A stretch of 63,226 nt of DNA, counting the filler, from Bigelowiella natans CCMP2755 (Eukaryota > Protista > Cercozoa): assembly GCA_000320545.1 (NCBI GenBank). It is 6 parts of 6 records of this genome, joined end to end, with 100 filler letters (N's around TTAATTAATTAA, not from the genome) between each part and the next. Parts side by side here need not be neighbours in the genome. Positions count along the whole stretch, not along the records: positions 1 to 18,163 come from ADNK01001317.1; 5 more parts are not named here. The stretch is one strand, 5' to 3'. Of this stretch, positions 1 through 63,226 are shown piece by piece (positions within the stretch are counted from its first letter, which is position 1; each line of letters starts with the position of its first letter). Under the pieces are notes generated by a model that did no database searches, was not told the origin of the DNA, and worked only from the letters and a program-made list of their open reading frames with translations. The position numbers and the translations under genes are program-made.

Positions 1-429
1 AAATTTTTTCCCCCTTTTTTTTGGTTTCCCGGGGGTGGGGGTGGTTTTTGGGTTAAATTCCAAAAAGCGGCTTCGGTTCACCTTAATAAGGGGATTTTTA
101 TTGGGTTGGAATGGGTTTTGTTGGGGTTTGTTTTGAAAAAAATGGCCAAGAGGAAAAAAAAAAAAGGGGGTTTGGGGGGGGGAGGCAAGAAAAAGGAGAA
201 GAAGGAGAAGGAAACAACGACAACGACGACGATGACGGCAACGATACGTCACCATCTCTAAAAGTACGTTAACGCTTAAAAGTAGCTGCAAATATGAATC
301 ACTTGCAGTGCAAGTGACAGCAGTAGCAGTGACTATGGTAGCAGCAGTTTAGTGTGATTGTTGTTATTGATGGGGGTTATCATAGCTGAAGAATGGCAAC
401 TGCACGGAATCAAAGAATGATGCTAGGTT

Positions 430-457
430 ATTGCGTTATGGTAAAGTAGAAGACATC

Positions 458-503
<46 letters not shown>

Positions 504-754
504 GCAGCACCAAAGGAAATAGCATTCATCCACGTGTTGGAGAGATCAGATATCTTGTCGAGTAGACGCAGTGGAACGTTGTACCTGGACAAAAGGTTAA
601 TAAACTATAGGTCATATCTCACGTCGTGACTTTAAACAAAGAGGAGGAGGAGGAGGAGAAGGGGGGGGGGGGGGGGGAGGGGTTGTTGAAAACATAAGCA
701 TCATACCCCTTACACCAATCTATGGGGATGAGTACATGCATTGATATACAATAT

Positions 755-786
<32 letters not shown>

Positions 787-1753
787 ATTATCAAACGCGC
801 TGGTAACAACATCAAAACCCTCTCGCAAACGGTGACGTGATACGAGTTAGAAACTTACACATCAATATCCGAGTTGTATGCTTTTGTTTCCATCTCAGCG
901 ACAAGGCTCCACGCTCTTTCCCTGCAGAAGAAGAAGAAGAAGAAAATGTTTGTTAAGTGTGATAAAGCTGCTACGTACGAAGAAGGACACCGCAGGTAGC
1001 ATCTGCTACTCTTCCATCGATTGGTCAAGGTGCTCGAGGAGGAGGAGGAGGAGGAGAAGAAGGAGGAGGAGTGCAGAGGATGATAAGTAAAAAACCACTT
1101 CTCCGCCTCTCTTCCTCCTCCTCCTACAACAACGATAACCTAATAATGGTAACAGGCTTGCTAGCTGCTGCTACTACTACTACTACTACTACCATGAACT
1201 TGAGCTCCGCATGGCCTTAATGGCGCTTATATAAGTAGAACGCCCAAGATTGAGGTTGTGCTTCCGCATGAACTTGACCATCTTCCAAGCCTGGTGCCCC
1301 TCGGCTCCTTGGGAGCAGCACGCCAGCACCCCATTGCAAGTGCCGGTGTCGGGCATTACCTGAAGAACGACGTGTTACCAAAAAATAGCATCATGGCCAT
1401 TATCAACCACAGCAACCACCGAAATGCATGGTGATGATGATGACGATGATGATGATAATGAAGATGATGGTGAAGTGGAAGGAGGAGGAGCGCACTTTAT
1501 CCTGAAGCATAGCTGACAGCAATTCAATTCCCTTTTCCCAAGTCTTAGTCTTGACGCATGCATGTATAGCGGCGTTGTAGGTTGTCAGCGACGGGATGAA
1601 TCGCTTCTCCGCCATTTGCGAGTGGAGGGCTAAGACTTTGTCATCATGCTTGCTCACATGATACACCGCAATGGCGGAATCATAAATAGCTGGGTCAAGT
1701 TTTACATCTGGGTTATTTGTGGCCTCAAGGAAGAGTTGGTGTACCTAGAGAGA

Positions 1754-1787
<34 letters not shown>

Positions 1788-1874
1788 GTAATGAGATGAT
1801 TGCTGGGATCATCACCGCCAAAGAAAAATTGATGGTGAAGTAATCGAGTAGTGGTGGTGGTGGTGGTGTGAGAA

Positions 1875-1926
<52 letters not shown>

Positions 1927-2355
1927 TGTGCGTCCGTGATGCCAGTTGCGCTATAAACATCGAACATGCAAGAAACAATTTGCAGCATTTTTATCATCAT
2001 CATCATCATCATCATCATCGCCAGCATATGATGAAAAAGTGAGCAATATACGGCACAGAAAGGATAAGAGACCATGACTTAGGACAGGGAGACCGTGATG
2101 TGGTATATGGATGATGATAGTGCATAAAACTGACCAATTGCCACTGCTTTGAAGCCTCCATCGCTCTCATGGTTGCACTATATATCTTGTTGTCAGGACG
2201 ATAACCTAGCCGTTTCAGTTTCTGGAACAGATCGAAAGCACGCTCCCAATTGAAAGACCTGCATCATGATGGCAGTACACACCGGCCATGTATGGAAGCC
2301 GTGTGCGTCTCAAAATAAGTTGTATCGACGGGAAAACTAGCAGACAACTTCTGGG

Positions 2356-2387
<32 letters not shown>

Positions 2388-2811
2388 ACAACAACAACTG
2401 CACGACAAAAATAGTTATAGATGCGTTCCCACAATCTAAACGAACCCCAGCATCGCATAGAGCGATACAGGGGAGGGGGGAGTATAGCGCATTAAATATA
2501 CTATCTCATACTGCTAATGGTGAGAGTTGTGCAATTCACGACGATCGATCGATCCCAGCAATCACAACGACAAGAAGAACAACGCACCGTTTAAAGGCAC
2601 CGAGCACGTGAGTGAACGATTCAAGATCAGGTTGTACGATACTCATATTTTCCATATCTTTGATAAGCGCATCCGCAGCCAAGGGTTGGAGCATCTTCTT
2701 GCATGCTTTGAGGGCAGCGTTATAGATGGATGTTGTTATCAGGGACGATGCTTTGGACCCCTTGGCGGTGTTGACCAGAGATCTAAATATAATTTAAATA
2801 AAGATTTATAA

Positions 2812-2891
<80 letters not shown>

Positions 2892-3940
2892 TATATAAGG
2901 CCGTGTCCATGTTGATGGCATTGTCATTGCATGACTTCGTTCAATCAAAGCATATTCTGAATCATTTCACTCAAAATCGCTGCGGCACGGTAGAAAAATA
3001 GAAACTAACACTGGTAAGCAACATCCGATATCGATATGCTTCTATGCACAACAAATAATCGAAGAAATCTGGCAGTTTATACATTGCTCGTTGCCATTGA
3101 TGTGCCTTCTCACAAGCTTGAATGGTACGCAGATACGTAACGTTGTCGGGGCGAATCTGCATACAACTCAATATTAAAACAATATGCTTTTGGCTTTGAC
3201 GCTGTGAGGTCTTACTCCATAGTTGTTGATGGTCTCAAAGAGCTCTGTGGCGATCTGCCAATGCCGTTGGCAAGCTGACGATTATTTAAGATTATGCTAA
3301 TGAAACCGTAGCGTTCGTTCTGTCTGAGGACACATTTACCTGCCATAGCTGTGTTGTATATAGTAAGAGGAATGCTAAGATTCTTTGATTTCATCTGTCA
3401 ATTGTGCACAAATAAGATTCGAGAAAGGGCGACAACTTTCACACAATATTTGACCCCTTCTAATGCTGCAAGAGCTCCAGCAGCGTCCTTATCAGCAGCA
3501 CACTTCGCTATCAGCCTATGATAATCCCTTGTCGATTTCGGAATTGCAGGTATGGCTCTTTCATCACGTTCCCTATGATGGTGGTAATGGTGGTGGTTGT
3601 GGTGGTGCTGGCGTTGGACGCTTCTCGTGCGGCTACTCCGACCCCGCCAACCACGTGTTTCTCTGGGAGCAGAAGGTTGTGCCTGAGTCATGCGTCCTCT
3701 GGACCAATCACGTCTGTTGTCTGCATACGAATGGGACACTCCTACAGGGTCTCGCCTACCATCTACGTAGAGGGGGGGAGGAGGACCTCCGCCAACAGCG
3801 GCAGCACTGCTACTTTGTTCCGGGAGAATCCGTTTGGAGAAGAGGAGAGAACTCCCCACTAAGAGCGCCAGAACAAACAAAGGCTTGTGGTTCGTCGCTG
3901 CGGATGGTGATCTCACGATCGCCCGTTGTTCCGATCCCAT
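430..3940 (-). CDS. Pentatricopeptide-repeat (PPR) protein, multi-exon, with hydrophobic N-terminal targeting-like segment
   Basis: Successive minus-strand exons give PPR motifs: TRDYHRLIAKCAADKDAAGALAALE, IPLTIYNTAM, IRPDNVTYLRTIQACEKAHQWQRAM, GYRPDNKIYSATMRAMEASKQWQ, IPSLTTYNAAIHACVKTKTWEKGIELLSAM, MPDTGTCNGVLACC. ATG at 3940. The 3' end is approximate. Confidence 0.85.
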
Positions 3941-4283
3941 GATGGTGAGAATTAGTATCCAGTTGGTTCTCCTCCAGCCGCTAGGCCAGCATTAACACCG
4001 AAATCAGTCAACCTTCGAGCGAAAAAAGAAGGGGCTCAACATTACAACGTCAATGACGTAATCAAACTTATAGTTAAAAAGCTATTTGGTGAATAAAGTG
4101 ACAAGGTCCAACAGATAGAGCTATGCGCACAACCATCGGGCATCGCCTTCTTCGCCCTGTGAGGGGGGCTTCGCTTTTCTAGGTTCCGAGATTCGCCGTT
4201 TGGGTTCCGATAGATAGTTTCCGCATCCTTTTTTTGCGTGTGTCAGCATGACGCTCGGTCGTGTTGGCACGTTTAAAATCGAC

Positions 4284-6187
4284 ATGAAAACAATGGGGAA
4301 ATCAGTATGCGACAACCATTCAATGTGGCAATCGCTAAACACAGACTGAACGAATGGGTTCCGTCCTGGCGTCGTCTGGAGAAGATGACCAAAGTACAAC
4401 CCCGAAGAGCGGCAGCAAACGGGATGATGACTTGAAGCTTCCATTGTACGTGTAGAGATCGTCAAGAAATGAGAGGTTTTCGAATTGGTGTCAAAGCCCT
4501 GAAACTACTTTGATGTGTTTGCAGTCATCAGCGAATGGCATGCAAGCTGTTAAATGTGGGACCAACTCCAACACACATTGCCTTCATTATGGACGGAAAT
4601 CGCAGGTAGTAAGACCATTATTTGCAGTTTTTATTTTTCTAGCATTGATACCGAGCTCGATATTCTCTAATGGTGACAGATACGCTAGAAAGCTTGGCGT
4701 TGAGAGGATTGTTGGCCATCGTAGAGGCTACTCAACGCTTCTTCGGGTGCTGAAGTGGTGCAATCATCTTGATGTGAAGGTGTAAATCATACCGCCAATT
4801 ATTCATATAAGCTGATAGATCATATTATTCCTAAAGCGCTCAAACCATATCAGGTGGTGACAGTTTACGCTTTCGCTCTAGATAACTTCAAAAGGAGCAA
4901 AAAAGAAGTAATGGAGTTTGTTCTCAAGATGGAGAGGGAATAGCTTTGACCAAAACCGTTTGCAACGTAGGTTGATTCTTTGATGGAACTTGCAACCCAA
5001 AAGTTCACAGAAATGCTGGATTCCGAGTAATTTGTTCCGTCCCCCCTCCTATGCTGTATGCCTTCTCTATCTTTCCCTACAAGATAATACTCATCTGCAA
5101 GCTTTGGTTTCAATGAGAAGGGGGATTTTACTGGCATCCGCTCGCTAGCTTGCACTCTGAATTTGTATACATTTTTTTGTGATCAGACGCGAAATATCGC
5201 AGTTCGGGGTTAGGGTCAATATAATCGGAGCATTGAAACACTTACCTCCGAAATTGGTGAGATTTATTTAACTCTTTCTATTCTCTGTCTTCGTCTCCTA
5301 GTTATTGAAATTCTATCCCTTATTCCAGCAACACGTGATGGCTCGAGTAATGAAGTCAACCAGAGGGCACAATAAGCTGGTGCTCAATATTGCGTTTGCT
5401 TATAGTGCAGATCAAGAGTTCTCCGATGCAGCCTCAATGCTTGCAGACGGTGTTGATCAAGGCTTGCTGAAGATTGAAGATGTCTCTGCAAATTTAGTTC
5501 AAAAATGCCTGTATACTGCCGGTCAACCAGATCCCGATTTACTCATTCGAACAAGTGGAGAAACTCGACTAAGCGATTTCATGATTCATCAAGTACAGTT
5601 GGAGGAATTAACTTGATGCATCATGTTGTATTCGCAAATTAATCTTATATTTCTAACCAATAATGAACCTTGTACGGTTTCACCGACGTAAACCCAAAAT
5701 ACGGTGTGCAAAGCAACCGGAGGAGAGATTTAACAATATGGCAATTCTCGTTTTTGTGTCTCACTTCAGTGTCGTCGTGGTAGCACATTGTTATCATTTG
5801 TGGAACCCTTGTGGCCTGAGTTCTCGTTCTGGCAATTCTGGGCGATAATATTTCATTATCAAACACAGTACAGGTTCTTGTATCCATAATTCGAATTGAT
5901 GTTATTGTTATGAACTATGTGGTAAATTGTCGTTCTTATATTTTTTTCTAAATTGGTGTAGGAGTTTGGATGCCGAACGAAATAGACTTAAAATGTTGGA
6001 GGGAGGTGCGCAGCTGAAGCACCACATAGAAGCAAAAGAACCACTATCTGATTCAAAAAAGAAAAACGAAGAGCCAGAAATGGATCATAATGAATTAAAA
6101 GTAGAAAGAATCTCGACTTTCTTAAGGAAGTGTCAGCTTGGACAAGAACGATACGTGGATCGACTAGCTGTGAATAAATGTTTCTAG
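4284..6187 (+). CDS. DHDDS: cis-prenyltransferase / dehydrodolichyl diphosphate synthase, multi-exon
   Basis: Spliced exons give GPTPTHIAFIMDGNRR, GHRRG, VTVYAFALDNFKRS, LNIAFAYS, PDPDLLIRTSGETRLSDFM and LWPEFSFW, the canonical cis-PT motifs. Stop at 6187. The start (4284 or 4354) is uncertain. Confidence 0.93.
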
Positions 6188-7006
6188 TTGAATCTTATGT
6201 ACTCGTGCTCAACTTTTAACACCTGATAAACTTATCCTTCAAAACTTATCCTTTAGTACAAGTCGCATATAGCATGTACGTGTCCATTAAAGCACTAAAT
6301 TTATTATGGTGCTCATGTTTCGATTTGATCTCTGCGATGTACTAGTACATGCTGTGGCATGCATAGATGTCAACGACGTAAAACATACTTTGGATCGGCG
6401 TCACATTGCACGGCGCCTATTGGGTGGAAATCTCTTTATATGACAGTAAATGCTAGATCATTCAAGCATTCCTTCGTCGGTGCGGTATTATGCTGTCTAT
6501 TATCGGTCTTGCTGCGATAACATCAATCAGCAATGTGCCATGCACGTACATCTGGCGTATATAGCGCTGTTCGTTATACGCACGACATATGCGGCGAACC
6601 ATTATTTGCCCGCGCACTATGCATGTCTAGATATTTGCATACAGTCAGCTCGTGAAAGCGATGTGCGGCGTGCTCTCACATATATCTAGATATATGACGA
6701 TCGATGCGTACGTGCCGAGTGCCAATGAACGTCAGAGCAAGAGAGCGTGTCTGCGAGCGCTATTATTACCCATAGCAGCTCAGATAGCATATGCATAGTC
6801 TACTACTCTGGATAGTACATGCATGTGGAGTGCTATGTTTACATGTACCCGCGCGGTGGATATGTAATGATATCATCTTCGATTGCAATGAGAAAGAATG
6901 CTAGAATGTATGTACGTTAATAAATGATGTACATAGCATGCGACAGTATCAAAGGGCATCCAGAGATGCGTATGGCTTTGCGCCTAAGCATCGAACTAAT
7001 ATAGGT

Positions 7007-8041
7007 CTAATCTTTCCTCGATTTCAGCTGCTTTGTAGTAACCCCATCCTTCGTTCTATATAAGTTTCAGAAAGATACATCAATAACCAGTAAGGGCTAA
7101 CTAGATCAGTTAAAATTAAATACTTACATCACGTGGACGATGGCACCCCAACCAGCGAGACAATCACGATCTACAGCAGCGAGCAGAGACTGCGATATGG
7201 TCTCGAAGAGTTCATCGGGACCCATATTTGGCTTCCAAAAGGCTTCGCAAACACCATACAACTCATCAGAAGTTGTACCAGACACCACAAAATCCTTTGC
7301 AAAAACTGGAGCTCCGATTAAATCCATAGCAGCGATGAAAGGACCTACATACAACCAGTACGGGAAACATATTAGTGCCTACGTTATATCGCGAGATAGA
7401 ATCCTCACCTTCCTTCGCGTCAAGCCCAGCAACTACAGGCTCCACAAAGTATGGTCCAAATCTATCGGATGAATACTCATTGTGAAGAATATCTTCAATA
7501 ATGTTAAAAATCCTAGATGGAGTGATGATTCAAGAAAACCTCCTAGATGCAATAATACCTTTTTTCGTATAGAGTGCTGGACACTAGACTGGAAAATACT
7601 TTGGGACGCATAGGTCTATTCTCTCTTAGGGAATACATCTTGAGTTTGAAATCAAACTTTTGTTTCCTAAAATTGGAACAAGCTAAGCAAGCGGTACAGT
7701 TAAAGTTCATTAGTTAAATGATATACAGTGTCTGGACGTCTGTGAGAAGTCCCGATAGTCCGATGAAAAGCTTGTCTCCCATTTGGAACACCTTCTTCAT
7801 ATCACAAGCAATAGTTTGCTGTTGGATCCCATATCGCATATCAGAGGCGATAGCAACGCAATCCTTGCCAACCATAGCAACCTACAGAAAAGAAGCAAAA
7901 GGAAGTTAGGAATCTTCCTTCTTCCAAACAACCATTCTGCATAAACAATGGTACTGAAAACAGGAAAGGTAGTTGGTGGCAAGTTTCAAGCAGTCTCTAT
8001 GAAATTACAATGGCGCTTCCGTTGTATTGGAGGATACTCAT
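7007..8041 (-). CDS. PSMB3: 20S proteasome subunit beta type-3, multi-exon
   Basis: [11 protein letters not shown] / [24 protein letters not shown] ... [13 protein letters not shown] ... [23 protein letters not shown] ... [27 protein letters not shown] ... KQLKSRKD*; GT-AG introns. Confidence 0.97.
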
Positions 8042-8378
8042 TTGGAAGGAGGCGGCACTGGAAGTGAGGAGGCAGTGCAGAATGCGGTGAACCAATAATT
8101 GGTAATTATTTACAACGACATAACTTTAAGTTGACGTATCTTACATTCGTACTATTTTTTCTCACATTTGCCGTGATCCCAACATTGCGCAGGAGTTTGA
8201 TTACTGTTTCATCATTTGGGGTGTAAACGATTGTCGTATTTTATGAATGACATTTGTTTTCAGGATCGAAAAATTAAAATATTAAAACAAATGTCGGTCA
8301 TATTTATCCTGCGTCTTTGTTACTGGCTGTAAGTCCAAAGGATTTCGGGCATGAAACAAGCGACATTGTCCGACAGGC

Positions 8379-8560
8379 ATGGCCATCTTGACCCTTCTCC
8401 TGGCTGCGACACTGCGCTACGGAGCCCTTGCCACTCCACTTGATGATTATGTTAACAAACCAGACTCAAACTATGGTTGGCATGATACCGGAAACCGCGT
8501 GAAGTGTTTATTTGGGGGTAATCATGCAATTATTTTCTGTTTGCGAGCAATATTAATCGG

Positions 8561-8605
<45 letters not shown>

Positions 8606-10152
8606 ACTCTCTCTCTCGCTCCCCTTTCTCCCCATCCCCCTTATTCAGGAACCGCTCACATCCTAAATGTGACTTCGCAGCAGTGGCTTGATGAAACCAA
8701 GGCGGTAGGTCCAAACGGCGCCCTTTGGACACATCAAGTCGCAGTTGTTGTTCCCAAGAATGTCCGTATCCGCAACGTCTCCGTCGCTGTCATGACAGGA
8801 GGGTGCAACGAGGACCCAGCTCCGCCCACATTCAAGGACGAATACCTCGCACTTGCCGACAACCTTGCCTATCAGACCGGCGGTATAGCTGTTGTCATCT
8901 ACCAGATCCCCAACTGCCATATCGTGTACCCGTCCGACCCCAGCAAAACTCCGCGCGAAGAGGACGCAATGATTGCCTGGGCCTGGCACGAATTTCTCAC
9001 TGACCCAAAACACGACCCCGAGTGGCTCCCCCGGCTACCGATGGCCAAAGCTGGGATGCAATGCATGCGTGCAGTGGAGGAATACACCAAGAAGCAGGGC
9101 ATCGCAGAGATCGAGGGATGGGTAGTTTCTGGTGCCTCCAAGCGCGGGTGGACCACTTGGATGGTCGGTGCTGTGACTTGCGAGAGCTGTCCTACGATTG
9201 TCGGGATCGCACCCCTCGTTCCTATAGTACCAGCGCTTCACCAGGACGTGCATAGGCAATGGAAGAGTTACGGCGGGTTTACGTTCGCGTTCAAAGACTA
9301 CACTGCCGTGAACCTGACCACGAATCTAGACGGTGATGGTTTCAAATTGATGATGGATATCGTAGACCCGATCAATTATGGAGAGCGCCTTGCCCGTCTC
9401 CCAAAGGTACAGCCTCCTTACACCTCTTATTTCAGATTATACTCCCTTCCAATCTTGTAATCCCCTGTACAAATGTTTTAACTGAACGTCTCCTTTACTC
9501 ACAGTTGACCGTGCTCTCATCCGATGACGAGTTCATGCAGTTCGATTGGTCGAACATCTGGTATGACCAGATGACGGGAGAAAGCAACCTCCTTATCATT
9601 CCAAACTCCGAGCACTCGCTCACCACCGGGATCCCCGAGATCATATCGAGTCTACCAGCTGTCTACAAGTCCATCGCGCTCCAGAAGGAACGACCAAGTT
9701 TCGACTACGCCTACGACAACACCACTGGGGAGATTACGGTGACAATCCCAGAGGGCATCGAGCACGGGAAAGTTGTCCTGCGCCATGCCATGACCTTGCA
9801 AAACAAGCGCCGGGACTTCAGGTGGGTGCGCCTCGCAAACGAAGACACCGGAAACTGCACTCTGCCAGACATCCCAATGAAAAAGCCCATTGAGGGTGGC
9901 AACTGTATCCAGCCAATAATCTGGCTTGGCAAAACGCTCAGTGCCGTGGAAGGTACGACCAACGTGTACAAGGCGAAGCCTCCTATGCCTCTGCCCGGAT
10001 TCTGGACGGGATACTATATCGAAGTCTTCTTCCCAAACAACCTCGGGCTCAAGAAGGATTCGTTTCAGTTCACCACCCCAGGCTTTGTGTGGCCAGACAC
10101 GTTGCCGTTTGAGGACTGCCTCGCAGATACATGCAAAGGGCACCTCGTATAA
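8379..10152 (+). CDS. Secreted PqaA (PhoPQ-activated pathogenicity-related) / Dictyostelium AprA-like protein, 3 exons
   Basis: Signal peptide, then TPLDDYVNKPD, LNVTSQQWL, PNCHIVY..EDAMIAWAW, LPMAKA, VSGASKRGWTTW, IVDP, DDEF, PNSEH. Introns at about 8518-8648 and 9407-9504. Confidence 0.88.
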
Positions 10153-10787
10153 TCTTACGGCTGTGCATTTATGAGGGCTGTTTGGGCTGTTTGGGCTGAT
10201 GCAACCTTTGCCGGAAAACTCCTGCTTCATATTACGGCGGAATGGATGCCGCGGCATGTGTGTATACCTCACGGCAGCCGTATACCCACGTGAGCATTTT
10301 CATTTTGTCGGGCAGAAATTATTCCAATCGAGAGCTAGCTAAAATGCTTTGTATTAATCGTTACATTTTACTGCTTATATGCAATGTTGTAGTAGTACGT
10401 ACGTACACAGTTGTCCTTTTCATTACTGTATGCTCGTTCGCTGTTTAATAATAGCTTGATATGCTAGCATGGTGTCTGACATGTGCGTCATGTGTTGGAT
10501 GCCTGTGCATACATGTCTCTTTGTACCATTAGTGTGGAGCGCTGCTAGGCTAACATGGACTTTGATGTCTCTATTCGTGCACATAGTGATGTATCAAGTT
10601 ATAAAGTGAACAAATCTTTTCAATATTAGTCATCCTGATCCGATGTAGCTATGTGTCTAGATGTGCAAAGCAGCGGCTACAGTGCTTATAGGTCTCAGGA
10701 CATGTCCATTTCTGGATTTATTTGTCTCGCATCGTCCGGCCATCATGTGTTTCATGCACATTTGAATAAATCATCTGCTGTAGTATA

Positions 10788-11398
10788 TGTGGTCAGTTTG
10801 CGACCACCAAATGCATGTAAGCGCGCATGTACATGCATAGCATAAATGGTAGTGCATGCTGTGCTTTATTATATCTTACATTTGCATGTGAGCATGTTTA
10901 TATAGGTTCAGGCTATCGTTCCTGTGCCTTAGTTAGTCATATAGGGGCATGTAACGTGAGTTACATGCCCGGAAATACAGTTATAGGAGGGGGCACGTGC
11001 AACTGGGAACATCCTTCTCGGTTGTTTCCCCAACCGTGGATGTTCCTAGGAGCACCCTCGGTATTTTACTTACGACATGGAGTCGGCCTACGTATTGTAA
11101 TATTATAGGGGAAAATGGCCTACATTTTCCCTAATATTTTGGGCAACTGCTGCTGCGTAGCATGTTGCTGCTGGGGACGCTGTGTGCCCAGCACATGATG
11201 TGTATTGGCGCGCAACGCGCTAGTTTAGCACACTCTAAAAGACCCGCAAGCAAGCGGTAAGCTTTCTCCTTTGGTAGTTTGCTCATGCATGCTCATGTCA
11301 TGTTATCTATTCAACAGGGTTTTAGTTTTGTGGATTTAAAGCATTGTAAAAGCATACATTGCACAGTTGTGTTGTTAGCGCTGCGCAATACAACTACA
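10788..11398 (+). repeat. 5' LTR (611 bp) of element 1
   Basis: Begins TGTGGT and ends ACTACA (imperfect terminal inverted repeat). Repeated from 17036. Confidence 0.93.
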
Positions 11399-11399
11399 C

Positions 11400-11410
11400 T
11401 GGTAGCGGAC
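11400..11410 (+). promoter_or_regulatory. Primer-binding site, probably initiator tRNA-Met
   Basis: TGGTAGCGGAC lies 1 nt after the LTR. TGG is the complement of CCA, and the sequence resembles the iMet PBS TGGTAGCAGAG. Confidence 0.75.
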
Positions 11411-11425
11411 GAACTACGTTGAACT

Positions 11426-14400
11426 ATGGATCAAGGGAACTTATTTGGGTCTCAGGAGGAGACAAGTGACCATGTTGGGGAAGCTGAGGGCAAAGGGACC
11501 GAGATAGGAAATTCGGAAGTTTCGACGGGAGGCTATGGGCTTCGGGATGGCATCCCGGTGGCTCAGCCCGTGGCTTCTGAGCGAAAGTATAAGCTTGGAA
11601 CGGGCGCCCGGTCTTCCCTGACTATGGAGGAAGTTCTGGAGCAGTTTGGGGACTTAGGTGTTTACGATGCCCGAAGAGTTGCAAAATTTGTTTTGCACTG
11701 CGACGGGATCGATAAGGGCGTTGATAACTTGGTTAAAATGGTAGCTAATGACCCAGAGTCCAGAGAGTTTGTATTTTATCGTTGTGTGGATAAAGGGGTA
11801 ACTGTACGTACTTGGGCCTACATGCTCAAGAAGTGTAGGGACCCGGATTATGCTCCGCCAGGCATGGCGGAGCCGATGGAGCGGAAGGCTAGGCTGCAGC
11901 CTTCGGTCAGGGATATTACGGGTGCTATCGATTCGTTTCGACGGCACTGCCCTATTAAAGGCAAGCTGTGTGTGGCTACTATGAGCCCGGCACAGTTCCG
12001 TAGGAAAGCTCGTGGGCTTTATAATGAAATTAAAGCACACGCTGCTCTGGTCGGTCAAGCCGACTTGGGGTTTGGTTATAAATATTTCCAGACGTGCTTA
12101 TCCTCTCATACGCTTGAGAGGCTACGTCGGGAAGCAGTAAGGAACCGGTATGCCTCCGAGAGCCCGGAGGACCAGTTTGAAATGGCCCTGGAGCATCTCT
12201 GCGATGAGGAGGATAAGGAAAAGCTTCAGCGGGACTTCGAGGATAAGCTCGACTTTCTCCGGCGGAAGCGGTATCATTACGTGGACGTGATACACCGGCA
12301 GTTTAGCGAGCTTCTTCTAGAGTTTGCTGGGCTACGTTTTAGTCATACTAACAAGCTGCGATACTTCCGGCGCTTGTTGGTAGGGCATCGGTTATATGAT
12401 AGGTTCATCGCGCCACTCAACGGGTTTCGCCCGTATGATGTGGATGAGCTTGTTAAGTTCTTGAGGCCACTGGAGGAGAGCTATTATAAATTTACGGCTC
12501 ACCCTCTCCATGCTAATGCCTCTACGGTTACAGGACCCGCTGTGCAACGCGAATGCGTGCATTTTAAGCGCGGGAAGTGTAAATATGGCGATAAGTGCAA
12601 ATTTTTGCATATCAAGCAAAATGTACAAAGTAAGAAGGTTTCTAAGAAGTATACGCCTGAGCAACTTTCTAGGATGAAAACCCAGGACTGTAGGCTTTTC
12701 CAGAAAGGTAAATGCCATTATGGAGATAAGTGTAAGTTTCTCCATAATGCTGGGAGTTTAAAACCTGTTGGAGGGGCACCTGTCGGTTTAGCCTCTCATA
12801 CCTGTGAGGAATCAGCCGATGCTCCCAAGCAGAATATGGAAGCATCGCTCCTACAGGTTAATTCCCAGTCACTTCCTAACTTAATAAAGGAAAGTGAGCG
12901 TCGTCACTACGAACGAGACCCAAGTTTGAGGTCTCGGAAGAAAGTTAAATGCTTCCTGCAGGCGGATGACGGCGCCGTTGCAGTACTTGGATTAATCGAC
13001 GATGGCGCTCAACCTACTACCATTTCAGAGGCTCTATACCAAAAGTTAAAGTCCTCTGGTGTTAGGTTTGGATATAGGCCGATGGTAGGTGAGGTGGGTG
13101 GCCTTAATTCATCGATTAAAAATAAAATTCTGCGGGAGGTCGATTTTACCGTCCAGATTAAAAAATACAAGAAGCATGGAGCATATGTTAAACTCCGTAT
13201 TTGTGCTCTGGTATTATCTGGACCGGTCTCGCAGGACTTCGTATTGGGAATAGGTACCCTTAACATGAATGGCATTAATTCTGTTAAGGATCCTGACCCT
13301 GTAAAGCGAGTTGTCACCATTAATGGTGAAATCGTAAATTCATACCCCTGCAGCGTCGACGTGCTTTCGGCGACTGTCGTTACAGTTATGGGGATGGATA
13401 TGCCTCCGATGGCGGCAGCTCCCGGCGAGATTTGTAGTATGGATACAAATGCCGTGGGAGAATTGCCGGGGGAGGAGGAGGTGTCGTCTGTAGTTCGAAA
13501 AGAACTACGTAATACAGTGGATCATGATTTCGTAAATAATCATGATGATATAATTAAAGCACAGGATTTGCCTGATATCGATGTTAAATCGATGGCAAAT
13601 CCCATCGAATCTGATGGAGTGCTTCTCCAGCGGTTATCCAGTATTGTACCGTTGTCGGAGTTTGGCGACCAGCGTGAGGTTGCTAACTCAGACTTGGTAA
13701 GCGGGCACGTGCTGGACATGCTTGATCGCCTGGAGCGCGAGATGGTTACGAAGGAGAGCTTGCTGCCTGGTTTACAGCAATTCTATTATCTTCGTACTAT
13801 CATATGCCGCTTCCGGAAGTATTTTGTGATAAAACTACCGGAGGTGGGCAAGTATAAATTACGGGAACCGCATGATATTAAGCGATGGCTGAAGCCGGGC
13901 TGCAAGCCGGTTCGCCAGCGGCCTTATCATTTGGAGCCGAATAAACTTAAGCTTATGAAGCTCAAGCTCGACCAAATGGTAAGTGATGGGTTATGTTATA
14001 AGGTAACAAATAATACTTCAGAGTGGGCGTCGCCAGCTTTCTGTGTATATGACAAAGGAAAAGCATTACCACGCGTCGTGGTGGCGATGGGCCGCCTGAA
14101 TAAGCTCGTGGAGCTTATGTATGCTGTTTGCCCTGTAACTCGGGATACAGTAAGAAAATTAATGAATGCTCAATGGGTTATAGTCTCTGATAGTAAAGCT
14201 GCATGGAGACAGCTTGGTATGACCGAGTTTACAAAATTGGTATTTGTATTCGTTACTCTTTTCGCGTCATTCGCGAGCGAGGGCCTACCGATGGGGTACA
14301 AGAATGCTCCTCAAGTATGGGTCGAGGAAATGGCTACAAGGTTCCTTGTTGGGATACCAGATACTGTTATGCACTTCGACGACTTCTTTACTATAGGCCA

Positions 14401-16863
14401 GTCGCCGATGCAAGCGCTTGTAGGTTTCGCTAAATTTATGCAACAGTGTGAAAAATATAACAATTATCAAAGTGCTACTAAATTGCATATTTTTCCAAAG
14501 CGACTTGCGGCAGTAGGTTTGATCAAGGAGGCGAAGACGCACTACCCAGATCCTAAGCGTACGATTGCTATAGACAAGCTAGAGCGTCCAATAAAGGGGA
14601 GGCGGTTCTTAAAGCATGTGCGCCGTCTTATTGGTTTATTCATTTATTATTTGGAATACATGAAAGGCTTCTGGCAGATCGCTGCGCCAATCAAGGATTT
14701 GCTTATGCAGGGAGCTGCTCAAGTATGGACGGATAAGCATGATAAAGCTTTGGATACATTAAAAGGCATGCTAAAGAAGGCGGTATTGTATGTGCCTGAT
14801 TATGAAGCTATATCTATAAGCCAACCCTTCATCCTTGACACTGACGCGTCTGATGTTGCGGGAGGTGCTACGCTTTCCCAGGTAATTGGAGGGAGCGAGC
14901 GTTTACTGGCTTGCTACTCGTTCGCTTGGAAAACGAACGAGAGAAGCTGGCATATTGTACGTAAAGAGCTTACGGCTGGGGCGAAGGGGCTTTACAGGTT
15001 CCAGCATATTACGAAAGGCTGCCCGATTTTGATTCGCATGGATGCGAAAACGGCTCGTTATTTCGCTCTCCATGGAATGGATAAAATGCAGCTGCCTTAT
15101 ACAAGATTAAGTGCAGCATACTCTGGATATCCGCTGGTGGATATCCAATATAGAAAGGGGGAAAAGCACACTAATGTGGACCCTTTCTCGCGGCCAGACG
15201 CCGACGAAACGCGCGACGAAAGAAAGTCGCATCGTCAGTCGTTGGCCTCTCTTTTCCCGATGCATGCGGAGGCGGCGAAGCAGGAGGAAAAGCTGGTGGA
15301 GTCTGTAGCTTCTCTCTCCTCTTGCTTAGCTAATGAGACGATGATTGACTATAATGTCCCTCATCTCTCTGTTTATTCTGTAGAGTTACAGCCTTGGGCG
15401 TGCTGTGCTACAGAGGTCCAGATATCGACGACGCTGTCTAATATTAATTTGGAGCAGCAGCGTCCCGATTTTAAGAAAATTATCGATGCTCTCGAGGACG
15501 AGAAGAATGCTAATCATCTTCTCGTTTCCTCTAAATATAAAATAGCTTCTGGTAAGCTATATCACATGGGCTCCTTCCAAATTGGAGGAGATATACCGCT
15601 GCAACTCTGTGTACCTTCTGATAAACGCCAGGAGGTGTTGCAGGCGTATCATGTGGATAATATGGCGAATCATCGTAATGCTGATGATCTCGCAAAGAAG
15701 ATTCTACGCGGCTATTACTGGGTTGGAGTCCAGAAAGCCTGCCGTAGATTTGTAAGGCAGTGTCAGGTCTGCATACGTACTAAAACGCGTATGAAGCAGG
15801 CGCCTTACTTACAGCATGGCGACCGGGAAATTAATGGCACGATTGCAGTGGATACAATCGGCCCTGTCGACGGCGCTAAGCATTACATACAGACGCTCTG
15901 CGTTATGGCTATTGGTTATATATATACAAGGGCGGTGAAGCGTATTAGCTCAGCGCGTACGGCGGATTTTATCATGTCGTATATACTAAAACACGGATGC
16001 CCAAAGCAAATTATTATTGACCAAGGGCCAGAGAACGTGGGTAAAATTATGCAGCATTTACAAAATCGGCTGCGGCTTAAATTTATCAAGATATCTGCTA
16101 AAAATAGCCAGGGAAACTCAGTATTAGAGCGGAAGCATCGACCTATTAATAATGGGATTATGGCGATGCTCTGCAAAATGTTGAGGATCGGCACAACTGG
16201 CATAAATATTTGGAGATGATAACATTTAGTGTGAATACCACAATCGATAAGTGTGGTTATTCCCCGGCTCACCTCATGTTCGGATATCAGCCAAAGTTCG
16301 TGGCTGATATGGAGAGCAAGTCGGTGGCGGCTCCAGGGACCGGGGACCTCGATAAGAGGATCCAAGATCTGGAAAAGATGCGGCTGTTGTATGCTACTAT
16401 GAAAGAGGATTATAAATTAGTGAAAAATTTCACGAGGAACGAGAAGCTTAATACTCAAGACGAATATAAAGTAGGGGATATGGTGTGGCTTTTCCGCAAG
16501 GAAAATCGTAAAGAAAATGCTGTTACGAAAAAATATGAAATTAAAAAGACTGGCCCTGTGACTATCGTGGCCAGGAGTAGCAGATCCCATACCTATCAAA
16601 TTATTGACCCGAAAACGGGGTATAATAATAATGTACACGCGAAATATCTTTCGCCTTATGGTACATTTACCCCGTTACCAGAAGTGCGCCCGGTAGCTCC
16701 AGATGTAGAGGAGAAATTTGCTGCCGACGAGAATGAGGCTTCGGATGGTTCCTCAGACTCGTCGGATTCCCAGGGGCCTTCTGGTAACCGAATTTCGCGG
16801 GATAACATCGTCCGGGGTAAACGTAATAGGAGACCGGCGGATATAGGTCCGTATATTTCGTAG
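11426..16863 (+). CDS. Gag-Pol polyprotein of element 1 with one frameshift at about 16175-16178
   Basis: 1597-aa ORF with two CCCH fingers, protease LIDDGA, RT (EWASPAFCV, LPMGYKNAP, HFDD), RNase H (LDTDASD), integrase HHCC and D-D-E (VDT, IDQG, LERK). The integrase continues in another frame (NWHKYLEMITFSVNT..GYSPAHLMFG..GPVTI) to 16863. Confidence 0.93.
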
Positions 16864-17020
16864 ATTTTGTATTTTCGCAAATATATGCTACGGTATAACT
16901 ATGTGTCTAGATGTGCAAAGCTGGTGCAAAATTTTTCTTTTCTTCCCTTTTCTTCTAATTTTCTTTTATTTGTCTCGCATCGTCCGGTGTTGTTATTATT
17001 GAGTTAGGGGTGCAAAAATT

Positions 17021-17035
17021 GGGGGGGGGGGGTAG
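17021..17035 (+). promoter_or_regulatory. Polypurine tract of element 1
   Basis: G12 followed by TAG immediately before the TG of the 3' LTR. Confidence 0.85.
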
Positions 17036-17630
17036 TGTGGTCAGTTTGCGACCACCAAATGCATGTAAGCGCGCATGTACATGCATAGCATAAATGGTAG
17101 TGCATGCTGTGCTTTATTATATCTTACATTTGCATGTGAGCATGTTTATATAGGTTCAGGCTATCGTTCCTGTGCCTTAGTTAGTCATATAGGGGCATGT
17201 AACGTGAGTTACATGCCCGGAAATACAGTTATAGGAGGGGGCACGTGCAACTGGGAACATCCTTCTCGGTTGTTTCCCCAACCGTGGATGTTCCTAGGAG
17301 CACCCTCGGTATTTTACTTACGACATGGAGTCGGCCTACGTATTGTAATATTATAGGGGAAAATGGCCTACATTTTCCCTAATATTTTGGGCAACTGCTG
17401 CTGCGTAGCATGTTGCTGCTGGGGACGCTGTGTGCCCAGCACATGATGTGTATTGGCGCGCAACGCGCTAGTTTAGCACACTCTAAAAGACCCGCAAGCA
17501 AGCGGTAAGCTTTCTCCTTTGGTAGTTTGCTCATGCATGCTCATGTCATGTTATCTATTCAACAGGGTTTTAGTTTTGTGGATTTAAAGCATTGTAAAAG
17601 CATACATTGCACAGTTGTGTTGTTAGCGCG
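17036..17630 (+). repeat. 3' LTR of element 1 (terminal bases missing)
   Basis: Matches 10788 onward up to GTTGTTAGCGC, then fuses to a further LTR copy. Confidence 0.92.
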
Positions 17631-18163
17631 CAGTTTGCGACCACCAAATGCATGTAAGCGCGCATGTACATGCATAGCATAAATGGTAGTGCATGCTGTG
17701 CTTTATTATATCTTACATTTGCATGTGAGCATGTTTATATAGGTTCAGGCTATCGTTCCTGTGCCTTAGTTAGTCATATAGGGGCATGTAACGTGAGTTA
17801 CATGCCCGGAAATACAGTTATAGGAGGGGGCACGTGCAACTGGGAACATCCTTCTCGGTTGTTTCCCCAACCGTGGATGTTCCTAGGAGCACCCTCGGTA
17901 TTTTACTTACGACATGGAGTCGGCCTACGTATTGTAATATTATAGGGGAAAATGGCCTACATTTTCCCTAATATTTTGGGCAACTGCTGCTGCGTAGCAT
18001 GTTGCTGCTGGGGACGCTGTGTGCCCAGCACATGATGTGTATTGGCGCGCAACGCGCTAGTTTAGCACACTCTAAAAGACCCGCAAGCAAGCGGTAAGCT
18101 TTCTCCTTTGGTAGTTTGCTCATGCATGCTCATGTCATGTTATCTATTCAACAGGGTTTTAGT
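17631..18163 (+). repeat. Third, tandem LTR copy lacking the first 6 nt and truncated by the gap
   Basis: Restarts at CAGTTTGCGACCACC; 589-bp period shown by the identical 93-aa ORFs at 17075 and 17664. Confidence 0.85.
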
Positions 18164-18263
18164 NNNNNNNNNNNNNNNNNNNNNNNNNNNNNNNNNNNNN
18201 NNNNNNNTTAATTAATTAANNNNNNNNNNNNNNNNNNNNNNNNNNNNNNNNNNNNNNNNNNNN
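18164..18263. other. Artificial contig linker (N-run, TTAATTAATTAA, N-run)
   Basis: The same 100-nt linker occurs five times and has stops in all frames. Confidence 0.98.
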
Positions 18264-18302
18264 TCAAACAAAAATCGATTTGTTGTGTAACATACACACA
18301 CA

Positions 18303-18337
<35 letters not shown>

Positions 18338-18493
18338 CACATCCTCAGTTACGCTCGGGCCTTTACCCCACTCACACACATGAATGTCGAGTACAAACCA
18401 TTACGCACACGCCTCCACCGCCACCAACTCTCCGTAGTTGGGGGAGTGCTCGACCATCGCGTCGAAGAAGGACCCTTCCCAGCTGCCACACAT

Positions 18494-18548
<55 letters not shown>

Positions 18549-18704
18549 CACATAGTTATTTGGAATAAATGCTAATCCGCACTCACAATCGTATTCAGCT
18601 TTATCACTTATGATGCTTACATATTCAGGCATCTTCATCATCAAAACCGTGTGTATCTACTTTCCAGCGTGTGTGTAGTTCTATGTGCATTGGTGTTTCG
18701 CGTG

Positions 18705-18743
<39 letters not shown>

Positions 18744-19865
18744 TGTCGTGTATTAAGATCACATCGAGCTCTGCGCTCCGCAGTCTTCGTTCCTCGTTGC
18801 TGCTGCTCCTTCTAAATGGCATGCATATTGTGTGTGTGTGTGTGTGTGTGATTGTGACATCGAGGACAGAAAGACGATTACATTCGAAGATACTGCTCGT
18901 TCTATTGGTCTACTCACTGCTACTACGACTACTGCTACTTCTACTACTACTACTTAGTAGTAGTACTTGCGAGTTGTCCCTTATTGCTTCTTTGAACTGC
19001 TCAATCGCGAGGTCCGTGTTACGTTCCATCACTTCATTCATCTTCTTCGAGTCTCCGCTGCACAGTATGATGAGTCTCAGTGGCACTTGAACCATGCGCA
19101 CGTAAGAGAACACATATCTCGAAAAGATGTCGGTTTCTCTCTTTGTTCTATGTGCATGTGAGTGTGCGCGTGCAATCGAGCGCTCGGTCGGCGATTGGAA
19201 AACGAATAGAATCAAAATTAGAAGGGTGAATGTCAACTCCTAGTATCTGTGCGGAATTCTAGAACACTAGTCAGCTAAGCGTGACCTATAAAACTCTGGA
19301 GGCATAAATCGGTAGCGGTCGTTCTGCTTGTCGTATTCGCAGCTCTTTAAAAGGGATTCGAAGTCTCCCATCTCCTGTTTGGCCATGTTTGGGGGGGTTA
19401 TCATGAGATTCTTGGAGATTTCGCACGTCACCGAGTATTCGGCTTTCAAGCAACTGATAACTGCTGTATTCTCGCTACTTCTATCCCTATCTTTCCCACA
19501 TCTCTACGTGGACGGTTCGCTTCGAAATCATGCAAAGTACACCAGGCAGCAGGTTTGTCGCATCCCTCTCCAGTCTTATCCGCTACATCAAGAATCTATT
19601 CTGGCGTTGTGTACGTCTCACCTCGTCAGAGCTCGAAGAGCGGAGGGGCCTCCTCGCTGGGAGGAAGAACATGCCGCCGCCATCGCTATACGCGCTCAAG
19701 AAACTCGATACTGACAACGCAAACGGGTTGGGGCAGATTGAGACATGGGGGGGGATAGAGGGGCAGGCACTGTCGCCAATAATCATAGCTCAAGTAGTTA
19801 CCAAAGATTCCAAATAATGCAGTGAGTCTCAGTATTCGTCGAAGTCGTTCATCAGAGGCAGCCAT
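18264..19865 (-). CDS. Hypothetical multi-exon protein with N-terminal signal-like segment; 3' end uncertain
   Basis: MAASDERLRRILRLTALFGIF / VSSFLSAYS, later exons KAEYSVTCEISKNLMITPPNM..YRFMPPEFY and VPLRLIILCSGDSKKMNEVMERN bounded by GT-AG. No family recognised. Confidence 0.5.
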
Positions 19866-20226
19866 TCCGGCTTCTCTCTCTGGCGATCCGAAGCAGCGGC
19901 AGCAGTTGATCAGAGGGGGATAGACCGTAGAGTCTATTTTAGAAAAATTGATTATAGATACATCCGGTTAATGAACACTGTAATTTCGTCGAGACAATCA
20001 TCCGATATTGAAGAAAAATCAGGATAATCTCGTCTATATTTCATCGTCGTCCTCAGTCAGGTTAAGCGCAAAAAAGGGTCCAGATGCCGGAGAGGCCCAC
20101 GTGAGTTCGGTAATCATAGATTCAGTGCTACGACTTACAATCCTTTGTGTCGCACAATAAAATCGGCCACATTTTACTTCGAACACTCAAAATCGGGAAA
20201 TATTTACTTCGAAGTTTGTTCCTCCG

Positions 20227-21012
20227 ATGCCTCCCCCCTCTATTGTGCTCTTCGGCGATTCGATAACCCAGCGCTCGTTCAGCGTCGGCGGCTGGGGCCA
20301 GCGCATGGCCAACGAGTATGTTCGCAGAGCAGACGTGCTAAACCGAGGGTTTTCGGGCTACAATACGGGTAAATTGTTGTAAGTTTTATTCAAAGCCACC
20401 GCAATAATGGGTCAGATATGTGCCGAATCTCTCATTCCAGATTGGGCGCTTTTCACCCTCCACGACGTGTTCGCGAAGGGGAGTGCGAAGCCTGCGCTCA
20501 TCACAGTGTCTTTCGGAGCGAACGACGCGTGCAATCCAAAGTACCCCCCATCTTCTTCCACTGGTCTCTTCGAATCAGAAGCAGCTGGAGGAGGCTTCAG
20601 TGTTGTTTTTTCACTTCTTCTTCTTCTCTCAGGGTTGTGGAACGCCAGCATGTGCCCCTCGAGAAATATAAAACGAATCTTAAGAAGATTCTCCAGCATA
20701 TTGCTACAGTGTATGGAAAGGGAGGTGGTTCGGCAAGGTTTGCATACTACGAGATAACAGCCCGTGAAGTAGCCATGAGTGCGGACATGTGACACTTGCT
20801 TAGGACTGTGGTTATCACTCCTCCCCCTGTGGATGTGGAGGCGCGGCTTAAATTTCAGAAGGAACAGTACGGGGATAAAGCCATAGGAGTCGCACCGGTT
20901 GCACGAGAACGGCATAATAACATACAATTCTCTATTTAATTATAAATGATATATTTATGTATGAATATATTTAGAAAAATATATATATCCATGTGTGTGT
21001 ATGTGTGTATGT

Positions 21013-21049
<37 letters not shown>

Positions 21050-21253
21050 CATTCATCTCATTGATGGCTAACACAGAGGAGTATGGAATGGGCTAATATG
21101 TATGCGAAAGCTGCTGATAGGTAGCAATGGGTAGTAGAAGTAGTGGTTGTTGTTGTTGTTGTTTTTGTTGTTATAGGATAGAAGATAGTCCTCCCTAGCA
21201 TATGAAAACCAATTCTATCACCATTGTGCTCAATGATATACAGAGTTGAGATG

Positions 21254-21294
<41 letters not shown>

Positions 21295-21894
21295 TTGGTG
21301 CATGACGACATAGCACCTTACTTTGTTGATGCACGACTGATGGTTATGCAGCGTAGCAGCGGAGCTGAAGGTGCCTTCTCTCAACTTGTGCGAATTGATG
21401 ACGGCCAGCACCAACTGGAAGGTGCAGGAGAGCAAACTTTTGTGAGATAGTATAGTCGTTCAAGATCTAGCGATGGATTCGTAAAATTAGATGTCAGCCC
21501 AACCGATAACGGTGTAGAAGCTACAGCTGTACTGCGTTCGTTCATCGTTAACGGCATAGTAGCTATACTATGTTTTCCGCCCATCGCAACAACATCGGAC
21601 TAATATTGTCCACCGCATTCTGGTGAATAGTGTCGTTATTTTGGCCTCTCAGTCGCATTTGAAATGATGGCTTTGATCGCAATGATTGGTTCATTACGTT
21701 TTTCCCCAATGATGCACTAACATGATCGTTTTCGGCTCTAGTCGTACCTGAACGACGGTTTGCACTTGTCACCGGAGGGGAATGAGGTTTGGTTTCGATT
21801 GAGATGTGTCAGGCACTGATGAGAGTTATTGCACAAAATGTATGATGAATATTTCTCGAGGATAAGTATACGTTTGTGTGTGAGTGTTTGTGCA

Positions 21895-21925
<31 letters not shown>

Positions 21926-21928
21926 ATT

Positions 21929-21966
<38 letters not shown>

Positions 21967-22622
21967 TGTGTGTGTGTATATGGAAATACTTTTGTAACAA
22001 CGATGTTTTCTTACATCAGTTTGTCTTCAAGGCCCTCCGAGACTTGATAAGGTACAAATAATAACCGAAGCAAGTGCGTTTATTACACCATAGTGTCATC
22101 GTTGCAATTAAGTCCTCTACCAAACATTTGTTTTGCTGTTGATAGTAAAATGCATACACGCGTCATTGAACAAGACAATATATTGCTAAAAGAACATATA
22201 GAAATAAATCATCCATTTCTCCGATATATCTCTTGAGATTTCTCAATGCGTGAGTTGTGCGAACATCGTATTTACTGCATTGGCAGAAAATATAAGTAAA
22301 CATGTACTGCATGATTATATACAACCCCTTCAACGTCTCTTCGGCTCTTCTCTTAGGAAAGAATATCCTGAAATCTCGATCACGAATACGAAAGGGGGGG
22401 GTACCGTCTGCAAGAGGCTGCCGAAATACTTCCCATGGTAAAAACAATTCACAATGTGGAATATGAGATGATGAGAAATGAATTATTCGAACTTGGTAAT
22501 GATGCGTTTGGCCATATGTATGTGCGAAGAAAACAAAGTGCCTTGAGATTTATTTCTGCGGTATTTAAAGGCACAGCGAGATCGACTACAAAGACCCGGC
22601 AAGTGCGTTCCAAGACAAGTGA
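20227..22622 (+). CDS. IAH1: SGNH/GDSL esterase, isoamyl-acetate-hydrolysing esterase 1 homolog, multi-exon
   Basis: IVLFGDSITQRSFSVGGWG, RRADVLNRGFSGYNT, VSFGANDA, QHVPLEKYKTNL, VITPPPVD, YLNDGLHLSPEGN, and C-terminal FPWHSEID. Confidence 0.93.
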
Positions 22623-23586
22623 ATTAAGTAGGGTTGGCGTAAATAACGACTTGGGTATAGGTATTACGTGATTTCCCACATTCCCCATCATTTTTGGATA
22701 TTTGGGTCTCGAGTTATTTATTCGGGGGCACCGTTTCAGTACCTCTGTCACGATTGACAGAATAAGCATATTTACACAGCTAGACAGACCTAGAGACGTG
22801 CAGCGTGGCGCAAAAATTTGAAGCGCTTGATAAAAGGCTTTACAGTTTTACACATACTAATAGCTCATTGGTCTGCTAGCCTGTTGGCGCTGGCTGCGCA
22901 GATTGATCGGTCACACACTCTAGAACTGCAATCAAGCTAGCAAGACACGATGACGTAGCAGCACACCGCATTTCTATTCTAGCATTGAGCGATCCTAGTA
23001 TCACGTATAAGCTTCAGCTAAATGTTCATGTTACATAAGCAATAACTGTCAATGAGCAATGCTATGCTGCATTTATTGATGGGGAGCGCGTGCATTACAT
23101 ATGGTTCCTGTGCGTCAACTGATGTTACAAAATGCTGCCAACATTAGCTAGCTAGCTAGCTAGCTATACATGTAGTTGTTGCCGCTTATGCAATTGCATG
23201 TACATCGATGGAGGAAGTAAATTGTCCTATGGGATAACACTAGATTTGTTGTATGTGCCAAGATGAGCTTTGGGGCATATGTACATAGTAGAAAAACCTT
23301 CATGCACACGATCTCACTGCTGGACTGCAAGCTAGCCAGATTAATTGAGTGAGTGTGTAAGCAGTTATTTGACACGTACATTAAGTCGGTACTGAAAGTG
23401 TGTTCTGTTGACGACCTATGCGCACTATCAGCGACATAAATGAAATTAAATTAAAGGACGGTCATATTAACACGTGTAGGGAGGCCTCAGGCATGGTTGG
23501 GGACGGGCGAAGAGACGTGAAAATGTGATGAAGAACGGAAGTCTTGCTTTGTATGTACTCTTCAATTTGCACATATAGATCAGCCA

Positions 23587-24072
23587 TTAAGCTGTTATAC
23601 GTCTGGGCGTCTTTGGTGAGATGACATTCTTTAGGAAATCTACTACGGCGACAGGATTTTCCGACTTTGATGTCGTTCTTCGCTTCCTCTTCCTCTTTTT
23701 CCGTGTGGATTCGAGGTCGATATTCAAATTCGATATTACACGCCTCGCAGGGTCGAGGTGTCGCTTGAGAGCTTGATTTGATATCCTGATTCGAGGGGGG
23801 GTCATCTCTGTGGCGCTCTTAGCTTCAGCTCTTGGTTTCAAAACGGGCGAGTCAACAGGTGTATCAGGGCCTCGCTCGGTGATTACCACAGCTTTTTCCC
23901 AATCGAAAAGTGAGGTCACGTGTACATCAGAGGGGGGGGTAAGAAGCATATCCTCCTCAAGCTTTTGACTCGTCAAATACAACGGCTGAAGAGTACTGAT
24001 CATCGGCTCTTCCGAAAATAAATCCATTGCGTCGAAGCTCAGATTCATAATGAACGAACGTGCGCTTCCCAC
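23587..24072 (-). CDS. Hypothetical protein with basic NLS-like stretch
   Basis: 161-codon non-repetitive ORF containing RKKRKRKRR, positioned between a tail spacer and a divergent promoter. No family recognised and the start is uncertain. Confidence 0.45.
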   Translation of the reverse strand: MGSARSFIMNLSFDAMDLFSEEPMISTLQPLYLTSQKLEEDMLLTPPSDVHVTSLFDWEKAVVITERGPDTPVDSPVLKPRAEAKSATEMTPPRIRISNQALKRHLDPARRVISNLNIDLESTRKKRKRKRRTTSKSENPVAVVDFLKNVISPKTPRRITA

Positions 24073-24772
24073 GGAGAATACGATGGCGACTCCTCCACCG
24101 ACACAAGGTCACCAGCCTAGAAAAAGGAAGAGGTGGTGATGAGCGGAGGTGGAAGGGAAGGCGCTTGATGATGTGATGTGATCCGATCCACGTACTTGAA
24201 TCGACGGAAGTAGTCAAAAGGAGTTACCACCGATTTTTCTCAATAATTAATCGGCTCAAAATACCATGGCATTTTCTATCGATCTCAGTCCGTCTTGTTG
24301 TCGGACAAAACAAAATGCACGGGAAATTGCGTCGATCGTGATTGTACGTCGGAAACTGGCCGCCGGAGGCGGATACGTCCTTTCCTCGCTTTTACCCGGA
24401 TGCATGCGCGCGCGGATATTGTTCCCTCACCGCAATTTTTCGCCCAAGCTAAAAAAGGGAGTATTTTAACCTGACGACAATAAAAAATAGCAGTCTAGCT
24501 GCAGCGAGAATGTCATTTTCACCTAATTAGATCCTTGGCGAGGGCATCAATATTCTCACTCCGAAGAACAGTCCGTCCCTTTTCTTTTCTAATAAAAAGG
24601 GTCAATACATCAATACCGGTACATGTACTCTCTGGTTGTACCACGACGTTTTTAAGGCGAATTGCACCATTTGTCAGGAGGAGGACGCACAACAATCGCA
24701 CAACACACTCGCAACAATTCGAACTCCTGACAACAGCTCTCCTAACCTCGTTCCCGCTGCAGAGCAACGACA

Positions 24773-25231
24773 ATGGCTGACGCCTCCGGAGCTAATTCGT
24801 TTGCTCCCGTAAACCTGCTCTTCGCTCGGACGGGGGGGCAGAAGCACGACAGCAAGGCATCCACCACGGATTCTAACCAGAGCCAGGGCCAAAATAACAA
24901 GAGTCCGCAACAAGTGCGACCATATCTACGTCCATACAAAGTCGAGGTCAAGTGAAAACGCTTGTTTAATTGGGGTGGCGGCCATGTTACATGTAGTCTA
25001 GCTGGGATATCTGCAAGCTGTGATGTATGCCAAAATTTCGCCTCCTGCTTTGATGTCACCTCCCTAGCCTTCATCTGATAGCCTGAAACAGAACGATTTG
25101 TGTGCTGCTGGAAAAGCATTTGCTTAAGGAAAGTGAAGCTCCTCCAACACCTCCTTACATTTTGCATGTGTTTGGTCTGTACTTTTGCGCGTGCCTATAT
25201 ATTTATCTATTCCTCTCTTTCTTTCTTTCTT

Positions 25232-25307
<76 letters not shown>

Positions 25308-28300
25308 AAGGTTCTATCCAGTGAAAATACCTGGAATAGTACGAGCGCTGAGGATGTTGAGCCCGGCCAGATATTCAAGATAGAATCTGGCGGATTCGTA
25401 ATACAGCTAATTCAGCTTGCCTAAAACACATCCAGAAACAGCATCGAGAGAGAGGAGAGAAGACATGGGATGGGTAGGAATGGTGCAATTGTTAACTCAT
25501 CACCGAGTTTTTGAGATCATCGTCACAGTTGATCGCGTGTATCTAGGTACCCGCCGACGCAGTAGTCCTCAATTCAGCCTCTCCCGAGGTAGGTTATGAA
25601 TATCAAGCTATGTGTAAAACAAAATAGGACTACGCTAGGAGAGTAAGTAAGTAGTAGGGAAAATAACGATGAACGATGATCATAACGCGCGATAAAACAT
25701 TCTTCCTCCCCGGGTTAACCGGCGGTTATTATTTGCGGTGCAGGTGTATGTGCAAACTCCCCAATTCGACGGAAACAAGGCCCTGAGGGTCAAGACAGCA
25801 TTCCGATCGCAGAGCCTCAAAACGGCTTTTAACAAGCTGGGCAATGGGCCGAAGGCGAACGTGCCAACAACGGCGCCGAGTGCATCTCCGCCGCCGCTCA
25901 GTACCCCTCTCGCCATGTGCGTATTTAATGTGTCTGGTCTTCTCCCTGTTGTCATATCAGCAAAGAAAGCAAACGCGCCCATGCAACCCCTTCCAAATAT
26001 CAACTGCCGTGCGGCGTAGTAGCACAGAATCATCGAGTCGTTCTCGTCATTATCTTATCCTATCTGATCTCACGCAATGTCGTTAACATCTCATCCATCT
26101 CTGCCCCCTCCCTTTGGCCGCGCTGTTTACCTACCTCTTTGGTGTGTGCAGCAGCAAAAACAGATCGCTCAACGAAGTCCTTCCTTCCCCATTTCCCCCC
26201 TTGTTTCTTAATCGCTCAGATCTGCGAGTGGGGGTGTGATTGGCGTTGGAGCGACAAATCCTTTGGCTCAGGAATGTAGACGGCTGATGGGCCTAAACAT
26301 CAACAGTCAGCAGCAACAAAGTCTCGCGACAATGAAGGCAATGGGATTTCGAGAATATTCATCGAGAAAGGCTCTAGGTTGTCTTTGTTCTTTTCTTTTT
26401 TTGGGGGGGGAGGGGCTGGGATTTGTGCGGCGGGTGTGAGCAGAGAGCGAGGGTGGGAAGCAGTAACATCATGATCGAGAGACAAACGGATACGAATATA
26501 CACGCATATACTTATTTGATGCTTTTCTGTCCTCTTATCCCCGAGGTTGGTAGCACTCATTATGTCTTCTGCTAGGGGTGCTGTCGTTCACAACCCATCA
26601 TCATTTTACATTATGGCTCTTATTACCATCATCACCACCGTCATTGCTATCGTGTAGAGCAATCTGGTTGGAATACGGAGCTCGCTGTCGCATACGCAGC
26701 AGCGAATGTCGCGGACCTCGACATGCTAGAAATGACAGCTGTTTCCCTGGAGTCGGCCTTCCTCAAGGAGAGCAAGTTGATGGCGCAGCCATCCCCCTCG
26801 CCCCCCCCCTCTTCCTCATCCGGCAATGCGAGCGCAACGGCGACCACGACGAAAGGGTGGGTGCAGCTACAGGCGACGATGACAAAAACCAAAATTGGGG
26901 AAAAAACCCGTCTCTACTACCGACGTATATTGTAGTTGGGTAGCGGAGACGAGCACTACCGTGTAGATCACCATCCTCATCGAATCGACTTAGCTCATGA
27001 ACGGGGGAGCTGTCTTAACCTTCGCAACCGCTAAACCGGTGTGTATTCTGTCTTCTTCCTCTTCTTCTTTTTAGGGACCTCAAGTCGCTTCTAAAGAGCT
27101 TGCAATCGGACGTGAGACTCTTCAATATAACGAATACTCCCAGCAAGAAGATAGAAGAGGTATCTTGGATGTACAGCCAGCAGCACCTCCCCTCTTCTTA
27201 ATGAATGCCGTTTCTCCTAAAGAGCTTTCTGCCAGCCTTCCTTTCGCTGCAGTCTCTGTTCCCACCCCCATCTCCCCTCCCCCCCCCCCCCCGGTTTTAT
27301 TAACTCGTCGTTTCTATATCATCCTGGCTGGGTGCAGACGGGGGTTATGGCGGACGAGCACTCCGTTAGTGTCGATAACGTCGTTGCCTCTCATTCGCGC
27401 CTGATTCTCACCGAATGGATCGTTGCCCTCGCCGTCTTCACCCAGGACAAGACAAAGGTATAGGGGTGTGTGTGGAGAGGGGGGGGGGGGGGGTAAGTTA
27501 TTTGAATGAAAAAGGTAACAGGATGGGATTATTGTATGATTCTCTTCGAACAGGAGCGTCGGTTTGGTATTCAATGATGGGAAGATGACGATGATGATGA
27601 TGATGATGATGACGATGACGATGATGATGATTCTGTGGTTTTGTGAGTGAGTCGCGACGGAAACAGATGAATGAATCCATCTGTGCCTATGCGCAGTATT
27701 ATCTTCGGGGGGGGGAGGTTTCTCGTGAAAAGGCTGAGAAGGAACGAAAGGTGCACTACCACACTATTTTGATGCATTCTTTGCACACATGTCCAAATTC
27801 CGACAACAAAATAATTGCACATGCGCAGTCACCGACAAGCACACCTAACTACTACTCTCCCCCTCCCAAATGTCCATTAGTCCAAAGAAGACGAGAAAGA
27901 AGCTCAAAGGAAGGAGAAGGAGCGGAAGCTAGCAGAAGAGAAGAAGAAGCAATTCTCTCCCGTACCGTCGCTTTCATAACCTATTCATGCAGCATGTGTG
28001 AATGCGATCAATGTCACTCAGTGGGCGTCTTTGCGTGTTTTTCGAACGATGGTGAAGAATGGATTGTAGTACAGCCTAGCGCAGGCATATTTCTTCCTTC
28101 CCCCCCCCCGCCTCCCTCTTCTTTGCCTTCGGGGTATTTGTACTAGTTGGGAACATGATGAAAAAGGAGGGGAGGGAGAGGGGGAGTCTATTTAAAAAAA
28201 AACCTAAACATTTCCAAGCTTTACCTCGTCCTCACCCCCTCCCTTCCCCTTGGAATACTTCGGCCGGCTGTTTCTTGCCAGGAGAACCTTCGAGCGATAG

Positions 28301-28786
28301 GTAAGGCATTGGAGAACGACACTGGGGTCTTGTGGTCTGATAGTTTCACCGATGTCGATGATGACGGGAACTGCCAAATGCACTGTGTGTGGTTGGGGCT
28401 CAGAACGCTGATTCTCCAGTAATAAATGGATGATAATACGTAAATCTATGGTGGTTCATATCCCTTTCCCCCCCCCCCTCTTTCCTGGTGAGAACCATGC
28501 TTTCGGATCTTCGTTTTTCCCTTATTTTCTCTTTTTTCCTTCTTGATTAATTTATCGAAGCGCAGGTGTGTGTGTGTGTGTGTTTGTGTGTCTTCTTGTG
28601 ACGGTATAATCTCTTTCCTTGGACCGATATCAGCTACCCTGGGCTATCTGAGCCGAGCGACAAGGACTTGGGCGAGACGCCGGAAGCATTCCGCGAAGAT
28701 TGCTTTCGGATGATGGCGGCCGACAACGTCTACCAGCAGGAACTAGTCTCGACTTTTAAGACGTATGATGGAGTAGTAGCAGCGGC

Positions 28787-28817
<31 letters not shown>

Positions 28818-28903
28818 GCTGTTGTTGTTGTTGTTGTTGTTGTTGTTGCTGCTGCTGTTGTTGTTGTTGTTGTTGTTGTTGCTGTTGTTGTTGTTGTTGT
28901 TGC

Positions 28904-28934
<31 letters not shown>

Positions 28935-28979
28935 GCTGTTGTTGTTGCTGTTGTTGTTGTTGCTGTTGTTGTTGTTGTT

Positions 28980-29027
<48 letters not shown>

Positions 29028-29029
29028 GC

Positions 29030-29063
<34 letters not shown>

Positions 29064-29158
29064 GCTGTTGTTGTTGTAGTGGTGGGTAGATTGCTGTTAC
29101 ACTCATTACGAAGATACTTACGTGTGTGGGCCAAAACGATTCTCATGATTAGATATAG

Positions 29159-29190
<32 letters not shown>

Positions 29191-29197
29191 ATTATCC

Positions 29198-29253
<56 letters not shown>

Positions 29254-29300
29254 GTGTGTGTGTGTGTGTGTGAATTGGTACATCGGTGCATATCGTGTTC

Positions 29301-29340
<40 letters not shown>

Positions 29341-30617
29341 TGGCCTTGGCTAACAGATATGTCGAGGACATTGACGGCGCGGTGCTGAAGACTCTCGAGG
29401 TAGCAGCATGCAGTCAGTGCTAGGATGCTAAGTGCCTCTCGCGCTTCGATTCCTTGGGGTTTGTTCGATGTGAATCGATTTGATTTGTAGGACTTCTTCA
29501 CCCTTCCCGATTTCCTTCGGAGCCGCATTCTCGAGACGAGGAAGAAAAGCCTAACCCAGGAGATTAAGGTAGCCTATAGCCCTAGCTCACACCGCCGAAT
29601 CTAACATTCGAAAGGGGGGGAGAGCCACGACGACATTCACGACAGACTGCGTCAGCGAGCGCGTCGATGCACGCTTTTGGGGACACACCACGCGCAAAGT
29701 GTGATAAGACGAGCGACGGGTTTCGGAGCTATCAACCCCCTCCCCCCCCATGGTGTATTTTCAGTGTTGGTTGTTCTTCCATTCTTTCCTCCCCCCCCCC
29801 ACGACCACAATGCAGGCGGATTATGCCCAATGGGCAAGGGACTATACGAAATCTGCGTCCGGTCATCGCATCGTTAACGGCCGCAAAGTGTACTACCCTC
29901 TTGGGGTCTCGGAGTTGAGAGCCATCTCCCGACTGCTAAATCTGCAACTCCACGTAATGATAGAAAATGCTTTGCAGTGTAAAGGGGCGAAAGGAACTGA
30001 TGAGGAGACAAAGCGTGTTTCTGACTCGATCAGTGATGATCGTCATCTCGTGCCGAAAGAAATTGAGTGTTTTTTTCTTAATTTCAATTTCGTCAACGTC
30101 CATTACATTCCCATCGCGTTCCCTCCGCTATTTATTCACATGACCTCAAATTCCTCTTGTTTTCTTCCGCTTGCTGTATTCATTTCTGTGCAGGTGATGA
30201 CGAAGAACAGTGTCCTGGAGGCAACGAATAAAGGGACGATAGATCAGGTTGCGCGTGTGGGTGCGTGTGCGTGTGCGTGTGTGTTATATATCGTCGCTAT
30301 TGCCTTTCTGTGTTATACTACCGATGCTAATTCCTCACGACGTGGCATGAAATTATGTGTTTCGTTCGCGCTTTTGAAAAATCTTTGGTTTGACGGTGAA
30401 GGTGGATCCCCGCACGGTCTCGCGCAACTACATCCAAGTCTTCGGGATAGGATTGCCGACGAAACGTGTTGTTCGGCTTATGAATATCGATGAAAATCAC
30501 TATCACATTCACCTACCTCGGCCACCCAAACAGGCGCGTGACCCTGCATTTGACGAGATTAACTATTGGAAGCCGATGGATTGCGCTGATGATGGCGATG
30601 AGCTGCCAGAAGTGTAG
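24773..30617 (+). CDS. OTU-family deubiquitinase with UBA domain, multi-exon
   Basis: UBA: LATMKAMGFREYSSRKAL..AVAY. OTU catalytic loop DVDDDGNCQMHC (about 28350-28390), LGVSELRAISRLLNLQLHV and VRLMNIDENHY. Intermediate exons are not fully resolved. Confidence 0.75.
28786..29077. repeat. About 290-bp (GTT)n microsatellite with interspersed GCT, intronic
   Basis: Seen directly; follows the GT donor at about 28762. Confidence 0.95.
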
Positions 30618-31390
30618 GCAATAATCTAGATATGCCGATGTTGTTTGTTTATGGTGGACGAAAAGAGCGCGTTGATTGCGAAGCTGGCGACATGTCATAG
30701 TTCGATTCATTTATAGTCTAGTTGTGTTGATGTTCTAGATGTTGATGTTGCATCGATCGAGTTATTAACTGGTTGAGGACATTGAAACGTCTGGATGCCA
30801 GCCTGCTAGCCTGCTATGTACAGATGTGTTCTAGTGTAGTTCGTAGTGTACGCTAGTACGTGGTGAATGGTTTAAACTTTTAAAAAAAATCCAGAATAAT
30901 GCTGTACACTACTAGACTAGCTAGCTAGCTAGCTAGTAGTACACGTGCATTGTTCTAGCTACGCAGTTAGCAGGCCATCTAGCCATGCTAGCATGCACTT
31001 GCTAGCTTGGCTAGTTGGTCGCATATATCTAGATATCTAGATTATCTAGACATGCTAGCTAGCTAGCACGCGAGCGCAAAGGGACTGCTAAACAGCTAGA
31101 CTGCCTACTACTTGCTAGCTTGCTTGCTAGTCATGTCTAGATGTCCCTCCAGCTTTGCTAGAACTAGTCAGATGTCTAGATGTGGCGACACTGCATGCAC
31201 ATCTACACACCTCTATAGTCTCTATAGCTAGAGATACAACTGCTACTGCTAGATTGCAGCGCTAGCTAGAGCGGACAATCTAGCAATTTCGATCTAGAAT
31301 CTAACAATAGAACAGCTAGACTGCAGCACAGCTAGCACTAGCAAGCTGATGGAGGGCGCAATGCATGCTAGTATGGATAACTATTAGCGA

Positions 31391-31428
<38 letters not shown>

Positions 31429-31632
31429 TCGCTAACTAGCTAGCTAGCCATACCAGCTAGATGTTACTATTTGGATTTCACAATTGGTAGTAGCAATGTT
31501 AACTTTAGCCCCATTCTTTATTACAGGAATGGGAGCTTCGACTAAATTGAAGTGCATTTAATCTAGACTTCATCAACAATCCGCATATCGATAGACGATC
31601 AACAGCTTCCGCTTCGTCCAATCCAATTCAAC

Positions 31633-32164
31633 TTAACCGAATGTAATCTGGGAGCGGCCTCCGGGTGGTGCATGAACTCGGGTAGAAGGGCGATCAGTGA
31701 TGAAGTTTCCGCACTCCGGTCGGGTACCATTAGCAAAAGCATTTGATGATTGGCCCCGTTTCTTGGGTTGTGAGGTAGGAGCGGAATTCTTTGGCATGGA
31801 GTTTTCCTGACAAGTTGCAACATAATAAACATTAGGAACGATACTATTCAATAACAGATCTTTGCATGCAAAAGAAATATCTCTATCTACCTTTGTTTCC
31901 TTCTTAGTAGAAACAGCACGAGCTGGGGCAGAAGTAGCAGGAGCTCGAACAGGAGCTCTAGCTGGAGCAGCAGAAGTTACTGCCTTTGACTCCCAGCAGC
32001 CCGACTTTTTGTTCCAAACCTGCTTGGTAGCTTTTGAAGGTGCGGATCTGTGACAGAATAGTAGGAAGTGATGAGAAATCATTAACATTCTTCTTGGATT
32101 TTAACAACATCGTTGGTACTTACCCGCCGATTGACCATTGGCTCTTCGAGTGATGGCTCGACAT
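31633..32164 (-). CDS. SPIRAL1/HN1-like small microtubule-associated protein
   Basis: C-terminus SSNAFANGTRPECGNFITDRPSTRVHAPPGGRSQITFG matches the SPR1-type GNFITDRPSTKVHAAPGG motif. First exon MSSHHSKSQWSIG. Confidence 0.8.
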
Positions 32165-32822
32165 GTGATGGTGGGTCTTGGTGGTAGATCTTGTTACGTG
32201 CATCTCAGTGGAATTTAAAGCGGAGCTCATTGTGACTGTGATCGTAGAAAAAGGGGTGTTAATTTTTTATTATGATAGATCGAAAGGGGCCACCGTATAT
32301 CTATGATAGGTTCTCACCAAAGGTGCGTGAGGAGAAGGAAAGCAGTTGGGACAGACTTCGAATAATGATCAACTCAGGTTTATATTTGCGATATTGTTCG
32401 TTTGCTTTCTGGTCATTTATGTTTAGAAAGAGACATATATCGAATTAATCAGAGAATACCGCCTTTGTTTGACATAAATGTCGTAGTTTTTCTTTTCATC
32501 TTTTTGTCTCAGGTGCCCTTTCATGTTGGAAAAAAGAACATTGCAGTTTACTTTGTGCATACGACAATCAACACAACACGTCGCTGACTACAATTTTATG
32601 AACCGTCTCAACGGCTAGAACAAAATTGAAGAGCCGTGAATTGTCGCCAAATATCCCATATTTCGATGTCGTTTGATCGAGATGCCATTGAAATCAAGTC
32701 ACCAGCGTTTTTGTAATACGACATCCTTCCCCGCTCAAAAATGAAAATATTAGAGTCGTCGACTAATTTCCAAAAAGAGCACGAATTCCGACCGGAAGAA
32801 CCCCTTTTGGATTTGGAACATA

Positions 32823-35272
32823 ATGACGGCGTGCATCACACTGCTCATCTTTCTTCCGACGATTGGTCTTTTACATGATCCGTAATCAATGCGGTGGCAT
32901 GATGAATGATGCTGTCAAGAGTATCATCTGATGTTCGAAAATCTAACCAAATTGCTCGGGTTTTTCTTTCTTCCTTTTCTTGCTCTTTCTTTCTAGCCCT
33001 AGCGTCGGAACTCAACGGGCTATTCCCTTACCCTTACCCTGCCGATAACCAAGGGCCCACGGAACGGCAAGTCCAAGGAGGAAGATATGCGAACATTGGC
33101 AAAGACCTCACGCACTCATGGAATCCGCCTCATCGTCGGATCCTAGGTATTGTGTGCTATGAAGATTAGTTCGATTACTTATTTGATGGAGTTGCATTCT
33201 TCTTTGTAAGGATGGCTCGCGCACTTTAATCCCCGTTTGAAACACCGCTCGCTATCGAGAGGCCTCGCTGGGGGAGGTGAGAGCTCTTTCGATGGGAAAA
33301 TGGCTGATGAGCTGAAGCATTCGAACAGCCTACCAGCCACGATGAGATGCGTCACTGTAAAGGGATATGGAAAGATCGACGATATGGTGGGATTTTCTGA
33401 GTGTTGGCCTGTGCCAGAGCCTGGAAAGGGCGAGATGCTGATCAAGGTTTTGGCCTGCTCTCTTGCTCCAGGAGATATTCGCAATCTGCGCGGGGATTGT
33501 GACTACTTTGGTCCGAAATGCCCGTGAGTACAGCTTTTGAACCCAAATTCTCTCTCTCTCTCTCTCTCCCTCCCTCCCTCTCTCTTTCTCTTTATTTTAC
33601 CTAATTTTTCGTCAATAATTGTTTTTGCATAAGGTGTGCGATATAACACTAAAAAAATTTTTATTCTGTCGTGGAATGGTTCCCATTTTCTTTGATAAAA
33701 GCCTCCAAATACAGTAATAACCGGGCGCGGACGGGGAAATAACACCGCCGTCCTCCACACAACTTTTCGAATCTCTTCCAAACTATTTCGGTGATAAGCG
33801 CGCATCTTTTTCTAGGTATATACCGGGTGGCGACGTGTGCGGCGTGGTTTTGAAGTTGCCAACGTCGTCCTCCTCCTGCTCCTCGCTGTCTAAATTTAAG
33901 GAAGGAGATGTTGTCGTGGCGATGTTTCACTTTCGACCGCAGGGAGGGCTGGCGGATTATGCCCTTGTTAAAACAGCTCACTCGGCGAAGATTGTCCTGA
34001 AGGCTCCATCCAGTAGCCGAAACAAAAGCAATGGGTTCCTCAGTGCGTGCGAGGCTGCTGCCATCCCATCAAGCGCCCTAGCGGCGATGTTGGCCGCGAA
34101 GAGCTCTGTTAGAAAAGGAGACCGCGTCCTCGTACTAGGGGGTGGGGGCGGGGTAGGTTCTCACCTGCTGCAGTTTCTTAAAAACTATGGCGCCTCGCAT
34201 GTCGCTGTGACCGCCGCCGCCTCCCCCTCCTCCGCCGAGGCAAAACGTCTAGTGGGCTTGGGGGCGGATGATGTGATTGACTACCGGAGAGAGAACTGGT
34301 GGGAATGGAAGCCAAATAATAACCAGAATCAATTCGACATGGTCGTAGATTTAGTCGGGTCATACGAGTCGTGGCGAAGAGCTGCCAAGAGGGGCGGAGT
34401 GCTGAAAACAGGCTGGTGAGTTCTGTCATCCAAGGATGTAAAAGAAGAGGAATGATTAGATAGTGCTTAAGTAGAATAGGAAAATGGGGGAGTAGCTGTC
34501 GTGGAAGTAGTAATCTAATAGAAGTAAGCTGCAAGAAAATGTAAAAACATTCTTCGATGTCCTCGGTCCTGACATTTTCTGTTATGTTGCCGAAGCTCTT
34601 TGTTTCGGCAGCGTGTGACACGGCCGGTTCATGAAACACTCAGTCCCCATAGCTAGCCAACTCTACCATCATCATCCTGCGTCGACAGGGGGTGGCGAAG
34701 AGTGCCTTTGAGATATAGCCGTATCATGTTTTCGATGCGCGACGCTCACGTTTTGTGCCTTTTCTTGCCGATATCCTCTCTATTACGTATAAAGAGCAAT
34801 GTGTTTCTCGAATAATCAAAGGAAGGGCGGACGCTATCTGACCTTCACCGGCGATGAACGGTACATGCAAATCCACAGCTTGATGGGGCTGTATTCTTTC
34901 TTGGGAAAGATGGTGTCGCGGGCTCTCTTCACGCGCATATTCTGGCCCTTCTACCCCAAGTGGACGCATTTTATGGATACGGATCCAACCAATGGTCTTG
35001 CTAGAGAGTCATGCATAAGGGAGAAGGGGGGGGGAGAAACGTGAGATATACCGTTTAAATATATAATGACGAAAACTATTCAGATATGTATTTAACGCTG
35101 TCATACAGGGAACCTAGATGAGCTGGTGAGGCTCGCAGCTGCAGGTGAGTTCAGGCCGGTTTTAGACCGTCGTTCTCCATATAAATTCAAGCTCAGTGAA
35201 GTCAAGAAGGCGATGAAGCTTCAGGAAAGCTATCATGCCAAGGGGAAGGTTGTCATTCGGATTGCAAATTAG
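32823..35272 (+). CDS. MDR-superfamily NADPH:quinone oxidoreductase-like (RTN4IP1-like) protein with probable signal peptide
   Basis: PVPEPGKGEMLIKVLACSLAPGD, YIPGGDVCGVV, FKEGDVV, GGLADYA, EAAAIP, GDRVLVLGGGGGVG, LGADDVIDYR, HAKGKVVIRI. The start (MTACITLLIFLPTIALA) is inferred. Confidence 0.88.
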
Positions 35273-35296
35273 AGATGGATGATGAGACCTTATTTC

Positions 35297-35336
<40 letters not shown>

Positions 35337-36452
35337 GTTTATGTATGTGTGTGTACGTATGAGTACATATATTCATGCTGCTATAATGTTATTTATATAA
35401 GTCATAGCAAACACATTTATGTGTGTGTACACACACATTTAGGCCATTGCCTGTTTGCATGTAATGAGTGCACACGACAGCAGCGCATGGGATGCAGCAC
35501 ATGTACACATGCAGCATGCTAGACGTGCAATGCAACGACACATGTCTCGACATGCGCTTTTGCTACATAGCTAGATAGGACTTGTTGGGCTGATCTAGTG
35601 ATGTGCTGCATGCGCACTACGCTCATCCGCATGGATGTGCAGCGACTGTGACATGCACTGCTAGTAGACATGCGCACACATGCCAATGAGACATGCTAGC
35701 ATGTCTAGATGTGTGCGCAATGTGCTTTGCTACGCTTGCACACGTTCAATTTGCAATTTGTAGGTGCACATCAGTCATCACGCCTCCCGCTGTCTAGCTG
35801 TGTCTGCGAGGTCGTCACATTGCACTCCACTGTCTAGCTGTGCACAGCTGACGAGCAGACACGATGCATGCGTCACAAATGAATGCGCATGATTTTTCAG
35901 GTCGACATCGTCGACGAAATGGCCATTTCGTCGACAAAATCGACGTCAAGCTATGATCGTCGACAAAATGCTACGTACCTCGTCGACGATGTCAACTTTG
36001 AGCGATCAACAGCGACATCGTCGACGTTGCCGATCAAGATTGATTATGATTTCGTCGAGCGATGTGACCTTGCCGTCAATGCCTCGCGTCTTGGCCATGT
36101 GTGCGATGCATGCATGCATGTGTGATGCTAATGGCTAGCTAGCTAGTGCTGCACGCATGCAAGCCCTGCTTTGGCGAGTCTGCATGTGCACTAGTGCATC
36201 GGAACAGATGTCGATGCACACAATGCGCAGGCCGTCGTCCCACGCAATGCGCAGGCACATAGACGCAGTACACGTACGTGCATCTGCTGGCACACATGCG
36301 CAAGCATGATTACGGCCACACTTCATCGATCTACCTCTACCTATAAACTGGATAACTTTCACACGAACGCCCGCCATGTTGTTTTTTTTGCACACAAAAA
36401 TGATGACGCTCAGTTATTTTAGACCTCGCTAGCTAGACCCTACCGGTGATCG

Positions 36453-37187
36453 TCATTGCCTTCGTTTTTGGCTGGCGAAAGCGAAAGCACACGCAGTTGC
36501 CAGTAGCGATACCCCGAGGATCTTCTTTACCCAGCTCACCTAATTGGACAATGTCTAGAATGTGAGAACATGATTGCCGATCAAGCCATACCGGAAGGCA
36601 TCATCGGGGCACAAACGCGTCATTTCCAGGCTTATCAAAAATATTTGACAATAAAGTATCACCGCAGTATTTGCTCACCTCTTTCCGTAAGGCCATGATC
36701 GTTTGATTCACCGAGGTGAGGCAATACCTTTTAGTGCAAATGTGGTGACAACCGAAGGGTTAGCTTGAGAACTGCCCCGGAGCAGGCAAAGTCCGAGGCA
36801 GAAGAAAGGCTCAGTGAAAAGACAAGCAGCGAAAAATAATTTCGGTTGTTACTTTGCCATAATGTCGACTTCGAGGTTCACAGCGCCACCGATGGGCTTC
36901 TTCGGTACGATGATCGCTTTTTGAGTGTGAGCTATCAGCATAAACTCGAACCAGCACGCAATCGTGTCCACCTGTTGTTATAGCAGCAGAACCGAACCAC
37001 ACAGCCCCTTAGATTCTGCAAGATACTATTAGGAGTTGTTCTAATGTTGCCCTGAAATGATGTTCAGAATATTAGGTGCGAGTAGCGTCGCATGCGGTAT
37101 GAAACCGGTAGCGGGTTTAAGTAGGTTAATTTCACACCGCGGTGACTGTGAGACTGGTCCCGTCCACTGCAATGTACCTAATTATAT

Positions 37188-37225
<38 letters not shown>

Positions 37226-37725
37226 TGTGTGTGTGTGTTTGTGTGCACATTTATAAAGAGGTGGAAAGGGGGGAATGAGGACAGGCCACTACAAACATAG
37301 CTGTACTAGTTAGGAAAATTCATGCAGGAGATTTATATTGCTGTGTAGCTGCTGCTTTGCTCGCCAGTTTAATTAGCGGAAAGAACCCCTTCTCTACGAT
37401 GAAAGGCATAAGCTCTTCAGGCACTTTCCCGATTCTGCATAAAAAGAATGTTTGGTGAATTCTCACGACCAAGCTCTCGCACCGCTGCCATCAAAATTGT
37501 AATATTGAATAAATGAACGGATGAGCCAGGAAAGGATGCCCCCCGAGCACATAGTTGCACCTTATGCGCAAGCTGTCGCCATCCTTCTCCTTCTTGAGGA
37601 TGCTTCCTGTAGCGTCGACATGGCCTTGCACGTAATGTCCCGAGTTTCGATCCGTCATCTTGAGGCTATGAGTACATGTAAAAAGCGGCATTTGTGAGTG
37701 CGTGCGCGTCGTGTAAATGCTGGTG

Positions 37726-37760
<35 letters not shown>

Positions 37761-51011: not shown

Positions 51012-51842
51012 TTGGATCAGTGCCTCGGCACCGAAGAAACCCAGAAGGAGCCTGCAAAATCAGTTTCGACGAAGCTCCCAAAGCCAGCAGAGCTCACAAC
51101 TCAAACAGTCAAGATAACAAGCCAAACCCAAACAACGAGCAATACCCAAACAAACAACGTAAACATGCAAGCCCAAACCGACCTTAAGAAGAGTCTCCCG
51201 CTTCGTCTTTGTCTTCGTCCTGCCTCCCATCGCCCAAAGACCAAAGTTTCAAAAAGAACTATCGATCGTCGTCGCATGCGAAGGGAAAAGGCACTTCAAC
51301 AACGTCGCTCAACTGTGGGGCGGTCCAAGTCTGAGCTCAGAAAATTCCTGCGATTCTTCTCCCAGACGGAGCCTGCGAAATCAGTTTCGACGAAGCTCCC
51401 AAAGCCAGCAGAGCTCACAACTCAAACAGTCAAGATAACAAGCCAAACCCAAACAACGAGCAATACCCAAACAAACAACGTAAACATGCAAGCCCAAACC
51501 GACCTTAAGAAGAGTCTCCCGCTTCGTCTTCGTCTTCGTCTTCGTCCTGCCGCAAGAAGAGCCGGAGTTCGCTCAAAAAGTCGCTCGCGACGTACGGGAG
51601 GGAAACCTGTCATGGAGGAATCAAACCAAGCTGCCGCTGCACTTGTCGCTTCTGTTCTTCAATATCTCGTAGATGAGCCAGAAAGGATAGCCTCCCATCG
51701 CCCAAAGACTAAAGTTTCAAAGAGAACTATCGATCGTCGTCGCATGCGAAGGGAACAGGCACCTCAGCAACGCCGCTCAACTGTGAGGCGGTCCAAGCCT
51801 ATTCATCAACCTAGCTCGAAAGTCTCACGCAGACAGATATAG
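51012..51842 (+). CDS. Hypothetical protein, copy B with in-frame internal duplication
   Basis: 276-codon ORF; EPAKSVSTKLPK...LPLRL is present twice in frame. Confidence 0.45.
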   Translation: MDQCLGTEETQKEPAKSVSTKLPKPAELTTQTVKITSQTQTTSNTQTNNVNMQAQTDLKKSLPLRLCLRPASHRPKTKVSKRTIDRRRMRREKALQQRRSTVGRSKSELRKFLRFFSQTEPAKSVSTKLPKPAELTTQTVKITSQTQTTSNTQTNNVNMQAQTDLKKSLPLRLRLRLRPAARRAGVRSKSRSRRTGGKPVMEESNQAAAALVASVLQYLVDEPERIASHRPKTKVSKRTIDRRRMRREQAPQQRRSTVRRSKPIHQPSSKVSRRQI

Positions 51843-52001
51843 CCTTCATGAGTGATGAACGATCTTGAGATGAATGATGTCGAGAGGCAACAAGCCGATG
51901 ATGTAGATGGCCGATGATGTAAATGGTTGTACACTATGAATAAAACTAGCTAAACTTTTGTCCAAAACGTTGTCACACGCATGCTTTGTTGAGCATGGTG
52001 T

Positions 52002-52101
52002 NNNNNNNNNNNNNNNNNNNNNNNNNNNNNNNNNNNNNNNNNNNNTTAATTAATTAANNNNNNNNNNNNNNNNNNNNNNNNNNNNNNNNNNNNNNNNNNN
52101 N
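52002..52101. other. Artificial contig linker
   Basis: N-run, TTAATTAATTAA, N-run. Confidence 0.98.
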
Positions 52102-55100
52102 AGGGGCTTGTGGTCAGTCATTAAGGTGAAGCTGGGCACCGACAGCAGGTAGTATCTTAGTTTCCTCTGCGCGTCAGTCATGGCTTTATACTCTCCTTTT
52201 GTAGGGCTGTACTTGGCCTCAGCTGCTGTGCAGGCCCTGCCCCACACCCGTATGATCTGCTGGTCTTGGGTAAGTACAGCAGCCATACCTAGCTTAGACC
52301 AGTCTGTCCATAGGGTAGCTGGTCTAGTAGTGTCTAGCTTAGCATTCAATAGGGTGTTGCTGCATAACTTTATTAGGTTATCGAAGTGGGCATCAAGGCC
52401 AGCCTTGGCCCACACCTTAGCGAAGCTGAGGCCTACAGAGTTCTCCTTCCGGTAAGCAGTAGTAAAAGCAGCTGCAGTCCTAGCGTAGGTAGGGGAGAAC
52501 CTACGTAGTATCCAAGCTGCAGTCTGCAAGAATGACTTTAACTCCTTTGCATTCTTAGGTTTAGGGGCTTGCTGTAGTGCTGCTACTTTCTCGGGGTTTG
52601 GGGTGATGCGGCCTTGCTCCAGGTAATATCCACACCACTTGATTCTTGTAGCTAGGAATGTACACTTCTGCAGTCTAATAGTAAAACCGAAGTGTGCAAA
52701 CCTAATAAATATATTTTCCAGGAGGAAGATCTGAGCGACGACTGTGTTGGTACATATTATGTCATCATCCACATACACAAACACAAACACCCACAACACA
52801 GACGCCATCCCATCATGTGTGTATGCCCTGTAGTTCTGACTACTGAACGCATCCCCTGATATGCTTAGGCCGTAAGGGAATACGACGAAGTGCCACTTCC
52901 TGTGCCTGCTGGAGAACGCGGTAATGGGGCGGGAGGTTTTGTGGATGGGTGTCTGCATGTATGATTCATTTTTATCTAGGGAAGAGTAGTATTTGTATCC
53001 TATGACGTGTTCAATAACGTCATCTATCCTTGGTGTAGGTGTCTGGATCCTCTTTATTACTCGGTTGTGGCGGATGAAGTTGTGCGCCAGGCGGAAGAAA
53101 GGGTAAGTAGGTTTCTTAGCTAGCACATGTCTCACGTTCCATGGTGAGTTGCTTGGCTCTATCTTCCCTTCCTTTGCCCATTCATTGATCTGCCACTCTA
53201 TCTTTTCCCAGTCCGCTTCCGGTCGCCTATGTTCTGGGTCATTGATGATGCACTCTTCGTATCCCTTCTTTAGCTCGATCTTTACTGGGGTAAGCTTGCT
53301 GGAGGGCTTCGTCGTCGGCTTGGTGATGTCAGAGTACTTCTCGTTTAATATTTTATTAATGTACTTTTTGCCTTTGTCGATATCCCAATCATCAGCTGGG
53401 GGGGTCTTGTCCAGTAGCTCCGTTATCTGTCGGATGGTCTTGCCGGGGTTCTTCTTCCGTAGCTCGGTAGGTGTAGGTAGCTTGTTGTCCGCTAGGTCCA
53501 TAAACTCTAACGCATTAACGCTTGACTCAGAGGTCCACTCGTCAAGCCGTATCATGTTCTGGCTGATGGTCCTGCCTGACTTCTTTGGCAACTTAGCAAA
53601 GTATATCTTGTGATTGTAGAATGATATGATCCCCCCTAATTTTTCTAGGGCATCCTGTCCGAGGAGTAGTTCCATGGATAAAGTCATGGCTACTCGGGTC
53701 TTGATTTGGGTCTCCGCGTCGCTGCCAGGTATCTGTAGCTTTAGCATTAGCTCACCGACGGTCTTCATGGAAGAGCTTCCGTCTGCTTGAGCATATTTAC
53801 GTTCTTTCTTAGTCACTTGATCCAATAGTCCTAACCTTCTTACTGTGCTTAGGCTTATGAAGGACTTCGGCATGCTGCCACTATCCCAAAGGGCAGGTAG
53901 TTTCTTGTAGTCTCCGTAGCTGTCTTTAACTTTAACCTTGGTCATAGCAACTTTGATAGTCCTGTTAGCGTCTTCGTCATTAATGTTGCATACTCCTAAG
54001 TTCTTTATGTCGTCTAGGGTCATGGGCTTGTCTTGGTCCTGCGTTGCTGGTACTGCTGTCTTCGTCGGCGCCTGCTTAAGGTGATCTAATATTCCGTTTA
54101 TCTGCTGCTGTATAGCATTGATACTGTTCTGCTTTTTGTTCTTATATTTATTGTTCTTCCCGTTGTTGCTGCCTTGCCATTTGCTGTTGTTATATCCTTG
54201 TCCTCTGCCTTTCTTTCTCTTTAACTTCTCGTAGTGTTCGTTGAGCTGCCTGATCGTCATCCTGGGTCGTCCTTCTTTCCTGTCTCTGCAGTCTTTAGCG
54301 GTGTGTTTCCCTTTACGTGAGCAGTATCCGCAACGTCGGTTACCTTCCCTGTCCTTGTACCAGTCTCGCTGCGGCTTAATAGCGTTAATGTTTCCTATGC
54401 CAGGTACCTTAGGGCTGGTAAACTTGCGGTCCTGCTCCTGCTCGCGTAGGGATATAGCCTGCACTGCTGCCTCCATCGTGGTGTAGCCTTTCTCCGTAAC
54501 GTAAGTGGATTCCTTTATCTTTAACTTGAACTCTTCAAACCTTGCCTGATCATCACCTGTGTTGTAATTAAAATCATGTAGTTCGTCGATCATATCCTGG
54601 AAGCGCGTGGCAAAGTCTCTAACAGGTTCTCTCTCATGCTGCATCATTGCTCTGTATTTTCTAATAGCCTGGGGTAGGGAGTTAGCATCCTGTTCATTTA
54701 CAAAAGCCTTCATTATCGCCTCAACGTCTCGTAGCCCACTAACTGTAGTGTGTATTTTCTCTAGCTGCCTGATCCGGGTCCTGCCTGTCTCGTAAAGGTC
54801 CATGGCTTGCTTTATTATAGCTAGCCATTTGAGCTTGTCGTTTTCGGTGGGGTTAGGGGTAAAGTCGCAGAGTATACTCCTAGCGTTCTTCCACCACCTC
54901 CTTGCCTCACCTCTTTTCCCGTTGTATTTCGTTATCATAACCGGTGCTGTTTTAACAGACATGAACTGGGTGTTCCGCTGTACCGGCTGCTGCTGCTTGA
55001 CGGTGCTCTGGGTCGTCCCCCGCGAGGCGCCCAGACCCCCGTCGTTCCTAAACAAAGCTGCCCACTCTGGAGGTAAGTCTGCTTCGTAATCCATGATGTC

Positions 55101-55439
55101 CTGCATGATAGCTGCCCAAACATCATGTGTCTGATACTTGTATTCTATCGATACTTTCAGTTTGGCGTAGTTGCTCGCCCTGGGTCGCAAGGCTCGTAAT
55201 GCCATTACGACCTTCTTGCTTTCGGCGGCCACGTCCTCGTCGTCCGCCTCGTAGAAGTTCTCCAGTGCCTCTGCTGCTGCATCTGCTTTCTTAATCCCGG
55301 GTGCTGGTCCCGGCGGTGCCTGTGGAGGTGTTCCTCCTCCTTCCTTAGCGTCCGTATCGCCCTTCCTTTCCTGTTTCTGCTCGTGCCCTTGCACGGCCTG
55401 CGAGCCAAAGTCCTGCTGTTCTTCTAGCTGCTGTGACAT
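52102..55439 (-). CDS. Gag-Pol polyprotein of element 2 (partial)
   Basis: Zinc knuckle CGYCSRKGKHTAKDC, protease ALWDSGS, RT (IEPSNSPWN, ITAF, PYGL, YVDD), RNase H (WTDWS..E..TDHKP). Confidence 0.94.
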
Positions 55440-55455
55440 TGTTAGTCAAATCGTT

Positions 55456-55473
55456 TCCCGTGTGTGGAAGCCA
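55456..55473 (-). promoter_or_regulatory. 18-nt primer-binding site, tRNA-Glu/Asp-like
   Basis: TGGCTTCCACACACGGGA lies 5 nt after the LTR. Its complement parses as T-stem, acceptor stem, G discriminator and CCA. Confidence 0.65.
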
Positions 55474-55478
55474 AAGGT

Positions 55479-55804
55479 TGTTGCGCGTAAGGTGTTCACA
55501 GGCCGAGGCGCTACGTGCACAAGTAGGCAGGGGGGGGGAAAGGCACGTTTGCTTCCTTTTGAAGAGTTGTGTTTATTTTTATTAAAGATTATATTTTTAT
55601 TAAATCGTGCACTGCGTAATCATTCGCGAAGCTTTCGCGAATGCCGCCGCACGTGGGGCAGCACACTTCCGGTGTGCTGCCATGAGTCCCGCCGGAACCC
55701 ACGTGCCTATGCTGTATTAATATCTACGTTATCTATATTCTATATCCGCGACAACCCCTTTGTTGTCGCACGTGACTTGTGCCCGCGTAGTGGTACGCGC
55801 TACA
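55479..55804 (-). repeat. Putative 5' LTR (326 bp) of element 2
   Basis: Minus-strand ends TGTAGCGCGTA and TACGCGCAACA (11-bp inverted repeat, 1 mismatch), followed by the PBS. The partner LTR is not in the window. Confidence 0.78.
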
Positions 55805-56323
55805 GCTAGCTAGCCAGCCTGTCTGTGGCCAGGCGTCCCACCCAGCCATGCCAGCATGCCAGCATGTGCTTCATGACGGTGTGGCAATGTGGACTGAATC
55901 AGCTTGGCGTAGTCGCTGCGATGCTGCCAACAAGCAGCACACCGTTGGGCAATGGACACAACATGCACGCGTTCACTGCTCACTGCAGCACGTGCATTTG
56001 TGCGAACTGCTGCGCGCTGAATGCGCGACATGCATTCCAGATGGACCGAAACAACATGCACTTGATTGAAATGCATCATGGCGGAAACCAACAGGTTCAA
56101 CATTAGCACTGTTTGTTGCCGCTGCATTGCACAGCTACATGATGAGGATGACCATTGAACAAATTTGATTGATCAATTGCATCCGTCTCACATTTGTCCA
56201 GATTCATCACTAGATCATGTTGGATGTGTTCAATGCGCATTTAGGCATGCTAGCATGGACTTGCTGGAACAATTGTGGGGGTGTGACCTCGACAACAAAA
56301 TGTTCGCGTACGTGTATATGTGC

Positions 56324-56618
56324 TTAATTCTTATGAAACATCCTTTCAAACTGTCTTTCCGCTATGGCGTTATATTTTCGTTTTTCTTTCGCAATTTCTA
56401 CATCTATTACGGACTCCTTTCCACGCAACTGCTTCAACCGCTCCTGGGTCTACATGAGACATTAAATCAAAGGAGGAGGAAAGCATTAATAGAGCTACAT
56501 CTACTATATTATTGAGAATGGTATTGATGTAATGAACATTAGCTAATCTATGAAATATGAAATCACATTAATAATTCAAACATTACATTGCCTTGGGTCG
56601 TAACGCACACACGCACAC

Positions 56619-56656
<38 letters not shown>

Positions 56657-57112
56657 ATACACCTGGGCCTTTTCCATCTGCCTCTCTTTGATCTCTCGTT
56701 GCAACATCTTCTCCTCTTCTGCGACCCTTCGCAGCTGCAGCTTACGCAGCGATTCGTACGTATCCGAGATTTGACGTTGCACCTGACACAGCGTGTTGGA
56801 TGTTGTGCATGGATTCTCTCCAGGAGATTGGGAATTCGAAACCGTATGATTGGTGAAGGGCCGCAAAATATTCTCACTGGCGCTATAACACACGCATCCA
56901 CGCACACACTCCCGTGCTCACTCACAACAAAACAAGCAAAGTAAACACAGTGCACAACCGTGTGTTCTCTCCTCCCTTACCCCCCCCCTCCTCCTCTAAC
57001 CCTCTCCCTCCTCGATCTCTCAATATGTATACCCTTCTGGGCATGTGCGCTTCACACATCTGGCATCTCTGATTGCCTGTTGGACGCACGCATACACACA
57101 CATACACACATA

Positions 57113-57143
<31 letters not shown>

Positions 57144-58062
57144 GCCGAGCATAGGAGATTAGCGATTCATATAACAATACAATACACTGAAAATGGTTGT
57201 CGTCCAACACAGAATCACAACTCTCCCCTTTCCTCCACGCTAAACGTGCATTCTGCAACGACCCCAGCCCCTGCTATATATCATCACCGTATTGCCCAGC
57301 AACTTCGTTGTAGAACGTGCATTGCACGCAATGCCACCCGGTTGGTAATGCAGCCAATATATTCTCTTCAAGCTTCTTCCAGTCTTTCTCTACTTCTGTG
57401 AATGCATCGTCCATAGCGCCACCGCTCCCTGATGATGACAAGACAATTTTGAGTAAATATAGCAGCACGTTTTCGTTCTGTGGTTTTGCGATGTGTAAAC
57501 ATTTCGCCCCCCCCCCCCCCCCCGCCGCAAAACGCTTTCTTGCCTACCTCCCAAAACGATAGTGCGCATCACATCGGGGATCTGAGCGAGCACCTGATAA
57601 TGGCGTGCGGCATTGAGGAGGAGGAGGGTAGAGTCAGGATCATAATATGGAGAGGTCAGGAAAAGGAGCAAACATATACAGAAGTTTTTGTTGATCAGGT
57701 TCCATGAGCTGCTCGCTAACAGTTGTTCTACCTTATCGGCAGCATCTTGAATAGACTTGACGAGGATGAGAACTTGGTCGCGGTCCCTGCGACTCCTTCT
57801 TTCGCTCCACGGCATTATCAACATCACGCTGTCTAAGGCTTCAACGAAGTACTCTACCATATTCACGGACTATTCCAAGTAGCAGTGGCAGTAATGCGAG
57901 AGTTAAATCATATGCCTAGGCTACTACAATTTACATGATAATATACTTGCGGTTCGTTCGTTTGTCGTAGTATTAGAGGGGGGAGGGGGGGTGTACCCAC
58001 AAACAAGTCTTATTGATACACGAACATTTGTATAGTATTTTGTATAGCATTTGTGTGAAAAT

Positions 58063-58099
<37 letters not shown>

Positions 58100-58194
58100 A
58101 ATGTGTTTAATTCGTGGCTAAGTTGTGAAATATGGGCTTGCCTTCAGGAGAGCGCCGAATATACTGTCTGTATCTCTGCAGCAGTCGATGAAAT

Positions 58195-58269
<75 letters not shown>

Positions 58270-59000
58270 TCTACAGAATTTCAATAATATAAGTACATAT
58301 ATTTATACAATCAAAATTTAGAAAGAAGAAACACCCCCGACACCAATCTACTCAAGATACACACACCACACGTCCCTTAGGCATCATGGCATTCGTATCT
58401 GAAACACAATCACAGCTATGGGTGAAAATGGCTACTACCTGAAGTCGTAGGCTGCGTTTGCGTTGTTGTGGAAAGAGAAGAATATGTACATGCAGCCGAT
58501 AAATTCGTGCGCATCGTTCAAAAACCTGCAGGATTTCACCACAAATGCCGCGTCGATGTTGCTCTCTTTGTTCTTCTGCTCCAGATCATCCACAACCTGT
58601 ATCAAGTAGCGGAATGACGAGAAGAGAGACGTGAACGGAAAGCGTCGGTGTGGTGGGAGGGGAGGGGGGGGGGGGGAAGAAATACACACAAAAAGATTAC
58701 TAGCACAAGTGCCTTCACCGTCACTTGAACCAGAAAATAAACTTGATGATTTAAAAAAAAAAATCAGCACTGATGGCCGTACTGCTCACTGTCGTTTCTA
58801 TGGTTATTGAGTGTTTGTTGAAGGTGGTGATGGATGATGATGATGATGATGATGACGGCGACGACGGCGTGGTGGTGAAATGACCTCCTGGAGTTTCTCC
58901 GGCGAGTTACACAAGGACTCGAGCTCAAGTTGGAGGGAATGGTGCATGCATTCTTGATTAACATAGTCCTTTATTCGCTTGAATCTACGTTGTTGTTGTT
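56324..59000 (-). CDS. C-terminal part of an Ariadne/RBR-like E3 ligase with RanBP2-type zinc finger (partial)
   Basis: Ariadne-like DAAFVVKSCRFLNDAHEFIGCMYIFFSF; zinc finger WHCVQCTFYN..RCQMCE; coiled-coil tail ending RMFHKN*. Confidence 0.6.
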
Positions 59001-59151
59001 TTGTTGTTGTCTTGTTGTTTGCCATTGACGATCAACCATCAGCTTGCTAAGCAGTTACCCAACAACAAGCTGCGAGCTGCCAAAAATAATTTGCTGTCTC
59101 TCCTCCCTCCCCCCTCTCCTGCAAACCTTCTCTCCTTCCTCCCCCCCCCCT

Positions 59152-59251
59152 NNNNNNNNNNNNNNNNNNNNNNNNNNNNNNNNNNNNNNNNNNNNTTAAT
59201 TAATTAANNNNNNNNNNNNNNNNNNNNNNNNNNNNNNNNNNNNNNNNNNNN
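59152..59251. other. Artificial contig linker
   Basis: N-run, TTAATTAATTAA, N-run. Confidence 0.98.
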
Positions 59252-59339
59252 TATATATATATATATATATATATATATTACATATATAATACGCACACAC
59301 ATATTCGTGTGTAAGGCAAAGGCCCCCAACTGTGATTGA

Positions 59340-60510
59340 TTTCTCTCCTACTATGTTTCAATGTGTTGCGGGAGAGACTGTGGTCGTGGCGCATCACCTT
59401 CTTCTCACATGACGATGCGCATCATTTCCATCCTCGTCATCGCAGCCGTAGTAGCAGCGAGAACAGTAATAGCATGTTATCACGACGAAGTGTCAATGTT
59501 AGCATCATCAACTCTTTTAAAAACAATAAATCGATGTATTTGAAGGGATCTCTGCAATGCTACGGGTCTATGCTTGTCGTATTCTTCCTCCCAGTGACGC
59601 TCATCTACTACTACCGGTATCTTTTCATTCATGCTCTTTCTGTACGCGCGCAAGGCAGCAGCTGCGTCGATGAGTATTAGAGGCAACTTCGATCCTTGTA
59701 GAGAATGAAAAGCAAGAAAAGAATCAGTGGAGAGAGGAATTGTGTGTTCTCTTGCTAATAGCATGTAAACATCGTTGTTTCCTCCTTCTCCAATCTCCTC
59801 CACCCCCCTCCCCTTCCCGCCCCTCGTAGACATCTTGTACGAACCTTTACCTTTGTAACAGCTGTGGAGGACGAGGTACCCCTCCCAAAAGGATGAGGGA
59901 GGGATTTGGGGGAGGGGGGGGGGGGGGGGGAGGAAAAGAAGCAAGGAAATGTTGCCTGTTCAATCAGTCAGATCGTAAATTCATCAACGATAGAGCTCCC
60001 ACCCCCCTTCCTCCCCTCGTCCCTCCCTCCCCCCCTCTCCCTCCCGGAAAAAATAATTATCTTGAAATTGACATTGTCCCGGCGTTGGATGGTGTTGGTA
60101 GATCAAGCAGAAGCACATGATAAATATCATCGAGGATGTCGTTCGGAACGTCAAGGTTTGGCCGCAGCGCAGTGTTCACCGTAGTGTTAGTTGTAGTAGT
60201 ACTAATTAGTAATGATAGCAATTGTAGTGGTCATCGCTATCGTCTTTATTGTAACAGCTCTACCCAATAGCAAAGGCTGTCCTACAGCCAGTCATTCGTA
60301 TCTTCCACGCATCATCATTTGCCTGCACGTAACCCCCCCCCCTCAAACAGACGAGGCAGTGTCTCCGAATCGTGCAGCTTCTCACCATTATGGCGCAGCG
60401 CCAGGCGAAGAACAGCACGGTTGCAATCTACACTTCACAGCAAAAAATAAATAGCAAAAACGACCGGTGCATTATCCCCTTCAGAGGGTGGGGGTGCGCA
60501 AAAACCACAT

Positions 60511-60544
<34 letters not shown>

Positions 60545-61275
60545 CCTTGCTCATCACAGGAAATCGCCAAATTCCTCAAAGACTTCAGCTCCTCAAAAGG
60601 TAAAGGAGCGCCTCATCTGCATCAGCCTTATCGATTCGTAATCCCCCCTTTTTCTGCGTCTCTTTTGTGAAATGAGAATGGTAGATTTTCATCGTCGTTG
60701 TTTGCATTTGCTCGTTGTTTTCATTGGCTCCTTTTTCTCGCGAAGGCGATGATTCGAAAGGGGCGAGCAAGGCCAGAGCTGTCTACAAAAACAAGTAATC
60801 ATGCCACGCGCGCGCGCGCACACATACACACACATAAATATGAATATTACATATATATATATATATATATATATAAATATATATATTCGTATATGATATA
60901 TTCATAGGCATGTGTTTCTGGAGAAGAAACGGCACTATCAGAAAGTGTTTAACATGTTTGATGCGGTACTACCACTAACCATCATAGGCAGGAGACTTAT
61001 CTGCGAAAGGGGGGGGGATGGTGGGGGGGCTGATGATGATGGTGATGATGGGGGCTGCAGACATGATGCTGCAATTGATTTGGTGATTTACAGGATGGCA
61101 GCGGCTCGTTGGAATTTCCTGAAATGCTCAAAATGCTTCGCATTCTGGGGATCATCAACCAAGAAGGTTGGTAGTGTAGACAGTAGGTGTATGGAAAGTT
61201 GTAGTCGTCGCGGTTACACACACAAACACACACACACACTCACTCGGAATGTGTAGTCAGGGAGGGGAACGTAAC
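59340..61275 (+). CDS. Partial membrane protein with C-terminal EF-hand
   Basis: Hydrophobic exon YGSMLVVFFLPVTLIYYYR; the splice-joined YQKVFNMFDA / DGSGSLEFPEMLKML is a canonical EF-hand loop. Confidence 0.6.
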
Positions 61276-61501
61276 ACTGTGCATTCTTGTGTGCTGCTAC
61301 GACTGCACATTCGAAACCAGCTGCACATAGCTAGATAGCGGGGCCATAGCTAGCATAGGTGCCAAAAGTCAATACTGTTTTATGACAATGCAATGCTGCA
61401 TCAAATAAGCAGCTTGCATTATCAATAACATCTATACAATTACATTGGCTGCGACATGATGGAACACTACATGGACAAGCGAACTCGTACACCGGCTTGC
61501 A

Positions 61502-61601
61502 NNNNNNNNNNNNNNNNNNNNNNNNNNNNNNNNNNNNNNNNNNNNTTAATTAATTAANNNNNNNNNNNNNNNNNNNNNNNNNNNNNNNNNNNNNNNNNNN
61601 N
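61502..61601. other. Artificial contig linker
   Basis: N-run, TTAATTAATTAA, N-run. Confidence 0.98.
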
Positions 61602-62339
61602 AGAGCCACGATCATCATCATCGTCGTCGTCATCATCATCATCGTCATCATCATCATCGTCATCATCACTTGGGCCACCGTCAAACATTAACAAGGATGT
61701 TTTCACCGCTGCTGCTGCTTATATGGCGTATTACCTCCGCCTGCACCCATTCTATAGTGCTCAGGTGACTTTCAGTGTCTGCATCCCAGGAGGAGCGCAA
61801 GTAGCTCACAACAGAGGTCTCCTTCTCCAGAGCACGAGTCTGCATATAACATATATATATTATGATGAACAAAGCAAGATCAGGCACACAATCTTTGCGA
61901 GGAAGGGGCGTTTGGTTGGACGCAAAGCATTGATGATGTGGCGAGGCCGCTGCTGCCGCTGGAAAAGATGGACGATTCTTTCTCCGCCTCCCTGTCCCCC
62001 CCCGCCCCCCCCTCTCTCTCTCTCGCTCTCCCTCTCACCCACAGCACAGGCCACTCATAGTGATGCAATCACTTGCTCGTCGCACCATCTCGAGGTTCTC
62101 CCTCCCCAGCGTCTCACACTTTTCTCGGAGTGAGCTGGTGTTTTGTGGCGCGCCGTCCGTCGCCGCACCGTCATCGTCGCATCACGTAACGTTCAAAGGG
62201 GAGGGGGAAAAGAAGTAAGAAGCAAAACTTGAACGCGGTGGAGAGTGGGGAGGAGGCGCGGCCACCCGCGCACTCAGCGTTTCCACCAACCCACACTATT
62301 ATCAAAAACATCTCTTCGCACAAGTAGACACACACACAC

Positions 62340-62370
<31 letters not shown>

Positions 62371-63226
62371 AACCTTAGCATCGCCTCTTTAGCCGCAATA
62401 TGCCTGCCCTGCGTTTCAACGGCGTCCTCTAGCTGCTGCATGCGGCTTGTTACCTTCAAAAGAGGATGATCATCATCATCGTTGGGCGCCCATTTCAAAT
62501 ACGATGGGGGGGGGGGTTAGGGTTAGGGTTAGGGTTAGGGAGGGGGATATAATCCAAACCTGTCGGAGCGTAATCCGATGCCTCTCCTCCAAGTGCGCGT
62601 TCTTTGCCTCGAGCTCTTGCAGCAGCACCGAGTTGGCAGAAGTACTCACCTCGGCGCCACCCCCCCCCCCGTACGCACTGCTCATCGTCTTCTTCTTCTT
62701 TAGCGGAAAGGGCGACGGGGCGCCGCCGGCAGCAACAGCCAGGCCCGGCGAGTTGTTGGCTGGCAGAACGATGAACCCCTCCCCCTCCCCAGCTTCGCCT
62801 TCCCCGGGGGGGGGGGAGCCCTCCTCGGAATTGTCTTCGTTATCGCCATCCGGCGCTTTTCCTCCTTCCCCCCCCCCCCCCGGCGAAGCTTAATGAGGTT
62901 TCCTTTTGGAGGGGGACTACCAAGAAGAAGGGTCCGCGGCTGCTGTGGAACTAGGCCCGGGATCGTTTTTTGTCCTTCAGCATCTGTTTCATTCATTCTT
63001 TCTTCTTTTTAAGATTTTTCTCCTGGCCCCCTCCTTCTTCTTCGTGGGCTTCGCGAACGTCTTCTTCGTTTTCTCTTACAAAACTCGTGGAAGGATTGGA
63101 ATGGTGCCGGGGAAGGGATCTGAGGATAATGCTAATGAAGGAAGAACAAGAAGAGGATTACAAGAAGGGGGAAAGGGGGGCCTCCACGATTTGCCAGCTC
63201 ACCCGCCCGATCAAACGCATAGTCCA
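61602..63226 (-). CDS. Partial low-complexity/coiled-coil hypothetical protein
   Basis: GT-AG bounded exons LLQELEAKNAHLEERHRITLRQ, VTSRMQQLEDAVETQGRHIAAKEAML and TRALEKETSVVSYLRSSW. Confidence 0.45.
62517..62540 (+). repeat. Interstitial telomere-type repeat (TTAGGG)4
   Basis: Four perfect units after a G-run, inside a probable intron. Confidence 0.8.

What the first reader, a model, noticed from the sequence alone, without database searches (positions are those of the whole stretch)
10641..17035. LTR retrotransposon whose 3' UTR carries two 23-nt boxes identical to its own upstream target DNA, in register
Seen: CTATGTGTCTAGATGTGCAAAGC occurs in the host flank (10649-10671) and inside the element (16899-16921), extendable 8 nt 5' with three A/G mismatches. 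TTTATTTGTCTCGCATCGTCCGG occurs at 10717-10739 and 16965-16987. Box 2 is followed by exactly 48 nt before the LTR TG in both places (10788 and 17036), and box1-box2 spacing is 68 vs 66. The sequence between and after the boxes is unrelated: the element has a T/C tract and a G12 PPT, while the flank has no PPT, so the flank is not an ordinary element 3' end. Established: Gypsy internal sequence does not normally match flanking DNA outside the LTR/TSD. Inference, four alternatives. (a) The element RNA or cDNA carries target-matching guide segments that position integration. (b) The boxes are protein-binding or promoter motifs recognised both in the host target and in the element, allowing self-targeting and tandem arrays. 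(c) The flank is a relic of a related element with conserved cis boxes. (d) The consensus is an assembly chimera from reads anchored on the identical LTRs, which would also give in-register matches.
Basis: partly seen in the sequence, partly recalled or inferred. Interest (0 to 1): 0.88.

Follow-up and report, generated by a model that had tools for sequence, protein, structure and literature searches.

The report
Likely assembly mosaic in retrotransposon copy
The two boxes are really in the assembled sequence, but only in this one copy of a young Ty3/Gypsy-type retrotransposon, as two short patches copied from its own upstream flank, so they are most likely a consensus error at identical LTRs and not a targeting device.

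Summary
Both 23-nt boxes, the 48-nt distance to the LTR and the 68/66 spacing are as described, and chance cannot explain them.

The interpretation mostly fails:
- **Private to one copy.** Five sister copies in the same genome, with LTRs 99.8-100% identical, carry a standard 3' UTR without either box. So do more distant relatives. Apart from a one-base gap in pol, the two patches (16892-16921, 16966-16987) are this copy's only private differences.
- **Unique in the genome.** Each box occurs only at these two places in 91 Mb.
- **Source is the flank.** The flank belongs to a very abundant ~115-nt dispersed repeat, and the box sequences are native to it.
- **No parallel elsewhere.** No other copy resembles its own flank.

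This rejects guide segments, a shared target motif and conserved element boxes.

The pattern is four switches with 0-1 nt of microhomology, one isolated flank-type base, and register held by the LTR. It sits beside an unsupported LTR-LTR joint at a contig end. That fits a consensus built partly from misplaced flank-LTR reads (about 0.75). A real ectopic conversion remains possible (about 0.17).

Public-run contigs show only the standard form, but they drop minor variants, so raw reads are still needed. The element itself is an ordinary insertion with a 5-bp GTATA target duplication.

The parts
8669..10152 (+). Host gene upstream of the insertion: two exons (8669-9460, 9505-10152) of a PhoPQ-activated pathogenicity-related protein homologue (PF10142)
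   Evidence: E 2e-57 for profile positions 32-264 and 1.4e-15 for positions 267-367. The two ORFs are colinear on the profile.
10586..10726 (+). Copy of an abundant ~115-nt dispersed repeat. It contains flank box 1 and the start of box 2, and is the native source of the box sequences.
   Evidence: Model R1 scores 75.5 bits here. The own-genome search gave 17,730 first-look candidates, and the listed matches reach E 7e-18 or better.
10649..10671 (+). Box 1, flank copy
10717..10739 (+). Box 2, flank copy
10783..10787 (+). 5' copy of the 5-bp target-site duplication GTATA. The 3' copy follows the LTR end on the next contig, C2419.
   Evidence: in L039 the LTR end is followed by GTATA
10788..11398 (+). 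5' LTR, 611 nt, TG..CA
   Evidence: 611-nt match to the 3' LTRs of sister copies
11400..11411 (+). Putative primer-binding site starting TGG, one base after the LTR
   Evidence: Read from the sequence. No tRNA match was tested.
11426..16219 (+). gag-pol ORF of 1597 aa: two CCCH zinc fingers, reverse transcriptase, RNase H, integrase H2C2 finger
16210..16863 (+). Rest of pol (integrase C-terminal part) in another frame. The frame is split by a one-base gap near 16170 relative to four sister copies.
16892..16921 (+). Patch 1: the only stretch here that differs from the family's standard 3' UTR. It carries box 1 plus an isolated flank-type base at 16892, and is 2 nt longer than the stretch it replaces.
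16966..16987 (+). Patch 2: carries box 2 and is 2 nt shorter than the stretch it replaces
17004..17033 (+). Polypurine tract region ending in G12, identical to sister copies
17036..17629 (+). 3' LTR, positions 1-594 of 611
17631..18163 (+). Third, partial LTR (positions 7-539) running to the contig end. No contig in four public runs supports the joint at 17629/17631.

Best explanation
The element is an ordinary, very young Ty3/Gypsy-type LTR retrotransposon. It inserted, with a 5-bp GTATA duplication, into a copy of an abundant short dispersed repeat downstream of a host gene. The two boxes in its 3' UTR are not part of the element family. They are two short patches (30 and 22 nt) in which this one assembled copy carries the sequence of its own 5' flank instead of the family's standard 3' UTR. 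Most likely they were created when the consensus was built. Reads covering flank plus 5' LTR were also laid on the 3' UTR plus 3' LTR junction, because the 611-nt LTRs are identical and lie only 6.2 kb apart. The LTR anchor held the two read sets in register. The consensus then took the flank reads' letters in two short stretches. Shown: the patches are private to this copy, they come from the flank, and they are kept in register by the LTR. Inferred: that the step which produced them was assembly and not biology.
For: (1) Five sister copies with LTRs 99.8-100% identical (C2603, C236 twice, C2972, C2337) share one standard 3' UTR without the boxes. Relatives with LTRs about 85-87% identical have that same type. 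(2) Across about 6.8 kb the window copy's only private differences are a one-base gap near 16170 and the two patches. (3) The boxes occur nowhere else in 91 Mb. Related members of the flank's dispersed repeat carry similar sequence at the same positions, so the letters are native to the flank. (4) The four switch points have 0-1 nt of microhomology. One isolated flank-type base (16892) lies 7 nt outside patch 1. The patches are +2 and -2 nt, so total length is unchanged. A column-wise consensus of two aligned read sets produces this naturally; a polymerase or end-joining event does not. (5) The region is visibly troubled in the assembly. The contig ends 1.1 kb further on inside an LTR. An LTR(594)/LTR(7) joint is bridged by no contig in four runs. 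The next contig starts inside the same LTR. (6) Seventeen runs from nine studies hold 0.71 of the sampled 31-mers of 16600-17035, and an eighteenth holds 0.68. The share of 31-mers common to the standard copies is 0.724. In four runs the single contig over 16310-17063 is the standard form at every patch position.
Against: No raw read was seen. Only Logan contigs were available, and these drop minor variants. A base at 16645 carried by two of six assembled copies is also invisible in them. A real single-locus variant would therefore be missed, and point (6) is weak. The assembly method is unknown to me. Alternation between standard and flank letters four times in 150 nt is unusual even for a consensus error. 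The exact restoration of total length could be coincidence either way.
Confidence: 0.75

Rival explanations
1. The mosaic is real. After insertion, the 5' LTR and 3' LTR of this copy paired out of register. This could be unequal sister or intra-element pairing, the same pairing that yields solo LTRs and LTR-to-LTR gene conversion. The exchange ran past the LTR edge into unlike sequence, and patchy repair or repeated template switching copied two short stretches of flank into the 3' UTR.
For: Intra-element LTR gene conversion is common, with tracts of 100-1000 bp (PMC7251063). The LTRs are identical. The locus may have undergone other rearrangement: the LTR-LTR joint at 17629/17631 and a solo LTR of another family inside the last LTR. 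Register held by the LTR is expected under this model too.
Against: The 48 nt next to the LTR, including the polypurine tract, are standard, so the tract is not continuous from the homologous region. There are four switches with 0-1 nt of microhomology in sequence only about 30% alike, where a heteroduplex cannot form. The copy shows no private substitution, so little time has passed since insertion. No run shows it, though that test is weak.
Confidence: 0.17
2. The flank is the relic 3' end of a related element that shared cis-acting boxes with this family.
For: The flank is repetitive DNA, and weak similarity extends around box 1 (72% over 95 nt).
Against: The family's own 3' UTR, in close and distant copies, lacks both boxes. 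Other copies of the flank repeat are not followed by an LTR or a polypurine tract. The exact 23-mers are unique to this locus. Shared ancestry would give family-wide rather than private identity.
Confidence: 0.03
3. The boxes are a protein-binding or promoter motif recognised both in the target and in the element, directing insertion 48 nt downstream.
For: A related LTR (L041) also sits inside a copy of the same dispersed repeat.
Against: That insertion lies at a different position in the repeat. About 20 other insertion flanks lack the boxes and mostly lack the repeat. The boxes are unique in the genome. The repeat is so abundant that two hits among about 30 flanks is not clearly an excess.
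Confidence: 0.03
4. The element RNA or cDNA carries target-matching guide segments that position integration.
For: Only the in-register identity in this one copy.
Against: Sister copies at different sites all carry the same standard 3' UTR, with no identity to their own flanks. The longest shared strings are 7-9 nt, equal to cross-copy controls. The standard form is ancestral.
Confidence: 0.01

Closest known systems
Ty3/Gypsy (Metaviridae) LTR retrotransposons
   Same: 611-nt LTRs with TG..CA ends, a 5-bp target duplication, a TGG-starting site after the 5' LTR, a G-rich polypurine tract before the 3' LTR, and RT, RNase H and integrase in that order.
   Different: Gag carries two CCCH-type zinc fingers instead of the usual CCHC knuckle. 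Pfam did not detect the integrase core or a protease. None of this relates to the boxes.
Consensus mosaics at identical repeats in draft assemblies (misplaced reads anchored in a repeat copy)
   Same: The changes are private to one copy, exactly in register with the repeat edge, lack junction microhomology, and lie next to a contig end and an unsupported joint. This comparison rests on general knowledge of assemblers, not on a test here.
   Different: Four alternations within 150 nt is more than the usual single switch. The assembler and read type are unknown to me.
Intra-element gene conversion and unequal recombination between LTRs (PMC7251063)
   Same: It needs the same out-of-register pairing of the two identical LTRs of one element.
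   Different: Known tracts lie inside the homologous LTRs. Here the changed stretches lie outside the LTR, in unlike sequence, and are separated from it by 48 unchanged bases.
Site-specific LTR elements such as yeast Ty3 or Dictyostelium DGLT-A (targeting of Pol III genes through protein contacts)
   Same: Insertion next to a repeated short genomic element might suggest targeting.
   Different: No tRNA or Rfam RNA lies at the site. Insertion positions differ between copies. Those systems carry no target-matching sequence inside the element. This comparison is recalled from the literature, not tested.

Membership tests
Ty3/Gypsy LTR retrotransposon | Two direct LTRs with TG..CA ends | tested here: met
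   10788-11398 and 17036-17629 are 100% identical over 594 nt. The full 611-nt length is defined by sister copies.
Ty3/Gypsy LTR retrotransposon | Target-site duplication of 4-6 bp | tested here: met
   GTATA lies before the 5' LTR (10783-10787) and after the LTR end on contig C2419. Sister copy C2337 has TAACG.
Ty3/Gypsy LTR retrotransposon | pol domain order RT, RNase H, integrase | tested here: met
   RVT_1 at aa 904-1029 (weak, below the Pfam cut-off), RT_RNaseH_2 at 1101-1202 (1.6e-17) and Integrase_H2C2 at 1396-1455 (1.3e-12). The rve core was not detected.
Ty3/Gypsy LTR retrotransposon | Primer-binding site and polypurine tract next to the LTRs | tested here: inconclusive
   A polypurine tract ending in G12 is present. 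The TGG-starting site after the LTR was read from the sequence, but no complementary tRNA was sought.
Element with target-matching guide segments | Each copy's 3' UTR matches its own 5' flank | tested here: not met
   For four of the five other full copies the longest shared string is 7-9 nt, equal to cross-copy controls. C236a shares 14 nt, but its flank is a related LTR element that shows 13-17 nt with every copy's 3' UTR. Only the window copy has 23 nt.
Motif-directed integration | The same boxes at a fixed distance upstream of every insertion | tested here: not met
   The boxes are unique in the genome, and the flanks of about 20 other LTR copies lack them.
Assembly or consensus chimera | Individual reads lack the boxes at one of the two places | tested here: inconclusive
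   Contigs of four runs show only the standard 3' UTR, and no run among the 18 that hold the stretch has the patch-spanning words. Contigs drop minor variants, and no raw reads were available.
Assembly or consensus chimera | The change is private to one assembled copy, in register with an identical repeat, near other assembly trouble | tested here: met
   contig end, unsupported LTR-LTR joint, and a next contig that starts inside the same LTR.

The most novel reading that the evidence does not exclude
The mosaic is real DNA. In one very young copy, two short stretches of the 5' flank were written into the 3' UTR at the matching distance from the LTR, while the polypurine tract was left intact. 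This would show that out-of-register pairing of an element's two LTRs can carry sequence exchange tens of bases into wholly unlike DNA, in patches. It would be an undescribed way for an element to pick up host sequence.
Probability: 0.15. Interest if true: 0.5.

Novelty: not a real feature. Interest (0 to 1): 0.1.

Why it matters
If the boxes had been a family feature, they would have pointed to sequence-guided integration of an LTR retrotransposon, which would be remarkable. The family comparison shows they are not. They are private to one assembled copy and taken from that copy's own flank. The practical lesson is that any flank-to-interior identity in a repeat should first be compared with sister copies. 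Only the small remaining chance that the patches are real DNA has biological interest, as an odd conversion event running beyond the LTR edge.

Tried and rejected
- **Relic of a full element upstream:** the upstream 10.8 kb shows no coding similarity to the element (blastn and tblastx), and a host gene lies there.
- **Small RNA or tRNA gene as target:** no Rfam hit at E up to 1 in 10300-10800 and no tRNA in the window.
- **Conserved structure of the flank repeat:** RNAalifold predicted no pairs on 28 copies.
- **Independent sighting of the mosaic:** an exact 30-nt pattern across the right edge of patch 1 found nothing in the metagenome contigs. Two small ORFs spanning the patches are on record nowhere. 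All three blanks are uninformative.
- **Public runs:** only contigs were available, and they show the standard form only. Because contigs drop minor variants, this neither proves nor disproves the mosaic at the single locus.
- **Organism and 5' junction:** the organism's name and the assembly method could not be established with these tools.
Full report
**Observation**

- Box 1 lies at 10649-10671 and 16899-16921.
- Box 2 lies at 10717-10739 and 16965-16987.
- Each box 2 is followed by 48 nt before the LTR's TG, at 10788 and at 17036.
- Box spacing is 68 versus 66.
- Box 1 extends 8 nt leftwards with three A/G mismatches.
- A G12 tract ends the 3' UTR.

Two exact 23-mers in register in 18 kb cannot be chance. 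In the whole 91-Mb genome each box, with up to two mismatches, occurs only at these two places.

**What the element is**

The ORF at 11426-16219 encodes two CCCH zinc fingers, a weak reverse-transcriptase match, RNase H and the integrase H2C2 finger, in the Ty3/Gypsy order. The ORF at 16210-16863 continues pol in another frame.

Sister copies show that the LTR is 611 nt (10788-11398, TG..CA). The window's 3' LTR stops at LTR position 594 (17629). It is joined through one base to position 7 of a third LTR, which runs to the contig end at 18163.

The next contig in numbering, C2419, starts at LTR position 245. It carries a ~335-nt solo LTR of a different, very abundant family inserted after position 576. 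It then has the LTR end followed by GTATA. The 5' flank also ends in GTATA, so this is a genuine insertion with a 5-bp target duplication. A sister copy on C2337 has its own duplication, TAACG.

Upstream lies a host gene for a PhoPQ-related protein, in two exons on the same strand.

**The family comparison**

The own-genome search found at least 46 LTR matches. Five other copies with LTRs 99.8-100% identical retain the 3' UTR: C2603, C236 twice, C2972 and C2337. All five share one standard 3' UTR that has neither box, and it is only 83% identical to the window's. More distant relatives on C976 and C234, with LTRs about 85-87% identical, have the same standard type, so it is ancestral.

A multiple alignment of the window copy with its sisters shows very few private differences over about 6.8 kb. 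They are:
- a one-base gap near 16170, which splits pol;
- patch 1, at 16892-16921;
- patch 2, at 16966-16987.

Patch 1 is 2 nt longer and patch 2 is 2 nt shorter than what they replace, so the 3' UTR keeps its length. Between and after the patches the sequence is standard, including the polypurine tract.

**Where the patch letters come from**

The flank at 10586-10726 is a copy of a dispersed repeat of about 115 nt. A sequence model of it gave 17,730 first-look candidates in the genome, with listed matches at E 7e-18 or better. It also found 28 hits in the 165 kb I held.

Other members carry similar letters at the positions of box 1 and box 2. The boxes are therefore native to the flank and foreign to the element. 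Other members are only 73-85% like this flank, and the exact boxes are unique, so the patches derive from this very flank and not from the repeat family at large.

- **(a) Guide segments.** For five other full copies I compared 200 nt before the 5' LTR with 200 nt before the 3' LTR. The longest shared strings are 7-9 nt, the same as between unrelated copies. The exception is C236a, whose flank is itself a related LTR element. Only the window copy gives 23 nt. Rejected.
- **(b) Shared motif at a fixed distance upstream of insertions.** Rejected by the uniqueness of the boxes and by about 20 other flanks. One related LTR (L041) also sits in a copy of the dispersed repeat, but at another position. 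The repeat is so common that this is not clearly an excess.
- **(c) Relic of a related element with conserved boxes.** Rejected, because the family's own 3' UTR lacks them and the flank repeat is not followed by LTRs elsewhere.
- **No RNA gene at the site.** No tRNA or Rfam family lies there.

**Artefact or real event**

What remains is a transfer of two short stretches from the flank into the 3' UTR of one copy, held in register by the identical LTRs. The anatomy is as follows.
- There are four switch points with 0-1 nt of microhomology.
- One isolated flank-type base (16892) lies seven bases outside patch 1.
- The 48 nt next to the LTR are untouched.
- The background identity between flank and standard UTR is about 30%.

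A polymerase that switches templates, end joining, or heteroduplex repair would each need four unlikely steps in unlike sequence. A conversion tract spreading from the LTR should be continuous with it.

A column-wise or quality-weighted consensus of two read sets aligned through the LTR needs no homology at the switches and naturally keeps register. The two read sets would be true 3' UTR reads and misplaced flank-plus-LTR reads.

The two junctions lie 6.2 kb apart beside identical 611-nt repeats. The region also shows other assembly trouble: the contig ends in the LTR, the next contig starts inside it, and the LTR(594)/LTR(7) joint is not bridged. I therefore put about 0.75 on an assembly mosaic and about 0.17 on a real ectopic conversion. 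Intra-element LTR conversion itself is well known (PMC7251063).

**Read evidence and its limits**

Seventeen runs from nine studies hold 0.71 of the 34 sampled 31-mers of 16600-17035, and an eighteenth holds 0.68. None holds more. By my count 72.4% of all 31-mers in that stretch are shared with standard copies. The runs therefore hold the standard words and none of the patch-spanning ones.

In four runs from four studies, a single contig covers 16310-17063 (from 16585 in one run). It reads the standard form at every patch position, with 22 other letters and 6-7 gaps. Nothing bridges 17629/17631; contigs there continue into the normal LTR end.

These are Logan contigs, which drop minor variants. 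A base at 16645 carried by two of six assembled copies is not seen either. A real one-in-six variant would be lost, so this is absence of support, not refutation. I could not tell whether any run is the assembly's source.

A metagenome pattern scan and two exact-protein look-ups were blank and uninformative.

**Verdict**

The functional readings are refuted by sister copies. The feature is most likely not real DNA. The element is an ordinary young Ty3/Gypsy-type insertion. Raw reads or a locus-specific PCR would settle the remainder.

Noticed in passing
window 10586-10726; also L002 1488-1999 (three copies), L049 5547-5853 and 7482-7583, L060 1379-1491: A dispersed repeat of about 115 nt is extremely abundant in this genome. 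The own-genome search gave 17,730 first-look candidates, with listed matches at E 7e-18 or better, and roughly one copy per 6-7 kb in the DNA I held. Copies often cluster. The most constant part can form a short hairpin by eye. There is no Rfam match, no poly-A tail and no terminal inverted repeat. Its nature (SINE, MITE or gene-end signal) is open.
   Followed up: partly
window 17629-17631: The 3' LTR, cut at position 594 of 611, is joined through one base to position 7 of another LTR. This resembles a trimmed LTR-LTR (circle-type) junction. No contig in four public runs bridges it, so it could be real or another assembly error.
   Followed up: partly
L039 (contig C2419) 333-665: A ~335-nt solo LTR of another family sits inside the last LTR of this locus. 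That family has 684 first-look candidates, with pairs spaced about 5.4 kb apart on several contigs.
   Followed up: partly
window about 16170: A one-base gap relative to four sister copies, within a two-base run, splits the pol frame between 16219 and 16210. It is either a real inactivating change or a consensus error.
   Followed up: partly
window 12545-12745: Gag carries two C-x7-C-x5-C-x3-H (CCCH) zinc fingers where LTR elements usually have CCHC knuckles.
   Followed up: partly
window 633-793 and 1860-2893: Long G runs (up to about 30 G) and CT, GT and AT microsatellites lie in the upstream intergenic DNA.
   Followed up: no
window 16600-17035 (runs X19, X20): Seawater metatranscriptomes hold 0.32 and 0.15 of the element's sampled words. 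The host or a relative is therefore marine, and the element or a relative may be transcribed there.
   Followed up: no
L047 (C236) 1-628 and L026: One sister copy is nested inside an older related LTR element and has no matching target duplication, which suggests recombination between copies.
   Followed up: no
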